In this document: one piece after another, positions 1 through 64,000 of the stretch | How positions within the stretch are numbered: the stretch's first letter is position 1 | Layout of the letters: every line of letters begins with the position of its first letter | Sequence record: OQ174501.1 | Source of the DNA: Escherichia phage REP2 | Direction: 5' to 3' (one strand) | Length of the DNA stretch: 64,000 bases | The notes under the pieces: generated by a model | Told to the model about the DNA's origin: nothing | The model's database searches: none | The model's input: only the letters and a program-made list of their open reading frames with translations | Translations under genes and position numbers: made by a program

Positions 1-27
1 AGCCCCGACCGAAAGGTTGGGGCTTTT
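1..27 (+). terminator. Rho-independent terminator hairpin
   Basis: agcccc..ggttggggc stem followed by a T-run; a near-identical copy recurs at 557-585. Confidence 0.55.
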
Positions 28-30
28 TAG

Positions 31-38
31 TATAAATA
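31..38 (+). promoter_or_regulatory. T4-type late promoter (TATAAATA)
   Basis: Exact TATAAATA about 40 nt upstream of the Ip gene start. Confidence 0.5.
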
Positions 39-74
39 AGTATATTAAAACCACGAATTAAAACAGGAAATAAG

Positions 75-548
75 ATGAAATCATATGCTCAATTTTTAAA
101 TGAAGCGGTGTTAAATGAAGCATCTAGCACTGAAATTCAAGCTGTTGCAAAAGCTGCCATTGCCGCGGGTAAATATTCCTATAAAGATGCTTCCGATGAA
201 TCACGATTCCAATTTGCTCGTGATATGAAAGCCGAAGGATTTACAGGGAATGCAGTTAGTATGGCTTGGAAAAGTTTAGTTGCTACTGGAGCTGCTTTTG
301 CAAAGGCTTCGGGTAAACCTGCTCCTAAAGCAGATCCTAAAGCTGCACAAGAAAAAAATATTGTTAAAGGAATTATCTCCAAATATGAAGCTATCCTTAA
401 AGAGCTTTTAGTAATCAAAACTGAAGGCCAAAAGCTAGCTCGTGCTTATAGTTTCAAAGATAACCCACATGCTCACTCTCTTGAGTATGTTGAAGACATC
501 CAAAAAATTATTAAAGACCGCATTTGGTCTGCTAAACAAATCAAATAA
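75..548 (+). CDS. Internal protein (Ip) with capsid-targeting N-terminus
   Basis: N-terminus MKSYAQFLNE|A resembles the T4 Ip capsid-targeting sequence with a gp21-type LxE cleavage site; 157 aa; Lys/Ala-rich. Confidence 0.65.
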   Translation: MKSYAQFLNEAVLNEASSTEIQAVAKAAIAAGKYSYKDASDESRFQFARDMKAEGFTGNAVSMAWKSLVATGAAFAKASGKPAPKADPKAAQEKNIVKGIISKYEAILKELLVIKTEGQKLARAYSFKDNPHAHSLEYVEDIQKIIKDRIWSAKQIK

Positions 549-556
549 CATTCTTA

Positions 557-585
557 GCCCTAGCCGAAAGGTTGGGGCTTTTTGG
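557..585 (+). terminator. Rho-independent terminator hairpin
   Basis: agccctagccgaaaggttggggc + T-run; direct repeat of 1-27. Confidence 0.55.
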
Positions 586-704
586 TATCTAGGCCTTTCC
601 AGGCCTCTCTAGACATCATTTAGTTTCTACCCTTTATAATATATTATCCTATCCTTTAATTGCCCCTCCCTGCCCTAGAATTCCCCAAAACTTTTTAAAT
701 TTTT

Positions 705-752
705 TTCACAAAACTGTTTACATCCCTGTTCTTCCATGGTACTATACAACTA
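705..752 (+). promoter_or_regulatory. T4 early promoter
   Basis: aaaactGTTTACa -35 (716-721) and TACTAT -10 (740-745), about 18-nt spacer; conserved leader ending ggagaatgaaATG. Confidence 0.6.
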
Positions 753-788
753 TCAACTACTGATACAGAAAACAACTTGGAGAATGAA

Positions 789-1052
789 ATGGATAATTAC
801 GGCGAACTGTTCAACTTCTTTATGAAATGTGTTTCAGAAGATTTTGGTCGTACAGTGAATGATATTAAAGTTATCGGTCCTGACCATCCGATGTTTGAAA
901 CTTATGCAGTAATGGGTAATGAAGACGGTCAGTGGTATACTGTAAAGGTTGTGATTAACATGTTCACTGCTGAAGGTTATGTTAAACTGTCTTCTAAAGT
1001 TTACCATGATAACGATGAAATCGCAGAAGAATATTTCAATAATATGAAATAA
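789..1052 (+). CDS. Hypothetical protein
   Basis: ORF with SD ggagaa 5 nt upstream of ATG 789; the ORF track extends it to a TTG at 777. Confidence 0.55.
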   Translation: MDNYGELFNFFMKCVSEDFGRTVNDIKVIGPDHPMFETYAVMGNEDGQWYTVKVVINMFTAEGYVKLSSKVYHDNDEIAEEYFNNMK

Positions 1053-1121
1053 TTGTGTACAAACACCAAGGACGGTGTTATTATAGACTTATCAAAACAA
1101 ATACAGAAAACGGAGAAATAA

Positions 1122-1298
1122 ATGACTACTTTAATTATTTGGTTTGACGAAAATGAAGAAACATACTGCGTGAACATTGGCGAAAGCCCAATGCCAGAAT
1201 TTGAATCTTCAGATAAAAACTCGGTTGTATCTTGGGCTGAAGGTTATAAAGCAGCAAAAGGCGATGTTGAAATAGTTTACAAACTATCCGGAGTATAA
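1122..1298 (+). CDS. Hypothetical small protein (58 aa)
   Basis: ATG preceded by cggagaaataa; fills the gap between flanking ORFs; below the ORF-track size cut-off. Confidence 0.4.
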   Translation: MTTLIIWFDENEETYCVNIGESPMPEFESSDKNSVVSWAEGYKAAKGDVEIVYKLSGV

Positions 1299-1341
1299 TA
1301 CTCTCGTGGATTTTAAATCTTAATTAACCTAAGGAAATACT

Positions 1342-1935
1342 ATGAACACACTGAAGAAAATTGTTGAGTTTATTCGCACTAAACTTGGTTCTGCTATGGC
1401 TAAAAATCTATCTGTTGAAGAGCAGTATACCGCTGCGGCAGCAAAACTACTTGATAAGATTAAAGATCTAAAAACTGCTTCTGTTAAATCTATTAATGAA
1501 GAAAAGCGTATTCGTGAACTTATTGTCGAAAAGAATAAGCAGGCCGAATCAAAAGAGCGTGAAATTCGCAAGCTTCTTTCGGAAGGTCAAGATGTAACAA
1601 TGCATGCTAAACTTGGTTTACTATATCGTCGAACAGCTGAGCAGTTGACTACTAAAGCTGATGGTTATGCTGAAATGCGAATTGAAATCGCCAAGAAAGT
1701 AGTTGAGTTAGATGATGCTCGTCAAGAACTTGCGGTTAAATTGGAATATATCCGTGAAACTCGTGCAGCAAATGCCCTTGGAATTAGTACTGCCGATGAT
1801 GTAGTTGAAATTGCAGCACTGACTAAGGTTGATATTGAAGATACCCTTGCTCGAGTTGAAACCTTTAACGGCAATATTTCTGGGGTTGAAACTACCTCTG
1901 CCGATGTTCAGGAATACATTAATTCTCTGAAATAA
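1342..1935 (+). CDS. Coiled-coil protein, possibly PspA/IM30-like
   Basis: 197 aa, heptad-rich helical sequence; SD aaggaaa upstream. Confidence 0.5.
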
Positions 1936-1976
1936 TGATAAGGGGCTTCGGCCCCTATTACTTGGAGTAAGTAGGA

Positions 1977-2582
1977 ATGAAAATGCAAAGTGATTTCAAT
2001 TCAATGTTTGAAGAGTTCCAAAGACAGGTTGATGTTCCAGACCAATTATTAAATGCTCTTAAACGTATGGCAGAAGGACGTAATTACTATTGGGGTTCTT
2101 CATATGAAACTGATGAAAGTCTTTCTGGATTTTATAAAGGTAAAAAGTCTTTAATACGTCCTGGAATACTTATTAACAGTATTGAATCAATTCATTCATT
2201 AACATGTGATTTTGATGTTGAATTTACTGATTTCATTTCTCCTGAATGGACAGTATGTTATTTAAACGACGATTATGATTATCTTGGCGTTTATAGTTTA
2301 AGTGATGCATGGTTTAAACGTAATTTACAAAAGTCAAATTTATTTTATATTGATACTACGGTAAAATTTCAGGGAAAGAAATATTTCTTTACTCTTATAG
2401 TTGATTCTGAAACAAAGCATGAAAATAAACGTATTCTTAGTAAAAAGAATATCTTAACTATTGTTGATGATCTTTTTGATAAATTCGTAGAAAATCCTAA
2501 TTTTGAAAGCGATTTATTATTAGAAAAATTTGTTAAGGAATGTAGAGAATATGTCAAAGCCATCACTATACCTTCCAAGTAA
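1977..2582 (+). CDS. Hypothetical protein
   Basis: 201 aa; C-terminus FVKECREY shares the junction motif seen in the next three genes. Confidence 0.55.
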   Translation: MKMQSDFNSMFEEFQRQVDVPDQLLNALKRMAEGRNYYWGSSYETDESLSGFYKGKKSLIRPGILINSIESIHSLTCDFDVEFTDFISPEWTVCYLNDDYDYLGVYSLSDAWFKRNLQKSNLFYIDTTVKFQGKKYFFTLIVDSETKHENKRILSKKNILTIVDDLFDKFVENPNFESDLLLEKFVKECREYVKAITIPSK

Positions 2583-2943
2583 ACCGTTGAAGTATGAATT
2601 AAAGCGTCAGATAATTTCTACTGATGTGTTAATAGGTCCTGTGGTAGCCGTATCATTTGTGATTCTGCTGATTGCTGGAATAGTTATAGACGTTATGACT
2701 GATATTGAATCTGGTGCAATATTTGGAGCAACACTAATTCTTCCATTGGTAGTTCCGCTTTTATTAGTACCTATAAATTGGATAGGATATTGGTATCAAG
2801 GAAGACACTATCGTAAACGTGTACGTGAATGGAAAGCTCAGTGTAAAAAGATTAAAAAGGAACACCAGCTTAAACTTGCTGCGCATGAATTTAATGAAAT
2901 TATGAAATTTGTTAAGGAATCACGATGCAAAAGCCAAAACTAA
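2551..2943 (+). CDS. Small membrane protein (2 TM), paralogue family
   Basis: Hydrophobic segments VVAVSFVILLIAGIVI and LILPLVVPLLLVPI; charged C-terminal tail ending KESRCK. Confidence 0.55.
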   Translation: MSKPSLYLPSKPLKYELKRQIISTDVLIGPVVAVSFVILLIAGIVIDVMTDIESGAIFGATLILPLVVPLLLVPINWIGYWYQGRHYRKRVREWKAQCKKIKKEHQLKLAAHEFNEIMKFVKESRCKSQN

Positions 2944-3287
2944 ATAAAGTCAAATATTCTCTTCCTGAGTCATTTTTAATTTTTGCTGTAGCGTTGGCTA
3001 CAGCTCTTGCGGGTAGTCTTTTTGGATTGTTAATTGACTGTCTTATTTTAAACATTGACGGCACAGTAAATATAATAGAAGTTTGGAGTGAACTTCGTTA
3101 TACTATAGCGATTTCATTATTTTCATTCTTTGGTACCATGTTATATTTTCATTATGATAATTTTAAAATAAATTGGCAAAGAAAAAAGGATTACAAAATA
3201 CAATTAAATGAATATAATAACTACATGTCTTATATTGAAAAAGAATCAATGGAAGAGTTTGTGAGTGATTGTAGGAAAATTAAATGA
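2925..3287 (+). CDS. Small membrane protein (2 TM), paralogue family
   Basis: 120 aa; TM segments; C-terminal SDCRKIK. Confidence 0.55.
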   Translation: MQKPKLNKVKYSLPESFLIFAVALATALAGSLFGLLIDCLILNIDGTVNIIEVWSELRYTIAISLFSFFGTMLYFHYDNFKINWQRKKDYKIQLNEYNNYMSYIEKESMEEFVSDCRKIK

Positions 3288-3772
3288 TTTTAAAAACTCG
3301 CTGGTATGATTTAGATGATGGGGACGATGGCATTTCAGTTGATAGAGTTGACTGGAGTGGCTGTTCCGAAGATATGAAAAAATTGTTAATTAGGGAGTTT
3401 AGAATGGGATATCAAGCAGCTAAGCCATCTACTGTAACAGATGATAAATTCGTGTGTATTCAAAATGGTCGTGCTAAGTTAACGAACGCTGATTGGTTCA
3501 CAGATAAGAAGGTTATTCTGTGGTATATTATTAGTTTTCCTGTGACATCATTTGTATTTTGCTTCTTTGGAGAAAGTCCAGTAGGCAGAACGGAAGATTG
3601 GATTCTTTTAATTATACTTGTTAATATTTTTACAGCAGCAGTACTATCAGGAATATGGTGCGTGTTCATTGAAATGCCATGGCGGTTACGTAGGCAGCAA
3701 AAGATTTTTGATGAAAAGAAATATACTCAAAATTTAAATAATTTTATCACTGAATGCAGGAAATTAAAATGA
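3284..3772 (+). CDS. Small membrane protein, paralogue family
   Basis: 162 aa; TM segments; C-terminal TECRKLK; its stop overlaps the nudE start (ATGA). Confidence 0.55.
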   Translation: MILKTRWYDLDDGDDGISVDRVDWSGCSEDMKKLLIREFRMGYQAAKPSTVTDDKFVCIQNGRAKLTNADWFTDKKVILWYIISFPVTSFVFCFFGESPVGRTEDWILLIILVNIFTAAVLSGIWCVFIEMPWRLRRQQKIFDEKKYTQNLNNFITECRKLK

Positions 3773-4208
3773 AAACATTATCAGCTGGTATTATCTTTAT
3801 GACAGAAGATAAAGATTTATTTATGGGACGAGTTACTGGTTCTCGTAAGCCTGGAATGATGGCACATCGCTGGATATTCCAAAGGGGCGTGTAGAAAATT
3901 CTGATTTAAGCGCATTAGATGCAGCACGAAGAGAATGCTCAGAAGAGACTGGTTTTAACAATTATAATCCAGACCTTCTAGAAGACCTAGGTGTATTTAA
4001 ATATTCTAGTAATAAAGACTTACAGTTATTTTATTATACGATTCCAGTAGAGCATGAGATGTTCAGAAATTGCCGTTGTGAGTCTTATTTTGAAAATAAA
4101 GATGGCGTTATGATTCCAGAGATGGATGCTTTTGCTCTTATTCCTCGTACTCAGTGGCAATATGTGATGGGTCCTTCACTTTACCGAATAATGAACAGCC
4201 TCTTTTAA
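3769..4208 (+). pseudogene. nudE: Nudix hydrolase NudE (e.1) with apparent 1-nt deletion frameshift
   Basis: N-terminal 41 codons (MKTLSAGIIFMTED...MMAHRW) stop at 3892-3894; the rest, including the Nudix box GRVENSDLSALDAARRECSEETGF, continues in the -1 frame to 4208. The break is at tgg(g)atattcc. Confidence 0.6.
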
Positions 4209-4778
<570 letters not shown>

Positions 4779-4798
4779 CAGTTACTTGGAGGGATAAA

Positions 4799-5215
4799 AT
4801 GACTCGTATTAATTTGACTTTAGTATCTGAACTTGCTGATCAACATTTAATCGCAGAATACCGTGAATTGCCACGCGTTTTTGGTATAATTCGTAAGCAT
4901 GTGGCAAACGGTAAGCGCGTTAAAGATTTTAAAATATCTTCCGAGTTTATTTTAGGTTCTGGTCATGTTACGTTCTTTTACGATAAGTTAGAATTTTTGC
5001 GAAAGCGTCAATTAGACATTATAACGGAATGCTTAAAACGCGGGTTCAGTATAAAAGATACTGAAGTTCCTGACATCAGCGATATTCCAATAGAATGGAA
5101 AAATGATTATAATCCATGCAAATCAGCTATTAAATTGAGTCAACAACGACTTGATGAAAAAATTTTAATGAAACCACACTGGTATAAGTATTACGGTAAA
5201 AATATTTACATTTAA
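4799..5215 (+). CDS. denV: Endonuclease V (pyrimidine dimer DNA glycosylase)
   Basis: 138 aa; [17 protein letters not shown]...YRELPRVFG matches T4 DenV as I recall it. Confidence 0.93.
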
Positions 5216-5224
5216 AGGAAACAT

Positions 5225-5698
5225 ATGAAAACATATCAAGAATTTATCACTGAAGCAGCTATTAATTCTCAAATTATTGCTGAATCTTTTACCGATCTTT
5301 TGAAATTTAAAAAAGGTCAAAAAATCACTGCTGTATTGGATGATGGTACAGAAGTTGAGATGGATGTACAGGGATATAATTATGCAGTAGATGGAAAACT
5401 GTATAATAAATCTCATGCTAAATTTGATTCATTTGACGACTTTGTTAATACAGTTGAAGATGAAAAAACTCGTAGATCCATTGCAACTGGCGACGCTAAG
5501 GTTCTTATGGCACATGGCCATGAACGCATCCGCGCTAAACAGAATAAAATGGGCGAAGATAATTTTGCATTAGTTGGTTATCAATCTGGTAAACAAACTT
5601 ATGGCTATCAACGTACTGCTACCATGTATAATAAAAATGGTAAAATCGCTTTCGTGAATAGTAAAGGTTCTATTCAGTACGTTAAATCGTTCAAATAA
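5225..5698 (+). CDS. Internal protein (Ip) with capsid-targeting N-terminus
   Basis: MKTYQEFITE|A capsid-targeting sequence; 157 aa. Confidence 0.7.
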   Translation: MKTYQEFITEAAINSQIIAESFTDLLKFKKGQKITAVLDDGTEVEMDVQGYNYAVDGKLYNKSHAKFDSFDDFVNTVEDEKTRRSIATGDAKVLMAHGHERIRAKQNKMGEDNFALVGYQSGKQTYGYQRTATMYNKNGKIAFVNSKGSIQYVKSFK

Positions 5699-5837
5699 TA
5701 TGGGAACAACCTGGACCTCATGATTCTATGAGGGATTCCCGCCAACCTGTAATAAGGTCGAGCCTGAGTGCGGTAATGGGTAAATACAGAAATGGACAAT
5801 TCATGCGCCACGGAATGGCCCAAATTTAGAGAGAATA

Positions 5838-6379
5838 AAATGAGAACATTTTTAACTGGTCCTTATCTATCCCTGATGAATGCTTTTACACACCATTCTG
5901 ACGCTAGAGTAGAAGAAATTTGTAAAAACGAATATATCCCGCCATTTGAAGAATTACTTAAACAGTACTGCACACTTCGACTAGATGGTGGACGTCAATC
6001 TGGTAAATCAACTGCAGTAACTAATTTTGCCGCTAATTGGTTGTATGACGGTGGAACAGTTATTGTTCTTTCTAATACTTCAGCTTACGCTAAAATTTCT
6101 GCAAATAACATTAAAAAGGAATTTTCGCGTTATTCTAATGATGATATACGTTTTCGTTTATTTACTGATTCTGTACGCAGTTTTATTGGTAATAAAGGAA
6201 GTAAGTTCAGAGGTTTATCGCTTTCGCGAATTTTGTATATAATTGACGAGCCTGTCAAATCTCCTGATATGGATAAGATTTATAGTGTCCATATTGACAC
6301 TGTACACTGCTGCTGTAATATTAAATGTTGTATTGGTGGTATTACTCGTCCACAGTTTTTCGTAATCGGAATGCAATGA
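5838..6379 (+). CDS. P-loop (Walker A) protein
   Basis: GGRQSGKST Walker A motif; start placed at the ATG after ggagagaataaa (ORF track starts at 5792); Cys-rich C-terminus. Confidence 0.5.
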
Positions 6380-6705
6380 TGACAGACACACAGCTTTTCG
6401 AATATCTCTATTTTTCGCCAAAAACTATTAAAAATAAATTGGTAAATCATTTTGAAATTTTGGCAAATAACAACATTTTAAGCGAATTTTATCCCAAGCA
6501 ATACAAATTACAAAAAGGCGTATTCAAAGGATGCAGAGTTTTGTGCACGGCTCCTAATGCACGGCTAATGAATAAAATTCCATATTTTACCATGGAATTT
6601 ATTGATGGGCCTTTTAAAGGACTAATCACACAGAGTTTAATGGCATATGATTCTGAGCCATTTTTAATTAAAGAACAATCTTGGATAAATTTATTTTCTA
6701 ATTGA
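6376..6705 (+). CDS. Hypothetical protein
   Basis: ATGA start/stop overlap with the previous gene; 109 aa. Confidence 0.5.
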   Translation: MMTDTQLFEYLYFSPKTIKNKLVNHFEILANNNILSEFYPKQYKLQKGVFKGCRVLCTAPNARLMNKIPYFTMEFIDGPFKGLITQSLMAYDSEPFLIKEQSWINLFSN

Positions 6706-6711
6706 GGTTAT

Positions 6712-7074
6712 ATGAAAGCATATCAAATTCTTGAAGGCACACATAAAGGTACTATTTATTTTGAAGATGGTATTCAAGCACGAATTATTGTCTCTAAAAC
6801 CTTTAAAGAGGACTCTTTTGTAGACCCAGAAATTTTCTATGGTTTGCATGCCCGTGAAATTGAAATTGAGCAACAGCCTACAGTTAAAATTGAAGGTGGT
6901 CAACACCTGAACGTTAACGTTCTGCGTCGTGAAACTCTGGAAGATGCAGTTAAGCATCCGGAAAAATATCCGCAGCTGACCATCCGTGTATCCGGTTATG
7001 CAGTTCGCTTTAACTCTCTGACTCCGGAACAGCAGCGCGACGTTATCGCTCGTACCTTCACCGAGAGTTTGTAA
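6712..7074 (+). CDS. Autonomous glycyl radical cofactor (GrcA/YfiD-like)
   Basis: C-terminal ~60 aa ([59 protein letters not shown]) matches E. coli GrcA with the glycyl-radical RVSGY motif; this half has host-like codon usage (ctg, cgt, ccg). Confidence 0.85.
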
Positions 7075-7295
7075 TGGCAAAGATAATTATTGAAGGTTCT
7101 GAAGATGTGCTAAATGCTTTCGCCGAGTGGTTTAGTAATTCAGGCGAACAGCAATTTAACGAAGCATGGAACATGGGTGATATTAATGGAATTTATCCTA
7201 CGACAGAAATTTCTGTTCAAGGATATGGCATTCATGAACCTATTCGTTTAGTTGAATATGATTTGGGAACAGGTGAGGAAGTAAAATATGATTGA
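7074..7295 (+). CDS. Hypothetical small acidic protein
   Basis: TAATG overlap with the upstream gene; 73 aa. Confidence 0.5.
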   Translation: MAKIIIEGSEDVLNAFAEWFSNSGEQQFNEAWNMGDINGIYPTTEISVQGYGIHEPIRLVEYDLGTGEEVKYD

Positions 7296-7554
7296 AGACA
7301 TTAAAGGTTATAAACCACATACTGACGATAAAATCAGTAAAGTGAATGCTATCAAAGATGCTGAAGTTCGTTTAGGGCTTATCTTTGATGCTTTATATGA
7401 TGAATTCTGGGAAGCATTTGATAGCTGTGAAGATGATGAACTCGCGAAGAATTACGCCGAAAGCCTCGATCAGTTAACTATTGCTAAAACGAAACTCAAA
7501 GAATCCAGTATGTGGGCTTGTCGTGCAGTGTTCCAACCAGAGGAAAAATACTAA
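7288..7554 (+). CDS. Hypothetical small helical protein
   Basis: 88 aa; SD upstream. Confidence 0.5.
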
Positions 7555-7832
7555 TGGCTCAATTAAGCGCAGGGTTTGGTTATGAGTATTATACTGCCCC
7601 TCGTCGTGTATCTGTTGCTCCTAAGAAAATTCAAAGTCTTGATGATTTCCAGGAAGTAGTTCGTAACGCTTTCCAGGACTATGCACGTTATCTTAAAGAA
7701 GATTCACAGGACTGTCTCGAAGAAGATGAAATTGCTTACTATGAGCAGCGTCTTGAACAGCTCAAAAATCTACATGAGGTTCGTGCAGAAGTTTCAAAGT
7801 CTATGAATAAATTGATTAGATTTAAAGAATAA
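7554..7832 (+). CDS. Hypothetical small helical protein (vs.3/vs.4 position)
   Basis: ATG 7554 after SD gagga (ORF track starts at 7512); 92 aa; immediately upstream of regB. Confidence 0.5.
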
Positions 7833-7866
7833 CTGTTTACTTTTCCTCTTGACTGTGGTATAATTT
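7830..7866 (+). promoter_or_regulatory. T4 early promoter (regB)
   Basis: GTTTAC 7835-7840, TATAAT 7859-7864. Confidence 0.65.
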
Positions 7867-7891
7867 TTCTATCAGTTAAGAGGAGAATAAC

Positions 7892-8353
7892 ATGACTATC
7901 AATACAGAAGTTTTTATCCGTCGAAATAAGCTTCGTCGTCACTTTGAGTCGGAGTTTCGTCAAATTAACAATGAGATTCGTGAGGCATCAAAAGCAGCAG
8001 GAGTCTCATCGTTTCATCTAAAATATTCTCAACATCTTCTTGATCGTGCAATTCAACGGGAGATTGATGAGACATATGTTTTTGAATTATTCCATAAAAT
8101 AAAAGACCATGTTTTAGAAGTTAATGAATTCCTGAGTATGCCTCCGCGTCCTGACATTGACGAGGATTTTATTGATGGGGTTGAATATCGTCCTGGACGT
8201 TTAGAAATCACAGATGGAAATCTTTGGCTTGGATTTACAGTTTGTAAACCTAACGCGAAGTTCAAAGACCCGTCACTTCAATGTAGGATGGCAATTATCA
8301 ACAGTCGTCGTTTACCAGGAAAGGCTTCTAAAGCAGTAATTAAAACTCAATGA
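7892..8353 (+). CDS. regB: RegB site-specific endoribonuclease
   Basis: 153 aa; MTINTEVFIRRNKLRRHFESEFRQINNEIREASK matches T4 RegB as I recall it. Confidence 0.93.
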   Translation: MTINTEVFIRRNKLRRHFESEFRQINNEIREASKAAGVSSFHLKYSQHLLDRAIQREIDETYVFELFHKIKDHVLEVNEFLSMPPRPDIDEDFIDGVEYRPGRLEITDGNLWLGFTVCKPNAKFKDPSLQCRMAIINSRRLPGKASKAVIKTQ

Positions 8354-8360
8354 GGTAAGC

Positions 8361-8906
8361 ATGAGAAAAGCACTACTCGCTGGTCTATTGGCCATTTCAA
8401 TGATGGCACATAGCTCCGAGCATACTTTCAGTAATGTCCAACTCGATAACATGCGTTACGCGTATCAATTCGGGGAACAATTTTCTAAGGATGGAAAATA
8501 TAAAACACACAAAAATATCCACAAGAGCGGATTAGGTCATATAATGGCTGCTATTTTATGGCAAGAAAGCTCTGCCGGAGTTAATTTAAAATCTAAACCA
8601 AAGCATCATGCCTATGGAATGTTCCAAAATTATTTGCCTACTATGCGAGCAAGAGTTAAGGAACTTGGTTATAATATGACCGATGCTGAAATAAAAAGAA
8701 TGTTGAATAAACGGTCCAATTCAGCTTCCTGGGCGTACATTGAACTTTCTTATTGGTTAAATATACATAAGGGCGATATAAGAAAGGCGATATCCTCTTA
8801 TAATTCGGGATGGAATGTTAAAGCAGGTTCTAAATATGCTTCTGAAGTCCTAGAAAAGGCTAATTACCTTAAAAATAATAAACTTTTGGAAATAGTAAAT
8901 GACTAA
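8361..8906 (+). CDS. Periplasmic lytic transglycosylase-like protein
   Basis: Signal peptide MRKALLAGLLAISMMAHS; family-1 LT motifs WQESSAG, GMFQ, SYNSGW. Confidence 0.65.
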   Translation: MRKALLAGLLAISMMAHSSEHTFSNVQLDNMRYAYQFGEQFSKDGKYKTHKNIHKSGLGHIMAAILWQESSAGVNLKSKPKHHAYGMFQNYLPTMRARVKELGYNMTDAEIKRMLNKRSNSASWAYIELSYWLNIHKGDIRKAISSYNSGWNVKAGSKYASEVLEKANYLKNNKLLEIVND

Positions 8907-9240
8907 AATTTTGGTTTTATGTATAGGATTAATTTCATTTTCTGTGTTAGCAGATACATCATATACTGAAATTAGAGAGTATGTAAACCGTACTGCCGCG
9001 GATTATTGTGGGAAAAATAAAGCATGCCAAGCTGAATTTGCGCAGAAATTAATATATGCATATAAAGACGGAGAAAGAGATAAATCAAGCAGATATAAAA
9101 ATGATACATTGTTAAAACGATATGCTAAAAAGTGGAATACTTTAGAATGTTCAGTTGCGGAGGAGAAAGATAAAGCCGCTTGTCATTCAATGGTTGACCG
9201 TTTAGTAGATTCTTATAATCGAGGATTGAGTACTAGATGA
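8899..9240 (+). CDS. Secreted Cys-containing small protein
   Basis: Signal peptide MTKILVLCIGLISFSVLA; four Cys; 113 aa. Confidence 0.5.
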   Translation: MTKILVLCIGLISFSVLADTSYTEIREYVNRTAADYCGKNKACQAEFAQKLIYAYKDGERDKSSRYKNDTLLKRYAKKWNTLECSVAEEKDKAACHSMVDRLVDSYNRGLSTR

Positions 9241-9716
9241 TTGTAAAATATATCAAGGGCGATATTGTCGCCCTATTTCTTCAAGGTAATATTATTGCGC
9301 ACGGGTGCAATTGCTTCCACACAATGGGCTCTGGCGTAGCGGGTCAATTAGCAAGAGCCTATCCCAAAATTTTAGAAATAGATAAAACCACTACCGAGTA
9401 CGGTTCTCGTGATAAATTAGGCGATATGTCTATTGTTTTTAAACATAGTCCTACGGGATTTGGTATATGCTATAACCTGTATACACAATACGAACCGGGT
9501 CCTAATCTTGATTATGGTGCTTTAGTAAACTGCATGATAGAATTAAATCTACAGGCAGAAACCCTTTTGTTTAAACCAGTAATTTACATTCCACGCATAG
9601 GTTGCGGTATTGCTGGCGGCGATTGGGATAAGGTTTCTAAATTAATCGACATGTTTACTCCTGATATTGATTTAATAGTGGTGGATTATGAAAGTACATT
9701 ACCCGCATCCGTTTGA
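9237..9716 (+). CDS. Macro-domain protein (ADP-ribose binding/processing)
   Basis: Macro motifs IIAHGCNCFHTMGSGVAGQLARA and IPRIGCGIAGGDW; 159 aa. Confidence 0.7.
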   Translation: MIVKYIKGDIVALFLQGNIIAHGCNCFHTMGSGVAGQLARAYPKILEIDKTTTEYGSRDKLGDMSIVFKHSPTGFGICYNLYTQYEPGPNLDYGALVNCMIELNLQAETLLFKPVIYIPRIGCGIAGGDWDKVSKLIDMFTPDIDLIVVDYESTLPASV

Positions 9717-9900
9717 TCCTAAAAACAAAGTGGAAATTATTCGTCAATGGGAACGCATTTGCCGTACTAAATGCCCAATTAATAGTCCACATGATGTAGA
9801 TAAAGACTATATTGGAACATTCGTTGAATATACCTTTATTGATAGGAAAGGTCGTAAACAACATGTAGAAGAATATTGTTTAAAGGTTACATGGTTATGA
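9688..9900 (+). CDS. Hypothetical protein
   Basis: 70-aa ORF, 3' end overlaps the next gene. Confidence 0.4.
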   Translation: MKVHYPHPFDPKNKVEIIRQWERICRTKCPINSPHDVDKDYIGTFVEYTFIDRKGRKQHVEEYCLKVTWL

Positions 9901-10103
9901 GCCAAACTAGTATTCTTAAAAATGCCCACTGCGAAAAGTGTGAATGGCCAGTTGTTTTTGCTTTATGTAATGATGAAATGGCTTGTGATTTCGATTATTG
10001 GTGCTATTGTTCTAATAAAGGATGCATCAATCATAAAGGTGAAGGATTTTATTCGGGATTTTATCCTTATCCAGATTTCGTTAAAGAAGGTAAACCGAAA
10101 TGA
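9897..10103 (+). CDS. Cys-rich small protein
   Basis: ATGA overlap start; 11 Cys in 68 aa. Confidence 0.45.
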   Translation: MSQTSILKNAHCEKCEWPVVFALCNDEMACDFDYWCYCSNKGCINHKGEGFYSGFYPYPDFVKEGKPK

Positions 10104-10273
10104 ATAGTTCTGAGTTACAATATGAAGTGTTACGTGAACTTGATAATTTAATTGAACTCGCTGTTAATAAAGGTTTTGCCATTGGAATTGGTCAAAAAGA
10201 TACTGGTCATTTAACTATGGAAATATTTAAGCAAAAGCGAATTATTTTAAAACTCCTGGAAATTAATATATGA
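10100..10273 (+). CDS. Hypothetical small protein (57 aa)
   Basis: ATGA overlap with both neighbours. Confidence 0.4.
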   Translation: MNSSELQYEVLRELDNLIELAVNKGFAIGIGQKDTGHLTMEIFKQKRIILKLLEINI

Positions 10274-10455
10274 GTCTGAGTAAAGAACAAAAAGATAAAT
10301 TGTTTGAGCTTATCCATGAACTTCTAGATGAGCATACAGAAGCAAACACCTTTTATGATGAATACGGCCCGCTATCTCCCGAACAGCAAGAAGAATTTGC
10401 TGATCGGTTTGATAAGAAAGAAAACGAATTAATAGCTTATGTGAATATGCTTTAA
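10270..10455 (+). CDS. Hypothetical small acidic protein
   Basis: 61 aa. Confidence 0.5.
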   Translation: MSLSKEQKDKLFELIHELLDEHTEANTFYDEYGPLSPEQQEEFADRFDKKENELIAYVNML

Positions 10456-10464
10456 GAAGGTGAT

Positions 10465-11046
10465 ATGGCGAGTTTAATTTTTACTTACGCAGCAATGAAT
10501 GCTGGAAAATCTGCTTCTCTTTTGACTGCTGCACATAATTATAAAGAACGCGGAATGGGTGTATTAGTTCTTAAGCCTGCTATTGATACTCGCGATTCTG
10601 TCTGTGAAGTCGTTTCTCGCATTGGAATTAAGCAGGAAGCGAATATTATTACGGATGATATGGATATTTTTGAGTTCTATAAATGGGCTGAAGCACAAAA
10701 AGATATTCATTGTGTATTTGTAGATGAAGCTCAGTTTTTAAAAACTGAACAGGTGCATCAATTAAGTCGAATTGTTGATACATATAATGTTCCTGTTATG
10801 GCTTATGGGCTAAGGACTGATTTCGCTGGAAAATTATTTGAAGGTTCTAAAGAACTTTTGGCGATTGCAGATAAACTTATTGAACTAAAGGCAGTTTGTC
10901 ATTGTGGTAAAAAAGCTATTATGACAGCTCGATTAATGGAAGATGGAACACCAGTTAAAGAAGGTAATCAAATCTGTATTGGTGATGAAATTTATGTTTC
11001 TTTGTGTAGAAAACATTGGAACGAATTAACTAAAAAGCTCGGTTAG
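10465..11046 (+). CDS. tk: Thymidine kinase
   Basis: 193 aa; P-loop AAMNAGKS; C-terminal Cys zinc motif CHCGKKA...C typical of TK1-type enzymes. Confidence 0.9.
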   Translation: MASLIFTYAAMNAGKSASLLTAAHNYKERGMGVLVLKPAIDTRDSVCEVVSRIGIKQEANIITDDMDIFEFYKWAEAQKDIHCVFVDEAQFLKTEQVHQLSRIVDTYNVPVMAYGLRTDFAGKLFEGSKELLAIADKLIELKAVCHCGKKAIMTARLMEDGTPVKEGNQICIGDEIYVSLCRKHWNELTKKLG

Positions 11047-11055
11047 TGCAAAAGT

Positions 11056-11063
11056 TATAAATA
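11056..11063 (+). promoter_or_regulatory. T4-type late promoter (TATAAATA)
   Basis: Exact TATAAATA upstream of the rI-region genes. Confidence 0.45.
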
Positions 11064-11088
11064 GGTTTATCTAACTAAAGGGGTATAT

Positions 11089-11301
11089 ATGCTACAATTA
11101 ACTGAAAAGCAACTTCGCAATCTTACTGTTCTTCAATTAGATGAAATTCGTAGGGAAGTTGGAAATATCATTTCAGCTTTGCGTCGAGAAGTATCACTCA
11201 ACCAATCTCCGGCAGACTATACTAGATTGCGAAATTTTGAAAAATACCTTGATAAAGTTAAGGCCGTGCATCGGCATAAAGTAAATACAGGACAAAAATG
11301 A
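11089..11301 (+). CDS. Hypothetical protein (rI.1 position)
   Basis: 70 aa; SD aaagggg. Confidence 0.5.
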
Positions 11302-11313
11302 TAGGAGGCCTTT

Positions 11314-11607
11314 ATGGCCTTAAAAGCAACGGCACTATTTGCCATGCTAGGATTAGCGTTTGCCTTATCTCCACCAATTGAAGCGAATGTCGATCCTCAT
11401 TTTGATAAATTTATGGAATCTGGTATTAGACACGTTTATATGCTTTTTGAAAATAAAAGCGTAGAATCATCTGAACAGTTCTATAGTTTTATGCGAACGA
11501 CTTATAAAAATGACCCGTGCTCTTCCGATTTTGAATGTATAGAGCGAGGCGCGGAGATGGCACAATCATACGCTAGAATTATGAACATTAAATTGGAGAC
11601 TGAATGA
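11314..11607 (+). CDS. rI: Lysis inhibition regulator RI (periplasmic antiholin-type)
   Basis: 97 aa with N-terminal signal/anchor MALKATALFAMLGLAFALS; located next to tk as in T4. Confidence 0.75.
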   Translation: MALKATALFAMLGLAFALSPPIEANVDPHFDKFMESGIRHVYMLFENKSVESSEQFYSFMRTTYKNDPCSSDFECIERGAEMAQSYARIMNIKLETE

Positions 11608-11990
11608 AATTCAGCGACTTTTCACAAAGTGGAAAACCTTCAAAGGCAGATGAATACTTAGGTTTATTAATGGCTGCACAAGCTTATTTTCATTCTGCGC
11701 ATTTTGAAACTAAAAGTTATGCTAGACACAAAGCATACGATTTTATTTTCTCTGAGTTGCCAGATTTGATTGATAAATTTGGTGAGCAATATTTGGGGTA
11801 TTCTGGTAGAAAATACACGCCTTCTATTCCAGATGCCAGTAAACTTCCTACCGACACAATTAAAATGATTGATCGCATACTAGACCAATCTAACAGCATT
11901 TATAAAGAAATGCCTCCAGCCATTCAAAGCACGATAGATGATATTACTGGGATGTTTTACCAGAGTAAATATCTTCTTTCCCTCGAATAA
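11604..11990 (+). CDS. Hypothetical protein (rI.-1 position)
   Basis: 128 aa; ATGA overlap with rI. Confidence 0.55.
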
Positions 11991-11994
11991 CATT

Positions 11995-12017
11995 AGTCTC
12001 CTTCGGGAGACTTTTTT
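11995..12017 (+). terminator. Rho-independent terminator
   Basis: agtctcc-ttcg-ggagact hairpin + T6. Confidence 0.7.
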
Positions 12018-12019
12018 CA

Positions 12020-12062
12020 TTTTACCGGTTTACTTTCCATTTGAGCTGTGATACTATACAAC
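12020..12062 (+). promoter_or_regulatory. T4 early promoter
   Basis: GTTTAC 12028-12033; -10-like gatactat. Confidence 0.5.
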
Positions 12063-12085
12063 TATCGGATAAAGAGGAGAACATC

Positions 12086-12274
12086 ATGAAAATTGAAGCA
12101 CTTAATCAAGAAGGAAATATCTACGTCATCATTAATGGTGATTTTTTCGTCGACATGGATGAAGTTACTAGTGAAGAACTTGTAGAACTTCTTAAGAAAC
12201 GTTATGATATGTGTGATGAAGCTGCAACTCATATGGCGTGTGCAATATTCTCTCTTTCATATGTGGTGGAATAA
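12086..12274 (+). CDS. Hypothetical small protein
   Basis: ATG after SD aaagaggag (ORF track starts at 12041). Confidence 0.5.
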
Positions 12275-12477
12275 TGACTAGAATTGAACAAGCAGATAAA
12301 ATCAAGGAATTAGTGGCTTCAATTCGTAAAGCAGATGAAGAGCTGATTGACTTTGCTTGGTATTCATCGGGTATTTCGAATAAAGGCATTAAAGACTTTG
12401 AAACTAAAGTGGATAATGCTATAGAAGCGTTAGATATGTTTCTTGATGAAATTATTGATCATAATACGAGAGTTTAA
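12274..12477 (+). CDS. Hypothetical small protein
   Basis: TAATG overlap start. Confidence 0.45.
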   Translation: MTRIEQADKIKELVASIRKADEELIDFAWYSSGISNKGIKDFETKVDNAIEALDMFLDEIIDHNTRV

Positions 12478-12479
12478 GT

Positions 12480-12674
12480 ATGCTAACACGTGAACAGTTT
12501 GAAAAAATCATTAAATTAGCACGTGATATTGAAATAGATTCATATCAATTAGCAGTTGAGCATTGTGAAGGATACTCATACGATGGTATAGAAGCAGCTA
12601 AAAAGGATTTGGATAAATCCAAAGCTAAGTTAGTTCAATATCTTGAAATGATTAGGTGGAATAATGAAAACTGA
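12480..12674 (+). CDS. Hypothetical small protein
   Basis: 64 aa. Confidence 0.5.
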   Translation: MLTREQFEKIIKLARDIEIDSYQLAVEHCEGYSYDGIEAAKKDLDKSKAKLVQYLEMIRWNNEN

Positions 12675-12837
12675 AAAGCAGATGTTTTTAATGAAGCTAA
12701 TTGAAGAATATGCTAATGCAGTTTCTGACTATGAGTATTCTGCTAGGGAAAGAGGTACAGCTTTCGCAAAGGAAGAAATGAAAATCATGGTTGATGCTCA
12801 CACAAAGCTTCAGAATTTTATTGAAAACGTCATTTAA
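12664..12837 (+). CDS. Hypothetical small protein (57 aa)
   Basis: Overlapping start; below the ORF-track cut-off. Confidence 0.35.
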   Translation: MKTEKQMFLMKLIEEYANAVSDYEYSARERGTAFAKEEMKIMVDAHTKLQNFIENVI

Positions 12838-12872
12838 TGGTTTACAAGTTGGCAAGGTTATGATATAGTAAT
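12835..12872 (+). promoter_or_regulatory. T4 early promoter with flanking inverted repeat
   Basis: GTTTACA 12840-12846, TATAGT 12864-12869; caagttggcaagg ... cttgtcaactgccaagg arms around the -10. Confidence 0.55.
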
Positions 12873-13004
12873 CTTGTCAACTGCCAAGGAGAAGAGAATG
12901 AAAGTTTTGTTTGTTGTGTATGTGATGATTCAATATAATTATCCAATGTTTACTTATAATCTGGTGAACAACATTATTGATATTATTCAAAGGAGTGTGT
13001 AATT

Positions 13005-13562
13005 GTGGGTGAGTCGAAGAGAATCAATATGAAACGATTAGTATTAGAAGTTAGTCCGCTTTTTGGTGAATTAGCTATAGAAAAAGTAAATAATATGTAT
13101 CGTTTGACACAAGAAGACGATATGCTATATTTTACGCCTAGTGAAATCATTCATTTAACCCAAATTGAATATCCTTATACTGATAAAATAGTAAGCATCA
13201 ATGATGAGCACAAAATTCATTTTTATTCTTCATGCCCAGGATTTAATATTAAAAGTGAGTCAATGTGTTTATCAGTTATCCATTGGGATAGTTTTATAGA
13301 TAAGATTAAATATTTTTATTATTCTAATGAAAGAAAACATAGTTTAAAATGGCTCAAAAATTGCAATGCTATTATTACTAACGCTTGCAATCAGAATGAT
13401 GAAACTGTTTTAAACGTATCAAAATGCTATGAAGATGGTGATGTCTTAACTATTCGTCAAATTGATGATTTTCGATCGTATATTGTCACATTTACCAAAG
13501 ACGAAGCTATTGCGCTAAAGACTTATCTCGATTCTGTCATTCCAACTATGATTTCAAAGTGA
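13005..13562 (+). CDS. Hypothetical protein, paralogue A
   Basis: GTG start 7 nt after aaaggagtg; C-terminus DEAIALKTYLDSVIPTM resembles that of the next gene. Confidence 0.55.
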   Translation: MGESKRINMKRLVLEVSPLFGELAIEKVNNMYRLTQEDDMLYFTPSEIIHLTQIEYPYTDKIVSINDEHKIHFYSSCPGFNIKSESMCLSVIHWDSFIDKIKYFYYSNERKHSLKWLKNCNAIITNACNQNDETVLNVSKCYEDGDVLTIRQIDDFRSYIVTFTKDEAIALKTYLDSVIPTMISK

Positions 13563-13568
13563 GGAAAT

Positions 13569-14090
13569 ATGTTTATTTCAAGTGGAAGTGGTTTAATTCG
13601 TGTTGAATTTAAAAATGACATCTTCCTTATTCAAGGAGATGATATTATTAAAATGAGTTATGATGAAATTAAGAAAATTTGTAATGCTCTTGAAAGTCAT
13701 GGAAAAGTGAACGCTGTTATTGATATTGGTGATTTATGGGTGACACTTTATGAAGTATCCGAAGGATTTAATATTGAAGATGAAAACAACATCTTAGCTA
13801 TTGATAAAAGAAGCGATTTGTTTGATGTGTTAAAAGTTTATGAACAGTCAAACGGTGGAAGAAAAGCTGTATTGATTTATCAAAAACCACATTCATGTGG
13901 AACTGCTTCAATCATTTCAGATATTGAAGATGAAACTGATACTTATATGTGTGTTTTAAAAGCTGGTGGTGACCGTCATCCGGATTTTATTTCTATTCGT
14001 CAAAACAATGGAGAAATTTCATTATCAAAATCAGAAGCTGAAGCTATGATTAAGTATTTAACAACTGTTACACCTTCAATGAAAGGATAA
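13569..14090 (+). CDS. Hypothetical protein, paralogue B
   Basis: C-terminus SEAEAMIKYLTTVTPSM; 173 aa. Confidence 0.55.
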   Translation: MFISSGSGLIRVEFKNDIFLIQGDDIIKMSYDEIKKICNALESHGKVNAVIDIGDLWVTLYEVSEGFNIEDENNILAIDKRSDLFDVLKVYEQSNGGRKAVLIYQKPHSCGTASIISDIEDETDTYMCVLKAGGDRHPDFISIRQNNGEISLSKSEAEAMIKYLTTVTPSMKG

Positions 14091-14092
14091 TT

Positions 14093-14554
14093 ATGATTAT
14101 TAATGAAAACTCTTGGCACTATAAATTATTCAAACTGTTTAACGACGAATGGAAACGACCTAAGACACTGTGTGCATACTTTTGGTCTATTGTTATCCCT
14201 ACATTTTTCGTTTCTTTTTTCGGATGTACTATACTCGCAGGTCTAACTATTATCTGTGCAGAAATCATACAGAAATGGCTTATTTTTGGTAGTTTATGGA
14301 CTCTTCTTCCATCGGCATTTATACTTGCACTTTTGGTTGTTTTACTTATTATCGGTTCATTTGTTATTCCTGCACATTTGCGTGAAAAATATAAAGATTA
14401 TAAATGGAAAAAGGATTATGCTTTACACGTAGAAAATATTGATAGGGCGTATAAAGGTTTACCTCCTATTCAACCAAAGAAATCGGTTATCGTTGAATTT
14501 TTAAAAGCTCGTAAAGCTAAAGTATGTCCTGTTATTGAATATAAGGCTGAATGA
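14093..14554 (+). CDS. Membrane protein (3 predicted TM)
   Basis: Hydrophobic segments; ATGATG overlap with the downstream NTase gene. Confidence 0.55.
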   Translation: MIINENSWHYKLFKLFNDEWKRPKTLCAYFWSIVIPTFFVSFFGCTILAGLTIICAEIIQKWLIFGSLWTLLPSAFILALLVVLLIIGSFVIPAHLREKYKDYKWKKDYALHVENIDRAYKGLPPIQPKKSVIVEFLKARKAKVCPVIEYKAE

Positions 14555-15564
14555 TGAAAACAGTAATGAAAAGCTATTTTGGTAGTCATCTTTATGGAAC
14601 TTCTACCCCAGAATCTGATGTAGATTTTAAAGAAATCTTTGTTCCTCCTGCTCGCGATATTCTTATCGGAAATGTTAAAGAGCATATGAGTAAAAACACT
14701 AACAACACATCATCTAAAAACACTAAAGATGATATTGACCATGAACTATACAGTCTTAAATATTTCTTTAAATTAGCAGCAGATGGTGAAACTGTAGCGT
14801 TAGATATGCTTCACACTCCACCTGAACTAGTGGTTAAATCTGATTTGCCTGATGTGTGGAAGTTTATTCAAGACAACCGTTCTCGTTTTTATACGACTAA
14901 CATGAAATCCTATTTAGGATATGTTCGCAAGCAAGCTTCTAAATACGGTGTCAAGGGTTCTCGTTTGGCTGCATTACGCGATGTATTGAAAGTAGTTAAT
15001 CAAATCCCCGAGCAATGGGTTGATTACCAAGAAGACGGTTCCATTAAGCAGCGTCGTACTAAAGTTGAAGATATTAAGCATCGTCTTCCAGAAAACGAAT
15101 TCTGTGAATGGGTGTTCCATAATCATGAGAAAACAGGTCCACAAACGTTCTACACAGTGTTGGGTCGTAAATATCAGACAACGCTTTCTCTTATTGAGCT
15201 TAAGCAGTCACTGAACAAATTAGATGCTGAATATGGTGAACGTGCTCGTAAGGCCGAAGCCAATGAAGGTATTGACTGGAAAGCTCTGAGTCATGCTTGT
15301 CGTGGTGGACTTCAACTATTGGAAATTTACAAAACTGGTGACTTGGTTTATCCACTCCAAGATGCTCCATTTATTCTCGACGTGAAGTTGGGTAAACATC
15401 CATTTAAAACAGTTCAAGAGTTTTTGGAAGATGTGGTCGATCAAGTAGAAGCAGCATCTACTGAAGCTTCTAAGAATGGTATGCCTAAAACAGTAGATAT
15501 GAGCTTTTGGAATAATTTCCTCGAACAGGTTTATCTTGAAAACCACCGAAGTTATTATAAATGA
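14551..15564 (+). CDS. Pol-beta-superfamily nucleotidyltransferase-like protein
   Basis: FGSHLYGTSTPESDVDF (GS-x11-DxD) and downstream DDIDHE acidic motif; 337 aa. Confidence 0.6.
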   Translation: MMKTVMKSYFGSHLYGTSTPESDVDFKEIFVPPARDILIGNVKEHMSKNTNNTSSKNTKDDIDHELYSLKYFFKLAADGETVALDMLHTPPELVVKSDLPDVWKFIQDNRSRFYTTNMKSYLGYVRKQASKYGVKGSRLAALRDVLKVVNQIPEQWVDYQEDGSIKQRRTKVEDIKHRLPENEFCEWVFHNHEKTGPQTFYTVLGRKYQTTLSLIELKQSLNKLDAEYGERARKAEANEGIDWKALSHACRGGLQLLEIYKTGDLVYPLQDAPFILDVKLGKHPFKTVQEFLEDVVDQVEAASTEASKNGMPKTVDMSFWNNFLEQVYLENHRSYYK

Positions 15565-15566
15565 TA

Positions 15567-15591
15567 GGGAGCCTTCGGGCTCCCTTTTTTT
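15567..15591 (+). terminator. Rho-independent terminator
   Basis: gggagcc-ttcg-ggctccc + T7. Confidence 0.75.
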
Positions 15592-15604
15592 ATTTCAAAA
15601 ATTT

Positions 15605-15652
15605 TTTCACAAAATTGTTTACAAGCATAAAGCTTTATGGTACTATACAACT
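15605..15652 (+). promoter_or_regulatory. T4 early promoter
   Basis: GTTTAC 15617-15622, TACTAT 15641-15646; leader tatacaactatcaact...ggagaataaaATG shared with 705-790 and 43380-43458. Confidence 0.6.
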
Positions 15653-15680
15653 ATCAACTGATACGGATTTGGAGAATAAA

Positions 15681-16649
15681 ATGAAAACTGTAACTATCAA
15701 TAAGGGTATCTACTTCGGTAAAGAAATCTCTGGAACTTTTGAGCTCTTAGGCGAATGGTTCCCAGATAATGCTCCAGTAGATGCACAAGGAGATGGTAAA
15801 GTTTTTGTTGAAATTGACGGTAAACGTCGCGGTGTTTGGGTTTACAAATCAGACATTTCATATGATGGTGTAAAAGTTGAAGAAGTTAAAGAAACGTATG
15901 AAGATATGAAAACCCGCATTAATAAAAGATTTAATGTTATGGGAATGATGACGAATGGTATTATTAACGGAAACATTCGTTCATTAATTATCTCTGGTGC
16001 GGCAGGCATTGGTAAAACGTATTCTTTAGATAAAGCTTTAAATAAAGCAAATGATATTGGATACATTGAATATAAAAGCATTAATGGTAAAATCTCTGGT
16101 ATTGGTCTTTATGAACAGCTTTGGAATAATCGTGAAGAGAATTCTGTCCTTTTGATTGATGATGTGGATGTTTTCTCTGATATGGACATTCTTAATCTTC
16201 TGAAAGCTGCTCTGGACACCGGAGAGACCCGTAAAGTCTGCTGGAGCACTGCGTCTTCTTACTTAGAAGAAAAAGGCATTGAGCGTGAGTTTGAATTTAA
16301 AGGAACGATTGTTTTTATCACAAACGTTGACATTGACCGCGAATTAGACCGTGGTACTAAACTTGCTCCACATTTACAAGCATTAGTGTCCCGCTCGGTT
16401 TATTTGGATTTGGGTGTTCACACTAATGAAGAAATTATGGTCAGGGTTGAAGATGTTATTCTTTCAACTGACATGATGCAAAAGCGCGGTCTTTCTGATG
16501 AAGAAACTTATAAAGCATTATCATGGATGAAAGTTAATGTTAATCGTTTACGCAATGTTTCACTGCGTACTGCTCTTTATCTTGCTGACTTTATTATGAC
16601 CGACAAAAACGGTTGGGAAGAAATTGCTGAGGTTACTCTTCTGAAATAA
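15681..16649 (+). CDS. AAA+ family ATPase
   Basis: Walker A GAAGIGKT, Walker B VLLIDDVD; start at ATG after ggagaataaa (ORF track starts at 15561). Confidence 0.65.
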   Translation: MKTVTINKGIYFGKEISGTFELLGEWFPDNAPVDAQGDGKVFVEIDGKRRGVWVYKSDISYDGVKVEEVKETYEDMKTRINKRFNVMGMMTNGIINGNIRSLIISGAAGIGKTYSLDKALNKANDIGYIEYKSINGKISGIGLYEQLWNNREENSVLLIDDVDVFSDMDILNLLKAALDTGETRKVCWSTASSYLEEKGIEREFEFKGTIVFITNVDIDRELDRGTKLAPHLQALVSRSVYLDLGVHTNEEIMVRVEDVILSTDMMQKRGLSDEETYKALSWMKVNVNRLRNVSLRTALYLADFIMTDKNGWEEIAEVTLLK

Positions 16650-16747
16650 TTCATAAGAGGACTTCTATGACAAAAAGGCAGTTCAGAAATAGATTATATG
16701 GACTGCCATTAAAAAGATGACTAGAATTAAACTGGTAAATGGAGGTA

Positions 16748-17053
16748 ATGATGTTATACTCAAAGGCTCGTGAAATTTACGAAACTAAAATTAAAGAAGC
16801 AGTATTTCAGTTCGCAACAACGATGCGATGGACAAATGATTGGGAGTATTCAAAAAATCATAAGAAGCCCATGGTGACAAGAAAGGCTCATATGTTAGTG
16901 TTAATAGACCGTGAGCAGATTAAAGCCCGAGAAGCCCTCCAGAATCATAAAAAGGCTGCCTTTGAATGGTTTATGGATAACACCGCTCCTGAGACTAAGA
17001 AAGCAGTGAGCGCGTGGTTCAGTGGAAAAAATTGTGAAAGAAGTTTCTTTTAG
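16748..17053 (+). CDS. Hypothetical protein
   Basis: SD tggagg; start ambiguous among 16739, 16748 and 16751. Confidence 0.5.
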   Translation: MMLYSKAREIYETKIKEAVFQFATTMRWTNDWEYSKNHKKPMVTRKAHMLVLIDREQIKAREALQNHKKAAFEWFMDNTAPETKKAVSAWFSGKNCERSFF

Positions 17054-17092
17054 TGGTTTACAAGACCGTTCCTCTGTGGTACTATACAACTA
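17045..17092 (+). promoter_or_regulatory. T4 early promoter with flanking inverted repeat
   Basis: GTTTAC 17056-17061, TACTAT 17080-17085; ccgttcctctg ... cggaggaacag arms. Confidence 0.6.
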
Positions 17093-17113
17093 TCAACTAC
17101 GGAGGAACAGAAA

Positions 17114-17641
17114 ATGAACGCTAAAGATATTTTCAACTTGGTAAATTACAACGATGGTAAATTTAAATCTGAAGCACAAAGCAAGTTCTTTAATGACATC
17201 TCAATCGGAGGTGAAATCACTGTTGATGGAGGACAAATTTACAAATCCCGTTGGAATTGGATCGTTATTATCGATGAGATTGGTATTGTAGAAATTTACA
17301 AGAATACGAATAAAAATCGTACATTACACTGGTCTCGTGATACTAACGAACAGTACAAAAAGGATAAAGCATCTAAATTATCTCGTGTAACTCAAGAAGA
17401 TATTGAGTTCATCAAGAAAGATATTTTGATGTATGATAACTTAATTGCTGAAGAGCAAGTTGTTATTGATAAATTTGACGAGATTAAAGCTTCTCGTGAA
17501 ATTCCTGATTTTATGAAAGAATCAGTAAATGAACGATATACTCTCATTTCAGAGCGTATTGAAACTTACAAAAAGCAAAGAGCTGAACGCCAAAATACTC
17601 TTCGGAAGTTTGAAGAACGGTTAAAGACGGTACTCGCATAA
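17114..17641 (+). CDS. Hypothetical protein
   Basis: 175 aa; SD ggagg. Confidence 0.55.
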   Translation: MNAKDIFNLVNYNDGKFKSEAQSKFFNDISIGGEITVDGGQIYKSRWNWIVIIDEIGIVEIYKNTNKNRTLHWSRDTNEQYKKDKASKLSRVTQEDIEFIKKDILMYDNLIAEEQVVIDKFDEIKASREIPDFMKESVNERYTLISERIETYKKQRAERQNTLRKFEERLKTVLA

Positions 17642-17696
17642 CCGCTTTATACCAAGGATGGTATAATGGTTCTAAGCCCTTTTAATTGAGATTATT

Positions 17697-18101
17697 ATGA
17701 AACAGTTGATAATTAAAAGATTGAATTTATTGATATGTTGTTTATGCGTAGTAATTGCATATGGTTATTACGCAATTAATGATTATATGCATTATAAAGA
17801 TTATGATGTTACTGTAGTTAATACCTTTACAGGAACTCAAGGAAAGGGGTCTAGTTTATCGTTTATTGCTGTATATGAACTTAAAGACGGTTATAGATTT
17901 AGCGAATATATTTCACCAGAGATGTATTCATCAATAGAAAAAGGCGATAATATTACTGTAAGTTTACGTCCTTTCGACGTAAAACAGACATGGTTTGATA
18001 ATATTGTTTGGTTCTTTGGAATGGTATTAGTTCAATCTGTATGCGGTGCTTATATAGTTTTTTCCATCATATTCTGCGTATTTAGTAAAATTGAAAATTG
18101 A
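17697..18101 (+). CDS. Membrane protein
   Basis: N- and C-terminal hydrophobic helices; 134 aa. Confidence 0.5.
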   Translation: MKQLIIKRLNLLICCLCVVIAYGYYAINDYMHYKDYDVTVVNTFTGTQGKGSSLSFIAVYELKDGYRFSEYISPEMYSSIEKGDNITVSLRPFDVKQTWFDNIVWFFGMVLVQSVCGAYIVFSIIFCVFSKIEN

Positions 18102-18112
18102 GTGAGGAAAAT

Positions 18113-19000
18113 ATGTCAGTAGTAATTAATAATGTCAATGCAGTAATTAAATCTTTAGTTAATAAAAAATTGAATGAATGGACTGTACTTCGTCGTGGAG
18201 AGCCAGATAAATTTTTTCATAGATTTAACCCAACTTTAGATTTGAATGTTATTGACAGAGATGTTCATGCAGAAATTTTAGATAAGTTTAAAGTTGATAT
18301 TGGATTTGGATTAGAAAAACATTTACAGCGAACAAACGGGTCTGGAATGGGTTTATCTAATCGCATTATGAAAGCCCTTAATAAAATTGGAGCATTGTCT
18401 CGTATTAATGCAAGTGAAATTCTTCGCAATTATAATAAAGGCTATGATCTTTACGGTCGACTAATGCCGAAATTATCATTTGACCAAATGATCGCAGATT
18501 TGTGGGAAAATCAACGACGATTATTAGCATTAGGCGCTCGATTAGCTAAAGGTCTAGATAAACAAATGATTTTTAAGACCAATAATACAGAAGACCTTAA
18601 ATGCTTTAAATTTAGTATTCGCGGCGATGATTATTATATCAGAGCTCGCTCTACTGATTATGTTAATATGGGGCATCATCTCTGTTTAGCTTTTGAAGTT
18701 TTAAAAGAAGCCGGAACATTAGAATATGTGTCTGGTGCAAAATGCCCTATTGGTTCAAGTTGTATTTTAATTTATCGCCCGGATGAATCCAGTTCAACTA
18801 CATTGCCTACGAAACCTGTACCAGTTCGTAGTAACGAAAAACATTCTGAACAAATTGATTATTTTAATAAACAGATTGAAGAACTGAATATTTCTATTCA
18901 ACAATATGATGATGAAATTTTCAGACTATCTGGACTGAGTAGTAAAGCTAAATCTGAGCGTGAAAAGTTAATTAAAATTGTCGATTTACTTAAATCTTAA
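18113..19000 (+). CDS. Hypothetical protein with C-terminal coiled coil (tandem family, member 1)
   Basis: ATG after gaggaaaat (ORF track starts at 18098); C-terminal heptad-rich tail. Confidence 0.55.
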   Translation: MSVVINNVNAVIKSLVNKKLNEWTVLRRGEPDKFFHRFNPTLDLNVIDRDVHAEILDKFKVDIGFGLEKHLQRTNGSGMGLSNRIMKALNKIGALSRINASEILRNYNKGYDLYGRLMPKLSFDQMIADLWENQRRLLALGARLAKGLDKQMIFKTNNTEDLKCFKFSIRGDDYYIRARSTDYVNMGHHLCLAFEVLKEAGTLEYVSGAKCPIGSSCILIYRPDESSSTTLPTKPVPVRSNEKHSEQIDYFNKQIEELNISIQQYDDEIFRLSGLSSKAKSEREKLIKIVDLLKS

Positions 19001-19008
19001 GGAACACC

Positions 19009-20028
19009 ATGAAAACTCGTTCTCAAATTGAAGATATGGTTCGTAATGCCAGCTATACTCGTGATGTTATGACATTTTTGTGCCAAAATAATTTAGACCC
19101 TGATAAAGTTAATCGTGATATTCACTTTAAGTATATGAATAGCAGTGAATGGTTACGTCATTTTAATGAAGCAGGGTATATTACTCAAATGACTGCTCGT
19201 GAGCAGCTCACCGATTTCTGTAAAACTATTGATTATAAAAATCCTCTATTTGTTCAAGGCGTTGGTCAAAGTAAGGTCGATTTATCATCTGGATTTTTCA
19301 ATCCAAATCATTATCGTATTGAATGGAGATTTATTGCTCTATTCCGTAGACAATTAAAGCAAATTTTGTCTACTGCTAGTCGATTAAAAGGTTCTGATAT
19401 TAACTTAAAGAATCTTAAATTTGATGGTTATACTCTTCAGATGGAAGTAAGACCATTAAAAGAAAATAATAGAACTGCACGAATTAGCTTTAAACCTAAT
19501 ACAAAAAATTCTCTTTCAATTTGTGAATGCCTTAAATCGCAGTTGACAGAAGCATTTAAGTATATGGATGTTGTTGCTGCTGTTCAGTCTAAGATTTCAC
19601 AGCATTTCGAACGATTTAAATTAGACACAACAGCGTATGAACTTGATATGATCGTTTCATTTAAATATGAATTTTTGAGAAAAGATGAAGTCCCGCAAGA
19701 GAAAAAGCAGGAAGTGCAAGATAACTTAAATTTATCCAATTACTTATCAAACGATCCTAAATTTTGGATGTATAGTTCAGGTAATAAAGATGCATGGAAA
19801 TTTAATAAAGTGAATTTTCTTCCTATTGAAAATCCGAGTCTTAAACCTGTTGAAAAATGGCATGCAGATGCGATTGAGAAGTCTATCAAGGCAGTAGATG
19901 ATGAACTCGTTAAAGCAACTAATGAAGTGCTAGAAGCTGAAAAGATGTTGGAAAAAGCTCAAGAAAAAGTCAAAAATCTTACGAAGCAACGTTCTAAACT
20001 GAACAATGCACTAAATGCACTGAACTAG
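19009..20028 (+). CDS. Hypothetical protein with C-terminal coiled coil (member 2)
   Basis: 339 aa; C-terminal ~50 aa coiled coil. Confidence 0.55.
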   Translation: MKTRSQIEDMVRNASYTRDVMTFLCQNNLDPDKVNRDIHFKYMNSSEWLRHFNEAGYITQMTAREQLTDFCKTIDYKNPLFVQGVGQSKVDLSSGFFNPNHYRIEWRFIALFRRQLKQILSTASRLKGSDINLKNLKFDGYTLQMEVRPLKENNRTARISFKPNTKNSLSICECLKSQLTEAFKYMDVVAAVQSKISQHFERFKLDTTAYELDMIVSFKYEFLRKDEVPQEKKQEVQDNLNLSNYLSNDPKFWMYSSGNKDAWKFNKVNFLPIENPSLKPVEKWHADAIEKSIKAVDDELVKATNEVLEAEKMLEKAQEKVKNLTKQRSKLNNALNALN

Positions 20029-20060
20029 TTTACATTGCCACAAGGATGTGGTATAATGTT
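20020..20060 (+). promoter_or_regulatory. T4 early promoter
   Basis: GTTTAC 20028-20033, TATAAT 20052-20057. Confidence 0.6.
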
Positions 20061-20085
20061 CTTACTTTCTACTGAGGAGATTATT

Positions 20086-21087
20086 ATGACTCGTAACGAA
20101 TATATCAAATCATTCAATAGCGTTATTGATGATAAAGCTATACCGATGTTTGGTCAAAATATCGTTCTTTCTATTATCAATCAATGGCTCAATAGTGTTG
20201 ATGCAAGTATTGTTTCTTCTACTAAATTTATTCATGAAATTCGTAAAATTTCTAGCCGTGTAGATAAAGATGTTATCAAGAAAACCTTTAAAGAGTCTCG
20301 TCTTCTTTCATATTTGGTTAATCGGGATATTCTTGGTAATTTTGGGAAAGAAATTAAACGAACCAAAGATGTAGTAGGATATAATTGGTTCGGTGATGTT
20401 AATTCTTATCATCTTAATAATAAAGAAGACCCTGAGAATATTTTTACTCGTCGTTGGATTAGTAATTTCAGACTTTTCAAAGGACAGATTCTAAAATCAG
20501 CTTCTAAATTATGTTATGGCGATTATCGTCAAATTCATCCTTTGGCTTCTGATATGATTATCATAAAAGAATATGAACTTGATAAAAATAAAGTATCTAT
20601 TTTTGTGAATTATGGATTTTTTACACCAAACGCTAACCAAAAGAACATTAATAAATTTTTCTCAATTGCTAGCACTATAACTCGTCAGTTAGAGACTGCA
20701 TTACTTTGTATGGAAACAGTAGAAAATATTCATACATATCCTTTTAAGAATATATGCGGATGGGAAGGATATAAAATTGTAATTAGTCTTCGTGAAGTGA
20801 AATGTGCTTATTCACCTACTGATAAAGAAATTTATCAACAAAAATGTGAGGAAATTGTGAATACTCCTAAAGAAGAAACTACCCTTGAGGAACTAATGGA
20901 TAATCTTGATGATTCGCCTGAACCGGCAGAAATTCGTCCAGAAGTTATTGCACTAGAAAAAGCTTATAAAGAAGTTCTAGAAATTTCTAATAAAGCGCAG
21001 AAAGAATATGAGCAGGCTAAAAGGATTTGGGAAGAATCTGTTAATCGTCTTGATCGTTTGGAACAAGCTTTACAGTTAATTAAGTAA
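20086..21087 (+). CDS. Hypothetical protein with C-terminal coiled coil (member 3)
   Basis: ATG after gaggag (ORF track starts at 20035). Confidence 0.55.
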   Translation: MTRNEYIKSFNSVIDDKAIPMFGQNIVLSIINQWLNSVDASIVSSTKFIHEIRKISSRVDKDVIKKTFKESRLLSYLVNRDILGNFGKEIKRTKDVVGYNWFGDVNSYHLNNKEDPENIFTRRWISNFRLFKGQILKSASKLCYGDYRQIHPLASDMIIIKEYELDKNKVSIFVNYGFFTPNANQKNINKFFSIASTITRQLETALLCMETVENIHTYPFKNICGWEGYKIVISLREVKCAYSPTDKEIYQQKCEEIVNTPKEETTLEELMDNLDDSPEPAEIRPEVIALEKAYKEVLEISNKAQKEYEQAKRIWEESVNRLDRLEQALQLIK

Positions 21088-21139
21088 TTTAAAGCCAAGG
21101 ATGGCTCGGAGTATAAACCATTAACCAAGTGAGAAGAAT

Positions 21140-22063
21140 ATGAAAACTCGTAAACATTATATTGATTATTTTGACAGTCTTATTACTAAACACCGTAATT
21201 ATCAGATCGGACACAGAGCAGTAATCAATAATATTCTTCGTGATTTTTTAGACTATATTGGATGGGAAAACCATATTTGTAAAGATACACAAAATGCGTA
21301 TTCACATTCTCTTGGTTCTTTGCTCGAGTGGTTCAAACGTTCCCGATTACTATCTTCTGTGATAGCTGTTAATAATGTTAAAAAATTTATGTATCCAAGC
21401 TACATTGAGACTAATGTATCAAATGCTAATGTTGTTACATTTAATATTATTAATGACGTGAAAAGAACTTATTTAGAAGAATGGTTTTCTAAAAATAGTA
21501 AAGAAAAATTTGCTAGTGAGTTTTCACACGAATTTAATAATAATGTGAATATGCTTTTTAAGCATTCTCGTAGACTGTTTTGTCATGGCGATGACCGTAC
21601 TATTAATGTAAATGTAAAAGATTGGGTTACGGCTAAATTCATTCCATCGCAGAATGGACCAGTTGAATTGTCAATTATTGTTTGTGCTCCACATGAAATA
21701 TATAAAAATCTTCCATATATGAAACCATGCGAAGCTAATAAACATAATAAAACGATTCGTTCTTTGACTTATAATCTTCGTACGTTATTGTCTAAAATGG
21801 ACGTAGTTGAATCCTTTGATGATAATACGAATTATGGTCTTTCACTGTTTGAAACTAAAATTGTTATTAAGTTAAAGGACCCTAGTAAATTTAAACCTAC
21901 ACCAAAGCCCAATCATGGGAATGATACTATGAAAGAAGAACGCGAATATCTCAGTGCTCGTTTGATTGAAGTTGAAAAACAGATTGAAGAGCATACTAAA
22001 GTTCTTAAGGCTTTAACAGCCAAAGCAAATGGTTTACGTGATGCTATTGAGGTACTGAAATGA
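21140..22063 (+). CDS. Hypothetical protein with C-terminal coiled coil (member 4)
   Basis: 307 aa. Confidence 0.55.
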   Translation: MKTRKHYIDYFDSLITKHRNYQIGHRAVINNILRDFLDYIGWENHICKDTQNAYSHSLGSLLEWFKRSRLLSSVIAVNNVKKFMYPSYIETNVSNANVVTFNIINDVKRTYLEEWFSKNSKEKFASEFSHEFNNNVNMLFKHSRRLFCHGDDRTINVNVKDWVTAKFIPSQNGPVELSIIVCAPHEIYKNLPYMKPCEANKHNKTIRSLTYNLRTLLSKMDVVESFDDNTNYGLSLFETKIVIKLKDPSKFKPTPKPNHGNDTMKEEREYLSARLIEVEKQIEEHTKVLKALTAKANGLRDAIEVLK

Positions 22064-22377
22064 AAAAGCGTTTATTAGAAGATATTGCAGCTTCAAGTAA
22101 TTCCAGTCTAATTAAAATTATTATGGCTGGTGAGGAAGATGATATGGAAATGCGTGGAAAGATTCACGGCTGCGACGATTTAGATTTTAAACCTCCAGCA
22201 TGGGATGCTATTATGGCTATGGTTGAACGACGTGAAAGAGCTTCTAAAAACGTTCCTAATTGCCCTGAGTGTGGAACTGAACAGGTGCAATTGGTCCATT
22301 GGCAGACTAATAATCTTCGTTATAAATGTCGTCATTGTAAACGCCGATTTGACCGAGAAGAAAATGACAAAGCGTAA
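22060..22377 (+). CDS. Zinc-ribbon protein
   Basis: CPECG...CRHC motif; 105 aa. Confidence 0.5.
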
Positions 22378-22606
22378 AGAATATATGGAGGCTGCTGAAA
22401 AGGCAGTCCGTGAATTAGCAATAGCTTATTATAATGAACATGGTAAATTTCCTGATAGATACAGCGTGCTTAAATCAGCTTTAACTCGTTCATATAAAAA
22501 TATGCTATCAGAAGTAAGTGATATTATATACAAACATAAAGAACAAACGGGCCAAAGTCTTGATTACGACGAGACTTTTAAACAAGTACTAGGAATTAAG
22601 GAATAA
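22364..22606 (+). CDS. Hypothetical protein
   Basis: 80 aa; ORF track merges it into a longer overlapping frame from 22205. Confidence 0.45.
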
Positions 22607-22607
22607 T

Positions 22608-22871
22608 ATGTTTAAAGTATATGGTTATGATAGCAACATTCATAAATGTGTGTATTGCGATAATGCAAAACGTCTTTTGACCGTGAAGAAACAGCCGTTT
22701 GAATTTATCAACATTATGCCGGAAAAAGGTGTTTTTGATGATGAGAAAATCGCTGAGCTTCTGACTAAACTAGGTCGTGATACTCAAATCGGCTTGACAA
22801 TGCCCCAGGTATTTGCTCCTGATGGAAGTCATATTGGTGGATTTGACCAACTGCGAGAATATTTTAAATGA
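22608..22871 (+). CDS. nrdC: Thioredoxin/glutaredoxin NrdC
   Basis: 87 aa; CVYC active-site motif; position relative to tk and gene 49. Confidence 0.85.
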   Translation: MFKVYGYDSNIHKCVYCDNAKRLLTVKKQPFEFINIMPEKGVFDDEKIAELLTKLGRDTQIGLTMPQVFAPDGSHIGGFDQLREYFK

Positions 22872-23083
22872 TGCTCGAAGGAACTGACTATATTCACGAT
22901 TACCGCGGAAGCGCGGTATATGTAGGTGATGAAGTTGCAGTTTATTATGGGTATGGAACTTTGATGACAGCCAAGGTTATTCAAATTAAAAATAATCGTG
23001 CTAAACTCGAAGTTTATTATTCTAATGGCGAAAAGTCTATTTCTAAGTGGAAATACGGCGATTGCATGGTCAAACTGGGGTAA
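22868..23083 (+). CDS. Hypothetical small protein
   Basis: 71 aa. Confidence 0.5.
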   Translation: MMLEGTDYIHDYRGSAVYVGDEVAVYYGYGTLMTAKVIQIKNNRAKLEVYYSNGEKSISKWKYGDCMVKLG

Positions 23084-23085
23084 AT

Positions 23086-23256
23086 ATGATTTACGATATT
23101 AATGTAGCAAGAGCTCCGTCAATGGTTACTATTCCTGCTGAAGAACTAGATCGTCTTCAGAAAATTGAAGAACTTCTTTGGGAAATTGAATGTGACCTGC
23201 CATCAGGACTAGAATCCTGGATTGATGATGAAGAACTTAATAAATTGCGAAATTAA
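23086..23256 (+). CDS. Hypothetical small acidic protein
   Basis: 57 aa; ATG after ggggtaaat. Confidence 0.4.
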   Translation: MIYDINVARAPSMVTIPAEELDRLQKIEELLWEIECDLPSGLESWIDDEELNKLRN

Positions 23257-23266
23257 TTGGTGAAAA

Positions 23267-23587
23267 ATGACTATTGAAAATAAATTAGATGTTGATGCAG
23301 TTCTGAGCGAAATCATTGAAGACCATGATGCATTTTCGGAAAACTATGATTTCGATTTTTCCGACTATCTTAAACCTATCGAAATAGAAGACTGGGTGCA
23401 AGATGGTAAATGCCAATATCGTCAGTGTGTTTACTTTAGTCCAAAACATAATGTACATGTAGCGGTAAATGAATCTCGGTCAGGTTCTTATCATTCTGAT
23501 TGGTATTATGCAGTTCCGACTGTTGAACTAGTCGAGCCCCATGAACGTGTAGTAACTCAGACAGTACGAGAATGGATTACGCTATAA
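23267..23587 (+). CDS. Hypothetical protein
   Basis: 106 aa. Confidence 0.5.
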   Translation: MTIENKLDVDAVLSEIIEDHDAFSENYDFDFSDYLKPIEIEDWVQDGKCQYRQCVYFSPKHNVHVAVNESRSGSYHSDWYYAVPTVELVEPHERVVTQTVREWITL

Positions 23588-23710
23588 AACCTTGGTGGGC
23601 GGCTAGATGGGAAACTGTAGAGCCAGAGCCGGAAGAACCGGTTTACACTGATGAAGAAACAATATATAATGAACCAACGATAAATGACTTAATTGATATG
23701 GAGATGGGAC

Positions 23711-24196
23711 ATGATTACAGTAGATAAGTGGTTTAGAATTAATCGTGCTGATACAGGGCTGTGTAATTACTGGCCGGAACTTAGTGCAGGTACTGTCTTT
23801 AAAGTTCGTGAACTTGCAAAAGAATGTGAAGATGATATAGAGCCTGATACTGGAATTATTGAAATTGAACTTTCTGATGGAAAGATTATTAACATCTACG
23901 ATAAGCCAATTACGTATTGGTGCTTGTGGAATACTGAATCAGTAGAAAATGGCGAAATTGAAGAAGTTGTAGATAGAACTAATCAAGTTGTTCAGAAGCC
24001 TAAAGCTGATTTTCAAGGTGAACGTATTTCATACGCATTAGCTAAATTAGCTGCACAAGAAAATAACGATGGCTATGAAGGAAATTTGATGCAAGCTGCG
24101 GCAGAATATATTGAATGGCTTGAAACCCAAATTTCTTTTTCTGACCAAAAGATTCGGCAATATAAGCGATTGAATCAAATGTTTTTCAATACTTGA
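23711..24196 (+). CDS. pin: Pin (inhibitor of host Lon protease), tentative
   Basis: 161 aa from ATG 23711; sits immediately upstream of gene 49 as in T4. Confidence 0.6.
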   Translation: MITVDKWFRINRADTGLCNYWPELSAGTVFKVRELAKECEDDIEPDTGIIEIELSDGKIINIYDKPITYWCLWNTESVENGEIEEVVDRTNQVVQKPKADFQGERISYALAKLAAQENNDGYEGNLMQAAAEYIEWLETQISFSDQKIRQYKRLNQMFFNT

Positions 24197-24238
24197 AAAT
24201 AATAAATACCCTTATCTATTTAAGGTAAGGGTTTTATT

Positions 24239-24712
24239 ATGTTATTGACTGGCAAATTATACAAAGAAGAAAAACAAAAATTTTATAATGCACAAAACGG
24301 TAAATGCTTAATTTGCCAACGAGAACTAAATCCTGATGTTCAAGCTAATCATCTTGATCATGACCATGAATTAAATGGACCAAAAGCAGGAAAGGTACGT
24401 GGATTGCTTTGTAATCTCTGCAATGCCACAGAAGGTCAAATGAAACATAAATTTAATCGTTCTGGCTTAAAGGGGCAAGGTGTTGATTATCTTGAATGGT
24501 TAGAAAATTTACTTACTTATTTAAAATCCGATTACACCCAAAATAATATTCACCCTAACTTTGTTGGAGATAAATCAAAGGAATTTTCTCGTTTAGGAAA
24601 AGAGGAAATGATGGCTGAGATGCTTCAAAGAGGATTTGAATATAATGAATCTGACACTAAAACACAATTAATAGCTTCATTTAAGAAGCAGCTTAGAAAG
24701 AGTTTAAAATGA
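24239..24712 (+). CDS. 49: Endonuclease VII (Holliday junction resolvase)
   Basis: 157 aa; zinc motif CLICQ...CNLCN and HxH; matches T4 gp49 as I recall it. Confidence 0.9.
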   Translation: MLLTGKLYKEEKQKFYNAQNGKCLICQRELNPDVQANHLDHDHELNGPKAGKVRGLLCNLCNATEGQMKHKFNRSGLKGQGVDYLEWLENLLTYLKSDYTQNNIHPNFVGDKSKEFSRLGKEEMMAEMLQRGFEYNESDTKTQLIASFKKQLRKSLK

Positions 24713-26526
24713 CAATTGAAAAAGAAATTGAAGGATTGATTCATAAAACTAATAAAGACCTTTTAAACGAGAATGCTAATAAAGATTCTCGTGTTTTTCC
24801 AACTCAACGGGACCTTATGGCTGGTATTGTGTCTAAACACATTGCCAAAAATATGGTCCCGTCTTTTATTATGAAAGCGCATGAAAGCGGAATTATTCAT
24901 TTCCATGATATTGATTATTCCCCTGCTCTTCCATTTACTAATTGCTGTTTAGTAGATTTAAAAGGAATGCTTGAGAACGGATTTAAGCTTGGTAATGCAC
25001 AGATTGAAACTCCTAAATCAATTGGCGTTGCTACTGCAATTATGGCACAAATTACTGCGCAAGTTGCTTCCCATCAATATGGCGGAACGACTTTTGCTAA
25101 TGTAGATAAAGTACTTTCTCCTTATGTTAAACGCACCTATGCAAAACATATTGAGGATGCAGAAAAATGGCAAATCGCTGATGCGTTAAATTATGCTCAA
25201 TCTAAAACAGAAAAAGATGTATACGATGCATTCCAAGCTTATGAATATGAAGTAAATACTCTCTTTAGTTCAAACGGACAAACACCTTTTGTAACAATTA
25301 CATTTGGTACAGGAACTGACTGGACTGAACGAATGATTCAGAAAGCAATTCTGAAAAATCGTATTAAAGGTCTCGGTCGTGATGGGATAACTCCTATTTT
25401 CCCTAAGCTTGTTATGTTCGTTGAAGAAGGTGTTAATCTTTATAAAGACGATCCGAACTATGATATTAAACTGCTTGCTCTAGAGTGCGCAAGCAAAAGA
25501 ATGTATCCTGATATTATTTCAGCTAAGAACAATAAAGCTATCACTGGCTCATCTATTCCTGTTTCTCCAATGGGTTGTCGTAGTTTCTTGAGCGTATGGA
25601 AAGATTCGACTGGCAATGAAATTCTTGATGGACGTAATAATCTCGGTGTTGTAACACTGAATCTTCCTCGTATCGCATTAGATTCTTATATTGGAACACA
25701 GTTCAATGAACAGAAATTTATCGAATTGTTCAATGAACGAATGGATTTATGTTTTGAAGCTTTGATGTGTAGAATTAGTTCCTTAAAAGGAGTTAAAGCG
25801 ACTGTTGCTCCTATTCTTTACCAAGAAGGTGCATTCGGGGTTCGTCTTAAACCTGATGACGACATAATTGAGTTATTTAAAAACGGTAGAAGTTCAGTGT
25901 CTTTAGGATACATTGGTATTCATGAATTGAATATTCTTGTCGGTCGTGATATTGGACAAGAAATTTTAACTAAAATGAATGCTCGTCTTAAACAGTGGAC
26001 TGAAAGAACTGGGTTTGCTTTTAGTTTATATTCGACTCCTGCTGAAAACCTTTGTTATCGCTTCTGTAAACTCGATACAGAAAAATATGGAAGCGTAAAA
26101 GATGTTACTGATAAAGGCTGGTACACTAACAGTTTCCACGTTTCAGTAGAAGAAAATGTTACTCCGTTTGAAAAGATTTCTCGTGAAGCGCCATATCATT
26201 TCATTGCGACAGGTGGTCACATTTCTTATGTTGAACTTCCTGATATGAAAAATAACTTAAAAGGTCTTGAGGCTGTATGGGATTATGCCGCACAACATTT
26301 AGATTATTTTGGTGTTAATATGCCAGTAGATAAATGTTTTACATGTGGAAGTACCCATGAAATGACTCCTACTGAAAACGGATTTGTTTGTTCTATTTGT
26401 GGAGAAACTGATCCTAAAAAGATGAATACAATAAGAAGAACATGTGGTTATTTGGGAAATCCGAACGAGCGCGGATTTAATCTCGGTAAAAATAAAGAAA
26501 TCATGCATAGGGTTAAACACCAATGA
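24709..26526 (+). CDS. nrdD: Anaerobic ribonucleoside-triphosphate reductase
   Basis: 605 aa; C-terminal glycyl radical motif RRTCGYLG and Cys zinc motif; uninterrupted ORF with no intron. Confidence 0.93.
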   Translation: MTIEKEIEGLIHKTNKDLLNENANKDSRVFPTQRDLMAGIVSKHIAKNMVPSFIMKAHESGIIHFHDIDYSPALPFTNCCLVDLKGMLENGFKLGNAQIETPKSIGVATAIMAQITAQVASHQYGGTTFANVDKVLSPYVKRTYAKHIEDAEKWQIADALNYAQSKTEKDVYDAFQAYEYEVNTLFSSNGQTPFVTITFGTGTDWTERMIQKAILKNRIKGLGRDGITPIFPKLVMFVEEGVNLYKDDPNYDIKLLALECASKRMYPDIISAKNNKAITGSSIPVSPMGCRSFLSVWKDSTGNEILDGRNNLGVVTLNLPRIALDSYIGTQFNEQKFIELFNERMDLCFEALMCRISSLKGVKATVAPILYQEGAFGVRLKPDDDIIELFKNGRSSVSLGYIGIHELNILVGRDIGQEILTKMNARLKQWTERTGFAFSLYSTPAENLCYRFCKLDTEKYGSVKDVTDKGWYTNSFHVSVEENVTPFEKISREAPYHFIATGGHISYVELPDMKNNLKGLEAVWDYAAQHLDYFGVNMPVDKCFTCGSTHEMTPTENGFVCSICGETDPKKMNTIRRTCGYLGNPNERGFNLGKNKEIMHRVKHQ

Positions 26527-26993
26527 ATTACGATAGATTTTATCCCTGTGATTTTGTGAATGGCCCTGGATGCAGGGTCGTTCTTTTCGTTACAGGTTGT
26601 TTGCATAAATGTGAAGGGTGTTATAATAAATCAACATGGAATGCTAGAAATGGTGTTCCATTCACTGGTGAAACACTAGAACAATTAATTGAATGTTTGA
26701 ATAATGATTATATAGAAGGATTGACTATAACCGGAGGTGACCCTCTCTATCCTGATAACAGAGACGTGATTCACTCTGTGGTTCAAACTATTAAAAATCT
26801 TTATCCCAATAAAAGCATTTGGTTGTGGACAGGATATAAGTTTGAAGATATTAAACAACTAGAAATGCTTAAATATGTTGATGTTATTATTGATGGGAAG
26901 TATGAGAAAAATCTTCCGACCAAAAAGCTGTGGCGAGGATCAGATAATCAGCGACTTTGGTCAAATACCGATGGGGTGTGGAAACATGATTAA
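26523..26993 (+). CDS. nrdG: Anaerobic RNR activating enzyme (radical SAM)
   Basis: CLHKCEGC radical-SAM cluster motif; 156 aa. Confidence 0.9.
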   Translation: MNYDRFYPCDFVNGPGCRVVLFVTGCLHKCEGCYNKSTWNARNGVPFTGETLEQLIECLNNDYIEGLTITGGDPLYPDNRDVIHSVVQTIKNLYPNKSIWLWTGYKFEDIKQLEMLKYVDVIIDGKYEKNLPTKKLWRGSDNQRLWSNTDGVWKHD

Positions 26994-27107
26994 ATTGAAT
27001 TACATTATGGATACTATAAATGATATGATTTTCATTTTGGTCCAGAATTTTATTCGCAATATAGTTTAGTGCTTATCAATGCTTGGTTAATCAATTAAGG
27101 GTAAAAT

Positions 27108-27323
27108 ATGTATAAATTTCGTAAAGGTTTAGCTGATTTTCTTACAACTGTAACATTCTTTCTGTTTATGGCAGTTGGAGCTATTTTCCTTATTCCTTTT
27201 ATTGTTGTATTTTTCGTGATTAGCTTAATTTCTCCAGAAAAAGGCTTATCTTCTAGTGAGTTCAATGAGCGTCTGGATAAAATTACTAACAAGCTGAATG
27301 CTGTTCTTGATAAAAAGGCTTAA
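27108..27323 (+). CDS. Small membrane protein
   Basis: TM helix FFLFMAVGAIFLIPFIVVFFVISLI. Confidence 0.5.
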   Translation: MYKFRKGLADFLTTVTFFLFMAVGAIFLIPFIVVFFVISLISPEKGLSSSEFNERLDKITNKLNAVLDKKA

Positions 27324-27325
27324 TT

Positions 27326-27637
27326 ATGATTAGTTTTGAGCGGTATGTAGTAGAGAGTTGGAATGGTTTTGATATGTTCGGTAATGACTATTATTTCTAT
27401 GAATGTAGTCTGAACCCAAGCTTCTGGGCTGGACGTGAACAAGACCTCGAAGAAATCAACGCTCGTGCTGATTTGTTAGGTGAACTGCCTACTACTTATT
27501 TCACCTTTGATGAATCCGGCTTCGTTATCCAGGTTTATTTTCCTGAAGAAAACTCTGGTGAGGATTCTGTTAACCCGCCATACTGGGCTTATCAAGGAAT
27601 TATTTCTCGTGGAACAAAACTCGAACTTAAAGAATAA
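27326..27637 (+). CDS. Hypothetical protein
   Basis: 103 aa. Confidence 0.5.
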   Translation: MISFERYVVESWNGFDMFGNDYYFYECSLNPSFWAGREQDLEEINARADLLGELPTTYFTFDESGFVIQVYFPEENSGEDSVNPPYWAYQGIISRGTKLELKE

Positions 27638-27638
27638 G

Positions 27639-27932
27639 ATTGAAGTCTATGGAATTCCAGATGAAGTAGGTCGTTGTCCTGGATGTCAATCAGTTACAAA
27701 ACTTCTAAAGGAGCTCAATGCTCCTTTTACTTTCTATAAAGTTCTTACAAATAACGGTAAGATTGAGTATGATCGTCCGCTGATTGTATCTCTTGCTAAA
27801 CGCGCTGGATTCACATCTCTTAACATTCGTTATCCAGTCATTTTCATTAATGATTCTAGACAAAAGAACATTAAACACTTCAAAGAAACTCTCATTTCAC
27901 TTGGATATGATAGAGATATCATAGAAGACTAA
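27639..27932 (+). CDS. Glutaredoxin-like protein (nrdH position), start codon uncertain
   Basis: CPGC redox motif in KIEVYGIPDEVGRCPGCQ; no in-frame ATG in the non-overlapping part, so a non-ATG start is implied. Confidence 0.5.
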   Translation: MEVYGIPDEVGRCPGCQSVTKLLKELNAPFTFYKVLTNNGKIEYDRPLIVSLAKRAGFTSLNIRYPVIFINDSRQKNIKHFKETLISLGYDRDIIED

Positions 27933-27933
27933 G

Positions 27934-27956
27934 ACGGGCCCTCTGGGCCTTTCTTT
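27934..27956 (+). terminator. Terminator-like hairpin
   Basis: gggccc-tct-gggcc stem followed by a T-rich run. Confidence 0.5.
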
Positions 27957-28021
27957 CTCACATTCTGTATATTACCATTCTAAGCTATCGTTCCCTTCTT
28001 ATCATTCCCTAAAATAATTTT

Positions 28022-28062
28022 CACAAAGTTGTTTACAAGAAGTTCAAACCGTGGTATTATTA
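28022..28062 (+). promoter_or_regulatory. T4 early promoter
   Basis: GTTTAC 28031-28036, TATTAT 28055-28060. Confidence 0.55.
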
Positions 28063-28090
28063 ACATATGAATTACCTTTGAGGAATTGAT

Positions 28091-28267
28091 ATGGTTGATA
28101 AAGAGATTAAAATTGACCAGTACTATCGTGTTAACGGACATATCGTTATTGTTACAGCAGTCGATGATTTAGATGTTCATTATACTGTGATTAAATGGAA
28201 CAAACATATGATTTGTGATCGTGCTGTATTTAGTTCAGTTGCTAAGGAAATTAAACTCCATGGGTAA
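28091..28267 (+). CDS. Hypothetical small protein (58 aa)
   Basis: ATG after gaggaattgat. Confidence 0.4.
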   Translation: MVDKEIKIDQYYRVNGHIVIVTAVDDLDVHYTVIKWNKHMICDRAVFSSVAKEIKLHG

Positions 28268-28553
28268 AACGTATCGTCGTAAAGACTTAAAAGTGCGTGA
28301 TTATGACTATTTTGGAAAGCGTAAAGCTCCAGACGGTGTAAGTCATAAAGATATGGTTGAAAACATTTTTCGCTCAGATAAATGGCGTAGAATGAAAGGT
28401 ATTGATTCAGAAGTTAAAGATGAGCTAAATCGCCAATTACGTGGTGAAGTAAGAAAGTTGAAAAAATCAGTTTACATTGACGATGATTTTGATTATAATA
28501 CTTCTCAACTAGTTGCTAAGCGTAAATCAAACGAGTGCTATCGTTACAGCTGA
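28260..28553 (+). CDS. Hypothetical basic protein
   Basis: Start at ATG 28260 (ORF track starts at 28215); Lys/Arg-rich. Confidence 0.5.
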   Translation: MGKTYRRKDLKVRDYDYFGKRKAPDGVSHKDMVENIFRSDKWRRMKGIDSEVKDELNRQLRGEVRKLKKSVYIDDDFDYNTSQLVAKRKSNECYRYS

Positions 28554-28560
28554 GGAAAAT

Positions 28561-28695
28561 ATGAATATCAAACGAATGCTTTTTAAGCAAGGGCTATATA
28601 CTTTAAATGTTACTCCAAAAGGCGATACAACTAAGTGGTCAGTAAATGACGGATTAAATTTATTGATGAAAACGGTAACTGGAAAATTTAAATGA
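28561..28695 (+). CDS. Hypothetical small protein (44 aa)
   Basis: ATG after gaggaaaat. Confidence 0.35.
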   Translation: MNIKRMLFKQGLYTLNVTPKGDTTKWSVNDGLNLLMKTVTGKFK

Positions 28696-28892
28696 ATCCT
28701 GAATCTATGTTATCGCAAAAGCTTCGTGAAGAACGCGCCAAATTTTTCCAGAACATGAAACACAATGGTATTGAGGATGAAGTTTTTCTAAATTGGTTCT
28801 GGAATAATAAGTACACAGCATGCGAAGGAGCTTTGTCATTGTCAGTCGCAATGATGTACGAAGGCTGGAAGGGTGCCAAACAGTTTAGCTAA
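28692..28892 (+). CDS. Hypothetical small protein
   Basis: 66 aa. Confidence 0.5.
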   Translation: MNPESMLSQKLREERAKFFQNMKHNGIEDEVFLNWFWNNKYTACEGALSLSVAMMYEGWKGAKQFS

Positions 28893-28910
28893 GGGCTTCG
28901 GCCCTTTTTT
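28892..28910 (+). terminator. Rho-independent terminator
   Basis: gggc-ttcg-gccc + T6. Confidence 0.7.
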
Positions 28911-28945
28911 GGATAATAAAATTTTAATGCAATTGAGGATAATGT

Positions 28946-29272
28946 ATGACTATTCAAATTAAAAACGCCATCAATTCTTACGCATATGATAAAGTAGTTT
29001 CTTTGCTAGAAAAAGGCGATATTGTAACTCCTCAAATTTTGGATAAATGGGAAAAAGAGCTTCATCAAATGATGAAACAGAATGATCAGAAGATTGGACG
29101 CAATACTGTCCGTGAATTGTTGGTTCAATATATCTTGTCGGAATTTGATGTTAAAGCTTTTGGTGTAGAATCTAAAGCTTATCAAAAGCATGAAATTTCC
29201 GATAAAACTATTCGTCGCATGAAAAATCAACGCAAGAAAAAATTTGCAGACCTGAAAATTACTAAGGTATAA
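28946..29272 (+). CDS. Hypothetical protein
   Basis: 108 aa. Confidence 0.5.
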   Translation: MTIQIKNAINSYAYDKVVSLLEKGDIVTPQILDKWEKELHQMMKQNDQKIGRNTVRELLVQYILSEFDVKAFGVESKAYQKHEISDKTIRRMKNQRKKKFADLKITKV

Positions 29273-29274
29273 TT

Positions 29275-29490
29275 ATGAACGAAGCTCTTATTAACGATTT
29301 ACGTCTTGCCGGATATGAAGTAAATACAAATGGCATTGGTTTAACTCAAATTGAAGGAAACGGATTCATCCTTGAGTATGAATTTAGCCAATGGTGGTTA
29401 TACGCTAATTACGGCGAATTGATTGAATACGTTGACCAATTTGATTCACTAGATGCAGCTCTTGAAGCGGCTAAGTTGATGAATGTATGA
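29275..29490 (+). CDS. Hypothetical small acidic protein
   Basis: 71 aa. Confidence 0.5.
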   Translation: MNEALINDLRLAGYEVNTNGIGLTQIEGNGFILEYEFSQWWLYANYGELIEYVDQFDSLDAALEAAKLMNV

Positions 29491-29756
29491 AATTTAGTAA
29501 TATTTCTATTACTATTGAAAATTATGGCATTTTCTATGTTGACCAATACATGAAAATTTCATTTTTCCCAAATAAGACTGGTGTTGGATATTGGGAAAGC
29601 CATGTTTCTGAATTAAATGAAAGTGAATATGTTAGTACACATGAAAAGTTTTTAGACTTTTTATATCATGCTGATCTAACTAGTCATTATATAGATATTC
29701 ATGAATTTAAAAAGATGATGGAAAAAGTATTCCAAGCATACTGTTTACTTAGATAA
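29487..29756 (+). CDS. Hypothetical protein
   Basis: 89 aa. Confidence 0.5.
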   Translation: MKFSNISITIENYGIFYVDQYMKISFFPNKTGVGYWESHVSELNESEYVSTHEKFLDFLYHADLTSHYIDIHEFKKMMEKVFQAYCLLR

Positions 29757-29834
29757 CTGATATCCTCTATGCTTTAAGATAGATCTTCAAATATTATGAT
29801 ATAATAGATCTATGAATTGAGCTAAGAGGTGAAA

Positions 29835-30392
29835 ATGTCAGAAACTAAGCCTAAATATAATTACGTAAACAATAAAGAGCTTTTACAAGCTATTATTGAT
29901 TGGAAAACAGAATTAGCAAATAATAAAGACCCAAATAAAGTAGTTCGTCAGAATGATACTATCGGATTAGCCATTATGCTTATTGCAGAAGGCTTATCTA
30001 AACGTTTCAACTTTTCAGGATACACCCAGTCTTGGAAACAAGAAATGATTGCAGATGGTATAGAAGCTTCTATTAAGGGGCTTCACAATTTTGATGAAAC
30101 GAAATATAAAAACCCACATGCATATATAACTCAAGCTTGTTTTAATGCATTCGTCCAACGTATTAAAAAAGAACGTAAGGAAGTTGCAAAGAAATATAGT
30201 TACTTCGTTCACAATGTCTATGACAGCCGTGACGACGATATGGTTGCGTTAGTAGATGAAACTTTTATTCAAGACATCTATGATAAAATGACGCATTACG
30301 AAGAATCAACTTATAGAACACCGGGGGCTGAAAAGAAAAGTGTTGTAGACGATTCTCCTAGTTTGGATTTTTTATATGAGGCTAACGATTAA
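29835..30392 (+). CDS. 55: Late-transcription sigma factor gp55
   Basis: 185 aa from ATG 29835; [24 protein letters not shown] matches T4 gp55 as I recall it. Confidence 0.9.
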
Positions 30393-30594
30393 CCTCTCCG
30401 GATTCTTGGAAGAAATACCTGAAGTTGAAGCTATTCCCTATTTACTTAAAATGTATCTCAGGGAAGTTTTAGCTCTTGACATTGATATTGATCCAGAAAA
30501 TCCGTATGATACCGCTTTTAAATCTAATGGTGTAGAATTAAACTATCGGTATCATTTAACAGATGATGATTTTTATTTTATATTAGAGAAATAA
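30376..30594 (+). CDS. Hypothetical small acidic protein
   Basis: 72 aa. Confidence 0.45.
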
Positions 30595-30595
30595 T

Positions 30596-30913
30596 ATGAC
30601 TGATAAACCCGAAATTAATGATGAAGTGGAAAAGCTTATTTCTTCTATTGAAGAAAAGAACCGTCTTGAAGCAGAAAGAAAAGCAAATAAGTTATTGTCT
30701 AAAAACAAACGCGAACTGAATCGTCTTTATAAGCACGCTCAGATCGCAGCTGAAAATAATAATTTTGCTCAATACGAATATGCTATCAAGAAAAGTCGGG
30801 ATATTCTAAAACAGCCATATAACGATGAACTCATCAGTATTCTTTGGAAGACTACTAGATCGCAAATTGAGGATATGATTGATGCTTACACACGTAAAAT
30901 TCAAGCGTCTTAA
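30596..30913 (+). CDS. Hypothetical protein
   Basis: 105 aa, helical. Confidence 0.5.
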   Translation: MTDKPEINDEVEKLISSIEEKNRLEAERKANKLLSKNKRELNRLYKHAQIAAENNNFAQYEYAIKKSRDILKQPYNDELISILWKTTRSQIEDMIDAYTRKIQAS

Positions 30914-31085
30914 AATTAATGCAGGATTTACTGAATCTTTGAATGGTCATCTTTGTGTGAAAATTTCTGAAAAAGAATACCATGATAGTTCAATTAAAGA
31001 AGTTAATCCTCCTATTGTAAGAGCAGACCCTAATATGAAAGTGTGGGTTGATTCTTATCAAGTCAAAAAATGGTGGCAGTTATGA
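30879..31085 (+). CDS. Hypothetical small protein
   Basis: 68 aa. Confidence 0.4.
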   Translation: MMLTHVKFKRLKINAGFTESLNGHLCVKISEKEYHDSSIKEVNPPIVRADPNMKVWVDSYQVKKWWQL

Positions 31086-31328
31086 AAGATGAACACCCAG
31101 ACTTCTGAAATAGATTATAATAAAATTCGTTCCTCTAAAGAGGAAATGATGAGACTCTTTAAAGCGTCTCATGATAAAGCTAAAGCAGAAGGAACTATAA
31201 AATATAAGCGCATAAAATTTAAAAGTTCTAATGAGCCTCTGTATGGCGTATTATGTGGATAGGAGCTTCGGCTCCTATATTGCTTTATAAATTTTTGGTA
31301 AAATAAACCAAAACAAAGAGGATATTAA

Positions 31329-32531
31329 ATGAAAGTATGTATTTTTATGGCTCGAGGTCTTGAAGGTTGTGGTGTAACTAAATTTTCTCTTGAGCAACGT
31401 GATTGGTTTATTAAGAATGGTCATGAAGTAACTTTGGTTTATGCTAAAGATAAATCATTTACTCGTAATTGCGCGCATGATTATAAATCATTTTCAATTC
31501 CGGTTTTATTGGCAAAAGAATATGATAAAACACTTAAGCTGGTAAATGATTGTGATATTCTAATTATCAATTCAGTTCCTGCTACTTCGGTTGAAGAAGA
31601 CACTATTAATAACTATAAAAAAATTATTGATAACATTAAACCTTCTGTTCGTGTTGTAGTTTATCAACATGACCATTCTTCTCTTTCTTTGCGCCGAAAT
31701 TTGGGATTAGAAGAAACTGTTCGTCGAGCTGATGTTATTTTTAGCCATTCTGATAATGGTGATTTTAATAAAGTTCTGATGAAAGAATGGTATCCAGAAA
31801 CAGTTTCTCTGTTTGATGATATTGAAGAAGCACCGACCGTATATAACTTTCAGCCTCCGATGGATATTGCGAAGGTTCGATCAACCTACTGGAAAGATGT
31901 TTCTGAAATTAACATGAATATCAACCGTTGGATTGGTCGTACGACTACATGGAAAGGTTTTTATCAGATGTTTGATTTCCATGAAAAACATCTTAAACCT
32001 GCAGGACTAAGTACTATTATGGAAGGTCTGGAACGTTCTCCAGCGTTCATTCCTATTAAAGAAAAAGGAATTCCATACGAGTATTATCGTCTTCATCAAG
32101 TAGACCAAATTAAAATTGCTCCTAATTTGCCAACGCAAATTCTTGACCGTTATGTAAATAGCGAAATGCTTGAACGCATGAGTAAATCCGGATTTGGTTA
32201 TCAGCTGAGTAAGTTGGACAAAAAATATCTACAACGTTCTTTAGAATATACTCATCTCGAGCTTGGTGCATGTGGAACAATTCCGGTATTTTGGAAATCT
32301 ACTGGCGAAAATTTAAAATTCCGTGTTGATAATACTCCTTTGACCTCGCATGATAGCGGTATCATTTGGTTTGATGAAAATGACATGGAATCAACATTTG
32401 AGCGTATTAAAGAACTGTCATCTGACCGAACTCTTTATGACCGTGAACGCGAAAAAGCTTATGAATTTTTGTATCAGCATCAAGATTCAAGCTTCTGCTT
32501 TAAAGAACAGTTTGACATTATTACAAAATAA
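31329..32531 (+). CDS. agt: DNA alpha-glucosyltransferase
   Basis: 400 aa; ICIFMARGLEGCGVTKFSLEQRDWFIKNGHEVTLVYAKDKSF matches T4 alpha-gt as I recall it. Confidence 0.9.
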   Translation: MKVCIFMARGLEGCGVTKFSLEQRDWFIKNGHEVTLVYAKDKSFTRNCAHDYKSFSIPVLLAKEYDKTLKLVNDCDILIINSVPATSVEEDTINNYKKIIDNIKPSVRVVVYQHDHSSLSLRRNLGLEETVRRADVIFSHSDNGDFNKVLMKEWYPETVSLFDDIEEAPTVYNFQPPMDIAKVRSTYWKDVSEINMNINRWIGRTTTWKGFYQMFDFHEKHLKPAGLSTIMEGLERSPAFIPIKEKGIPYEYYRLHQVDQIKIAPNLPTQILDRYVNSEMLERMSKSGFGYQLSKLDKKYLQRSLEYTHLELGACGTIPVFWKSTGENLKFRVDNTPLTSHDSGIIWFDENDMESTFERIKELSSDRTLYDREREKAYEFLYQHQDSSFCFKEQFDIITK

Positions 32532-32547
32532 AGGGCTTCGGCCCTTT
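32532..32547 (+). terminator. UUCG-tetraloop hairpin (weak terminator / RNA stability element)
   Basis: gggc-ttcg-gccc + ttt. Confidence 0.45.
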
Positions 32548-32570
32548 AGCTTTATACGGAGTTTGATATA

Positions 32571-32711
32571 ATGATATTTCTTGGATATGTGATACTTTTT
32601 CTCGCATTTTATCTATTCGCTAGAGCATGTTGGATTGGGTTCTTTAGCACTCCAGATGGATTTATTTCAATAATTTTATTTTGCATTTCAATGACGGTTC
32701 TTGATATATGA
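32571..32711 (+). CDS. Small hydrophobic peptide (46 aa)
   Basis: MIFLGYVILFLAFYLF...; ATGA overlap with the downstream endonuclease gene. Confidence 0.35.
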   Translation: MIFLGYVILFLAFYLFARACWIGFFSTPDGFISIILFCISMTVLDI

Positions 32712-33331
32712 AAAAATATATAACTTATTTAACAATATATAGTGGAGATAAACTTCCTCCTTTTTATATTGGATCTACGTCTTTAGATAGGCATTTAGCT
32801 GGATATCATGGTTCAGTTTTATCTAAAAAGTATAAGAAAATTTATAATAAAGAGCTTTCAGATAATCCTCACTTATTTGATTCATGTATTTTAGCTGAAT
32901 TTGATACGCGTGAAGAAGCTATTAAATGCGAGTTATATTATCAACGATTGCATGATGCAGTTAAAAATCCATTATTCTTTAATATGTCATATGCTGCTCC
33001 AAAAGGTTCATTTGGAAGAGATAATAAAGGACAAAATCATCCATTATATGGTTCTCATAATTGTAAAGGAAATATACATTCACATGATCCATTAACAGGA
33101 AAATCTGCCTTTTTGCCTTATATTCCAGAAGGTTATGTAAAAGGAAGGTCAAATAAATTTAAAGCTTCATCACATAATAAAGGTAAAAAATGGTATAATA
33201 ACGGAGTTAAGCAAATGTTATGTCATGAACCTCCTGGTCCTGAATGGACAAAAGGAAAAATTAAAGAACTGGTTTCAAAAGCAGCTAAATTAGGATGGAA
33301 AAGACACCATGAAAATACTAAACTTGGGTGA
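32708..33331 (+). CDS. GIY-YIG (Seg-like) homing endonuclease
   Basis: N-terminal YITYLTIY...FYIGSTS GIY-YIG-like motifs; NUMOD3-like GQNHPLYGSHN; lies between alpha-gt and 47, the T4 mobB position. Confidence 0.6.
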   Translation: MKKYITYLTIYSGDKLPPFYIGSTSLDRHLAGYHGSVLSKKYKKIYNKELSDNPHLFDSCILAEFDTREEAIKCELYYQRLHDAVKNPLFFNMSYAAPKGSFGRDNKGQNHPLYGSHNCKGNIHSHDPLTGKSAFLPYIPEGYVKGRSNKFKASSHNKGKKWYNNGVKQMLCHEPPGPEWTKGKIKELVSKAAKLGWKRHHENTKLG

Positions 33332-34328
33332 TTGGCATTTAGGCGTTAAAGCTGATGATGAGTGGATTCGCGGTATTCAAATTGATGGAATTAAGCAAGC
33401 GATAGAATATTCTAAGAAAAATGGAATTACTGTATGGATTCAATATGGTGATATTTTTGATGTGCGAAAAGCAATCACACATAAAACTATGGAGTTTGCC
33501 CGTGAAATAGTTCAAATGCTTGATGACGCTGGAATCACATTACATACTATTGTAGGAAATCACGATCTCCACTACAAAAATGTAATGCATCCAAATGCCT
33601 CTACTGAGCTTTTGGCTAAATATCCTAATGTTAAAGTATATGATAAGCCTACTACAGTAGATTTTGACGGATGTTTAATTGATTTAATTCCTTGGATGTG
33701 TGAAGAAAATACTGGTGAAATTCTTGAACACATCAAAACTTCATCTGCTTCTTTTTGTGTTGGTCACTGGGAGCTGAATGGATTTTATTTTTATAAAGGA
33801 ATGAAATCTCATGGTCTTGAACCTGATTTCCTTAAGACTTATAAAGAGGTGTGGTCTGGTCACTTCCATACTATCTCTGAGGCTGCTAACGTCAGATATA
33901 TTGGGACACCATGGACACTAACTGCAGGTGACGAGAATGACCCTCGTGGGTTCTGGATGTTTGATACAGAAACAGAACGAATGGAATTTATTCCAAACAA
34001 TACTACCTGGCATCGTAGAATTCATTATCCATTTAAAGGAAAAATTGACTATAAAGATTTTACAAATTTATCAGTACGTGTTATAGTAACTGAAGTAGAC
34101 AAAAATCTGACGAAGTTCGAATCTGAACTAGAAAAAGTTGTGCATTCATTACGAGTTGTGTCAAAGATTGATAACTCTGTCGAGTCAGATGATAGTGAAG
34201 AAGTTGAAGTTCAATCTCTTCAGACGTTGATGGAAGAATACATTAATGCAATTCCAGACATCACTGATTCTGACCGCGAAGCACTTATTCAATATGCAAA
34301 TCAGTTATATGTAGAGGCAACACAATGA
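33309..34328 (+). CDS. 47: Recombination endonuclease subunit gp47 (Mre11-like)
   Basis: 339 aa; phosphoesterase motifs LGDWH, GDIFD, GNHD. Confidence 0.9.
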   Translation: MKILNLGDWHLGVKADDEWIRGIQIDGIKQAIEYSKKNGITVWIQYGDIFDVRKAITHKTMEFAREIVQMLDDAGITLHTIVGNHDLHYKNVMHPNASTELLAKYPNVKVYDKPTTVDFDGCLIDLIPWMCEENTGEILEHIKTSSASFCVGHWELNGFYFYKGMKSHGLEPDFLKTYKEVWSGHFHTISEAANVRYIGTPWTLTAGDENDPRGFWMFDTETERMEFIPNNTTWHRRIHYPFKGKIDYKDFTNLSVRVIVTEVDKNLTKFESELEKVVHSLRVVSKIDNSVESDDSEEVEVQSLQTLMEEYINAIPDITDSDREALIQYANQLYVEATQ

Positions 34329-34588
34329 CTTTTGATGAATTTAAAAATGTTATGATGAGTCAGCATTTTGAATGCGAAGTAAAAGATGATATTGGGCATA
34401 AAGAAATTATTGAATATTGGTTTGAACCGCTAGAGGTTGAAGATAATTGTATTAAAAAGGTTACAGTCTGCACTGACTGGGCTGTATCTTTTAACTTCAA
34501 CATTTTAGATAATGACACACCTAAATCATTACGAGATATGGCTGTATCTTGTATTAAGGATGCATACTGTGAAGTTTTCGACATTTGA
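34325..34588 (+). CDS. Hypothetical protein (46.2 position)
   Basis: 87 aa. Confidence 0.5.
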   Translation: MTFDEFKNVMMSQHFECEVKDDIGHKEIIEYWFEPLEVEDNCIKKVTVCTDWAVSFNFNILDNDTPKSLRDMAVSCIKDAYCEVFDI

Positions 34589-34775
34589 CATTAATGATGA
34601 ATTCATAGCAAACATTGATTATACCGAAGAAGATTCTAGATATGTTGGAATAATTTATATTACATCAAAAACAGCACAAGGTGTTGTTTGCATGGCTGAA
34701 TTTGATGAATACTTTTTAGATTATGATGATATGATAGAATGGTCTAAAAGATACATTAAAAGGAATCTTTTGTGA
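34569..34775 (+). CDS. Hypothetical protein (46.1 position), start uncertain
   Basis: Putative GTG start after aagga; ORF track starts at 34512. Confidence 0.4.
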   Translation: MKFSTFDINDEFIANIDYTEEDSRYVGIIYITSKTAQGVVCMAEFDEYFLDYDDMIEWSKRYIKRNLL

Positions 34776-36460
34776 AGAATTTTAAACTAAACCGAGTTAG
34801 GTATCAAAATATAATGTCAGTAGGTGGAAATCCTATTGACATTCAATTAGATAAGGTTCAAAAAACTCTTATTACTGGACGAAATGGCGGTGGTAAGTCT
34901 ACTATGTTAGAAGCCATCACATTTGGGCTTTTTGGCAAGCCATTTCGTGATGTAAAGAAAGGTCAATTAATAAACAGCACAAATAAGAAAGAACTTTTAG
35001 TTGAACTGTGGATGGAATATGATGAGAAAAAGTACTATATCAAAAGAGGACAAAAACCAAACGTTTTCGAAATCACCGTTAACGGTACACGTCTTAATGA
35101 ATCTGCCAGCAGTAAAGATTTCCAAGCAGAATTTGAACAGCTTATCGGAATGTCATATGCCAGTTTCAAGCAGATTGTTGTCCTTGGTACAGCAGGGTAT
35201 ACCCCTTTCATGGGTTTGTCGACCCCTGCGCGAAGAAAGCTTGTGGAAGACCTGCTTGAGGTAGGAACATTAGCTGAAATGGATAAGCTTAATAAAGCAC
35301 TAATACGTGAATTAAATTCGCAGAACCAAGTGCTTGATGTTAAAAAAGATAGTATTATCCAACAAATTAAAATATATAATGATAACGTTGAACGCCAGAA
35401 AAAATTAACGGGTGACAACCTTACACGTCTACAAAATATGTATGATGATTTGGCAAAAGAAGCTAGAACGCTAAAATCGGAAATAGAAGAAGCTAACGAA
35501 AGATTAGTTAATATTGTTTTGGATGAAGACCCGACTGATGCATTTAATAAAATCGGTCAAGAAGCAGTTTTAATTAAATCAAAAATTGACTCGTATAATA
35601 AAGTCATTAATATGTATCACGAAGGTGGATTATGTCCAACCTGTTTGTCACAATTAAGTTCCGGTGATAAAGTTGTTTCTAAAATTAAAGATAAAGTTTC
35701 TGAATGTACGCATTCGTTTGAACAGCTTTCAACACACCGTGATAATTTAAAAGTTCTTGTTGATGAATACCGAGATAATATTAAAACTCAGCAGTCGTTG
35801 GCAAATGATATTCGCAATAAAAAGCAATCTCTAATCACGACGGTAGATAAAGCTAAAAAAGTTAAAGCAGCTATAGAAAAAGCATCTTCTGAGTTTATTG
35901 ACCATGCTGATGAAATAGCACTGCTTCAAGAAGAACTTGATAAAATTGTTAAGACAAAAACTAATTTAGTAATGGAAAAATACCACCGAGGAATTTTGAC
36001 TGATATGCTCAAAGATTCTGGTATTAAAGGTGCTATTATTAAAAAGTACATTCCATTATTTAATAAGCAGATTAACCATTATCTTAAAATAATGGAAGCG
36101 GATTATGTGTTTACATTAGATGAAGAATTTAATGAGACAATTAAATCCCGTGGTCGTGAAGATTTTAGTTATGCTTCATTCAGTCAAGGTGAAAAAGCAC
36201 GAATTGATATTGCTCTTTTATTTACTTGGCGTGATATTGCTGAAAAAGTTTCAGGTGTTAAAATAAGTTGTTTATTTCTTGATGAAGTGTATGACGGTGC
36301 ATTTGATGCTGAAGGCATTAAAAATGTAGCTAAAATTTTAGATGGTTTGAAGGATACCAACTTCTTCATAATTTCGCATAAAGACCATGATCCGCAGGAT
36401 TATGGACAGCATATTAAAATGGAAAAAGTTGGTAGATTTAGTGTTGCCACTATTAATTAA
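34772..36460 (+). CDS. 46: Recombination endonuclease subunit gp46 (Rad50/SbcC-like ATPase)
   Basis: 562 aa; Walker A GRNGGGKST, long coiled coil with CPTC zinc hook, C-terminal signature/Walker B LFLDEV; GTG start. Confidence 0.9.
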   Translation: MKNFKLNRVRYQNIMSVGGNPIDIQLDKVQKTLITGRNGGGKSTMLEAITFGLFGKPFRDVKKGQLINSTNKKELLVELWMEYDEKKYYIKRGQKPNVFEITVNGTRLNESASSKDFQAEFEQLIGMSYASFKQIVVLGTAGYTPFMGLSTPARRKLVEDLLEVGTLAEMDKLNKALIRELNSQNQVLDVKKDSIIQQIKIYNDNVERQKKLTGDNLTRLQNMYDDLAKEARTLKSEIEEANERLVNIVLDEDPTDAFNKIGQEAVLIKSKIDSYNKVINMYHEGGLCPTCLSQLSSGDKVVSKIKDKVSECTHSFEQLSTHRDNLKVLVDEYRDNIKTQQSLANDIRNKKQSLITTVDKAKKVKAAIEKASSEFIDHADEIALLQEELDKIVKTKTNLVMEKYHRGILTDMLKDSGIKGAIIKKYIPLFNKQINHYLKIMEADYVFTLDEEFNETIKSRGREDFSYASFSQGEKARIDIALLFTWRDIAEKVSGVKISCLFLDEVYDGAFDAEGIKNVAKILDGLKDTNFFIISHKDHDPQDYGQHIKMEKVGRFSVATIN

Positions 36461-37170
36461 TGTTTGTGCTTACAGTTATCATTATGCCACCTTGATAAAT
36501 TTCCGAAAGTGGTAACTTTACCGCAATGGACGCAAGTACCAGTCTTTTCAGTTTTCTTGCGTCCATTTGGATTTTTCTTGCAGAAATTTCTATGCGCTGC
36601 GATAACGCATTTCTTGCCTATCATTCCGCAGAATTCGCAGGATGTTTCTTCAAGAACGATTGCTTTAAGCCCGTTTGAGATATTATTTCTGTGTTCTTTA
36701 GACATTGGTGGTCTAACTTTAGGATTAGGGTGATTTGGGCAGTTATCAAAATGCCAACGATTCATATTCCCGCTTAATCCAGACTTACCGCAATGAGGAC
36801 AAGTTAGTCTTGCTTTATTAGCTACTGCATCAGACATTTTCTTTCGTGTCTCTTGGGAGAATTCTTTGTTCTTTTCTATTTCCCAGAGTTTACGACGAAT
36901 CCAACCGAAAGTTTTATTGTTGCGTTTAGCGTATTTCGTAGAAACTGTCATCATGTTAGCAGCATAGACTAATTTTGGTTCAGAAGGATAAATTTTTACT
37001 AAAAGTTGATGAGCTACATAGTGCTCTTCTGGTGTTAAATCTACTAAGTTTGAAGCATCATCACTTCCATTTAAACAGCGCGGTATAATGTGATGAGATT
37101 CAGTATAACAATCAAGTTTTCGAGATTTAGCATTAGAGATTAACTTTTCATAAATTAGTTTATAATTCAT
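36457..37170 (-). CDS. HNH homing endonuclease with C-terminal zinc-finger repeats
   Basis: HNH motif ESHHIIPRCLNGSDDASNLVDLTPEEH; three CxxC...H...C repeats; own SD aagga; convergent with gene 46, 4-nt overlap. Confidence 0.8.
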   Translation of the reverse strand: MNYKLIYEKLISNAKSRKLDCYTESHHIIPRCLNGSDDASNLVDLTPEEHYVAHQLLVKIYPSEPKLVYAANMMTVSTKYAKRNNKTFGWIRRKLWEIEKNKEFSQETRKKMSDAVANKARLTCPHCGKSGLSGNMNRWHFDNCPNHPNPKVRPPMSKEHRNNISNGLKAIVLEETSCEFCGMIGKKCVIAAHRNFCKKNPNGRKKTEKTGTCVHCGKVTTFGNLSRWHNDNCKHKH

Positions 37171-37221
37171 AATATATCCTTTTGATACAGCGAGTGATAA
37201 ACATATTTATACGGAGGAACT

Positions 37222-37413
37222 GTGGCAGAATATTCAACTGGACAGCATCTATTAACTATTCCTGAAATAAAACGATATATTCTGAGAAATAATTTTTCTA
37301 ATGAAGAGCATATAGTTACTGAATCTATGCTTAGGAATGCATTTAAAGCAGAATATACAAAAATAATGTCCAATAGAAATGAAGCTTGGACTGTTACTGA
37401 TTATTATGACTAA
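37222..37413 (+). CDS. Hypothetical protein (45.2 position)
   Basis: GTG start after ggagg; 63 aa. Confidence 0.5.
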   Translation: MAEYSTGQHLLTIPEIKRYILRNNFSNEEHIVTESMLRNAFKAEYTKIMSNRNEAWTVTDYYD

Positions 37414-37422
37414 AGGTGTATT

Positions 37423-37812
37423 ATGACTAAAATTACTGTGAATTATACTGTTGATGTAAAAGATATTCAGCCAAAACACGTGCGTTCTGACTCAAATCCG
37501 CAAAACCAAAATAAAATTCGTCGAGCATGGGTTTTGTCTCTTTCTGATAACGCAATGGAAGTTATTCAGAATAAAATTAAATCTGCACCTGCTCGTCATG
37601 CGTATTATGAAGCTATCGATCGTGAAGTAAGTAATAAATGGATTGAACTAATGCGCAAACATACTACAGAATCCCTAAACGCCGGTGCTAAATTTATTAT
37701 GACTTCATGTGGTGAACGCCTTGAAGATGAATATTGCGGTAATGCAGATGAACGTCTAATTGTTGCTGCTCAAATTGTTGCCGAAACAATCGCAGCTGAT
37801 TTTAATCGTTAA
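37423..37812 (+). CDS. rpbA: RNA polymerase binding protein RpbA
   Basis: 129 aa; located between 46 and 45 as in T4. Confidence 0.7.
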
Positions 37813-37867
37813 TTGCTTTATTTAATTAGTTATAAAATTAAATCTCATTTGAATTGAAGGAAATTAC

Positions 37868-38554
37868 ATGAAACTGTCTAAAGATACTACTGCTCTGCTG
37901 AAAAATTTCGCTACTATTAACTCTGGTATTATGCTTAAATCCGGTCAATTTATTATGACTCGTGCGGTTAATGGTACAACTTATGCAGAAGCGAATATTT
38001 CTGACGTTATTGATTTTGATGTAGCAATTTACGATTTGAACGGTTTTCTCGGTATTCTGTCTCTAGTTAATGATGATGCAGAAATTTCCCAGTCAGAAGA
38101 TGGTAATATTAAAATTGCTGATGCTCGTTCAACAATTTTTTGGCCAGCAGCCGATCCGAGTACAGTAGTTGCTCCTAATAAACCAATTCCATTCCCGGTA
38201 GCATCTGTTGTTACTGAAATTAAAGCTGAAGACCTTCAACAACTGTTGCGTGTATCTCGTGGTCTGCAAATTGATACAATTGCTATCACGGTAAAAGAAG
38301 GTAAAATCGTAATTAACGGTTTTAATAAAGTAGAAGATTCTGCTCTGACCCGTGTTAAATATTCTTTGACTCTTGGTGATTATGATGGTGAAAATACATT
38401 TAATTTTATTATCAATATGGCAAATATGAAAATGCAACCAGGAAATTATAAACTTCTGCTCTGGGCAAAAGGTAAACAAGGTGCTGCTAAATTTGAAGGT
38501 GAACACGCGAATTATGTAGTAGCTCTTGAAGCTGATTCTACCCACGATTTTTAA
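37868..38554 (+). CDS. 45: Sliding clamp gp45
   Basis: 228 aa; MKLSKDTTALLKNFATINSGIMLKSGQFIMTRAVNGTTYAEANISD matches T4 gp45 as I recall it. Confidence 0.95.
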   Translation: MKLSKDTTALLKNFATINSGIMLKSGQFIMTRAVNGTTYAEANISDVIDFDVAIYDLNGFLGILSLVNDDAEISQSEDGNIKIADARSTIFWPAADPSTVVAPNKPIPFPVASVVTEIKAEDLQQLLRVSRGLQIDTIAITVKEGKIVINGFNKVEDSALTRVKYSLTLGDYDGENTFNFIINMANMKMQPGNYKLLLWAKGKQGAAKFEGEHANYVVALEADSTHDF

Positions 38555-38557
38555 TAG

Positions 38558-38574
38558 AGGGCTTCGGCCCTTTA
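38558..38574 (+). terminator. UUCG-tetraloop hairpin
   Basis: gggc-ttcg-gccc + ttt. Confidence 0.45.
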
Positions 38575-38605
38575 TAATTTACACTAAAACTTGAATGAGG
38601 AAATT

Positions 38606-39565
38606 ATGATTACCGTAAATGAAAAAGAACACATTCTTGAACAGAAATATCGTCCATCTACTATCGATGAATGTATTCTTCCCGCCTTTGATAAAGAAAC
38701 CTTTAAATCTATTACAAGTAAAGGTAAGATTCCACATATTATTCTTCATTCTCCTTCTCCAGGAACAGGTAAAACAACTGTAGCAAAAGCATTGTGTCAT
38801 GATGTAAATGCTGATATGATGTTTGTGAATGGGTCAGATTGTAAAATTGATTTCGTTCGCGGTCCTTTGACTAATTTTGCCAGCGCAGCTTCATTTGATG
38901 GTCGTCAAAAAGTAATCGTTATTGATGAATTTGACCGTTCAGGGCTAGCAGAGTCTCAGCGACATCTTCGTTCCTTTATGGAAGCTTATAGTTCAAACTG
39001 TAGTATTATTATTACTGCTAACAATATTGATGGTATTATTAAACCACTTCAGTCACGCTGCCGAGTTATTACATTCGGTCAACCGACCGATGAAGATAAA
39101 ATTGAAATGATGAAGCAGATGATTCGTCGATTGACTGAAATCTGCAAGCATGAAGGAATTGCTATAGCTGATATGAAAGTTGTAGCAGCTTTGGTTAAAA
39201 AGAATTTTCCTGATTTTCGTAAAACTATTGGCGAGCTCGATAGTTATTCATCTAAAGGTGTTTTGGATGCTGGTATTTTATCACTGGTTACTAACGATCG
39301 TGGTGCTATTGATGATGTTCTTGAGTCTCTCAAAAATAAAGATGTTAAACAGCTCAGAGCTTTAGCACCAAAATATGCAGCTGATTATTCGTGGTTCGTA
39401 GGTAAACTTGCCGAAGAAATCTATACACGCGTAACTCCGCAAAGTATTATTCGTATGTATGAAATTGTTGGTGAAAATAACCAGTATCATGGAATTGCGG
39501 CTAATACTGAATTACATTTAGCATATCTTTTCATTCAATTGGCATGTGAAATGCAGTGGAAGTGA
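38606..39565 (+). CDS. 44: Clamp loader large subunit gp44
   Basis: 319 aa; Walker A SPGTGKTT; ATG 38606 after gaggaaatt. Confidence 0.93.
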
Positions 39566-39566
39566 T

Positions 39567-40130
39567 ATGAGCTTATTTGAAGATGATATTCAATTAAACG
39601 AGCATCAAGTTGCTTGGTATTCAAAAGATTGGACAGCTGTCCAATCCGCTGCTGATTCTTTTAAAGAAAAAGCTGAAAATGAGTTTTTTGAAATAATTGG
39701 AGCTATTAATAATAAAACTAAATGCTCTATTGCTCAAAAAGATTATTCAAAATTCATGGTTGAAAATGCATTATCACAATTTCCAGAGTGCATGCCAGCT
39801 GTATATGCTATGAATTTAATTGGATCAGGCTTAAGTGATGAAGCCCATTTTAATTATCTAATGGCTGCAGTTCCTCGTGGTAAAAGATATGGTAAATGGG
39901 CAAAACTGGTTGAAGATTCTACCGAAGTATTGATTATTAAGTTACTTGCTAAACAGTATCAAGTTAATACAAATGATGCAATTAACTATAAATCAATTCT
40001 TACTAAAAATGGAAAACTACCTTTAGTATTAAAAGAACTTAAAGGATTAGTCACGGATGATTTTTTGAAAGAAGTGACTAAGAACGTAAAAGAACAGAAA
40101 CAACTCAAAAAACTAGCATTGGAATGGTAA
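39567..40130 (+). CDS. 62: Clamp loader small subunit gp62
   Basis: 187 aa; ATG 39567 directly after the gp44 stop. Confidence 0.85.
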
Positions 40131-40131
40131 A

Positions 40132-40500
40132 ATGATTGAAATTACTATTAAAAAACCTGAAGATTTTCTGAAAGTAAAAGAAACTTTGACTCGTATGGGA
40201 ATTGCTAATAATAAAGATAAAGTTCTGTATCAGTCCTGTCATATTCTTCAGAAAAAAGGACTATACTATATCGTTCATTTTAAAGAAATGCTTCGTATGG
40301 ATGGCCGTCAAGTTGAAATGACAGAAGAAGATGAAGTTCGTCGTGATTCGATTGCATGGCTGTTAGAAGATTGGGGACTGATTGAAATCGTTCCTGGACA
40401 AAGAACTTTTATGAAAGATTTAACTAATAACTTCCGAGTTATTTCTTTTAAACAAAAACATGAATGGAAACTCGTTCCTAAATATACGATTGGTAATTAA
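40132..40500 (+). CDS. regA: Translational repressor RegA
   Basis: 122 aa; conserved position between 62 and 43. Confidence 0.85.
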   Translation: MIEITIKKPEDFLKVKETLTRMGIANNKDKVLYQSCHILQKKGLYYIVHFKEMLRMDGRQVEMTEEDEVRRDSIAWLLEDWGLIEIVPGQRTFMKDLTNNFRVISFKQKHEWKLVPKYTIGN

Positions 40501-40503
40501 GCA

Positions 40504-40524
40504 AGGGGCTTCGGCCCCTTATTT
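40504..40524 (+). terminator. UUCG-tetraloop hairpin
   Basis: ggggc-ttcg-gcccc + ttattt. Confidence 0.5.
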
Positions 40525-40578
40525 GGAGTATAATATATCAAGAGCCTAATAACTCGGGCTATAAACTAAGGAATATCT

Positions 40579-43275
40579 ATGAAAGAATTTTATATCTCTA
40601 TCGAAACAGTCGGAAATAACATTGTTGAACGTTATATTGATGAAAATGGAAAGGAACGTACTCGCGAAGTAGAATATCTTCCAACTATGTTTAGACATTG
40701 TAAGGAAGAGTCAAAGTACAAAGACATCTATGGTAAAAATTGCGCTCCTCAAAAATTTCCATCAATGAAAGATGCTCGAGATTGGATGAAGCGAATGGAA
40801 GACATCGGTCTCGAAGCTCTCGGTATGAACGATTTTAAACTCGCTTATATCAGTGATACGTATGGTTCAGAAATTGTTTATGACCGAAAATTTGTTCGTG
40901 TAGCTAACTGTGACATTGAGGTTACTGGTGATAAATTTCCTGACCCAATGAAAGCTGAATATGAAATTGATGCTATCACTCATTACGATTCAATTGATGA
41001 TCGTTTTTATGTTTTCGACCTTTTGAATTCAATGTACGGTTCAGTATCAAAATGGGATGCAAAGTTAGCTGCTAAGCTTGACTGTGAAGGTGGTGATGAA
41101 GTTCCTCAAGAAATTCTTGACCGAGTAATTTATATGCCATTTGATAATGAGCGTGATATGCTCATGGAATATATTAATCTCTGGGAACAGAAACGACCTG
41201 CTATTTTTACCGGTTGGAATATTGAGGGATTTGACGTTCCGTATATCATGAATCGTGTTAAAATGGTTCTCGGTGAACGTAGTATGAAACGCTTCTCTCC
41301 AATCGGTCGAGTAAAATCTAAACTAATTCAAAATATGTATGGTAGCAAAGAAATTTATTCTATTGATGGCGTATCTATTCTTGATTATTTAGATTTGTAC
41401 AAGAAATTCGCTTTTACTAATTTGCCGTCATTCTCTTTGGAATCAGTTGCTCAACATGAAACCAAAAAAGGTAAATTACCGTATGATGGTCCTATTAATA
41501 AACTTCGTGAGACTAATCATCAACGATACATTAGTTATAACATCATTGACGTAGAATCAGTTCAAGCAATTGATAAAATTCGCGGGTTTATCGATCTAGT
41601 TTTAAGTATGTCTTATTATGCTAAAATGCCTTTTTCCGGTGTAATGAGTCCTATTAAAACCTGGGATGCCATTATTTTTAACTCATTGAAAGGTGAACAT
41701 AAGGTTATTCCTCAACAAGGTTCGCATGTTAAACAGAGTTTTCCGGGTGCATTTGTGTTTGAACCTAAACCAATTGCTCGTCGATATATTATGAGTTTTG
41801 ACTTGACGTCTCTGTATCCGAGCATTATTCGTCAGGTTAACATTAGTCCTGAGACTATTCGTGGTCAGTTTAAAGTTCATCCAATTCATGAATATATCGC
41901 AGGAACAGCTCCTAAACCAAGTGATGAATATTCTTGTTCTCCGAATGGATGGATGTATGATAAGCATCAAGAAGGTATCATTCCAAAGGAAATCGCTAAA
42001 GTATTTTTCCAGCGTAAAGATTGGAAAAAGAAAATGTTCGCTGAAGAAATGAATGCCGAAGCTATTAAAAAGATTATTATGAAAGGCGCAGGGTCTTGTT
42101 CAACTAAACCTGAAGTTGAACGATATGTTAAGTTCAGTGATGATTTCTTAAATGAATTATCGAATTACACTGAATCTGTTCTTAATAGTCTGATCGAAGA
42201 ATGTGAAAAAGCAGCTACACTTGCTAACACAAATCAGCTGAACCGTAAAATTCTTATTAACAGTCTTTATGGTGCTCTTGGTAATATTCATTTCCGTTAC
42301 TATGATTTGCGAAATGCTACTGCTATCACAATTTTCGGCCAAGTTGGTATTCAGTGGATTGCTCGTAAAATTAATGAATATCTGAATAAAGTATGCGGAA
42401 CTAATGGCGAAGATTTCATTGCAGCAGGTGATACTGATTCGGTATATGTTTGTGTAGATAAAGTTATTGAAAAAGTTGGTCTTGACCGATTCAAAGAGCA
42501 GAACGATTTAGTTGAATTCATGAATCAGTTCGGTAAGAAAAAGATGGAACCTATGATTGATGTTGCATATCGTGAGTTATGTGATTATATGAATAACCGC
42601 GAGCATCTGATGCATATGGACCGTGAAGCTATTTCTTGCCCTCCACTTGGTTCAAAGGGCGTTGGTGGATTTTGGAAAGCGAAAAAGCGTTATGCTCTGA
42701 ACGTTTATGATATGGAAGATAAGCGTTTTGCTGAACCACATCTAAAAATCATGGGTATGGAAACTCAGCAGAGTTCAACGCCTAAAGCGGTCCAAGAAGC
42801 TCTCGAAGAAAGTATTCGTCGTATTCTTCAGGAAGGTGAAGAGTCTGTCCAAGAATATTACAAGAACTTCGAGAAAGAATATCGTCAACTTGACTATAAA
42901 GTTATTGCTGAAGTAAAAACTGCGAACGATATAGCGAAATATGATGATAAAGGTTGGCCAGGATTTAAATGTCCGTTCCATATTCGTGGTGTGCTAACTT
43001 ATCGTCGAGCTGTTAGCGGTTTAGGTGTAGCTCCAATTTTGGATGGAAATAAAGTAATGGTTCTTCCATTGCGTGAAGGAAATCCATTTGGTGACAAATG
43101 CATTGCTTGGCCGTCGGGTACAGAACTTCCAAAAGAAATTCGTTCTGACGTACTGTCTTGGATTGACTACTCAACTTTGTTCCAAAAATCGTTTGTTAAA
43201 CCGCTTGCGGGTATGTGTGAATCGGCTGGCATGGACTATGAAGAAAAAGCTTCGTTAGACTTCCTGTTTGGCTGA
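40579..43275 (+). CDS. 43: DNA polymerase gp43 (family B)
   Basis: 898 aa; exonuclease and polymerase motifs (YGDTDS, KILINSLYGALG). Confidence 0.97.
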   Translation: MKEFYISIETVGNNIVERYIDENGKERTREVEYLPTMFRHCKEESKYKDIYGKNCAPQKFPSMKDARDWMKRMEDIGLEALGMNDFKLAYISDTYGSEIVYDRKFVRVANCDIEVTGDKFPDPMKAEYEIDAITHYDSIDDRFYVFDLLNSMYGSVSKWDAKLAAKLDCEGGDEVPQEILDRVIYMPFDNERDMLMEYINLWEQKRPAIFTGWNIEGFDVPYIMNRVKMVLGERSMKRFSPIGRVKSKLIQNMYGSKEIYSIDGVSILDYLDLYKKFAFTNLPSFSLESVAQHETKKGKLPYDGPINKLRETNHQRYISYNIIDVESVQAIDKIRGFIDLVLSMSYYAKMPFSGVMSPIKTWDAIIFNSLKGEHKVIPQQGSHVKQSFPGAFVFEPKPIARRYIMSFDLTSLYPSIIRQVNISPETIRGQFKVHPIHEYIAGTAPKPSDEYSCSPNGWMYDKHQEGIIPKEIAKVFFQRKDWKKKMFAEEMNAEAIKKIIMKGAGSCSTKPEVERYVKFSDDFLNELSNYTESVLNSLIEECEKAATLANTNQLNRKILINSLYGALGNIHFRYYDLRNATAITIFGQVGIQWIARKINEYLNKVCGTNGEDFIAAGDTDSVYVCVDKVIEKVGLDRFKEQNDLVEFMNQFGKKKMEPMIDVAYRELCDYMNNREHLMHMDREAISCPPLGSKGVGGFWKAKKRYALNVYDMEDKRFAEPHLKIMGMETQQSSTPKAVQEALEESIRRILQEGEESVQEYYKNFEKEYRQLDYKVIAEVKTANDIAKYDDKGWPGFKCPFHIRGVLTYRRAVSGLGVAPILDGNKVMVLPLREGNPFGDKCIAWPSGTELPKEIRSDVLSWIDYSTLFQKSFVKPLAGMCESAGMDYEEKASLDFLFG

Positions 43276-43288
43276 TAGAATAAATCTA

Positions 43289-43309
43289 GGGACCTCCGGG
43301 TCCCTTTTT
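43289..43309 (+). terminator. Rho-independent terminator
   Basis: gggacc-tccg-ggtccc + T5. Confidence 0.75.
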
Positions 43310-43379
43310 CATACAAGTAATATAAATCTATACTTATGAAAAACAGATGATTCTGGACCTTTAGAATTCCCTAAAAAAT

Positions 43380-43427
43380 TTTCACAAAACTGTTTACAAG
43401 ACTGTTCTTCCATGGTACTATACAACT
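43380..43427 (+). promoter_or_regulatory. T4 early promoter
   Basis: GTTTAC 43392-43397, TACTAT 43416-43421; shared leader ...ggagaataaaATG. Confidence 0.6.
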
Positions 43428-43455
43428 ATCAACTAATACGGATTTGGAGAATAAA

Positions 43456-43692
43456 ATGAAAATTATTATGGGATGCTTAGCAGTTTGTTTAGTTGCATTA
43501 GCAGCAGTTCCATTTGTTAGTGTTGAAAATGATACTCAACCTGTGATTGAATCTAGCACCGTTATTCACACTAATGGTAAAATATCAGTTAAAATTGATG
43601 ATAATCTTCATGTGAATACAAATGGATCTTTAGGTGTGCAAATGGGTAATACCTGCATAAGCACTACTGGAGTAATTACTACTTGCATTTGA
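43456..43692 (+). CDS. Secreted small protein
   Basis: Signal peptide MKIIMGCLAVCLVALAAVPFVSV; ORF track starts at 43444. Confidence 0.5.
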   Translation: MKIIMGCLAVCLVALAAVPFVSVENDTQPVIESSTVIHTNGKISVKIDDNLHVNTNGSLGVQMGNTCISTTGVITTCI

Positions 43693-43702
43693 GGAAATTA
43701 TT

Positions 43703-44083
43703 ATGAAAATCGCTATTTTGGTTATTGCATTAGGTCTTACTGGTTGTGTAGCTCAAGGACCGGTAGTAAATCAGTCTGATGTAGGAAAAATTGTAAATTG
43801 TTCAAGCAAATTTTATAATCCTAATGTCAAGTGTTATAAAGAAGCTCCAAAACAGACAGTAGAACAAATGCAGGCGAATTTTGACGAAGCTATTCGTCCA
43901 GATGAATCTGCTCAAGCATATCGTAATTCTGATGTAATTACACGCGAAGAAAAAATTGAAAACTACTGCGCCGAAATTTGGGCTAATTGGGCTAATAATT
44001 ACCAATGGCGTACCGGTAAAAATGCTCCGATGGAGTATGTAGTGAATTCTTATAATTCATGTGTAAAAAATTTGACTAAGTGA
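43703..44083 (+). CDS. Lipoprotein
   Basis: Lipobox LTGC after MKIAILVIALG; 126 aa. Confidence 0.6.
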   Translation: MKIAILVIALGLTGCVAQGPVVNQSDVGKIVNCSSKFYNPNVKCYKEAPKQTVEQMQANFDEAIRPDESAQAYRNSDVITREEKIENYCAEIWANWANNYQWRTGKNAPMEYVVNSYNSCVKNLTK

Positions 44084-44090
44084 GGAAAAC

Positions 44091-44342
44091 ATGGAAACTT
44101 TAGTAGCAGGTTCAATTTTTATGGTTTTAGTTTCAGGTGTGTTGGCTATTATTATATACATGCTTCCATGGTTTATCGCCTTGATGCGTGGGTCAAAATC
44201 GACAGTAGGAATCTTTTTCACATCTTTACTGTTTAACTGGTCAATTATTGGTTGGTTTATTACATTTATTTGGTCAATTGCGGGTGAAACTAAAAAGTCT
44301 GCACAACCAAATCAGGTAATTATCATCAGAGAGAAGGAATGA
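44091..44342 (+). CDS. imm: Immunity (superinfection exclusion) membrane protein Imm
   Basis: 83 aa, two TM helices; between 43 and 42. Confidence 0.85.
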   Translation: METLVAGSIFMVLVSGVLAIIIYMLPWFIALMRGSKSTVGIFFTSLLFNWSIIGWFITFIWSIAGETKKSAQPNQVIIIREKE

Positions 44343-44488
44343 AAAGCAAAATTATAGCAGTGTTGCTTTTAATCTTGATGATTATAATAAGTATATACTA
44401 TAGTGTAACGGTTCCTCTTATGATTCCAACTATTATTTTAGGCTGGGGTTTATTACTGTTACAAGTTAAATATGAATGTATCAATTGA
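44339..44488 (+). CDS. Small membrane protein (49 aa)
   Basis: ATGA overlap with imm; strongly hydrophobic. Confidence 0.4.
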   Translation: MKSKIIAVLLLILMIIISIYYSVTVPLMIPTIILGWGLLLLQVKYECIN

Positions 44489-44495
44489 GGTTTAA

Positions 44496-45236
44496 ATGAT
44501 TAGTGACTCTATGACAGTTGAAGAAATCCGTCTTCATTTGGGGCTTGCATTAAAAGAAAAAGATTTCGTAGTTGATAAAACTGGCGTTAAAACTATTGAA
44601 ATTATTGGCGCATCATTTATAGCAGATGAACCGTTTATTTTTGGCGCTCTTAATGATGAATACATTCAGCGTGAACTTGAATGGTATAAATCTAAGAGCT
44701 TGTTCGTTAAAGATATTCCGGGTGAAACACCGAAGATTTGGCAACAAGTAGCATCTTCTAAAGGTGAAATTAACTCGAATTATGGCTGGGCTATCTGGTC
44801 AGAAGATAACTATGCCCAGTATGATATGTGTTTAGCTGAACTTGGTCAAAATCCTGATTCTCGACGTGGTATCATGATTTATACTCGTCCATCCATGCAA
44901 TTTGACTACAATAAAGATGGTATGTCAGATTTCATGTGTACTAATACAGTACAGTACCTGATTCGTGATAAGAAAGTCAATGCGGTTGTTAGCATGAGAA
45001 GCAATGATTGCTGGGCAGGCTATCGTAATGATTATGCTTGGCAAAAATACGTACTAGATAAATTAGTATCTGATTTGAATGCAGGCGACCCATCGCGGCA
45101 ATATAAAGCAGGTTCTATTATATGGAACGTTGGAAGTCTTCATGTGTACGAAAATCAGTTTTATTTAGTTGACCATTGGTGGAACACCGGTGAGACTCAT
45201 ATTGCTAAAAAGGATTATACTGGAAAATGGAAGTAA
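44496..45236 (+). CDS. 42: dCMP hydroxymethylase gp42
   Basis: 246 aa; thymidylate-synthase-like fold; conserved position. Confidence 0.88.
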   Translation: MISDSMTVEEIRLHLGLALKEKDFVVDKTGVKTIEIIGASFIADEPFIFGALNDEYIQRELEWYKSKSLFVKDIPGETPKIWQQVASSKGEINSNYGWAIWSEDNYAQYDMCLAELGQNPDSRRGIMIYTRPSMQFDYNKDGMSDFMCTNTVQYLIRDKKVNAVVSMRSNDCWAGYRNDYAWQKYVLDKLVSDLNAGDPSRQYKAGSIIWNVGSLHVYENQFYLVDHWWNTGETHIAKKDYTGKWK

Positions 45237-45867
45237 ATGTGCCACATGTTTATAAGTATAAACATCCTAAAACTAAAAAGTGGTATATAGGAAGTCATGA
45301 TGGTCACAACCCGAATTATGATGGTTCGGGTGTAGTTTGGCAACATGCTAAAAAGAAATATGGAATAAAATCCTTTAATAAAGAAATATTATATGAAGGA
45401 CCAATGTTTAGACAGGTTGAAGAAATTATTTTAACTTGTTTAGATGCTGCTAATTGTCCGGATTCATATAATTTAAAGAATGAAGCATGGGGAGGAAGTT
45501 TTCCAGGCAAATTAAATGGAATGTACGGTAAAAACTATCTCCAGAAGAAAGATATAAGTGCGGAAATGCCTTTCGTGGAATCAAGCGTCCTGATCATTCT
45601 AAAAGAATGAAAGGCGAAGGTAATCCAATGTATGGTAAAAATGAGCAGGCATATGGAATTATAAATCGAGCCAAGGAAAATTCTGGTAAAACTTATGAAG
45701 AAATTTTTGGCGTAGAAAAAGCTAAAATAATTAAAGAAACGATGTCTAAAAATCGTAAAGGAAAACCTCATAATTTGATAGAAAAAATATGTCCGCATTG
45801 CGGACTAAAAGGACGTGGGCCAAATATGACAAGATACCATTTTGACAAATGTAAGGCACTTAAATGA
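45227..45867 (+). pseudogene. GIY-YIG (Seg-like) homing endonuclease gene split by a frameshift
   Basis: ORF 45227-45610 carries VYKYKHPKTKKWYIGSHDG (GIY-YIG) and NUMOD-like GKLNGMYGKN; the second frame, open from 45559 to 45867, carries GNAFRGIKRPDHSKRMKGEGNPMYGK repeats and the zinc finger CPHCGLKGRGPNMTRYHFDKC. Confidence 0.6.
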
Positions 45868-46706
45868 TTCAATTCGTAATTCCAAGTTATCAGCGTGTAG
45901 GGGCAGTTTCTGCCCTTAATATGTTTCCGACTGATTATGAACCCCATATTGTAGTGCGTGAACACGAAGAAAAAGCTTATTATGATGCTTATGGGTCTAG
46001 AGCTAAAATTATAACTATTCCTGATGATGTAAACGGAATTGCCGGTACTCGTAAAGCAATTACTGATATGTATGCAGGCCAACGAATCTGGATGATTGAC
46101 GATGATACTACTATTCGTATGAGTTCAATGCGAAAAAGAGATGACCGTCGTTGCGTGGATAAAGTCAATCAATTGACTCATGAACAGTTCTATGAATTGA
46201 TTCAATACGTCGAAGATGCCATGGATTGCGGGTATTATCACGGTCATGCTCGCCTACCAATTTTTAAAATTACTTCATCTTGGGGTAATTATCGTGAAAA
46301 TTCATATGGATTCACGAATACATGGTATGACCTTGGAAAACTTACGACAGAACAAATTGGGTATGGAAAAATTGATTTGTGCGAAGATATGTATGCATTT
46401 CTTAATTTAATTAATCAAGGTTATCCGCATTTGGCCTTGTTCAAATATCTGGTTGTATCTGGAAAAGCGCAAGCTCCTGGTGGGTGTAGTTCAATTCGTA
46501 GTAATTCTAAACATAATAGAGCGCTTGAGCAAATCAATAGAGAGTTTCCAGAGCAAGCTCGTTGGAAAACTTCTAATATCGAAAAACGAAAATCGTTGGG
46601 TGAAGAAGACGAGCCATTAAAGGTTCTTCGCATGTGTGTTTCGCGTAAAGAAAAATCAGAAGCATTTCATAAGTTTAATGCTATTCATCCAATAGCAGTT
46701 GATTAA
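45864..46706 (+). CDS. GT-A-type glycosyltransferase (possible T2/T6-type beta-alpha glucosyltransferase)
   Basis: 280 aa; IPSYQR...DDD motif; occupies the T4 beta-gt position between 42 and uvsX but does not match T4 beta-gt. Confidence 0.55.
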   Translation: MIQFVIPSYQRVGAVSALNMFPTDYEPHIVVREHEEKAYYDAYGSRAKIITIPDDVNGIAGTRKAITDMYAGQRIWMIDDDTTIRMSSMRKRDDRRCVDKVNQLTHEQFYELIQYVEDAMDCGYYHGHARLPIFKITSSWGNYRENSYGFTNTWYDLGKLTTEQIGYGKIDLCEDMYAFLNLINQGYPHLALFKYLVVSGKAQAPGGCSSIRSNSKHNRALEQINREFPEQARWKTSNIEKRKSLGEEDEPLKVLRMCVSRKEKSEAFHKFNAIHPIAVD

Positions 46707-46783
46707 TGCCTAAATTTATTGTGTTATAATTACTCTATCTTTAACCAGTGAGGAAAATATAATGATGCCTATGGAAAAAATGA

Positions 46784-47965
46784 ATGTCTATTGCAGATTT
46801 AAAATCCCGTTTGATTAAAGCTTCCACTTCTAAAATGACTGCTGAACTGACTACATCTAAATTCTTTAATGAAAAGGATGTAATTCGTACAAAAATTCCA
46901 ATGCTTAATATTGCTATTTCTGGTGCAATTGATGGCGGTATGCAGTCTGGTTTAACTATTTTCGCAGGGCCTTCTAAACACTTTAAATCAAATATGTCTT
47001 TGACTATGGTTGCGGCATATTTGAACAAATATCCTGACGCGGTTTGTCTATTCTATGATAGCGAATTTGGTATTACTCCAGCTTATTTGCGATCCATGGG
47101 AGTTGACCCGGAACGTGTAATTCATACGCCAATTCAGTCAGTTGAACAACTGAAAATTGATATGGTGAACCAGCTTGAAGCTATTGAGCGTGGTGAAAAG
47201 GTTATTGTATTCATCGACTCAATCGGTAATATGGCTTCTAAGAAAGAAACGGAAGATGCCTTGAATGAAAAATCTGTGGCAGATATGACTCGTGCTAAAT
47301 CACTGAAGTCATTATTCCGTATTGTTACTCCTTACTTTAGCATTAAAAATATTCCATGTGTTGCGGTTAACCATACAATTGAAACAATTGAAATGTTTAG
47401 TAAAACCGTGATGACAGGTGGTACAGGCGTAATGTATTCGGCTGATACTGTATTCATTATCGGTAAGCGTCAGATTAAAGATGGTTCTGATCTTCAGGGG
47501 TATCAATTTGTTCTAAATGTAGAAAAATCTCGTACCGTTAAAGAAAAAAGTAAATTCTTTATTGATGTTAAATTTGACGGTGGTATCGATCCTTATTCTG
47601 GATTGTTAGATATGGCTCTAGAATTAGGATTTGTAGTAAAACCTAAGAATGGTTGGTATGCTCGTGAATTTCTTGACGAAGAAACCGGCGAGATGATTCG
47701 CGAAGAAAAATCTTGGCGTGCAAAAGATACCAACTGCACTACATTCTGGGGTCCTTTATTTAAGCATCAACCATTCCGAGATGCTATTAAACGCGCTTAT
47801 CAGTTAGGTGCTATTGATAGTAATGAAATTGTTGAAGCTGAAGTTGATGAATTGATTAACTCAAAGGTTGAAAAATTTAAATCTCCAGAAAGTAAAAGTA
47901 AACCAGCAGCTGATTTAGAAACTGACCTCGAGCAGTTAAGTGATATGGAAGAATTTAATGAATAA
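46784..47965 (+). CDS. uvsX: Recombinase UvsX (RecA-like)
   Basis: 393 aa; Walker A GPSKHFKS; RecA-like core. Confidence 0.93.
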   Translation: MSIADLKSRLIKASTSKMTAELTTSKFFNEKDVIRTKIPMLNIAISGAIDGGMQSGLTIFAGPSKHFKSNMSLTMVAAYLNKYPDAVCLFYDSEFGITPAYLRSMGVDPERVIHTPIQSVEQLKIDMVNQLEAIERGEKVIVFIDSIGNMASKKETEDALNEKSVADMTRAKSLKSLFRIVTPYFSIKNIPCVAVNHTIETIEMFSKTVMTGGTGVMYSADTVFIIGKRQIKDGSDLQGYQFVLNVEKSRTVKEKSKFFIDVKFDGGIDPYSGLLDMALELGFVVKPKNGWYAREFLDEETGEMIREEKSWRAKDTNCTTFWGPLFKHQPFRDAIKRAYQLGAIDSNEIVEAEVDELINSKVEKFKSPESKSKPAADLETDLEQLSDMEEFNE

Positions 47966-48302
47966 AGATGATTTAGATTTAGATCTAGAAATTATCGATG
48001 AATCCCCCTCTTCGGAGGGGGAAGAAGAAAGAAAAGAACGTCTTTTTAATGAATCTCTTAAGATAATTAAATCTGCCATGGAAAATGTTATCCAGGAGAT
48101 TGTCATTAAACTAGAAGATGGTTCTACACACATTGTGTATGTGACAAAATTAGATTGGGTTGATGGAAAGGTTGTAATGGACTTTGCTGTTCTTGACCAA
48201 GAAAGAAAAGCTGAGTTAGCTCCTCATGTAGAAAAATGTATTACAATGCAACTACAAGATGCATTTAATAAAAGGTCAAAGAAAAAATTTAAATTCTTTT
48301 AA
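47940..48302 (+). CDS. 40: gene 40-position protein (tentative)
   Basis: 120 aa; between uvsX and 41. Confidence 0.55.
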   Translation: MIWKNLMNKDDLDLDLEIIDESPSSEGEEERKERLFNESLKIIKSAMENVIQEIVIKLEDGSTHIVYVTKLDWVDGKVVMDFAVLDQERKAELAPHVEKCITMQLQDAFNKRSKKKFKFF

Positions 48303-48311
48303 GGAGTAAGT

Positions 48312-49739
48312 GTGGTAGAAATTATTCTTTCTCATCTTATATTTGATCAAGCTTATTTTTCAAAAGTTTGGCCATATATGGATTCAGAATATTTTGAAAG
48401 TGGTCCAGCTAAAAATACATTCAAATTAATTAAATCTCATGTTAATGAGTACCATAGCGTTCCATCTATTAATGCGCTAAATGTTGCATTAGAAAATAGT
48501 TCATTTACTGAAACAGAATATTCTGGTGTAAAAACACTTATTTCAAAACTGGCTGATTCTCCAGAAGACCACAGCTGGTTAATAAAAGAAACAGAAAAAT
48601 ATGTTCAGCAAAGGGCGATGTTTAATGCTACGTCTAAAATAATCGAAATTCAAACCAATGCTGAGCTTCCTCCAGAAAAACGAAATAAGAAAATGCCAGA
48701 TGTAGGTGCTATTCCTGACATCATGCGCCAAGCATTATCAATTTCATTTGATAGCTACGTTGGCCATGATTGGATGGATGACTATGAAGCACGTTGGCTA
48801 TCTTATATGAATAAAGCTCGTAAGGTTCCATTTAGACTCAAAATTCTAAATAAAATTACAAAAGGCGGAGCTGAAACAGGAACACTGAACGTTTTAATGG
48901 CTGGCGTTAACGTTGGTAAATCATTAGGACTTTGTTCATTAGCAGCAGATTATTTGCAGCTTGGTCATAACGTTCTTTATATCTCCATGGAAATGGCAGA
49001 AGAAGTCTGTGCTAAACGTATTGATGCTAATATGCTTGATGTTTCTCTTGATGACATTGATGATGGACATATTTCTTACGCTGAGTATAAAGGAAAAATG
49101 GAAAAATGGCGTGAGAAATCTACTCTCGGTCGTTTAATCGTTAAGCAATATCCTACTGGTGGAGCAGACGCTAATACATTTCGATCACTTTTAAATGAAT
49201 TGAAGCTCAAAAAGAATTTTGTTCCAACAATCATTATTGTCGACTATCTAGGTATTTGTAAATCTTGCCGCATCAGAGTTTATTCAGAAAATAGTTACAC
49301 AACTGTTAAAGCTATTGCAGAGGAATTACGTGCTCTGGCTGTTGAAACAGAAACTGTTCTTTGGACTGCAGCACAGGTTGGTAAACAAGCTTGGGACTCT
49401 TCTGATGTTAACATGAGTGATATCGCAGAATCTGCTGGTCTTCCAGCAACAGCTGATTTTATGCTTGCAGTCATTGAAACCGAGGAGCTAGCAGCTGCTG
49501 AACAACAACTCATTAAGCAAATCAAATCACGATATGGTGATAAGAATAAGTGGAATAAGTTTTTGATGGGTGTTCAAAAAGGAAATCAAAAATGGGTAGA
49601 AATTGAACAAGATTCTACTCCAACAGAAGTGAGTGAAGTAGCGGGTTCACAACAGATTCAGGCTGAACAGAATCGCTATCAAAGAAACGAATCAGCTCGA
49701 GCTCAGTTAGATGCTTTGGCAAATGAATTAAAATTTTAG
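48312..49739 (+). CDS. 41: Replicative DNA helicase gp41 (DnaB-like)
   Basis: 475 aa; Walker A GVNVGKS; GTG start; matches T4 gp41 as I recall it. Confidence 0.95.
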   Translation: MVEIILSHLIFDQAYFSKVWPYMDSEYFESGPAKNTFKLIKSHVNEYHSVPSINALNVALENSSFTETEYSGVKTLISKLADSPEDHSWLIKETEKYVQQRAMFNATSKIIEIQTNAELPPEKRNKKMPDVGAIPDIMRQALSISFDSYVGHDWMDDYEARWLSYMNKARKVPFRLKILNKITKGGAETGTLNVLMAGVNVGKSLGLCSLAADYLQLGHNVLYISMEMAEEVCAKRIDANMLDVSLDDIDDGHISYAEYKGKMEKWREKSTLGRLIVKQYPTGGADANTFRSLLNELKLKKNFVPTIIIVDYLGICKSCRIRVYSENSYTTVKAIAEELRALAVETETVLWTAAQVGKQAWDSSDVNMSDIAESAGLPATADFMLAVIETEELAAAEQQLIKQIKSRYGDKNKWNKFLMGVQKGNQKWVEIEQDSTPTEVSEVAGSQQIQAEQNRYQRNESARAQLDALANELKF

Positions 49740-49770
49740 TTTACAAGCTGACAAGACTATGGTATAGTAG
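49730..49770 (+). promoter_or_regulatory. T4 early promoter with flanking inverted repeat
   Basis: GTTTAC 49739-49744, TATAGT 49763-49768; caagact / agtcttg arms. Confidence 0.6.
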
Positions 49771-49797
49771 TCTTGTTGGTTAAATGAGGAGATTGTT

Positions 49798-49980
49798 ATG
49801 GAATTGGTAAAGGTAGTTTTTATGGGGTGGTTTAAGAATGAAAGCATGTTTACTAAAGAAACCACAATGATGAAAGATGACGTTCAATGGGCTACTACTC
49901 AATATGCTGAAGTTAATAAAGCATTAGTTAAAGCTTTCATTGATGACAAGAAAGTATGTGAAGTAGATTGCCGAGGATAA
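49798..49980 (+). CDS. dmd: Dmd antitoxin (inhibitor of host RnlA/LsoA RNases)
   Basis: 60 aa; MELVKVVFMGWFKNESMFTKE...VCEVDCRG matches T4 Dmd as I recall it. Confidence 0.88.
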   Translation: MELVKVVFMGWFKNESMFTKETTMMKDDVQWATTQYAEVNKALVKAFIDDKKVCEVDCRG

Positions 49981-49981
49981 T

Positions 49982-50239
49982 ATGCATATTGTTTTATTTA
50001 AACCTACTCCATATAACGTCAGGAAAAATACGCAATTCAAAGCACTTATTGCAGATACATGGGAATTGGTGCTAGATATTCCAGCAGAAGAAAGTCCTCC
50101 ATTTGGTCGAGTGGAATTTATTAAGTTTGCTGTACGTCCTACGAAGAGGCAGATTCGTCAATGCAAAAGATATTTTCGTAAGATCGTTAAGTTAGAGAAA
50201 CAGTTTGTAACATGTGATTATGCAGAAGTTTTAAAATAA
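49982..50239 (+). CDS. 61.4-position small basic protein (possible TifA-like anti-ToxIN factor)
   Basis: 85 aa, basic C-terminus; position between dmd and sp. Confidence 0.45.
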   Translation: MHIVLFKPTPYNVRKNTQFKALIADTWELVLDIPAEESPPFGRVEFIKFAVRPTKRQIRQCKRYFRKIVKLEKQFVTCDYAEVLK

Positions 50240-50299
50240 CTATTTACTTTTGTTGGAAATTGAGATACTATATAAACATAAACTACTGAGGAGATTATC

Positions 50300-50593
50300 A
50301 TGAAAAAATTTATTTTTGCTACAATTTTTGCTTTAGCTTCTTGTGCTGCTCAGCCTGCTATGGCAGGTTATGATAAAGATTTGTGTGAATGGTCTATGAC
50401 TGCGGATCAGACTGAAGTTGAAACTCAAATTGAAGCAGATATTATGAATATCGTTGAGCGCGATCGCCCTGAAATGAAAGCTGAAGTGCAAAAACAGCTT
50501 AAGTCTGGCGGTATCATGCAGTACAATTATGTTTTGTATTGCGATAAAAACTTCAATAATAAAAATATCGTAACCGAAATCACAGGTGAATAA
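50300..50593 (+). CDS. sp: Spackle (periplasmic lysozyme inhibitor / superinfection exclusion)
   Basis: 97 aa with signal peptide MKKFIFATIFALASCAAQPAMA. Confidence 0.8.
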   Translation: MKKFIFATIFALASCAAQPAMAGYDKDLCEWSMTADQTEVETQIEADIMNIVERDRPEMKAEVQKQLKSGGIMQYNYVLYCDKNFNNKNIVTEITGE

Positions 50594-51230
50594 TATGATT
50601 TATTATATGCACAAAAATCCACCGTTTAAATACGGTAAATTTCCTGATGCACAATGTTATAATATAACGCCGAATGAAAATAATAACGGATATCATATTG
50701 GTGTAATTTTTGTAATTGTTAAAGATAACGAAATCGTTGCCTGGGCAGATTTTAAAGGTACAACATATGATGTTAATCCTGTGCCTTTCACATATTACAA
50801 TATAATGGATTTGGCATATGATTATAATTGGTTTAATCATGACGCGTTGGCTCATATTGAAGGTGTAGGATTTGACATCTCTTATTCTAGCTATTCATTA
50901 TGTCCTATGAGCCGAGCTCACGGTAAAGATGTATCATATCTTTCAATTCGGAAACGTGTAATCTTCAAACGTAGTACAGAGTATGTTGGCGGGCTCTTTG
51001 TTAAAGATAATAAAATAACCCGCATTAGTTATCCTTTAAGTGTAGATCAAAAAGATGTTGATGTTGATTTAGACTTAACTGAAAATAACATTAATCGTAT
51101 TGCTTCTGTGTATTTTGATATCGATGAAAAAATTGTAGTGTGTGGATACGAATTACCAGCAGAAAAACAGTCTAAAGTAAATGTTTCTATTGATGACCAA
51201 ATTTTTAATGCTTTTATGAATAGAGGTTAA
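50586..51230 (+). CDS. 61.2-position protein (AdfA-like anti-DarT candidate)
   Basis: 214 aa; position between sp and 61. Confidence 0.5.
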   Translation: MNNMIYYMHKNPPFKYGKFPDAQCYNITPNENNNGYHIGVIFVIVKDNEIVAWADFKGTTYDVNPVPFTYYNIMDLAYDYNWFNHDALAHIEGVGFDISYSSYSLCPMSRAHGKDVSYLSIRKRVIFKRSTEYVGGLFVKDNKITRISYPLSVDQKDVDVDLDLTENNINRIASVYFDIDEKIVVCGYELPAEKQSKVNVSIDDQIFNAFMNRG

Positions 51231-51231
51231 T

Positions 51232-51396
51232 ATGAAAACATATAAAGAATTTATTAAAGAAGATATGGTTGCTGGAGATTCAGGTGGTAATCTTGAAAAT
51301 ATCTCTACTGGAACAACATCAGGTGCTGTAGTAAATAAAGGTCCTGAACAAATTCCTAAAAAGAAAAAAGAGGAATCTAAAGAAAAAGAAGAGTAA
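51232..51396 (+). CDS. Small protein with Ip-like capsid-targeting N-terminus
   Basis: MKTYKEFIKE|D mirrors the Ip capsid-targeting sequence MKTYQEFITE|A; 54 aa; Lys/Glu-rich tail. Confidence 0.5.
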   Translation: MKTYKEFIKEDMVAGDSGGNLENISTGTTSGAVVNKGPEQIPKKKKEESKEKEE

Positions 51397-51398
51397 AA

Positions 51399-52427
51399 AT
51401 GTCATCAATACCTTGGATTGATAATGAGTTTGCATACCGTGCATTAGCTCATTTACCTAAATTCACACAAGTAAATAATAGTTCAACTTTTAAATTGCGG
51501 TTTAGATGCCCTGTTTGTGGAGATTCAAAAACCGACCAAAATAAAGCTCGTGGATGGTATTATGGTGATAATAATGAAGGAAATATTCATTGTTATAACT
51601 GTAACTATCATGCACCAATCGGAATATATTTAAAGGAGTTTGAACCCGATTTATATCGTGAGTATATCTTTGAAATAAGAAAAGAAAAAGGTAAAAGTCG
51701 TCCAGTAGAAAAACCTAAAGAACTTCCTAAACAACCTGAGAAGAAAATAATTAAATCTCTTCCGTCATGTGTTAGATTAGATAAACTGGCGGAAGACCAT
51801 CCAATTATAAAATACGTAAAAGCTCGTTGTATTCCAAAGGATAAATGGAAATATCTTTGGTTTACAACCGAATGGCCTAAATTAGTTAATAGCATAGCAC
51901 CAGGAACATACAAAAAGGAAATTTCTGAGCCTCGTCTTGTTATTCCAATTTATAATGCTAATGGAAAAGCTGAGTCTTTTCAAGGGCGTGCATTAAAGAA
52001 AGATGCTCCTCAAAAATATATCACCATTAAAGCTTATCCTGAGGCAACAAAAATATATGGAGTCGAACGAGTTAAAGATGGTGATGTATATGTTCTAGAA
52101 GGACCTATAGATTCACTTTTTATTGAAAATGGTATAGCTATTACGGGTGGTCAATTAGACCTAGAAGTTGTTCCATTTAAAGATAGACGAGTGTGGGTTT
52201 TAGATAATGAACCTCGTCACCCTGACACTATCAAGCGAATGACTAAATTAGTTGATGCAGGAGAAAGGGTTATGTTTTGGGATAAATCTCCCTGGAAATC
52301 AAAAGATGTCAATGATATGATTAGAAAGGAAGGTGCAACCCCTGAACAAATTATGGAATATATGAAAAATAATATTGCCCAGGGGTTGATGGCTAAAATG
52401 CGGCTATCTAAATATGCTAAGATTTAA
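51399..52427 (+). CDS. 61: DNA primase gp61
   Basis: 342 aa; zinc-binding CPVCGDS...CYNC, TOPRIM-type core. Confidence 0.93.
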   Translation: MSSIPWIDNEFAYRALAHLPKFTQVNNSSTFKLRFRCPVCGDSKTDQNKARGWYYGDNNEGNIHCYNCNYHAPIGIYLKEFEPDLYREYIFEIRKEKGKSRPVEKPKELPKQPEKKIIKSLPSCVRLDKLAEDHPIIKYVKARCIPKDKWKYLWFTTEWPKLVNSIAPGTYKKEISEPRLVIPIYNANGKAESFQGRALKKDAPQKYITIKAYPEATKIYGVERVKDGDVYVLEGPIDSLFIENGIAITGGQLDLEVVPFKDRRVWVLDNEPRHPDTIKRMTKLVDAGERVMFWDKSPWKSKDVNDMIRKEGATPEQIMEYMKNNIAQGLMAKMRLSKYAKI

Positions 52428-52624
52428 ATTAACCCAACTAAAGCAAATGCTAAATCTACAAATGTATCAAGAGTAACTACTGGAATATTAACACCATGCG
52501 CAATTGCAATTGGTGATAAAATAAAGTTCCAGAGTAAAATTCCTACCATAGCAGAAATAGTAAAAGCTATACGTTTCTTATTACCTTTGATGGCATTAAC
52601 AAGTGCCATTAATTTTTGTACCAT
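52424..52624 (-). CDS. Small membrane protein (66 aa)
   Basis: Minus-strand ORF with AGGAGG 5 nt upstream of its ATG; hydrophobic helices; convergent with gene 61. Confidence 0.5.
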   Translation of the reverse strand: MVQKLMALVNAIKGNKKRIAFTISAMVGILLWNFILSPIAIAHGVNIPVVTLDTFVDLAFALVGLI

Positions 52625-52695
52625 ATGTCCTCCTTATTGCTTTATATATTTATTGTATAATTAATCTACTAACCCATGAATTGAAAGGAAAAATA

Positions 52696-53214
52696 ATGGC
52701 TTACTTTAACGAATGTAGTCAACTGATTGAAGGCGCTGATAAAGCTCAAAATGAATATTGGGATATTCTCGGTGATGAAAAAGACCCGCTACAGGTTATG
52801 CTTGATATGCAGAAATCTTTACAGATTCGTTTAGCTAAAGATAAACCTGAATATAATCGTCATCCTGATGATTTGGCTACTGCCGGTGAAGTTGTTGATT
52901 GGTTGCGTAATCAGAAAGATTATATTGATGATGAATTCCGTGAACTTCTGACTTCTCTTGGTGGTATGAGTAATGGTGAAAAAGACGCATCTGCTGTATG
53001 GAAACCTTGGAAGTCGCAGCATGGTGAACGTCGTGAAACTCTGATTACTGATTTGTCTCCGCAAGACCAACTGGAAATTAAGTTTGAAATGATTGATATT
53101 CTCCATTTCGTTCTGAACATGTTCCAAGGTCTTGGTCTTACAGCAGAAGAAATCTTTAAACTTTATTACCTGAAAAATGCTGAAAATTTCGCACGTCAAG
53201 ACCGAGGTTATTAA
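52696..53214 (+). CDS. 56: dCTPase/dCDPase gp56
   Basis: 172 aa from ATG 52696; MAYFNECSQLIEGADKAQNEYWDILGDEKDPLQVMLD matches T4 gp56 as I recall it. Confidence 0.88.
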   Translation: MAYFNECSQLIEGADKAQNEYWDILGDEKDPLQVMLDMQKSLQIRLAKDKPEYNRHPDDLATAGEVVDWLRNQKDYIDDEFRELLTSLGGMSNGEKDASAVWKPWKSQHGERRETLITDLSPQDQLEIKFEMIDILHFVLNMFQGLGLTAEEIFKLYYLKNAENFARQDRGY

Positions 53215-53244
53215 CAGCTCGTCTTAAAAGCCGCGAGAATTTAT

Positions 53245-53252
53245 TATAAATA
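53245..53252 (+). promoter_or_regulatory. T4-type late promoter (TATAAATA)
   Basis: Exact TATAAATA about 30 nt upstream of soc. Confidence 0.6.
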
Positions 53253-53282
53253 ATCATGTAATTTAAATAAAAGGAGAATTAC

Positions 53283-53540
53283 ATGGCTAGTACTCGCGGT
53301 TATGTTAATATTAAAACATTTGATCAAACAGTTGATGGTGGTACAATTCAGGGTAAAGAAATTTCTGTAGCTTTCCCTCTTTATTCTGATGTTCACAAAA
53401 TTTCTGGTGCTCATTATCAGACATTCCCTTCTGAAAAAGCAGCATATTCTACAGTATATGAAGAAAATCAGCGTACTGAATGGATCACTGCTAATGAAGG
53501 TCTTTGGACTGTTACACCTACACCAGGTGTAGGTGGTTAA
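53283..53540 (+). CDS. soc: Small outer capsid protein Soc
   Basis: MASTRGYVNIKTF...ISVAFPLYSDVHKISGAHYQTFPSEKAAYSTVYEENQRTEW matches T4 Soc as I recall it. Confidence 0.9.
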   Translation: MASTRGYVNIKTFDQTVDGGTIQGKEISVAFPLYSDVHKISGAHYQTFPSEKAAYSTVYEENQRTEWITANEGLWTVTPTPGVGG

Positions 53541-53548
53541 ATAATTTA

Positions 53549-53573
53549 AGGAATCCTTCGGGATTCCTTTTTT
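53549..53573 (+). terminator. Rho-independent terminator
   Basis: aggaatcc-ttcg-ggattcct + T6. Confidence 0.75.
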
Positions 53574-53577
53574 CATT

Positions 53578-53615
53578 TTATGGTTTACATGTCAAAATGA
53601 GTGTGGTATAATAAA
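53578..53615 (+). promoter_or_regulatory. T4 early promoter
   Basis: GTTTAC 53584-53589, TATAAT 53607-53612. Confidence 0.6.
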
Positions 53616-53638
53616 AATATCTTATAGAGGAGAACACT

Positions 53639-53851
53639 ATGTTAAATCGTTGGATTAAACCAAATGAAGACCTTCAGAAGGTTCTTGATAAAGCTATCTC
53701 TGATAAATGGGGTATGAAAAGCTGGGATTGTGATGTCGTCACGCATTCATTCATGATGCATGTGGATGGTTCAGTCGAGTTCAATGCTGAAATGCGATAT
53801 ACTGACTGGGATGGATTTCAAAGAGTCGAATTTCAAAGAGGATTTTTGTGA
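53639..53851 (+). CDS. Hypothetical small protein
   Basis: 70 aa; SD gaggag. Confidence 0.5.
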   Translation: MLNRWIKPNEDLQKVLDKAISDKWGMKSWDCDVVTHSFMMHVDGSVEFNAEMRYTDWDGFQRVEFQRGFL

Positions 53852-54192
53852 TGTTTATCTTTAAATGGTTTAAAAATTTCTTTACGGATTTTTTCTCTAC
53901 GACTCCTGGAGAAGGTGTAGTTCCTATTTCAAATGACTATCTTCCTTTAACTGTAGTTGAGTATGTTTATATGGGAGATGGAACAGTAGAAGCAGTTACT
54001 ATGACTTATGAAGAAGCCCAAGAATATTATAAAAATCCTTGGCGCTGGTCAGTACCTACTACATCATCTAATGCACAGAATACACAGTCTAGTTCTGATT
54101 TATATGATACTAATGTTCCTGTTCATGTATGGACGGGCGATTCATGTGGAAGTTCTTGTGATTCTAGTTGTTCATCTACATCTTGTGATTGA
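53848..54192 (+). CDS. Hypothetical protein with Cys/Ser-rich C-terminal tail
   Basis: C-terminus [18 protein letters not shown]. Confidence 0.5.
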
Positions 54193-54200
54193 GGAAAATT

Positions 54201-54695
54201 ATGGAAGCAATTTTGTTTGAAATGTTTATCAATAGTATTAGTACGGTGTTTGTCAAGGATGTTCCAATTACTGTAGCAGTAATGATTGACAAAAGATATG
54301 ACAATAGCATGTATCTAGTAGAAGATTTTATTTCAATGCCAGTTCCAGAAGATGTTGAAATAAAACTTAAAAAGATCGGAATTATTGAAACTGTACAAAA
54401 TTCTCCGTTTACGTCAATTCAAGCATTTACTAAATCTAACTATATTGATGCTGGTGAAGCATTTTATAACAATAAACCGTTGTCCTTCTATTCATATGAT
54501 TCAGTACATGACTGGAAAATAGATAAGGGAGATAAGGGAAATAAATTCATAATTGCGGAAGAAATTGCGCTATCATATTTTATTACTTCTTTATGGAATA
54601 AATTAACTCCAAATTTGCTAAAAATTCATAAATTTGACGATGCTCCTACTGTTGTTTTAGGTAAAACAAATGAAAGCTCTGAAGAAGATGCTTGA
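54201..54695 (+). CDS. Hypothetical protein (mrh region)
   Basis: ATG after gaggaaaatt (ORF track starts at 54189); 164 aa. Confidence 0.5.
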
Positions 54696-54873
54696 ATGGT
54701 TCAATAGACCAAACTCAATGTATATTGATGATGGTTGGGTTGAACAGGCAAATAAAGAAATGCAGAACGAATCAGAAGAATGGATGAAATCAATGATTAG
54801 TGCTGAGAAAGAAAAGAAATTAGAACGCTCAGCGCTTAAATTAATGAGAGACATCTATGGGGATAAATCGTGA
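54670..54873 (+). CDS. Hypothetical small protein (srh-position candidate)
   Basis: 67 aa. Confidence 0.45.
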
Positions 54874-54881
54874 ACAGAGAT

Positions 54882-55034
54882 ATGATATTAGAAGAGGCTA
54901 AAGCTAAAGCAAATGAAGCAATGGATTTGCTTCTTAAAATTGGCAGTAAAATGATGGAAGAAAATGAGAAATATATCCAGGAAAACAAAATTCCTGACGG
55001 TCCATTAGTAGGCAAGAGGAAATCGCATGATTGA
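54882..55034 (+). CDS. Hypothetical small protein (50 aa)
   Basis: Short ORF filling the gap; alternative GTG start at 54870. Confidence 0.3.
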
Positions 55035-55497
55035 AGTAGCAAAACATTATTCAATAGAATTTATGTCTAAAGAAGGTAAATCAGTAAATGCACTTGATAA
55101 AAAATGCTCATTAATTATTCCTTTAGCAGAAAATCCGGATCTTTTAATTAAAGATATAAAAGAAAGAAAATATCCAGAAAATGTTATTCTAATTATAAAG
55201 CATACTGAAGATATTTTACAGAATACTGATTCACCGTTTTCTTCTTCTGAAGCTTTAACTATTAAAGGCTATAAAAGAGCCCATGAATATGGTCTTTTTG
55301 ACCTGTTTGAAGACGATAAAGTTAAATTAGCGAGTCAACCTTCTAAAAGTAAATCATTCATTATTGAAGATATTAAAGATATAAATGCATTTGTTAAGAT
55401 GGTCTGGGCTCATTTTGATGTTGGACTACGCTGGAGAATGTCTGAAGAAGAAAGAAAGATTATTGAAGCTAATCGTTATTTTGGTTTTTATCGCTAG
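55027..55497 (+). CDS. Hypothetical protein
   Basis: 156 aa. Confidence 0.5.
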
Positions 55498-55505
55498 GAA
55501 TTAAT

Positions 55506-55688
55506 ATGGATTTATTTGAGATGTTAGAAGATAATCATTCTACGAATATCCAGAATGATTCTAGTGATTATAAGAAAGAGTACCGTATAGTATTACAGAA
55601 TTATGGAATTGAAGCCCCAGATGCTCTTCTAGAAGAACTAGCTTCATACCATCTTGACCCTCCGCCTTGGGCTCCCTGGGCAAAATAA
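55506..55688 (+). CDS. Hypothetical small acidic protein
   Basis: 60 aa. Confidence 0.45.
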   Translation: MDLFEMLEDNHSTNIQNDSSDYKKEYRIVLQNYGIEAPDALLEELASYHLDPPPWAPWAK

Positions 55689-55691
55689 TTC

Positions 55692-55732
55692 AAAAAGTTG
55701 TTTACTTTCCTTCCTAACAATGATATGATAGC
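55692..55732 (+). promoter_or_regulatory. T4 early promoter
   Basis: GTTTAC 55700-55705, TATGAT 55724-55729. Confidence 0.5.
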
Positions 55733-55755
55733 TTCTGAAGTATATGGAGGCTATC

Positions 55756-56379
55756 ATGATTATTAATCTCACAGATGTTGAACAGTTATCTATAAAAGCT
55801 GAAAGTGTCGATTTTCAATATGATATGTACAAAAAGGTCTGTGAAAAATTTACTGACTTTGAACAGTCAGTTCTTTGGCAGTGTATGGAAGCCAAAAAGA
55901 ATGAAGCTCTTCATCGGCAGTTGAATAAAATCGTTAAAAAGCATTTAACTAAATCGCCTTATCAGCTATATCGTGGTATATCAAAATCGACAAAAGAACT
56001 CATTAAAGATTTACAAGTTGGAGAAGTGTTTTCAACGAACAGAGTAGATTCATTTACTACTAGTTTGCACATAGCATGTGGTTTTTCTTATGTTGAGTAT
56101 TTCACTGAAATAATATTTCGCTTAAAAACTGATAAAGCTTTTAATTATTCTGACCATATCAGCGATATTATACTTTCTTCTCCTAATACTGAATTTAAGT
56201 ATACATATGAAGATACTGATGGATTAGATTCAGAACGTACTGATAACTTAATGATGATTGTACGTGAACAAGAATGGATGATTCCAATTGGAAAGTATAA
56301 AATAACTTCTATTTCAAAAGAAAAATTACACGATTCATTTGGAACATTTAAAGTGTATGATATTGAGGTAGTTGAATGA
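55756..56379 (+). CDS. modB: ADP-ribosyltransferase ModB
   Basis: 207 aa; ART R-S-E motifs (YRGI, FSTN, EQEWMIP); first of a tandem ART pair upstream of dda. Confidence 0.75.
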   Translation: MIINLTDVEQLSIKAESVDFQYDMYKKVCEKFTDFEQSVLWQCMEAKKNEALHRQLNKIVKKHLTKSPYQLYRGISKSTKELIKDLQVGEVFSTNRVDSFTTSLHIACGFSYVEYFTEIIFRLKTDKAFNYSDHISDIILSSPNTEFKYTYEDTDGLDSERTDNLMMIVREQEWMIPIGKYKITSISKEKLHDSFGTFKVYDIEVVE

Positions 56380-56978
56380 AATACTCAGTAATGCAACTAA
56401 AAGATTTTAAAATAAAATCAATGGATGCATCGGTGCGTGCTTCTATTCGTGAAGAATTACTTTCCGAAGGATTTAATTTATCTGAAATTGAACTTTTAAT
56501 TCATTGTATTACTAATAAACCAGACGATCATTCTTGGTTAAATGAAATAGTCAAATCTCGTTTGGTTCCAAACGATAAACCTCTTTGGAGAGGTGTTCCA
56601 GTTGAGACTAAACAGGTGTTAAATCAAGGAATTGATATTATTACATTTGATAAAGTAGTATCAGCTTCATATGATAAAAATATAGCTCTACATTTTGCTT
56701 CTGGATTAGAATACAACACACAAGTTATTTTTGAATTCAAAGCTCCTATGGTGTTTAATTTCCAGGAGTATGCTATAAAAGCTTTACGTTGTAAAGAATA
56801 TAGTCCGAGTTTTAAGTTTCCGGATAGCCATCGCTATCGTAATATGGAATTAGTTTCAGATGAACAAGAAGTAATGATACCAGCTGGAAGTGTATTTAGA
56901 ATTGCGGATAGATACGAGTATAAAAAGTATTCAACATACACTATCTATACTCTTGATTTTGAAGGATTTAATCTATAA
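56376..56978 (+). CDS. modA: ADP-ribosyltransferase ModA
   Basis: 200 aa; ART motifs (WRGV, VSASYD, EQEVMIP). Confidence 0.75.
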   Translation: MKYSVMQLKDFKIKSMDASVRASIREELLSEGFNLSEIELLIHCITNKPDDHSWLNEIVKSRLVPNDKPLWRGVPVETKQVLNQGIDIITFDKVVSASYDKNIALHFASGLEYNTQVIFEFKAPMVFNFQEYAIKALRCKEYSPSFKFPDSHRYRNMELVSDEQEVMIPAGSVFRIADRYEYKKYSTYTIYTLDFEGFNL

Positions 56979-57027
56979 TGGAAGGACTTAGATTCATTAT
57001 ACCATGAAAGTTTTAAAGCATTTTTCA

Positions 57028-57066
57028 TAAAGTTGTTTACAAGCTGAAGTAAAAATGTTATAGTAT
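57028..57066 (+). promoter_or_regulatory. T4 early promoter
   Basis: GTTTAC 57035-57040, TATAGT 57059-57064. Confidence 0.6.
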
Positions 57067-57094
57067 AAGTAGTTAACCCGTCCGTGAGAAAAAT

Positions 57095-57841
57095 ATGAAA
57101 CTGTCTAAAAATCAAATTCGTAAAATTACACGTCGTCTAGAGCACACTCAGGCATCTGCTAAAAGACGTTCTAAAGATTTTAACTTAGACTTCAATTACA
57201 TTAAGAACATTTTAGATCAGAAAGTTTGCGCTTACTCAGGAGAACCTTTTGATAATCGTATTGAAGGAGAGAAATTATCATTAGAACGTTTTGATAATAA
57301 CGTTGGATACATTAAAGGGAATGTTATTGCAGTAAAGAAAAAGTACAATACATTTCGTTCTGATTATACTTTAGAAGAGTTGATTGAAAAGCGTGATTTA
57401 TTTGCTTTGCGAATTGGTCGTTCATCTGCGAAAAAAGTTTATAAACTAAATTTAGATGAAAAGAAATGGGCTAAAATCAAAAAGACTTATAATCAAATTA
57501 AAGCTATACAGAAAAAACGTGAAAACCGAATTGAGCACATTTCTCAGCTTTCTAAATCAAAACAGACCTCTGACGTTAAGCTAACGATTGTAGCACTCAA
57601 AGCTCGTATTGATGGTTCTCGTATAGCAGAAGGAACTGAAGTTGTTAAATTGAACGTTCTTCTTAAAGGCTCGGATTGGAAAACTGTGAAAAAGTTGTCA
57701 GAAGCAGAAATGCAATATGATATGTGTGATAAAATTATTCAAGGTGTAGAGCGGTATCAAAACTTGTCTTTTATTGATAAACTTAAACTGAAAAGAGGAT
57801 ACCCGCTAAATTGTTCAATTTTTAAACTTATCCGAGGATAA
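57095..57841 (+). CDS. Hypothetical protein (srd position)
   Basis: 248 aa; between modA and dda.1; identity as Srd not verified. Confidence 0.5.
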   Translation: MKLSKNQIRKITRRLEHTQASAKRRSKDFNLDFNYIKNILDQKVCAYSGEPFDNRIEGEKLSLERFDNNVGYIKGNVIAVKKKYNTFRSDYTLEELIEKRDLFALRIGRSSAKKVYKLNLDEKKWAKIKKTYNQIKAIQKKRENRIEHISQLSKSKQTSDVKLTIVALKARIDGSRIAEGTEVVKLNVLLKGSDWKTVKKLSEAEMQYDMCDKIIQGVERYQNLSFIDKLKLKRGYPLNCSIFKLIRG

Positions 57842-57842
57842 T

Positions 57843-58154
57843 ATGGTTTATGTATATGCGATAGTTTACCGAGACAAAGACGGATTTACGGCGCCAGTTC
57901 CACTTGATGAACATCGTCCTGCTGTATTTTTTGAAAGGGAGATTGCTGATAAAGTATTTACTACTCTTAAAGAGCAGTATCGACTAGCTTTAGGTATGGG
58001 AATTCCGAGATTAGTTGAGACTCCACGCAAGTTTTGGTTTAATAAAATAGAAGTTAAACATGTTAAGCCTGATGTAGACACACAAAGATTATATCGGCGA
58101 ATTTTAGATACTGGGCGTATTGTTAGTATACCAATTGCAGGGAATTTACGATGA
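57843..58154 (+). CDS. Hypothetical protein (dda.1 position)
   Basis: 103 aa; overlaps the dda start. Confidence 0.55.
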   Translation: MVYVYAIVYRDKDGFTAPVPLDEHRPAVFFEREIADKVFTTLKEQYRLALGMGIPRLVETPRKFWFNKIEVKHVKPDVDTQRLYRRILDTGRIVSIPIAGNLR

Positions 58155-59470
58155 CATTTGATGATTTGACCGAAGGTCAGAAAAATGCCTTTAACATTGT
58201 TATGAGGGCTATCAAAGAAAAGAAACATCATGTGACTATTAATGGACCTGCCGGTACTGGTAAGACTACTCTTACCAAGTTCATCATTGAAGCCTTAATA
58301 TCTACAGGCGAAACTGGCATTATTTTAGCAGCTCCTACACATGCAGCTAAAAAGATTCTTTCAAAACTATCAGGGAAAGAAGCGAGTACTATTCACAGTA
58401 TTCTTAAAATTAACCCAGTAACATATGAAGAAAACGTTCTTTTTGAACAAAAAGAAGTACCGGATTTAGCTAAATGCAGAGTATTAATCTGCGACGAAGT
58501 GTCAATGTATGATAGAAAGCTATTCAAAATTCTACTTTCAACTATCCCGCCATGGTGTACTATAATTGGAATAGGGGATAATAAGCAAATTAGACCTGTT
58601 GACCCAGGAGAAAACACTGCTTATATCAGTCCATTCTTTACACATAAAGATTTTTATCAGTGTGAACTCACTGAAGTTAAACGCAGTAATGCTCCTATTA
58701 TTGATGTAGCTACTGATGTTCGCAACGGTAAGTGGATTTATGATAAAGTTGTTGACGGCCATGGAGTACGTGGATTTACTGGTGATACCGCTTTACGCGA
58801 TTTTATGGTAAATTATTTTTCAATCGTAAAATCACTAGACGATTTGTTTGAAAATCGCGTAATGGCATTTACAAATAAATCTGTTGATAAGTTAAATAGC
58901 ATTATTCGCAAAAAGATTTTTGAAACTGATAAAGATTTTATCGTTGGTGAAATTATTGTAATGCAGGAACCATTAATTAAAACATATAAAATTGATGGAA
59001 AGCCTGTGTCAGAAATTATTTTTAATAACGGACAATTAGTTCGTATTATAGAAGCAGAGTATACATCAACATTTGTTAAAGCTCGCGGTGTTTCTGGAGA
59101 ATATCTAATTCGTCATTGGGATTTAACAGTAGAAACTTACGGCGATGATGAATATTATCGTGAAAAGATTAAAATAATTTCATCTGATGAAGAGCTGTAT
59201 AAGTTTAACTTATTTTTAGGTAAAACGGCAGAAACTTATAAAAATTGGAATAAAGGTGGAAAAGCTCCGTGGAGTGATTTTTGGGATGCTAAATCACAGT
59301 TTAGTAAAGTGAAAGCACTTCCCGCATCAACATTCCACAAAGCTCAGGGCATGTCTGTAGACCGTGCTTTCATTTATACGCCTTGTATTCATTATGCAGA
59401 CGCTGAACTAGCTCAGCAGCTTCTTTATGTTGGTGTTACTCGTGGTCGTTATGATGTGTTTTATGTGTGA
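58151..59470 (+). CDS. dda: Dda DNA helicase (SF1B)
   Basis: 439 aa; Walker A GPAGTGKTT; matches T4 Dda as I recall it. Confidence 0.93.
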   Translation: MTFDDLTEGQKNAFNIVMRAIKEKKHHVTINGPAGTGKTTLTKFIIEALISTGETGIILAAPTHAAKKILSKLSGKEASTIHSILKINPVTYEENVLFEQKEVPDLAKCRVLICDEVSMYDRKLFKILLSTIPPWCTIIGIGDNKQIRPVDPGENTAYISPFFTHKDFYQCELTEVKRSNAPIIDVATDVRNGKWIYDKVVDGHGVRGFTGDTALRDFMVNYFSIVKSLDDLFENRVMAFTNKSVDKLNSIIRKKIFETDKDFIVGEIIVMQEPLIKTYKIDGKPVSEIIFNNGQLVRIIEAEYTSTFVKARGVSGEYLIRHWDLTVETYGDDEYYREKIKIISSDEELYKFNLFLGKTAETYKNWNKGGKAPWSDFWDAKSQFSKVKALPASTFHKAQGMSVDRAFIYTPCIHYADAELAQQLLYVGVTRGRYDVFYV

Positions 59471-59476
59471 GGATAT

Positions 59477-59737
59477 ATGATTAACATCAATTCAAAATAT
59501 TTAAATCGTCTAATAGATGGTATAAAGAAGCATACTGATAAGCAAGATAACCTCAGTGTTATGGTAACAGGAGCTGAGCTCCTTTATAAACTTAATCTTA
59601 TAAGTGATACTATACTAGCAATTAAACGAATTGAAAAACAATCATATCATAGTAATACAGACACGGTAATTACATTAGATGAAAGTGTCTGTAAGCTGCT
59701 GATTAAATTTGAGGAAGCTATTCGTGGAAATAACTAA
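59477..59737 (+). CDS. Hypothetical small protein
   Basis: 86 aa. Confidence 0.45.
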   Translation: MININSKYLNRLIDGIKKHTDKQDNLSVMVTGAELLYKLNLISDTILAIKRIEKQSYHSNTDTVITLDESVCKLLIKFEEAIRGNN

Positions 59738-59969
59738 AGACCAGTTTTATCTGCTTCAAGATAAAGTGAGCGAAATTTATGAAATTGCTTATAGCAAAAA
59801 TCGTGAAACTGTAAAAATAGAATCTAGTAAGTTGAGGCTTCAATTAGAAGAAATTGAACGAGATTTAATTGCGTTAGAATTCTTTTGTGGTGAAGTGAAA
59901 ACTGTTACAATCAATGATTATATTTTAGGCGAAATTAGCTATCTTTATAAGGCGATTATTAATGATTGA
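59709..59969 (+). CDS. Hypothetical small protein, paralogue of the next ORF
   Basis: 86 aa; shares a ...TINDYILGEI / ...IQDYTVGQI motif with 59962-60204. Confidence 0.45.
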   Translation: MRKLFVEITKDQFYLLQDKVSEIYEIAYSKNRETVKIESSKLRLQLEEIERDLIALEFFCGEVKTVTINDYILGEISYLYKAIIND

Positions 59970-60204
59970 ATTGAGTTGGTACCAGTTTAAATCTCTTATG
60001 ACAAATGTTAAAGCTGTCATTGAAGAAAATCCGGGTCCTGAAAATATTACTATTCGCGAAAAAGCTTCAAAGATAGTATACAGTCTTGAAGAGATACAAA
60101 AAGACATTGAATCTATGGCAAAATTTATTGATGAGCCTATTAATAAAGTTTATATTCAAGACTATACTGTAGGTCAAATTCGCGATTTAGCAAGGAAAAT
60201 TTAA
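59962..60204 (+). CDS. Hypothetical small protein
   Basis: 80 aa. Confidence 0.45.
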   Translation: MIELSWYQFKSLMTNVKAVIEENPGPENITIREKASKIVYSLEEIQKDIESMAKFIDEPINKVYIQDYTVGQIRDLARKI

Positions 60205-60887
60205 TGTTTGATTTTATTATAGATTTTGAAACAATGGGAAGCGGCGAAAAGGCAGCTGTTATTGATTTAGCTGTAATTGCTTTTGACCCTAATCCAGAAG
60301 TCGTTGAAACATTTGATGAATTAGTTTCACGTGGCATTAAAATCAAGTTTGATTTAAAAAGCCAAAAAGGACATCGTCTTTTTACTAAAAGTACTATCGA
60401 ATGGTGGAAGAATCAATCCCCTGAAGCTCGAAAAAATATTGCACCATCAGATGAAGATGTAAGCACCATCGATGGTATTGCAAAATTTAATGATTACATC
60501 AATGCACATAATATCGATCCTTGGAAATCTCAAGGCTGGTGCCGTGGAATGTCGTTTGATTTTCCAATTTTAGTCGATCTCATTCGTGATATTCAACGTC
60601 TTAATGGTGTTTCTGAGAATGAGCTTGACACATTTAAGTTAGAACCGTGTAAATTCTGGAATCAGCGTGATATTCGTACCAGAATTGAAGCACTTCTGCT
60701 TGTTCGTGATATGACCACATGTCCTCTTCCAAAGGGAACTTTAGATGGATTCGTTGCACATGATTCTATTCATGACTGTGCGAAAGACATCCTGATGATG
60801 AAGTATGCTTTGCGATATGCTATGGGTCTTGAAGATGCTCCGTCAGAGGAAGAGTGCGATCCTCTGTCTCTTCCAACAAAACGATAA
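60204..60887 (+). CDS. dexA: Exonuclease A (DnaQ-like 3'-5' exonuclease)
   Basis: 227 aa; N-terminal DFETMG exonuclease motif; position downstream of dda. Confidence 0.85.
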   Translation: MFDFIIDFETMGSGEKAAVIDLAVIAFDPNPEVVETFDELVSRGIKIKFDLKSQKGHRLFTKSTIEWWKNQSPEARKNIAPSDEDVSTIDGIAKFNDYINAHNIDPWKSQGWCRGMSFDFPILVDLIRDIQRLNGVSENELDTFKLEPCKFWNQRDIRTRIEALLLVRDMTTCPLPKGTLDGFVAHDSIHDCAKDILMMKYALRYAMGLEDAPSEEECDPLSLPTKR

Positions 60888-60925
60888 AAAGTTGTTTACT
60901 TCCTCGGTTAGTTGTGGTATTATAA
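60885..60925 (+). promoter_or_regulatory. T4 early promoter
   Basis: GTTTAC 60894-60899, TATTAT 60918-60923. Confidence 0.6.
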
Positions 60926-60950
60926 CACCATAGCTACTGAGGATAATAAA

Positions 60951-61451
60951 ATGAAAATTTATCGTGTTGAATCATCGTTTAGTATTCTTGATTATGAAGA
61001 TGCTATAACAATACGTCGAAATCTTTGTGTTCAAATAACGCCGTACAGGAGTATAATAGATTCATGGAGCGAAGAGTGGCTATTACACGTAGGTTATGAC
61101 AGACCTAATTTTATGCATCATAGCGATAATAATAAAAGAATTCCTTTACCACACGAAGATAAACTATTAGTTAAAAACGCTAATATAGTAATTAATACTA
61201 AGTTCAAGAAAGATTATGTTGGAGTAGAATATCATATTCCCGGATGGTTTATAGCTCTTTATCATTTTGCTTTTGCTAGCGAATATGATATGATGAGATG
61301 GTTCACACGAGAAGAGCGTGAAGAATTATCTTCGAAAGGATTTTATCTTGCTGTATACGAAGTACCAGATGACCAAGTTATCGTTGGCGGGCATCAAGTA
61401 ATGTTCCGCAAATCTCATGCCGAACTAAAAGGCTTTATTACCTTAGATTAA
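60951..61451 (+). CDS. Hypothetical protein
   Basis: 166 aa from the ATG after gaggataataaa (ORF track starts at 60912). Confidence 0.5.
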   Translation: MKIYRVESSFSILDYEDAITIRRNLCVQITPYRSIIDSWSEEWLLHVGYDRPNFMHHSDNNKRIPLPHEDKLLVKNANIVINTKFKKDYVGVEYHIPGWFIALYHFAFASEYDMMRWFTREEREELSSKGFYLAVYEVPDDQVIVGGHQVMFRKSHAELKGFITLD

Positions 61452-61461
61452 AGAGAAAATT

Positions 61462-61965
61462 ATGATTAAAAATAATGCTGTTTATCAATTGAAAAAATTT
61501 GATGAAATTAAGAATTTTCCGGTACTGTCTAATACAGCTCATAATAAGTTTTGTGAACTTCTTGCTTTAACTGGCGGATATCCTTTTACTGTTATTAGTG
61601 TTAATAGCGGAATTCTTATCGGCATGATGTATATTGAAATTAGAAACTATTATGGAATGGTGTCATCGCTTATTATTTATGAAAAAGATTTTAGTCTATT
61701 GACAGAAATTGAAAAAGAAGAACAGGAAAAATCCCATATTGATATGGATTTAGTTTCTATGTATGTGGCACCAGTTGAAAAAATTGAAGACCCGACTGAT
61801 TTGTTGTGTAAGGCAGTTTACATTCGTCGTCCATTCGCGAATCCGGTCGGTGGTTGGGTAACTGACCAGTGGATTGAAGATGGCGTTGAACTTCTGAACG
61901 TAGTTCATGCTGGAGAATACTCTGTAGTTCCTCGTAGCGCAGTGATTAATGTTCGTGTAAGCTAG
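61462..61965 (+). CDS. Hypothetical protein sharing a C-terminal domain with the next gene
   Basis: C-terminal GGWVTDQWIEDGVELLNVVHAGEYSVVP resembles TDQWVEDGVKLYNAVFLGTYKVIP in 62039-62530. Confidence 0.5.
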   Translation: MIKNNAVYQLKKFDEIKNFPVLSNTAHNKFCELLALTGGYPFTVISVNSGILIGMMYIEIRNYYGMVSSLIIYEKDFSLLTEIEKEEQEKSHIDMDLVSMYVAPVEKIEDPTDLLCKAVYIRRPFANPVGGWVTDQWIEDGVELLNVVHAGEYSVVPRSAVINVRVS

Positions 61966-61996
61966 TTTACAAACTCTTGGGACCAGAGTATAATGG
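61958..61996 (+). promoter_or_regulatory. T4 early promoter with flanking inverted repeat
   Basis: GTTTAC 61965-61970, TATAAT 61989-61994; gggacca / tggtcc arms. Confidence 0.6.
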
Positions 61997-62038
61997 TCCT
62001 GTGGAGTATAAAATCTTTTTAACAAGTGAGAGATAATT

Positions 62039-62530
62039 ATGAATATTAATATCGGCGAAATTGCTCGTGTATCTGATAAATCCCGTTCTAAAGCAGCAGG
62101 AAAATTGGTCGAAGTTGTAAGCATTCAGCTTAAACACGGTGTTAAAGATGAAGATTCTGAAGTAAAAGTACGTATCATTGCTAAAGATGGAATGTCTAAG
62201 CCCCAGTTTGGTTATGTTCGATGGAAATTTCTTGAGCCTGCGTTTTTGAAAGCTGTTCCTGCTAAAGGAATTGAAACGATTGATACTTCGCATGTAGGTG
62301 TAGACTTTAAGTGGAAACTTGGTCAAGCTATCAAGTTCATTGCTCCTTATGAGTTTGAATTTATCGAAGGTGGACAACCACTTCCTCGGCGTACTCGCGC
62401 TATGTGTGCATACATTACTGATCAATGGGTAGAAGATGGCGTTAAGTTATACAACGCGGTATTTTTAGGAACATACAAAGTCATTCCTGAAAGTTGGATT
62501 AAACACTATAGCAAAGCTCGCTATGCATAA
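62039..62530 (+). CDS. MotB-position protein (tentative)
   Basis: 163 aa; position downstream of dexA. Confidence 0.45.
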   Translation: MNINIGEIARVSDKSRSKAAGKLVEVVSIQLKHGVKDEDSEVKVRIIAKDGMSKPQFGYVRWKFLEPAFLKAVPAKGIETIDTSHVGVDFKWKLGQAIKFIAPYEFEFIEGGQPLPRRTRAMCAYITDQWVEDGVKLYNAVFLGTYKVIPESWIKHYSKARYA

Positions 62531-62702
62531 AGTTTAAAATTTTTTCATAAAACTATATACATCAGTAGTTGATTATGGTACTATATCAATATCAACTACT
62601 GATATAGAAAATAATTTGGAGAATAAAATGGAAAATTTGCTAAAGGTGCTGCTACTCTTCTGAAACGCATCGCTCCAATGTTCAATTAACGAGGAAATTG
62701 TA

Positions 62703-62918
62703 ATGAAACGTAAAATTGTTCAGAACTGCACTAATGACGAATTTGAAGATGTGTTATTCGATCCAGATTTGGTAGTAGTTCAAAAGGAACACACTGCTAA
62801 GTTTACTCACTTGACTTCGGTTTATGTGTATGAAAAGGTTGGGGATAAACAACCAATTTACGGTGTATTTCGTGAAATCACTGAAGATGGTACAACTTAC
62901 TGGAAGGAAATTTATTAA
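62703..62918 (+). CDS. Hypothetical small protein
   Basis: 71 aa. Confidence 0.5.
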
Positions 62919-63337
62919 TGGCTATTAAATTTGAAGTTAATAAATGGTATCAATTTAAAAATAAACAAGCTCAAGAAAATTTTATTAAAGACCATACTGA
63001 TAACGGAATCTATGCGCGGCGTTTAGGTATGGAACCTTTTAAAGTTATAGATATTGACCATCTTGGTCGTCCTACTAAAATTGTGACATCTACTGGAAGA
63101 TTGGCGTTATCCTCCGGTAAAGATATTTTGGATGAAGATTTTATTTGGCTTTCAACGAGCGAAGCTGAGTTCTTTAATGAAGTGGAAAATCCATATCAGG
63201 CAGCTGAAGAACAAGAGCAGGAAGAGCAAGAACAAATAGAAGATTTCACAGAATTCCCGATCATGAAAGTTACTATTGAAAATAATGAACAAGCATGGTC
63301 CTTGTATCAGATGTTGAAAGCACACTTTAAGGAATAA
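62918..63337 (+). CDS. Hypothetical protein with acidic EQ-rich segment
   Basis: 139 aa. Confidence 0.5.
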
Positions 63338-63339
63338 TT

Positions 63340-63516
63340 ATGCCAATGTATGATTATAAATGCCAATCCGAAGATTGCGGGCATGAATATGAAAAAATTA
63401 AAAAGATTTCTGAACGAGAAAATGATGTTTGCCCTAAATGTCATCGTCTGTCTACTCGTCGGCCTTCTGCTCCTAAGCATGTGAATGGTGGATTTTACGA
63501 CTTACTTAAAGGGTAA
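63340..63516 (+). CDS. Zinc-ribbon small protein (FmdB-like)
   Basis: MPMYDYKCQSEDCGHEY...CPKCH, two CxxC pairs; 58 aa. Confidence 0.5.
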   Translation: MPMYDYKCQSEDCGHEYEKIKKISERENDVCPKCHRLSTRRPSAPKHVNGGFYDLLKG

Positions 63517-63518
63517 TT

Positions 63519-63890
63519 ATGTTTAAAATCGGTAAGAAATATCGCATTCGTGAAGGTGAAGAACAGAAATATCTACTTTCTGCTAGTAATAGGAATAGTT
63601 CTATTAATGCTGTAATATTGACTAGTGAATTTATCGTTGAAGATATGAAAGGTCATAATGTTACAATGATTAGTACAGCATCTGGAAATGATGGAAAAAT
63701 TCTTCACAGTTTTCAGAGTAATGTTCTAATATATGATGAAGAATTTGACCTATTCGAAGAAGTCCCCGAAGGTTTTGATTTTGAATGCACTATCACTATG
63801 AAATCTGGTGACCCTCTTTCATTTACGGTTAAAGATGAAAGAAGTCGCTTGAGAATTATTAGTCTCCTTCAAGCCATTAAATTTGAGTGA
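63519..63890 (+). CDS. Hypothetical protein
   Basis: 123 aa. Confidence 0.5.
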   Translation: MFKIGKKYRIREGEEQKYLLSASNRNSSINAVILTSEFIVEDMKGHNVTMISTASGNDGKILHSFQSNVLIYDEEFDLFEEVPEGFDFECTITMKSGDPLSFTVKDERSRLRIISLLQAIKFE

Positions 63891-63894
63891 AATT

Positions 63895-64000
63895 ATGAAA
63901 TATATTAATCGTTCTATCGCAGCATTAGTATTAGCAGTGTCTTTAGCAGGATGTACTGATACTGATAATGCAACCAAAATTTTGTCATCAAGCGGTTTTA
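63895..64000 (+). CDS. Lipoprotein (partial, runs off the window end)
   Basis: MKYINRSIAALVLAVSLAGC lipobox; truncated by the window edge. Confidence 0.45.
   Translation, partial: MKYINRSIAALVLAVSLAGCTDTDNATKILSSSGF

Follow-up and report, generated by a model that had tools for sequence, protein, structure and literature searches.

The nudE locus and its reading frames

The window analysed here is a stretch of 64,000 nt from the genome of Escherichia phage REP2 (OQ174501.1), and coordinates are window positions unless stated otherwise. The genome is of the T4-like Tequatrovirus type, and is nearly identical to that of Escherichia phage REP3. Positions 3769-4208 hold the orthologue of T4 nudE (e.1, NudE.1), flanked by ORFs for an e.2-like membrane protein, the T4-type lysozyme e and endonuclease V. 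The gene order e.5, e.4, e.3, e.2-like, nudE, e is the same in the window, REP3, Shigella phage Sf25, REP1 and T4. Downstream of the lysozyme gene, denV (endonuclease V) is present in the window (4799-5215), REP3 and REP1, and ipII (internal head protein) is present in Sf25 (L002 2730-3047).

A sequence-only reading of the window had identified the gene as nudE, encoding a Nudix hydrolase, and this identification is borne out by the orthology to T4 NudE and by the NUDIX domain of the repaired protein. T4 NudE (NP_049737) and Sf25 NudE share 97% identity, the Sf25 gene being equal to the window gene plus one G, and the 3' fragment of the window gene shares 96% identity with T4 NudE. The repaired protein matched PHROG 1185 ('nudix hydrolase') with E = 1e-73, and within the stub translated from the normal start this match is confined to residues 1-35. 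Against the Pfam NUDIX profile (PF00293, cut-off 21.1 bits), the repaired protein scored 52.1 bits and the out-of-frame 3' fragment 39.4 bits (E = 7e-10), with no Pfam match for the translated 41-aa stub. No NudE structure turned up when the PDB was searched by sequence.

Translation from the ATG at 3769 gives MKTLSAGIIFMTEDKDLFMGRVTGSRKPGMMAHRW, then IFQRGV, and ends at a TAG after 41 codons (Table 1). In the -1 frame, no stop codon occurs between 3849 and the TAA at 4206-4208, and translation continues through DIPKGRVENSDLSALDAARRECSEETGF up to the C-terminus of the protein. Alignment with nudE of Sf25 showed one difference in 441 columns, from CGCTGGGATATT to CGCTGGATATT, and when the flanks were included (801 bp) this was still a single-base difference from Sf25. 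Both the loss of one G from a short G run and the intactness of the Nudix box and the remainder of the protein in the -1 frame, as described in the sequence-only reading, agree with this alignment (TGGG versus TGG; -1 frame open over 3849-4208, and 3874-4208 identical to Sf25). A single 146-aa ORF, which that reading had named as the product of restoring the G, was obtained when the Sf25 G was added in silico, and is identical to Sf25 NudE. Its placement of the break after codon 41 has to be corrected, as the frame is lost once codon 35 (TGG, Trp) has been read, and the figure of 41 codons describes the stub as a whole.

No uninterrupted ORF runs from a start codon through the Nudix box, the frame being broken at 3873/3874. 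The first codons of the box overlap the premature TAG. The core RECSEETGF, encoded at 3930-3956, fits the REUxEExGU core with its catalytic glutamates, and the Glu pair equivalent to E64/E65 of T4 NudE.1 is present in the -1 frame. Spacing from the upstream Gly to RE is one residue over the textbook Gx5Ex7RE, as it is in T4. The frame that encodes the box contains no ATG, GTG or TTG until 4059, i.e. past the box. Because the stub ends before the Nudix box, no active hydrolase could be made, and nudE as written is predicted to be a gene that cannot give active enzyme.

Table 1. Coordinates of features at the nudE locus of the window, and of nudE frameshift alleles in other sequences
Feature	Position	Strand	Description
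nudE 5' fragment	3769..3894	+	Codons 1-35 authentic NudE; codons 36-41 (IFQRGV) out of frame; TAG at 3892-3894
One-base deletion site	3871..3873	+	TGG in the window, TGGG in Sf25, REP1, T4 and ECP2301; G3 run reduced to G2
nudE 3' part, -1 frame	3874..4208	+	Same as Sf25; ends with TAA at 4206-4208
Nudix box GRVENSDLSALDAARRECSEETGF	3885-3956	+	Wholly 3' of the shift; encoded, outside the translated frame
Alternative upstream ATG	3754..3756	+	Start of the 151-aa T4 NudE annotation, five codons upstream of 3769
Two TATAAATA motifs	4211-4218, 4224-4231 (4211..4231)	+	Between nudE and the lysozyme gene e
ECP2301 (OR880646.1)	L013 470-911		nudE frameshift, G4 to G5
Contig from run ERR6109018	L017 2001-2442		nudE frameshift, G4 to G5
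NFZC01010412.1	L016 298-423		nudE frameshift, G4 to G3

Judged from the sequence, the start codon of nudE is ambiguous between 3754 and 3769, with the better ribosome-binding site at 3769. An AGGA motif lies 7 nt before the ATG at 3769, whose overlap with the stop codon of the preceding gene forms an ATGA, and nudE of REP3, REP1 and Sf25 is annotated from the equivalent ATG. The published residue numbers (E64, E65) count from the upstream start of T4, and Trp35 here is Trp40 in T4.

The TATAAATA motifs at 4211 and 4224 match the T4 late-promoter consensus, and are candidate late promoters. With both motifs 3' of the lesion, e should be expressed whether or not nudE is translated, and a polar effect of the lesion on the lysozyme gene appears unlikely.

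As for the premature TAG, read-through would reach only a TAA at 3907-3909, still outside the Nudix frame. The recoded strain Syn61-delta-3 is reported to lack release factor 1, and termination at TAG would then be inefficient in that strain.

Distribution of the deletion and of other nudE frameshifts

A megablast search with positions 3600-4400 returned matches in 513 phage records. The best match was REP3 (OQ174502.1), identical at 801/801 bases, and the other top matches spanned 802-803 bases. Collinearity with REP3 extends over all 64 kb, window position 1 corresponding to REP3 position 152854 on the reverse strand. Over this length the two differ by 45 substitutions and no indels, the substitutions falling in two patches (19737-20646 and 34465-34888). 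By its sequence, the window is a near-clone of REP3 and a separate genome with the same deletion, and at least two distinct genomes carry the lesion.

The stub in the window corresponds to OQ174502.1 148961-149086, and the lesion in REP3 is visible there as an annotated 126-nt CDS followed by a 350-bp gap. Identical 41-aa products have been deposited for REP2 (WBY52808.1) and REP3 (WCA46170.1), on two contigs of 50-200 kb. The stub is labelled 'nudix hydrolase' without a pseudogene flag in REP3 and 'hypothetical protein' in REP2, the remaining 350 bp of the gene being unannotated.

Of the two patches, positions 19737-20646 contain 34 substitutions in an nrdC.4/.5-like paralogue pair, and positions 34465-34888 contain 11 substitutions near genes 46.1 and 46.2 and the beginning of gene 46. 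Both patches were closer to REP1 and other phages than to REP3 (98.4% and 99.7%), and have the appearance of short tracts left by recombination or gene conversion among co-isolated phages. The nrdC.4/.5-like proteins of the window (19009-20028 and 20056-21087) had no exact match in a collection of 15 billion proteins.

REP1 was isolated from river water in the study that also gave REP2 and REP3 (later preprint, same laboratory). Its nudE is intact, with 441 bp and the same CATCGCTGGGATATTCC context. The junctions can be told apart as TGGATATTCCAAAGGGGCGTG, the REP3 type with the deletion, TGGGATATTCCAAAGGGGCGTG, the counterpart without the deletion, and GGGCCGCG, which marks REP1. In the fecal-DNA Illumina reads of the 2026 firewall preprint, REP3 and REP1 are the predominant phages.

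Junctions were searched in a phage collection from which the REP2 record OQ174501 was absent. Among 300 matching phage records, a 60-mer over the deletion was found exactly only in REP3, and the rest had the extra G. The sequence-only reading had proposed a comparison with nudE of close relatives, and in Sf25, REP1 and T4 there is TGGG where the window has TGG. Essentially all of approximately 500 related genomes have an intact nudE. In IMG/VR, the intact junction had 4 matches and the deleted junction 0, a sample too thin for an estimate of frequency (4 intact junctions in all). On these records, the deletion is limited to the REP2/REP3 lineage, and it would be very recent, because the gene shows no other change relative to Sf25.

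Other stubs were found through the protein cluster (90% identity) to which the REP stub belongs, and come from ECP2301, a contig from run ERR6109018 and NFZC01010412.1 (Table 1). These alleles resemble that of REP2 and REP3 in being single-base changes of a G run, in lying within the same 17-bp stretch and in leaving a short stub (41 or 45 aa). They differ in that the adjacent G4 run is hit, 13-17 bases 3' of the REP deletion, and not the G3 run, and in that their sequence backgrounds are different from that of REP2 and REP3. Given the different run and the other backgrounds, they would represent independent events or independent errors, and some may be assembly errors. Within the phage collection, ECP2301 was the sole record with the G5 allele, and none had the G3 allele (G4 to G3). 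A 49-aa C-terminal piece in ECP2301 is annotated 'nudix hydrolase'.

Origin of the frameshift

We consider the deletion to be quite probably genuine, and to be a loss-of-function frameshift in nudE. The sequence-only reading had left a choice between a genuine inactivating mutation and a homopolymer sequencing error, and the evidence now leans toward the former and away from the latter, given its presence in two isolates, the G3 run of REP1 and the absence of general frameshift noise.

A sequencing or assembly artefact, in which the real sequence is TGGG, encoding an intact 146-aa NudE, and the G was dropped in base-calling, consensus or polishing, is unlikely in our judgment. It would be in keeping with the location of the site in a homopolymer, where indel errors typically occur, with the identity of the rest of the gene to an intact relative, and with the restriction of the allele to the REP2/REP3 pair from one laboratory. 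The DNA of T-even phages carries heavy modification, from which some long-read base-calling suffers, and this counts in favour of an artefact. The G run is, however, just three bases long, and the deletion occurs in two separately deposited genomes and in a window with 45 differences from REP3. An Illumina consensus rarely miscalls a G3 run, which also counts against an artefact. So does the statement in a later preprint from the same laboratory that its phage isolates were sequenced by Illumina.

REP2 and REP3 probably passed through the same sequencing pipeline, and for this reason an error specific to the sequence context is opposed by REP1 only. A G3 run was called at this site in REP1, which belongs to the same study and has the same context, so that a common pipeline does not systematically lose a G there.

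The quality of the assembly was assessed with a scan for split frames, in which Sf25 ORFs of at least 50 aa in the syntenic 64 kb were compared with the window. There were 245 Sf25 ORFs with matches, 214 of them full-length in one frame, and two were split between frames. The two are nudE and a doubtful 74-codon ORF, and no other conserved gene is frame-broken in the 64 kb, which argues against an artefact at nudE. Because the only other frame split is a doubtful one, the assembly does not appear noisy with homopolymer errors. A base-level list of indels relative to Sf25 was set aside, as it was dominated by paired compensating gaps in diverged stretches.

The second split ORF (26875-27095, RB32ORF074c-like) is located in a gap without annotation that follows nrdG, and is disrupted by a change from T5 to T4 at 27029. 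The T4 variant is also present in REP3 and vB_EcoM_112, with T5 in Sf25 and most relatives, and the window 61-mer at 27029 had a match of at least 99% in 6 of 656 records. The ORF, unannotated in most records, may not be a gene.

The intact state of nudE in approximately 500 genomes suggests that selection keeps the gene in nature, which makes a null allele somewhat unexpected. We considered whether inactivation of nudE could be favoured on some hosts (Syn61-delta-3, or hosts whose defences are based on NAD or ADP-ribose), with recurrent knockouts arising at a hotspot formed by the G runs at 3871-3887. Three different frameshift alleles within 17 bp, on several backgrounds (G3 to G2, G4 to G5, G4 to G3), are in line with this idea, as is the use of the recoded host Syn61-delta-3 to isolate the REP phages from river water (later preprint, same laboratory). 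It is nevertheless improbable. The protein cluster gathers only stubs near this length, and is an ascertainment-biased sample; each allele is found in at most one of approximately 500 Tequatrovirus genomes matching the nudE region; some of the other alleles could be assembly errors; and REP1, which has the same isolation host, retains nudE. If a hotspot or selection did prove to be involved, REP2 and REP3 would be ready-made natural nulls for the in vivo role of NudE.1. Phase variation of the locus was rejected: contingency loci of this kind typically have a homopolymer tract of at least 7 bases whose length varies between isolates, and the tracts here are G3 and G4, with each variant length in at most one matching phage record.

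Production of full-length NudE by programmed -1 ribosomal frameshifting or another restoration of frame within 3849-3894 is extremely improbable: both frames are open in this 46-nt zone, such that a -1 shift anywhere within it would give a nearly normal protein, and the zone contains a rare AGG codon, but no X XXY YYZ slippery heptamer was found in the stub frame (3769-3894), the two-frame layout is not conserved (approximately 300-500 relatives have a plain in-frame gene, and the shift is present only in REP2 and REP3), and no dedicated signal would have evolved, since the deletion is the sole difference from an intact gene. The G and A runs are also too short for transcriptional slippage. 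Internal restart for the 3' part was rejected, for want of a start codon in the Nudix frame upstream of 4059.

Predicted consequences and comparison with T4 NudE.1

A genuine frameshift would most simply have arisen by slipped-strand mispairing during replication, with the loss of one G from GGG. Translation from the normal start would then leave the NudE frame after Trp35 and terminate at the TAG, and the 3' part would lack a usable start codon, such that no active hydrolase would be produced. Phages of the REP2/REP3 lineage would be viable without NudE, with at most a modest change in the timing of lysis.

The substrates of T4 NudE.1 in vitro include NAD, NAD-capped RNA, FAD, ADP-ribose and Ap3A (bioRxiv 10.1101/2024.04.04.588121). 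A T4 phage with the catalytically dead variant E64,65Q exhibited similar burst size and progeny yield, with lysis approximately 15 min later; an auxiliary role had already been indicated by earlier studies of T4 without NudE.1 (bioRxiv 10.1101/2024.04.04.588121). Because T4 NudE.1 is auxiliary in the laboratory, a nudE null allele should be tolerated in culture, and by this analogy its loss should be tolerated in the REP2/REP3 lineage.

The finding is an ordinary one-base frameshift in a well-known T4 accessory gene, and the public records of REP2 and REP3 already show the truncated CDS. What is new is that the lesion is common to two sibling isolates, and is probably real. Its chief import is for annotation hygiene, and there is little beyond this. 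For users of REP2 and REP3, it means that these phages probably lack NudE activity; REP3 has already been included in phage cocktails testing genetic-firewall strains (later preprint, same laboratory). Should the allele be real, natural NudE.1-null relatives of T4 would be available in REP2 and REP3, and could be compared with REP1 or Sf25 for the metabolism of NAD caps and ADP-ribose in infection.

The nudE gene of T4 occupies the same position as that of the window, between the e.2-like gene and e, and shares with it the NUDIX domain and the RECxEETGF core with the E64/E65 pair. The activities listed for T4 NudE (NP_049737) include NAD(H). The T4 gene is intact, as it is in approximately 500 relatives, whereas in the window the frame is broken and the catalytic part is untranslated. 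The engineered T4 E64,65Q and e.1 deletion mutants are NudE-null, as is predicted for REP2 and REP3, and are viable. The REP2/REP3 allele differs from these in being a natural truncation, and not an engineered point mutation or deletion. By analogy with the T4 nulls, we expect REP2 and REP3 to show a similar burst size, and lysis delayed by approximately 15 min.

Follow-up and report, generated by a model that had tools for sequence, protein, structure and literature searches.

Phage T4 encodes two small RNAs of unknown function, rnaC and rnaD (species 1 and 2), which are embedded in its tRNA array, co-oriented with the tRNAs, and presumably released by the tRNA-processing machinery. GOLLD and ROOL, both Rfam families, are elaborately folded RNAs of unknown function that are often carried by phages and often adjoin tRNA genes; they measure 500-800 nt and are found mainly in phages associated with Gram-positive bacteria. 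The HDV-like 'theta' and hammerhead ribozymes are small pseudoknotted RNAs that flank phage tRNAs independently of the surrounding genes. In the THF-I and ZTP riboswitch aptamers, a P1-closed junction with invariant joining bases is clamped by a long-range pseudoknot, and in the specificity domain of RNase P, T-loop/GGUAA modules dock onto the tRNA elbow.

The element described here is an RNA motif of approximately 90-125 nt on the plus strand of Escherichia phage REP2 (OQ174501.1; the window is the whole 64,000-nt stretch that was analyzed), and it belongs to the same broad kind, the structured phage RNAs of tRNA and early regions that have no known function. The catalogues contain neither its fold nor its family. 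It shares small size, co-orientation with tRNAs and location in tRNA arrays with rnaC and rnaD, but has no sequence or structure relation to them, and in T4-like phages it lies approximately 6 kb downstream of the array, by vs.8; our covariance model R1 had no match in the T4 region that contains rnaC, rnaD and eight tRNAs (L131; loci compared carry L numbers). In contrast to GOLLD and ROOL, it is short, occurs in phages of Gammaproteobacteria and has no Rfam match. Compared by sequence alone, it differs from the theta and hammerhead ribozymes in that it matches no model, has neither a nested double pseudoknot nor a CUGANGA/GAAA core, and is variably spaced from tRNAs. The junction clamped by a pseudoknot and, in T4-likes, the 5' leader position are reminiscent of THF-I and ZTP, whereas the genes downstream belong to no consistent class and, outside the T4-likes, an expression platform is not recognizable. 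The loop of P2 fits U-R-R-N-A (UAAUA, UGAAA, UAGCA and others) like the T-loop modules of RNase P, a likeness to be read as a lead only, and the J3/1 segment GCGGUAA presumably resembles the M1 RNA segments GUGAAA...UGCGGUAAG and CACGGUAAA, over 6-9 nt only. A tRNA association is common to both; the order of helices differs, however, and no RNase P model matches.

The window is from a Tequatrovirus; over 5650-5890, both Escherichia phage teqskov (MN895437.1) and REP3 share 100% of its bases. The local gene order is nudE-e-denV-Ip4-vs.8, with the element between the last two genes (Table 1). The window averages 34.3% G + C (sd 4.4% among 139-nt stretches). Positions 5699-5837 reach 46.0%, a level shared by just 0.6% of stretches of this length. 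The original prediction, a GC-rich segment between an Ip gene and a P-loop gene, therefore holds, with Ip4 and vs.8 as the two genes. The nested hairpin that it described, GGGAA/TTCCC enclosing CCTCAT, GATTCT and ATGAGG, and the GCCA directly behind it were likewise found in the sequence. Folded alone, the segment is no more stable than shuffled sequences (MFE -31.8 versus a mean of -32.05 kcal/mol, z = 0.06), so its significance rests on comparison with other sequences.

Table 1. Features of the element and its neighborhood in the REP2 window.
Feature	Position in window	Strand	Sequence or remark
nudE (e.1), frameshifted	3754-4208	+	First in the local gene order, followed by e
e (lysozyme)	4245-4739	+	
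denV	4799-5215	+	
Ip4	5225-5698	+	PF24183/phrog_3155; gene upstream of the spacer
Ip4/vs.8 spacer	5699-5839	+	141 nt
P0 outer helix	5702-5706/5736-5740	+	GGGAA/UUCCC; domain 5702..5740
P0 5' internal loop	5707-5715	+	CAACCUGGA
Pseudoknot 5' strand	5711-5713	+	C5711 U5712 G5713, paired with C5787 A5788 G5789
P0a inner hairpin	5716-5721/5728-5733	+	CCUCAU/AUGAGG
P1	5741-5744/5777-5781	+	GCCA/U5777 (bulged G5778) G5779 G5780 U5781; core 5741..5781
P2	5745-5748/5755-5758	+	ACCU/AGGU; loop GUAAUA 5749-5754
J2/3	5759-5761	+	CGA
P3	5762-5763/5770-5771	+	GC/GC; loop CUGAGU (5-6 nt in the family)
J3/1	5772-5776	+	GGUAA
Pseudoknot 3' strand	5787..5789	+	CAG; 5 nt after P1, at the position of the covarying strand in relatives
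3' domain (Tevenvirinae only)	5791..5821	+	AAUGGACAAUUCAUGC, hairpin, then CC
3' domain hairpin	5807-5810/5816-5819	+	GCCA/UGGC, loop CGGAA; GCCA-NGGAA-UGGC in Tevenvirinae
vs.8 (P-loop protein, 179 aa)	5840-6379	+	ATG at 5840; phrog_1488; neighbor, outside the RNA

Two further genes of the region deserve a remark. The nudE gene is split by a frameshift with its break near 3873-3888, residues 1-45 of T4 NudE aligning in frame 1 and residues 41-151 in frame 3; this could reflect a pseudogene or a sequencing error. The ORF at 6712-7074, which the original prediction had called a grcA chimera, has a GrcA-like C-terminal part with the glycyl-radical motif RVSGYAV, and its equivalent in phage Maryam is annotated as GrcA.

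The 141-nt spacer matches 1,112 phage records, of which 556 cover at least 80% of the segment. It is conserved over its whole length in Tequatrovirus, where the T4 copy (94% identity) follows denV, and other T4-like genera retain segment positions 44-123 at 73-81%. In otherwise unrelated phages, approximately 45 nt (window ~5738-5782) form a core that is 90-95% identical. Model R1 has a single match in the window (5737-5786, 70.5 bits, E = 2e-21) and scores 43-71 bits (E 1e-11 to 1e-21) over 40 loci. The element occurs in Straboviridae, Vequintavirinae, Schitoviridae, Flaumdravirus, Vibrio phages and phage Ivi, and its core is thus carried by at least five unrelated phage groups (T4-like, rV5-like, N4-like, Pseudomonas KIL-like, Vibrio and a 45-kb coliphage). 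Intergenic copies were identified in the rV5-like Vequintavirus JEP1, Pseudomonas Flaumdravirus KIL3b, Vibrio phage F98, a 289-kb Klebsiella phage, Mosigvirus EP32B, the 45-kb coliphage Ivi and the N4-like KpCHEMY26 (Schitoviridae). Pattern scans added 44 stretches from IMG/VR and 57 from metagenomes, approximately 33 of the latter being genuine. Records named 'Campylobacter phage' were rejected as a new host range, as they are UNVERIFIED Vequintavirus entries. As this distribution shows, the element has moved between unrelated virulent phages of Gammaproteobacteria.

Copy number and composition vary to some extent among T4-like phages. Tandem second copies are present upstream of vs.8 in L035 (5091-5251, minus strand), L041 (9020-9181, plus strand) and L118 (362-523, plus strand); in the second copy J2/3 reads CA instead of CGA, and all helices, P0 to P3 as well as a covarying pseudoknot (ACCA/UGGU), are kept. 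In EP32B (L018 2496-2575) only the core, with a mismatch in P2, and the 3' hairpin are present, and AlbertHofmann and LF82-2 (H89 and H90) match the 3' half only (query positions 80-137). These deletion variants indicate that the modules can be lost separately.

The motif consists of a P0 domain, a pseudoknot and a three-way junction, followed in T4-likes only by a 3' hairpin. The junction P1/P2/P3 forms the 45-nt core, in which approximately 25 bases are near-invariant; in loops and junctions these are the P2 loop (consensus GURRNA), CGA, GGUAA and the bulged G, which is conserved in the 3' strand of P1 after the first pair. P0 lies directly 5' of P1, with a sequence that varies by family and an architecture that does not. 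The pseudoknot joins the internal loop of P0 to the 3' tail, generally by 3-5 bp and in the window by 3 bp only.

Compensatory base changes were observed in P1, P0, P3 and the pseudoknot. In an alignment of 31 distinct cores (A1), the three central pairs of P1 are paired in 31/31 sequences, with 7, 8 and 13 double substitutions and pair types that include AU, UA, UG, CG and GC. The covariation score of A1 was 0.351, compared to 0.096 for column shuffles (0/500 reach it) and at most 0.09 when the partners were slid by 1-3 columns. Accordingly, the two strands of P1 are found as CCA/UGG, CCU/AGG, CCC/GGG, CUGGU/A[G]CCAG and CGCGG/C[G]CGUG, and the GCCA site of the window is occupied in relatives by CCU, CCC, CUGGU, CGCGG, CUA and others. 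GCCA therefore covaries with 5777-5781 as a strand of P1 and is no CCA end, which removes the resemblance to a tRNA 3' fragment noted in the original prediction. In P3, pair 27-34 is CG in 28, UA in two and GC in one of the A1 sequences; the variable C-G pair is replaced by U-A (F98, L045), G-C (L044, L088) or A-U (L105), and L078 is the one exception to this co-change. An alternative P3 proposed by RNAalifold (26-38/27-37/28-36) was rejected, since column 27 co-changes with 34 and not with the invariant G37.

The full fold was evaluated in a second alignment (A2), made with MAFFT from 19 non-Tequatrovirus Tevenvirinae and fitted to no structure. Including the pseudoknot, it scored 0.243, compared to 0.076 for shuffles (0/500) and at most 0.044 with slid partners. 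The three central pairs of the pseudoknot are paired in all 19 sequences (13-109, CG10 AU4 UA4 GC1; 14-108, GC14 CG5; 12-110, CG19). The P0 outer helix is GGGAA/UUCCC in the T4 type and AAAGG/CCUUU, AAAGC/GCUU or AAAGA/UCUUU in other Tevenvirinae (A2 pair 7-54, GC11 CG6 AU1 UG1), and in L096 P0a has changed from CCUCAU/AUGAGG to CCUUAU/AUAAGG. Outside the T4-likes, the architecture of P0 is kept with unrelated sequence in the JEP1, KIL3b, Ivi and N4-like copies, and the pseudoknot helix reads CCAGC/GCUGG in JEP1, GAGGG/CCCUU and UGAGG/CCUCA in other rV5-likes, AUAGCA/UGCUAU in KIL3b, CUCCGG/CCGGAG in Ivi, and CGGA/UCCG and CGGU/GCCG in N4-likes. A cruder test, which looked in 30 lineages for the longest helix linking the interior of P0 with the tail and compared it with shuffled tails, was not significant (Fisher p 0.89), so the case for the pseudoknot rests on the column-wise covariation in the unfitted alignment.

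The 3' domain is missing from the non-T4 families. Across Tevenvirinae its nucleotides are conserved independently of the reading frame, and in L037, where an Ip gene is inserted before vs.8, it remains with the element and not with vs.8. Its hairpin, GCCA-NGGAA-UGGC followed by CC (5807-5821 in the window), presents a GGA in the loop approximately 20 nt before the vs.8 start, and we take it to resemble a CsrA-type binding hairpin. Since the GCCA/UGG of P1 recurs in it, the hairpin might alternatively pair with P1.

P1, P0 and the pseudoknot contain many G-U pairs (e.g., 5-45, GU10; 8-41, UG4; 62-95, UG7). On the opposite strand these would be A-C mismatches, which argues for an RNA read from the plus strand. 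In the T4 reference genome (NC_000866.4), vs.8 is a 660-nt CDS (64253-64912; locus L128 889-1548) that starts at an ATG inside P0a and spans the whole element (window 5728-5829). In close relatives, the open stretch upstream of the vs.8 ATG measures 9, 57, 63 or 153-162 nt in differing frames, and the nucleotides are conserved despite this; in the window, the T4-style upstream ORF stops at 5829. In addition, positions 2-177 of 177 of the phrog_1488 profile match residues 3-179 of vs.8 in its short form. The variable frames, the conserved nucleotides and the fit of the profile to the 179-aa form together show that the region is non-coding. The T4-style N-terminal extension was rejected for the differences in frame and length among close relatives, and a small ORF starting at 5792 (MDNSCATEW...) because its frame is not conserved. 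The comparative data thus contradict the T4 RefSeq start and point to a 540-nt vs.8 that begins at window position 5840. The ribosome-binding region of this form (5829-5842) reads AGAGAAUAAAAUG, one base from GGAGAAUAAAA, the 11-nt optimal RegB/S1 target (PMC1702504).

Searches for known families or cellular homologs did not place the element. In the window, ARAGORN found no tRNAs, and no Rfam 15 family, the tRNA clan included, overlapped the element at E<=10. At E<=1, it was also unmatched by Rfam 15 in nine diverse loci (L002, L003, L007, L011, L016, L019, L032, L045 and L049), whose genuine neighboring tRNAs score 33-80 bits; the models scanned included hammerhead, twister, twister-sister, pistol, hatchet and HDV-like ribozymes, riboswitches, RNase P, Y RNA and 6S. 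No match was obtained with blastn in 5,426 complete E. coli genomes. Among 185,579 bacterial and archaeal species representatives (GTDB) there were 19 pattern matches, all GC-rich coding sequences that score at most 25 bits, compared to 43-71 for the phage copies, and are at chance level. In a test for a PeSL, the promoter-early stem-loop cassette of T4-type phages in which an early sigma-70 promoter directly follows the stem-loop, no promoter-like site was found in 5699-5839. Resemblances to twister (CCCAAGC loop), hammerhead (CUGAGUG), the GUAAUA loop of the 23S GTPase center and the 16S 530 loop were discarded as evidence of homology, because the bases are variable in relatives or the order of helices differs. 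No description of the element was found in our literature search, which did not extend to the list of 10,006 candidates of a phage RNA survey (PMC10690425). Matches to Rfam and to the host are thus both absent, and conservation is very strong; of the interpretations first offered, the small RNA stands, as a conserved and covarying plus-strand structure, a processing site is conceivable, and the tRNA fragment and the relic of host-derived DNA do not stand.

The genomic context differs between T4-like and other phages. In T4-likes, the element is found directly 5' of vs.8 whatever gene lies upstream (denV, Ip4 or other Ip genes). Homologs of vs.8 are confined to T4-like loci, with none at any non-T4 locus compared, and no protein gene co-occurs with the element across families in the loci compared; vs.8 was therefore rejected as an obligate protein partner. 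Outside the T4-likes, the element usually has tRNA genes on its own strand within approximately 1.2 kb. It is located between tRNA-Met and tRNA-Arg in KIL3b and between tRNAs in L045, L089, L105 and L124, in the last two 38-52 nt after a tRNA. In rV5-like and N4-like loci it lies approximately 200-570 nt upstream of tRNA-Arg(UCU), and in L023, L079, KpCHEMY26 and F98 approximately 0.7-1.2 kb downstream of tRNA arrays; no tRNA was found in the DNA examined around the copies of Ivi, L032, L044, L049 and L088. The element is always co-oriented with the flanking genes and tRNAs. No promoter-like site of its own was detected within 5699-5839 of the window. In JEP1, the order is a promoter-like site, the element, a weak terminator-like hairpin and a strong promoter, and in Ivi the element is likewise followed at once by a strong promoter-like site and preceded by a second promoter-like site.

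Some loci show additional sequence features around the element. In rV5-like phages (L002 1830-1960 and L007 540-760), repeats of the motif CCC(N)TAGAGGG(N)CTTGA(T/A)AGTGC border the element, in L007 on either side; the motif may represent a promoter specific to the phage or a signal for processing. In the N4-like loci L005, L011, L023 and L089, an extra helix, GUUGUGAC/GUCACAAC (GUGAA/UUCAC in L089), closes the whole element approximately 40 nt to either side, and a repeated unit, TTTCCGTTGTGACGAAAGCAAA, recurs nearby.

Taken together, these comparisons indicate that the segment is very probably a real structured RNA, conserved and belonging to a family that is missing from Rfam 15. They show a conserved, strand-specific pseudoknotted fold that behaves as a self-contained module and tends to travel with tRNA arrays. 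As a whole, the data are best explained by an autonomous, gene-independent structured RNA module, an interpretation that we consider reasonably likely because the context is tied to no gene and the habitat is shared with other stable phage RNAs. The element would be read from the plus strand within the early e-denV-Ip4-vs.8 transcript, and the internal loop of P0 pairs with the 3' tail, clamping the 45-nt three-way junction. The RNA would probably be released from polycistronic transcripts, as are other stable RNAs in phage tRNA clusters, and its invariant junction may offer a surface to which a conserved partner binds specifically; this partner could be a macromolecule of host or phage tied to tRNA or RNA metabolism, or a small ligand. 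We tentatively suggest that it could act in trans by binding such a partner, as a component of an RNP or a decoy rather than as a regulator of vs.8. To our knowledge, only tRNAs and species 1 and 2 have been reported from the classic gels of T4 stable RNAs, a point against the RNA being both abundant and stable in T4. It is possible, but somewhat doubtful, that the element represents a new functional RNA class (a ribozyme, an anti-defense tRNA-related binder or decoy, or a sponge), hidden within T4 itself, and that horizontal transfer has carried it through virulent gammaproteobacterial phages with tRNA genes; as a binder, it might be a decoy for the tRNA elbow or an enzyme, countering host defenses that target tRNAs, and as a sponge it might soak up a host factor or a signaling nucleotide.

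The main rival explanation is a small self-cleaving ribozyme of a new class, whose targets would be polycistronic early transcripts or those of tRNA arrays. Small size, a pseudoknot with a junction, and invariant bases are typical of the hammerhead, twister, pistol, hatchet and HDV-like 'theta' ribozymes, and the element, at approximately 90 nt with a pseudoknot, a junction and about 25 invariant unpaired or junction bases, has the same features, as well as independence of context, a phage habitat and proximity to tRNAs. Its start approximately 16-20 nt after a tRNA 3' end in L124 and L105 would also suit a ribozyme. However, the spacing to tRNAs varies from 38 to approximately 1,200 nt, so the element cannot define tRNA ends in general. 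Moreover, P2 and P3 are invariant in sequence beyond what pairing alone would explain, there is no candidate cleavage site, the known ribozyme models of Rfam 15 do not match and the hammerhead blocks are absent. We therefore regard a ribozyme as unlikely.

A cis-regulator, too, would be expected to keep its place immediately 5' of vs.8 across Tevenvirinae, as the element does. In such a leader, restricted to the T4-likes, the junction would serve as the aptamer of a riboswitch or as a protein-binding operator, and the GGA-loop hairpin as its expression platform. Consistent with this, a conserved hairpin lies between the P1-closed junction and the start codon, 20 nt ahead of the latter, the location ahead of vs.8 holds in almost all Tevenvirinae for any upstream gene, and in JEP1 the 5' arm of the terminator-like hairpin (ACCCA) is complementary to the 3' strand of P1 (UGGGU). 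In contrast, the core occurs in rV5-like, N4-like, KIL-like, Vibrio and Ivi phages that have no vs.8 homolog. When we considered the element as a riboswitch, we found it upstream of vs.8 in Straboviridae only, and elsewhere in tRNA arrays or ahead of promoters, often with these next in line rather than an ORF. The Ip gene that separates the element from vs.8 in L037 and the existence of tandem copies fit poorly as well, and a function as vs.8 leader therefore seems improbable.

It is more improbable still that the segment merely punctuates the mRNA, acting between cistrons as an intrinsic terminator or as a hairpin processed by RNase III/E. The intercistronic location would suit this, and in one GenBank record the inner hairpin is given as a rho-independent terminator (a WebGeSTer prediction). 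Yet the two hairpins are followed by GAUUCCC and CCAAAUUUAG, with no U-tract after any hairpin, and a scan of 4700-6500 returned no terminator-like site. Neither a covarying pseudoknot nor 25 invariant bases across virus families would be needed for such a role.

A DNA-level element, such as a homing-endonuclease or recombination site or a single-stranded DNA hairpin, would be in keeping with the edge of the hypervariable Ip region, the transfer between families, and the HNH/Seg endonuclease genes that are common in tRNA arrays. We consider it highly implausible, since the frequent G-U pairs are strand-asymmetric, the orientation to transcription is fixed, and a pseudoknot and a junction with a bulged G are features of RNA. 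The superficial minihelix with GCCA and the tRNA genes near the relatives gave some appeal to a degenerate tRNA or host-derived relic, but with the tRNA and E. coli searches empty, the cellular matches at chance level, GCCA covarying, and 90-95% identity across unrelated phages where decay would be expected, this is scarcely credible. Equally so is a protein-coding role as an N-terminal extension of vs.8, for which the in-frame T4 ATG and the annotated 660-nt CDS speak, against the varying upstream frame, the stop at 5829, the phrog_1488 match to the short form and the compensatory nature of the substitutions in helices.

An autonomous RNA module thus remains the explanation that we prefer. 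A covarying pseudoknot and approximately 25 invariant bases in myoviruses, an N4-like podovirus and a 45-kb coliphage imply strong selection and would point to a gene-independent function at the RNA level. T4 is the best-studied virulent phage, yet its reference genome either does not annotate the element or wrongly treats it as protein. The function is open to direct tests, since T4 and rV5-like phages lend themselves to genetics. Ribozyme, decoy or sensor alike, the element would provide a new Rfam family and a corrected annotation of vs.8. Its travel with tRNA arrays ties it to the question of why phages carry tRNA clusters and enigmatic stable RNAs, which are now thought to be related to the evasion of tRNA-targeting immunity.

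Follow-up and report, generated by a model that had tools for sequence, protein, structure and literature searches.

The two immune-signal sponges with which the locus described here is compared, Acb2 and TadIV-1, were already characterised in phage T4, in 2023 and 2026 respectively, and in this respect the locus is not new biology. Vs.4 of T4 was found by Jenson et al. to be a sponge for cGAMP and was named Acb2; its hexamer takes up three cGAMP molecules (PMC10449767, commentary). For 3',3'-cGAMP the KD of the T4 protein is about 84 nM; cA3 is not bound, an exclusion which was attributed to residues Y37, A57, L60, D61 and T64 together with an unkinked helix (PMC10312549). The exchange Y8A abolishes dinucleotide binding by T4 Acb2, and F82 stacks on the ligand (PMC12657218). 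In the Acb2 protein of PaMx33 the residues Y11 and K26 are essential (PMC10312549). The traits of sponges are summarised in 10.1101/2025.07.12.664507.

The second sponge, which acts on type IV Thoeris, is described by Chen et al. (Nat Commun 2026), who by phage mating pinned the inhibition of this defence system on vs.3 of T4 (PMC13243611). According to this work no other T4 gene inhibits the system, and the product of vs.3 was named TadIV-1 (PMC13243611). The protein is a two-helix homodimer which sequesters N7-cADPR without degrading it, with a KD of about 216 nM and a narrow specificity, and it requires a flexible N-terminal loop; activity is confined to the long homologues that have this loop, those of about 70 aa being inactive (PMC13243611). 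Mutational evidence marks R17, R18 and K24 of the T4 protein as important, and the ligand pose is a modelled one, the crystals being without ligand density (PMC13243611).

The window analysed here is a stretch of 64,000 nucleotides from Escherichia phage REP2 (OQ174501.1). Between positions 7074 and 7832 it carries three small ORFs of 73, 88 and 92 aa, which are co-oriented on the + strand, start with ATG, overlap each other and are directly followed by regB (Table 1). The original prediction had described these coupled ORFs exactly in coordinates and lengths, and had placed them in the region where vs.3 to vs.8 are found in T4. That is also borne out by the gene order, which in the T4 reference is vs.8-vs.7-vs.6-vs.5-vs.4-vs.3-regB-vs.1-vs and which the window follows from vs.6 through regB. 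The T4 reference genes vs.3 and vs.4 measure 279 nt (92 aa) and 267 nt (88 aa). A stretch of 2.1 kb at this locus is 100% identical in nucleotide sequence to Escherichia phage REP3, a Tequatrovirus, and hundreds of T4-like phages match the same stretch with 98-99% identity. Judged from its sequence, the locus corresponds to vs.5-vs.4-vs.3 of a T4-like (Tequatrovirus) genome.

Table 1. Features of the vs.6 to regB region of the window; functions of the vs genes are predicted by homology.
Feature	Position	Strand	Description
vs.6, autonomous glycyl-radical cofactor (GrcA-like)	6712..7074	+	Pfam Gly_radical E=2.5e-18; identity to T4 Vs.6 118/120
vs.5 homolog	7074..7295	+	73 aa, small acidic protein, uncharacterised family
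vs.4 = acb2	7288..7554	+	88 aa, predicted anti-CBASS cyclic-dinucleotide sponge
vs.3 = tadIV-1	7554..7832	+	92 aa, predicted N7-cADPR sponge (anti-type IV Thoeris)
sigma-70/T4 early-type promoter before regB	7836..7864	+	delimits the vs transcription unit on its 3' side
regB endoribonuclease	7892..8353	+	landmark, outside the sponge pair; Pfam REGB_T4 E=1.4e-68; identity to T4 RegB 152/153

All three ORFs have full-length matches to conserved phage protein families in PHROGs, with E-values of 2e-40 to 5e-43 for Vs.5 and Vs.3 and of 7e-31 for Vs.4, and are for this reason regarded as real genes and not as chance reading frames. The dN/dS values in comparison to T4 are 0.04 for vs.5, 0.13 for vs.4 and 0.12 for vs.3. 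Scans of the three ORFs with PADLOC and NCBIfam gave no match, and the primer sequence of the T4 Sequestin (Y16O) is absent from the window. In the literature a search for vs.5, vs.6 and vs.4 returned numerical "vs." matches only, and a search pairing Vs.3 with regB returned none.

The genes are tightly packed. The stop codon of vs.6 and the start codon of vs.5 overlap by 1 nt (TAATG), as do the stop codon of vs.4 and the start codon of vs.3, while vs.5 and vs.4 share 8 nt (ATGATTGA). A GAGGA Shine-Dalgarno sequence is located 9-10 nt before both vs.4 and vs.3. The only convincing promoter nearby is the one in front of regB, which consists of TTTACT and TATAAT separated by 17 nt, with a TG preceding the -10 hexamer; phage DalCa (99.4% identical) has a promoter annotated at this place. 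Over the region as a whole 19 promoter-like sites were found and 18.1 are expected from shuffled sequence, so that there is no enrichment. Since the sole convincing promoter lies after vs.3, the three genes are probably read from an upstream transcript coming from the side of vs.8-vs.6. They are translationally coupled. From the lack of promoter-like sites and from their overlapping stop and start codons we infer that they are co-transcribed. For T4, the expression atlas lists vs.4/acb2 as mainly middle/late.

The ORF of 88 aa is the Acb2 protein of the locus, and it can be assigned by homology to the T4 Vs.4 type. It matches the Pfam family PF24729 (Acb2_Tad1_hairpin) over the complete profile (positions 1-58 of 58) with 66.5 bits (E=2.4e-18), where the curated cut-off is 27 bits, and it matches the structure deposited as "Vs.4" (PDB 7UQ2) over its full length (residues 1-88, E=2.2e-51). 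In the alignment to T4 Vs.4, 80 of the 88 residues are identical (91%), so that one ORF of the trio clearly resembles Acb2, as had been anticipated. The likeness to the T4 protein includes the equal length, the position between vs.5 and vs.3, the pocket residues Y8, K23 and F82, of which Y8 and K23 align with Y11 and K26 of PaMx33 Acb2, and the residues held responsible for the exclusion of cA3. Y37, A57, L60, D61 and T64 as well as T68 are all unchanged, and therefore a T4-like ligand spectrum restricted to dinucleotides is suggested. The Acb2 protein from the Pseudomonas phage PaMx33 (PDB 8H2J/8IXZ) is only a distant relative (E=0.18); the arginine of its cA3 pocket is absent from the protein of the window, which has D61 there, as in T4.

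Like its T4 homologue in the crystal, the protein would form a hexamer that holds three cyclic dinucleotides, for example 3',3'-cGAMP, in pockets to which the N-terminal part contributes Tyr8 and Lys23 and the C-terminal part Phe82. Capture of the dinucleotides would prevent the activation of CBASS effectors, and binding of cyclic trinucleotides is, as for T4 Acb2, not expected.

While an Acb2/Vs.4 sponge is indeed present among the three ORFs, it is not the one for which it had been proposed. The original prediction favoured the ORF of 92 aa at 7554-7832 as the best match, an argument from size alone in which T4 Vs.4 was given some 94 aa; the actual length of that protein is 88 aa (267-nt CDS). 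As the proposal assumed, the ORF of 92 aa adjoins regB and codes for a small helical protein. However, it gives no BLASTP alignment to T4 Vs.4 at E<=100 and no match to the Pfam Acb2 family at E<=0.1, whereas 91 of its 92 residues are identical to T4 Vs.3 and it matches the TadIV-1 protein from UPEC07 (PDB 9WIW) with E=5.6e-38. We consider it hardly conceivable that this ORF encodes the anti-CBASS sponge.

The ORF of 92 aa is instead assigned to Vs.3/TadIV-1, a sponge family which is distinct from Acb2. It is a long form (>80 aa) in which the flexible N-terminal loop is present, its N-terminus is identical to that of T4, and R17, R18 and K24 (T4 numbering) are all kept. As in T4, the gene is located just before the regB promoter. 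The single substitution in comparison to T4 Vs.3 is T63E, and a Glu also occupies this position in the crystallised homologue from UPEC07. That homologue differs by an insertion of nine residues in the N-terminal loop, and this insertion is missing in the window protein as it is in T4. By homology Vs.3/TadIV-1 would form a two-helix homodimer, the flexible N-terminal loop of which (with R17, R18 and K24) would capture N7-cADPR, the signal which the type IV Thoeris TIR protein produces, and in this way keep the caspase-like effector off.

Within the segment, acb2 is the local peak of divergence from T4. Its nucleotide difference is 8.2% in comparison to 0.6-4.1% for the neighbours, it has eight amino-acid changes where the neighbours have one or two, and its dS is the highest (0.33). 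The substitutions (T4 residue first) are E13D, E14D, G17S, L44F, N46S, C50D, F52L and A73S, and none of them hits a published contact residue. Positions 44-52 belong to the middle segment of the protein, which is hypervariable across genera, while the N- and C-terminal segments are nearly invariant. Positions 13, 14 and 17 sit in the N-terminal region which forms the dinucleotide pocket. Because three of the eight substitutions fall into this region, the affinity or the ligand spectrum of the protein, including its binding of the Panoptes decoy 2',3'-c-di-AMP, could differ from that of T4.

One could go further and suppose that this Acb2 has functionally diverged from the T4 protein under diversifying selection and has acquired an altered ligand spectrum, for instance a weaker binding of the Panoptes decoy. 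The divergence peak would fit such a scenario, and so would the narrow occurrence of the allele, which at an identity of at least 99% is matched by REP3 alone; moreover, Panoptes has been proposed to favour altered or lost Acb2, and in T2 the acb2 gene is disrupted. However, the published contact residues are all unchanged, and 161 further phage records contain alleles with 95-99% identity. An arms race on acb2 was also rejected on account of the substitution rates: dN/dS is with 0.13 the same as in the flanking genes and dS is raised too. We therefore regard a functional divergence of this kind as quite improbable. With an ordinary dN/dS and an elevated dS, the excess of differences looks like that of an older or recombined (mosaic) allele under purifying selection, and not like positive selection.

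The first of the three genes, vs.5, encodes an uncharacterised protein. It matches phrog_1986 from end to end (E=4.7e-43), and by tblastn it was found in 987 phage records, nearly always in full length. With dN/dS values of 0.04 in comparison to T4 and 0.14 in comparison to T2, vs.5 can be regarded as a real gene which is conserved across the Tevenvirinae and under purifying selection. The T4 reference deviates here, as its Vs.5 (NC_000866/AF158101/X04567) is frame-shifted and comprises 58 aa in contrast to the 73 aa in the window. It would be tempting to take T4 as a natural vs.5 null. That was rejected, as the form of 58 aa is confined to three legacy-derived records (X04567, AF158101 and NC_000866), while the independently sequenced T4 isolates all have an intact vs.5 of 73 aa, and Vs.5 of re-sequenced T4 isolates is 97% identical to the ORF of the window. 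The short reference form seems to be an artefact carried over from the legacy sequence.

Vs.5 has a mass of 8.2 kDa, a net charge of -11 and a pI of 4.05. Its conserved residues include the aromatics F16, W19, F20, F28, W32, Y41 and Y62 as well as an invariant G-E-Q motif, whereas of the basic residues K3 alone is conserved. An AlphaFold2 model based on an alignment of 28 sequences is confident (pLDDT 88.2) and predicts an alpha+beta fold, in which a long helix (residues 10-33) is packed on a beta-hairpin (44-49 and 58-63). The description of the three proteins as helical thus agrees with Acb2 and TadIV-1, which are essentially helical, but not with the predicted fold of Vs.5.

No relative of known function could be identified for Vs.5. 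There is no sequence match in Pfam, NCBIfam, PADLOC or PDB, no structural relative was found for the predicted fold, and neither in sequence nor in fold is there any similarity to the known sponges Acb2, Tad1, Tad2, TadIV-1, Acb4, Sequestin and Lockin. In particular, the best BLASTP alignment to Acb2 covers 7 residues (E=0.38), without a match to the Pfam family. A profile search against 1.84 billion representatives revealed about 15 small relatives and no informative fusion. A single protein of 118 aa fuses the N-terminal half of Vs.5 to a PG_binding_1 domain, which is uninformative. Large proteins with multiple hits were also obtained and rejected as homologs. They are composed of FG-GAP beta-propeller repeats that share the short motif "WFENxGxQxFTE", and because Vs.5 is predicted to be helical at that motif, these matches are regarded as a repeat-amplified motif and not as homology.

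The gene order was compared in seven genera of the Tevenvirinae. In Tequatrovirus, Mosigvirus, Dhakavirus, Winklervirus, Karamvirus and Jiaodavirus vs.5 is located upstream of acb2, either directly or with one gene in between. In the Gelderlandvirus STP4-a it adjoins regB, and both acb2 and vs.3 are absent, for which reason an obligate linkage of Vs.5 and Acb2 was rejected. TadIV-1 was found in Tequatrovirus only among the sampled genera. In the phage collection Acb2 is present in 1231 records, Vs.5 in 987 and TadIV-1 in 651. On account of this distribution over the genera, with vs.5 retained in STP4-a, and of the numbers of records, Vs.5 is regarded as independent of the sponges, not as their obligate partner, and as having been at the locus for longer.

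Counter-defence proteins are typically small and clustered with other anti-defence genes. This raises the question if vs.5-vs.4-vs.3 might form one counter-defence cassette of three parts, in which Vs.5 would be a third inhibitor of bacterial immunity. Several properties of the gene are consistent with that: the overlap of 8 nt couples vs.5 translationally to acb2, the two genes are neighbours or nearly so in six of the seven sampled genera, and the protein is small, strongly acidic, widespread (987 records), under strong purifying selection (dN/dS 0.04-0.14) and confidently predicted to have a novel fold. Such an inhibitor would most plausibly bind a protein or mimic a nucleic acid rather than act as a nucleotide sponge. 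A role as phosphate-binding sponge seems unlikely, because the protein is very acidic and has a single conserved basic residue (K3), and for the lack of other conserved basic residues Vs.5 would, as an inhibitor, be expected to bind a host protein or to mimic nucleic acid and not to sequester a nucleotide.

However, among the known anti-defence proteins Vs.5 has no relative by sequence or by fold, the profile search revealed no informative fusion with a known domain, and in STP4-a it occurs with neither of the two sponges. The single conserved basic residue also speaks against the binding of phosphate-rich signals. The neighbourhood itself is a weak argument, since the other adjacent genes (vs.6 coding for the GrcA-like protein, vs.7 and vs.8) are not known as anti-defence genes. 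Furthermore, in the TadIV-1 study each gene of the T4 "Part I" fragment was assayed, and vs.3 alone gave a block of type IV Thoeris, which counts against the cassette provided that vs.5 is located on this fragment. Taken together, we consider a cassette of three counter-defence genes possible but rather doubtful, and it is unlikely that Vs.5, with its new predicted fold, is an unrecognised counter-defence or host-takeover protein. If it were, vs.5-vs.4-vs.3 would be a three-gene anti-immunity cassette.

The reading of the locus which we prefer, and of which we are highly confident, is that of two adjacent immune-signal sponges, Acb2 and TadIV-1, next to one conserved and uncharacterised neighbour, Vs.5. 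For both sponges the published functional residues are without exception kept, the gene order agrees with T4, and purifying selection is seen. With regard to the ligand, the oligomeric state and the effect on the defence systems, the properties of the T4 and UPEC07 orthologues are transferred and would be expected to apply. For annotation the assignments are of value, as REP3 and most of the related records still list all three genes as "hypothetical protein".

The phage of the window thus has, side by side, intact copies of two different sponges, one predicted to act against CBASS (cGAMP-type signals) and the other against type IV Thoeris with its signal N7-cADPR. With respect to the host range it is predicted that the phage resists CBASS and type IV Thoeris, while it is probably sensitive to Panoptes, a decoy system that responds to Acb2. 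The content of sponges may accordingly be useful in the choice of therapeutic phages.

The anti-CBASS sponge gene acb2 (7288-7554) forms the local maximum of divergence from T4 in a comparison that included its flanks (6376-8906). In acb2 22 of 267 nt differ from T4 (dS 0.33); the corresponding numbers are 3 of 462 nt for regB and 7 of 546 nt for vs.1. This peak suggests, as far as can be judged from the sequences, that Tequatroviruses have exchanged the acb2/vs.5 segment in a mosaic manner. A match of at least 99% to the Acb2 protein allele of the window is found in phage REP3 only. In phage T2 acb2 carries a 2-nt deletion (AAGGGATAAACC compared to AAGGGTTATAAACC in T4), which leads to a stop at codon 8 and to the loss of the critical pocket residue Tyr8. 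The deletion is common to two independent T2 records (NC_054931 and PV648363), and the disruption was already noted in the Panoptes paper as a probable escape from the defence triggered by Acb2.

Positions of genes upstream of the locus (REP2 window) and of the acb2 deletion in T2
Feature	Location	Remark
e (endolysin)	window 4245-4739	
denV	window 4799-5215	
Internal virion protein	window 5225-5698	157 aa, single gene
vs.8 homolog	window 5840-6379	179 aa by REP3 annotation
T2 acb2 2-nt deletion	NC_054931, about 1715-1740	
T2 acb2 2-nt deletion	PV648363, about 337-365	

Vs.5 is annotated with 58 aa in the T4 reference (NC_000866, 4382-4558), compared to 73 aa in the window (7074-7295). The short form arises because the two sequences differ by 1 nt past codon 17 (GCTTTCGCGAGTGG in the reference, GCTTTCGCCGAGTGG in the window), together with further small differences. 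Among the T4 records compared it is restricted to X04567, AF158101 and NC_000866, and all independently sequenced T4 isolates (MT984581, HM137666 T4T, KJ477684-6, OL964735 and others) contain the intact 73-aa gene with a vs.5/vs.4 overlap of 8 nt. The 58-aa protein is therefore probably a legacy sequencing error that was passed on into RefSeq and UniProt. The profile search for relatives of Vs.5 gave multi-repeat matches with E-values down to 6e-15, because the conserved motif W-F-x-N-x-G-E-Q-x-F-x-E resembles the core of the FG-GAP_3 repeat (IAWFENNGSQSFTE). We judge this likeness to be motif convergence, amplified by the repeats, since Vs.5 is predicted to be helical at the motif.

The Shine-Dalgarno sequence of regB (region 7870-7891, AAGAGGAGAA) includes the RegB cleavage motif GGAG. 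Those of vs.4 (7275-7287) and vs.3 (7540-7553) read GAGGAA and lack GGAG, so that the sponge mRNAs may be spared RegB cleavage at their ribosome-binding sites.

Vs.8 gave weak P-loop NTPase-like matches to AAA_14 (E=0.004), Terminase_6N (E=0.035), the phrog_2 large terminase (E=3e-6) and PADLOC PtuA (E=0.008), and might be a small ATPase. No sigma-70-like promoter was found in the 140-nt intergenic region 5699-5839 between the internal-protein gene and vs.8. This region contains the inverted repeat CCTCAT-GATTCT-ATGAGG, flanked by GGGAA...TTCCC, a possible RNA structure or site of processing.

The internal-protein cassette upstream of vs.8 is variable. The window (4245-5840) has the order e, denV, 157-aa internal virion protein, vs.8, in contrast to e-ipIII-ipII-denV-vs.8 in T4. 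In the 99.4%-identical phage DalCa no gene for an internal protein separates denV from vs.8. In the Karamvirus Aeromonas phage PS49 an additional 54-aa ORF (3230-3394) lies between vs.5 and acb2. While the slot between acb2 and regB is occupied by the anti-Thoeris sponge gene vs.3/TadIV-1 in Tequatrovirus, PS49 contains there an unrelated, helical-looking ORF of 76 aa (3669-3899). Possibly this position is a hot spot at which small, perhaps anti-defence, genes are exchanged.

Follow-up and report, generated by a model that had tools for sequence, protein, structure and literature searches.

The window analyzed here is the whole 64,000-nt stretch of Escherichia phage REP2 (OQ174501.1), a T4-type genome presented in the reverse of the standard T4 direction. 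We detected the gene order e, denV, vs.8, vs.7, vs.6, vs.5, vs.4, vs.3, regB, and vs.1, which agrees with the T4 map, apart from a DUF7412 gene (5225-5698, E 6e-96) that separates denV from the vs.8-like gene and has no annotated counterpart at this place in T4. The lysozyme gene e is located at 4245-4739, denV at 4799-5215, and regB at 7892-8353. In the window e is followed directly by denV, and ipIII and ipII, located between them in T4, are absent. The tRNA and Rfam scans of the 64-kb window gave no matches.

The 120-aa ORF at 6712-7074 (+ strand, with ATG start and TAA stop in the ORF list) was assigned, using the ORF list, synteny, Pfam, and PDB comparisons, to vs.6 (Y06I), encoding a GrcA-like autonomous glycyl-radical cofactor. 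Four nucleotides 5' of its ATG we read a putative Shine-Dalgarno-like motif, GAGG (6704-6707, + strand), which overlaps the TGA stop of vs.7 (6703-6705), and the TAA stop of vs.6 (7072-7074) overlaps the ATG of vs.5 (7074-7076), forming TAATG. The promoter and terminator scan around vs.6 returned background-level signals only. A 129-aa antisense ORF (window 6691-7080, - strand) spans all of vs.6 and is most likely a mechanical by-product of the sense frame.

The gene is not a new one, since the syntenic T4 gene vs.6 is already annotated as 'autonomous glycyl radical cofactor GrcA'. T4 Vs.6/Y06I (NP_049730) occupies the same slot between vs.7 and vs.5, has the same length of 120 aa, and is identical at 118 of the 120 residues, the sole protein differences being Q54 and R73 in the window versus P54 and H73 in T4. 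At the nucleotide level, vs.6 is 98.9-99.4% identical to T4 and 100% identical to phages Pinarejo and Lutter, where it is also annotated as GrcA. The E. coli-type 3' tract described below and its 5' junction are common to the T4 and window genes, but the tract ends three codons earlier in the window (TTC ACC GAG) than in T4 (TTT ACT GAA).

The vs.6 product shows the hallmark of GrcA, being a small (~14 kDa) stand-alone protein that is essentially a PFL-type glycyl-radical domain. The Pfam Gly_radical match covers aa 60-101 (E 2.5e-18), and the best solved structure is E. coli GrcA (6OWR, NMR; E 9e-42, vs.6 aa 22-120), followed by PflB 697-759 (E 5e-26). The protein aligns to GrcA 28-127, and its last 60 residues (E61-L120) are 100% identical to E. 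coli GrcA 68-127, including the RVSGY motif, R92-V93-S94-G95-Y96, encoded at 6985-6999. The GGT codon at 6994-6996 (+ strand) specifies Gly95, the predicted glycyl-radical site, assigned by homology as the equivalent of GrcA G102 and PflB G734. The GrcA homology reaches beyond the radical domain to the N-terminal region: the N-terminal halves alone (phage aa 22-59 versus GrcA 28-66) gave 14/39 identical residues (36%, E 1e-5, BLASTP).

E. coli GrcA (YfiD) thus shares with vs.6 the stand-alone PFL-type radical domain and a recognisably homologous N-terminal region, although the N-terminal half of vs.6 is shorter by 7 residues and has an identity of only ~36%. The two genes differ in context, vs.6 being part of a lytic-phage operon of small early-region genes and grcA being located at the ung-grcA-eamB locus. 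The C-terminal radical domain of PflB (~697-759) has the same fold element and RVSGY motif and is the piece replaced by the spare part, whereas the ~700-residue catalytic barrel of PflB is absent from the vs.6 product. TIGR04365 (NCBIfam, IPR011140) is the top-scoring family for vs.6 by a wide margin, with 154.9 bits (E 1.2e-45, profile positions 25-126 of 126), below the GrcA equivalog cutoff of 170 bits because the N-terminal half is diverged. The product would accordingly be classed by this threshold as a functional GrcA homologue (demonstrated for T4), not as a strict equivalog.

Nucleotide alignment to E. coli grcA divides vs.6 into three parts. The 5' part (6712-6889, + strand, codons 1-59 and the first base of codon 60) is AT-rich and of old phage lineage, encoding a diverged homologue of the GrcA N-terminus; it gave no blastn match in 5426 complete E. 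coli genomes, and the codons that can be aligned 5' of 6890 show only 48% nucleotide identity to grcA. The host-derived conversion tract (6890-7058, + strand) comprises 169 nt with 100% identity to grcA, in the allele of E. coli strain SK1144. The 3' boundary zone (7059-7074, + strand) contains five synonymous differences from E. coli, at 7059, 7062, 7065, 7068, and 7069, all in the last 16 nt, with the last five codons reading TTC ACC GAG AGT TTG in the window versus TTT ACT GAA AGC CTG in E. coli; phage and E. coli states are mixed in this zone in an isolate-dependent manner. The block 6890-7074 is identical to grcA at 180/185 positions by base-by-base count, and blastn aligned it to grcA in 5426/5426 complete E. 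coli genomes at about 97.3%.

Both boundaries are sharp, the 5' one at 6890 and the 3' one inside the last 16 nt. No homology was found past the TAA, where phage vs.5 and the E. coli 3' region do not align. Megablast of the 64-kb window against the 5426 E. coli genomes returned the vs.6 block as the sole match, with no other host-like tract. Because the 5' half is itself a diverged homologue of the GrcA N-terminus, the patch lies inside a pre-existing phage grcA homologue. Judged from these alignments, vs.6 is a mosaic of old and young alleles of one family, formed by a gene-conversion patch and not by the joining of unrelated sequences.

From the 5' half to the block, GC3 rises from 20% to 46%. 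The phage reference is 23.4 +/- 6.1 (mean over 61-codon windows), only 0.09% of the phage 61-codon windows reach the block value, and no other 185-nt stretch of the 64 kb is as rich in GC as the block (top 0.03%). Leucine in the block is encoded by CTG in 5/6 cases (phage usage 8%) and proline by CCG in 3/3 (phage usage 16%), with a synonymous-codon score of z = -3.5. The E. coli grcA gene has uniform GC3 in its two halves (42% and 43%). The block composition is foreign in the phage and not in the host, far beyond chance. The sole other 61-codon window with equally high GC3 (47.5%) in the long + strand ORFs lies at 27480-27662 and has no megablast match to E. coli.

These results bear on a sequence-only reading of the locus, which had noted a GrcA/YfiD match over the C-terminal ~60 codons, including RVSGY, and had described host-like codons and GC-richness in the 3' half; both observations are confirmed by the residue-by-residue identity and the composition given above. 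The high nucleotide identity that it expected between 6890-7074 and grcA was likewise found, with a perfect run of 169 nt. Its description of the N-terminal half as AT-rich and phage-like holds for composition, but the half is a diverged GrcA homologue and not unrelated DNA. Of the proposed recent recombination with host grcA, the host origin stands, while 'recent' applies on the scale of Escherichia evolution and not to an event in this isolate.

For the donor comparison we used 6890-7056, the first 167 nt of the 169-nt identical run. The window has 0/167 differences from the SK1144 allele, which itself differs from K-12 at 1/167, while the differences of E. coli number 2/167 from the cryptic Escherichia clade, 14/167 from Citrobacter, 24/167 from Klebsiella and Enterobacter, and 29/167 from Salmonella. 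The identity of the tract to E. coli exceeds that of E. coli to its nearest sampled relatives. Since the other genera differ at 14/167 sites or more, the donor is Escherichia, with the phage tract nesting inside E. coli. The pflB gene was ruled out as donor, with 78% identity to the block versus 97% for grcA. A few synonymous tract sites (grcA nt 222, 240, and 246) vary within the E. coli population, and about half of the genomes, in a spread sample of the ranking, have one more mismatch to the phage than SK1144, which in K-12 is nt 240, T to C.

We surveyed 50,697 phage records, with thresholds of at least 88% identity for the 5' half and at least 90% for the block. The Tequatrovirus/Mosigvirus-type 5' half was detected in ~648 records and the block in 647 of all records, mostly at 95% identity or above. 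The patch is fixed in Tequatrovirus and Mosigvirus and not special to the REP2 phage: T4, T2, and RB69 carry it, and the E. coli allele is also present in Tequatrovirus/Mosigvirus isolates from Yersinia, Salmonella, Serratia, and Shigella. Other virulent phages (Krischvirus RB49, Slopekvirus, Jiaodavirus, Karamvirus, T5-like Tequintavirus, Schizotequatrovirus, and jumbo phages) encode the same small protein with a conserved block peptide, but against the sampled host grcA genes their blocks have identities of 70-87%, with uninterrupted matches no longer than ~35 nt and no sign of a recent host patch, one uncultured contig (L112, see below) being a possible exception. In comparisons with a panel of 81 host grcA genes, the best block match of Jiaodavirus was 87%; Slopekvirus reached 84-85%, Krischvirus 80%, Karamvirus 79%, the T5-like phages 75%, and a Vibrio phage 74%. 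A patch from the own host was looked for in Klebsiella, Enterobacter, Salmonella, and Vibrio phages, and no close match was found among the 81 host grcA genes (best 74-87%). A dereplicated IMG/VR panel gave the same picture, the other genera being without the E. coli-type block, and a metagenome scan with the junction sequence yielded 5 further contigs only, all with the same pattern.

Several of these homologues have features of their own. The Jiaodavirus vs.6 (Klebsiella phage KP185, L084, 401-763) has GC3 of 57% in the 3' block versus 19% in the 5' half, and this GC3-rich block, at most 87% identical to sampled host grcA, may reflect an older conversion or an unsampled donor. T5-like phages (e.g., Tequintavirus NBSal003, L090, 320-688) encode a 122-aa GrcA-like gene adjoining tRNA genes, with a block 71-75% identical to host grcA; the many T5-like records from Salmonella and E. 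coli usually label it, wrongly, 'pyruvate formate-lyase' or 'acetyltransferase'. Two IMG/VR contigs of jumbo-phage size (L116 and L119, 354-357 kb) encode GrcA-like proteins with very AT-rich blocks (GC3 11-16%), so that the distribution of the spare-part gene extends far outside the T4-like phages. Among the IMG/VR contigs L161-L171, several gave matches only because they contain a full-length pflB-type gene, whose C-terminus was hit (GC3 54-61%); these appear to be bacterial DNA, from prophage flanks or misclassified contigs, and not phage GrcA.

Host reads merged into the phage contig by assembly or contamination would also give a host-identical block, and nothing beyond the identity itself favours such an artefact; its probability is negligible, considering that an identical mosaic, in frame and joined at the same point, recurs in the T4 reference genome, in T2 and RB69, in hundreds of phages sequenced independently, and in metagenome contigs of ~130-168 kb. 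Another account dispenses with transfer and proposes an old phage 3' half kept host-identical by purifying selection, the radical domain having to fit host PflA and PflB, in line with a C-terminal peptide that is extremely conserved across phage and bacterial homologues. Synonymous sites, however, are not fixed by protein-level selection. In coliphages without the tract, the block is 74-76% identical to E. coli grcA in Krischvirus (RB49, G2248, and Brandy) and 71-74% in T5-like phages, with nearly the same C-terminal peptide; because these phages keep the peptide at 71-76% nucleotide identity, protein-level selection cannot explain the identity of the tract. The tract codons are moreover rare in the phage (CTG 5/6, CCG 3/3, GC3 46% versus 23%), and its 169-nt perfect match to E. 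coli exceeds the similarity between E. coli and any other genus, making maintenance by selection highly improbable. The direction is not given by near-identity alone, and the E. coli grcA 3' half could have been taken from a T-even phage, but this reverse transfer can hardly be credited: the two grcA halves match other Enterobacteriaceae alike (5' 83-88%, 3' 87-93%), as in vertical descent, the uniform GC3 of E. coli grcA leaves the block compositionally foreign in the phage only, and grcA is present in 5426/5426 E. coli genomes and in related genera at the conserved locus between ung and eamB. The transfer went from host to phage. We estimate at about 90% the probability that the ORF at 6712-7074 is the T-even phage gene vs.6 (Y06I), encoding a stand-alone glycyl-radical domain protein of the GrcA/YfiD kind, with its 3' part converted from E. 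coli grcA.

The age of the conversion was addressed by comparison with the Mosigvirus RB69 (L083; window 6325-7295). The 5' half of the window gene differs from RB69 at 18/178 sites (90% identity) and the tract at 2/167 (98.8%; Fisher p = 3e-4), with 13/59 and 1/56 differences, respectively, at third codon positions, and identity drops to 71-72% in the flanking vs.7 and vs.5. Between Tequatrovirus and Mosigvirus the whole of vs.6, the old 5' half included, is much better conserved or more recently exchanged than its neighbours. The tract appears younger than the Tequatrovirus/Mosigvirus split of vs.6; a tract that post-dates this split would have been installed more than once, or exchanged between phages afterwards, and the alignments support either repeated origin or passage between Tequatrovirus and Mosigvirus. 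A single conversion in the common ancestor of the two genera, with vertical inheritance since and neither recurrence nor later exchange, agrees with the identical 5' junction in 24/24 sequences examined and with the fixation of the patch in ~647 of ~648 records, although the single junction may simply lie where phage-host similarity ends. We consider this history unlikely, given that divergence between the genera is about ten times lower in the tract than in the 5' half, that the flanks are far more diverged than the tract, and that the genera share no derived substitutions and have different 3' ends. In the 24 Tequatrovirus/Mosigvirus sequences the tract differs from E. coli at 0-4 sites, and the variants radiate from the E. 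coli sequence, since the substitutions are mostly private and none is common to both genera. The last Mosigvirus codons, GAG AGT CTA, have the Slopekvirus state, and in the Tequatroviruses the last five codons combine phage and E. coli states in at least 7 ways; no more than six third-position or synonymous sites are involved in these combinations, and point mutation could be a contributor. The E. coli polymorphism at grcA nt 240 (T in SK1144, C in K-12) recurs among phages of both genera, with C, for instance, in RB69 and L094, which also argues against a single event.

The variants radiating from E. coli, the isolate-specific tract ends, the T/C state of nt 240 in two genera, and a segment in contig L112 hint at recurrence. 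It is possible, though we hold this tentatively and at somewhat less than even odds, that host-to-phage conversion at vs.6 is recurrent and ongoing, the radical-domain half being overwritten repeatedly by the grcA allele of the current host. L112 (IMG/VR UViG_3300008607_000007) belongs to a family of uncultured T4-like contigs with a GrcA-like gene (L110-L115 and L122). In the last ~90 nt of its gene, a 72-nt segment is identical to Haemophilus parainfluenzae grcA (L063) at 70/72 positions, versus 62/72 in the sibling contig L110, and L112 has the host state at 9/10 sites that differ between the two contigs (binomial p = 0.011). L112, a single contig, may represent a second, independent host-to-phage patch in the same part of the gene, and its segment hints that the conversion process is general.

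NrdD, likewise a glycyl-radical enzyme cleaved by oxygen, is encoded in the window (24709-26526) together with its activase NrdG (26523-26993). The vs.6 product might accordingly be a spare radical domain for the phage NrdD and not for host PFL, and the sequence-only reading had named both enzymes; a role in nucleotide metabolism was speculated by Nolan et al. 2006, with only the Pfam match reported (PMC1524935). The sequence gives the NrdD role no support: BLASTP of the product against the window NrdD (605 aa; NF006732, 906 bits) gave E 2.5 without a C-terminal alignment, whereas the domain is PFL-type, with 63 residues aligned on the PflB C-terminus (E 5e-26), and the 3' block was copied from the PFL-specific spare part of the host. 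The published biochemistry, as summarised in PMC8683613, is PFL rescue, and we consider service to NrdD very unlikely. According to the same source, which cites Wagner et al. 2001, YfiD and T4 Y06I receive the radical from PFL-AE, bind O2-cleaved PFL, and restore its activity. The spare glycyl-radical domain for oxygen-damaged PFL, the other half of the proposal, is thus a published function of T4 Y06I, and we infer by analogy that PFL rescue extends to the REP2 vs.6 product, which differs from it at 2/120 residues.

The sequence comparisons show how vs.6 arose. In an old AT-rich phage grcA homologue, the last ~56-60 codons were overwritten through homologous recombination (gene conversion) with the chromosomal grcA of E. 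coli. The 5' crossover is at the universally conserved TTGAAGGTGG (6890) and the 3' crossover inside the last five codons, so that the TAATG overlap of the stop with the vs.5 start was kept. Judged from Slopekvirus and Jiaodavirus, the block protein before conversion would have been only ~2-3 residues off E. coli GrcA. The patch may be selected or neutral, and the candidate advantages are an exact fit to host PflA and PflB or host-preferred codons. In the infected cell, the radical would be put on Gly95 by the host PFL activase PflA, as published for T4 Y06I and expected for the two-residue variant. The window encodes NrdG and no PFL activase, and because of this we infer host PflA as the activator from the published work. 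The radical-bearing vs.6 product would then dock on host PFL that has been shorn of its C-terminal radical domain by oxygen at G734, restoring activity. The predicted outcome is that anaerobic or microaerobic carbon and energy flow is sustained in the infected cell.

The gene and its biochemical function have been known since 2001. In the searchable literature we found no description of the conversion tract, although an earlier mention in Wagner 2001 or in the 2003 T4 genome review is possible. The tract of 169-185 nt is the single place in 64 kb with near-identity to the host chromosome, and it shows that a lytic, host-DNA-destroying phage can still gain a short host segment by homologous recombination, given that a diverged homologue is already aboard. 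If the conversion is recurrent, vs.6 would be a natural, countable reporter of the phage-host recombination rate and of tract length. It would also mark the host species in which a T-even lineage has recently replicated, and in the isolates obtained on Yersinia, Salmonella, Serratia, and Shigella the allele is, without exception, that of E. coli.
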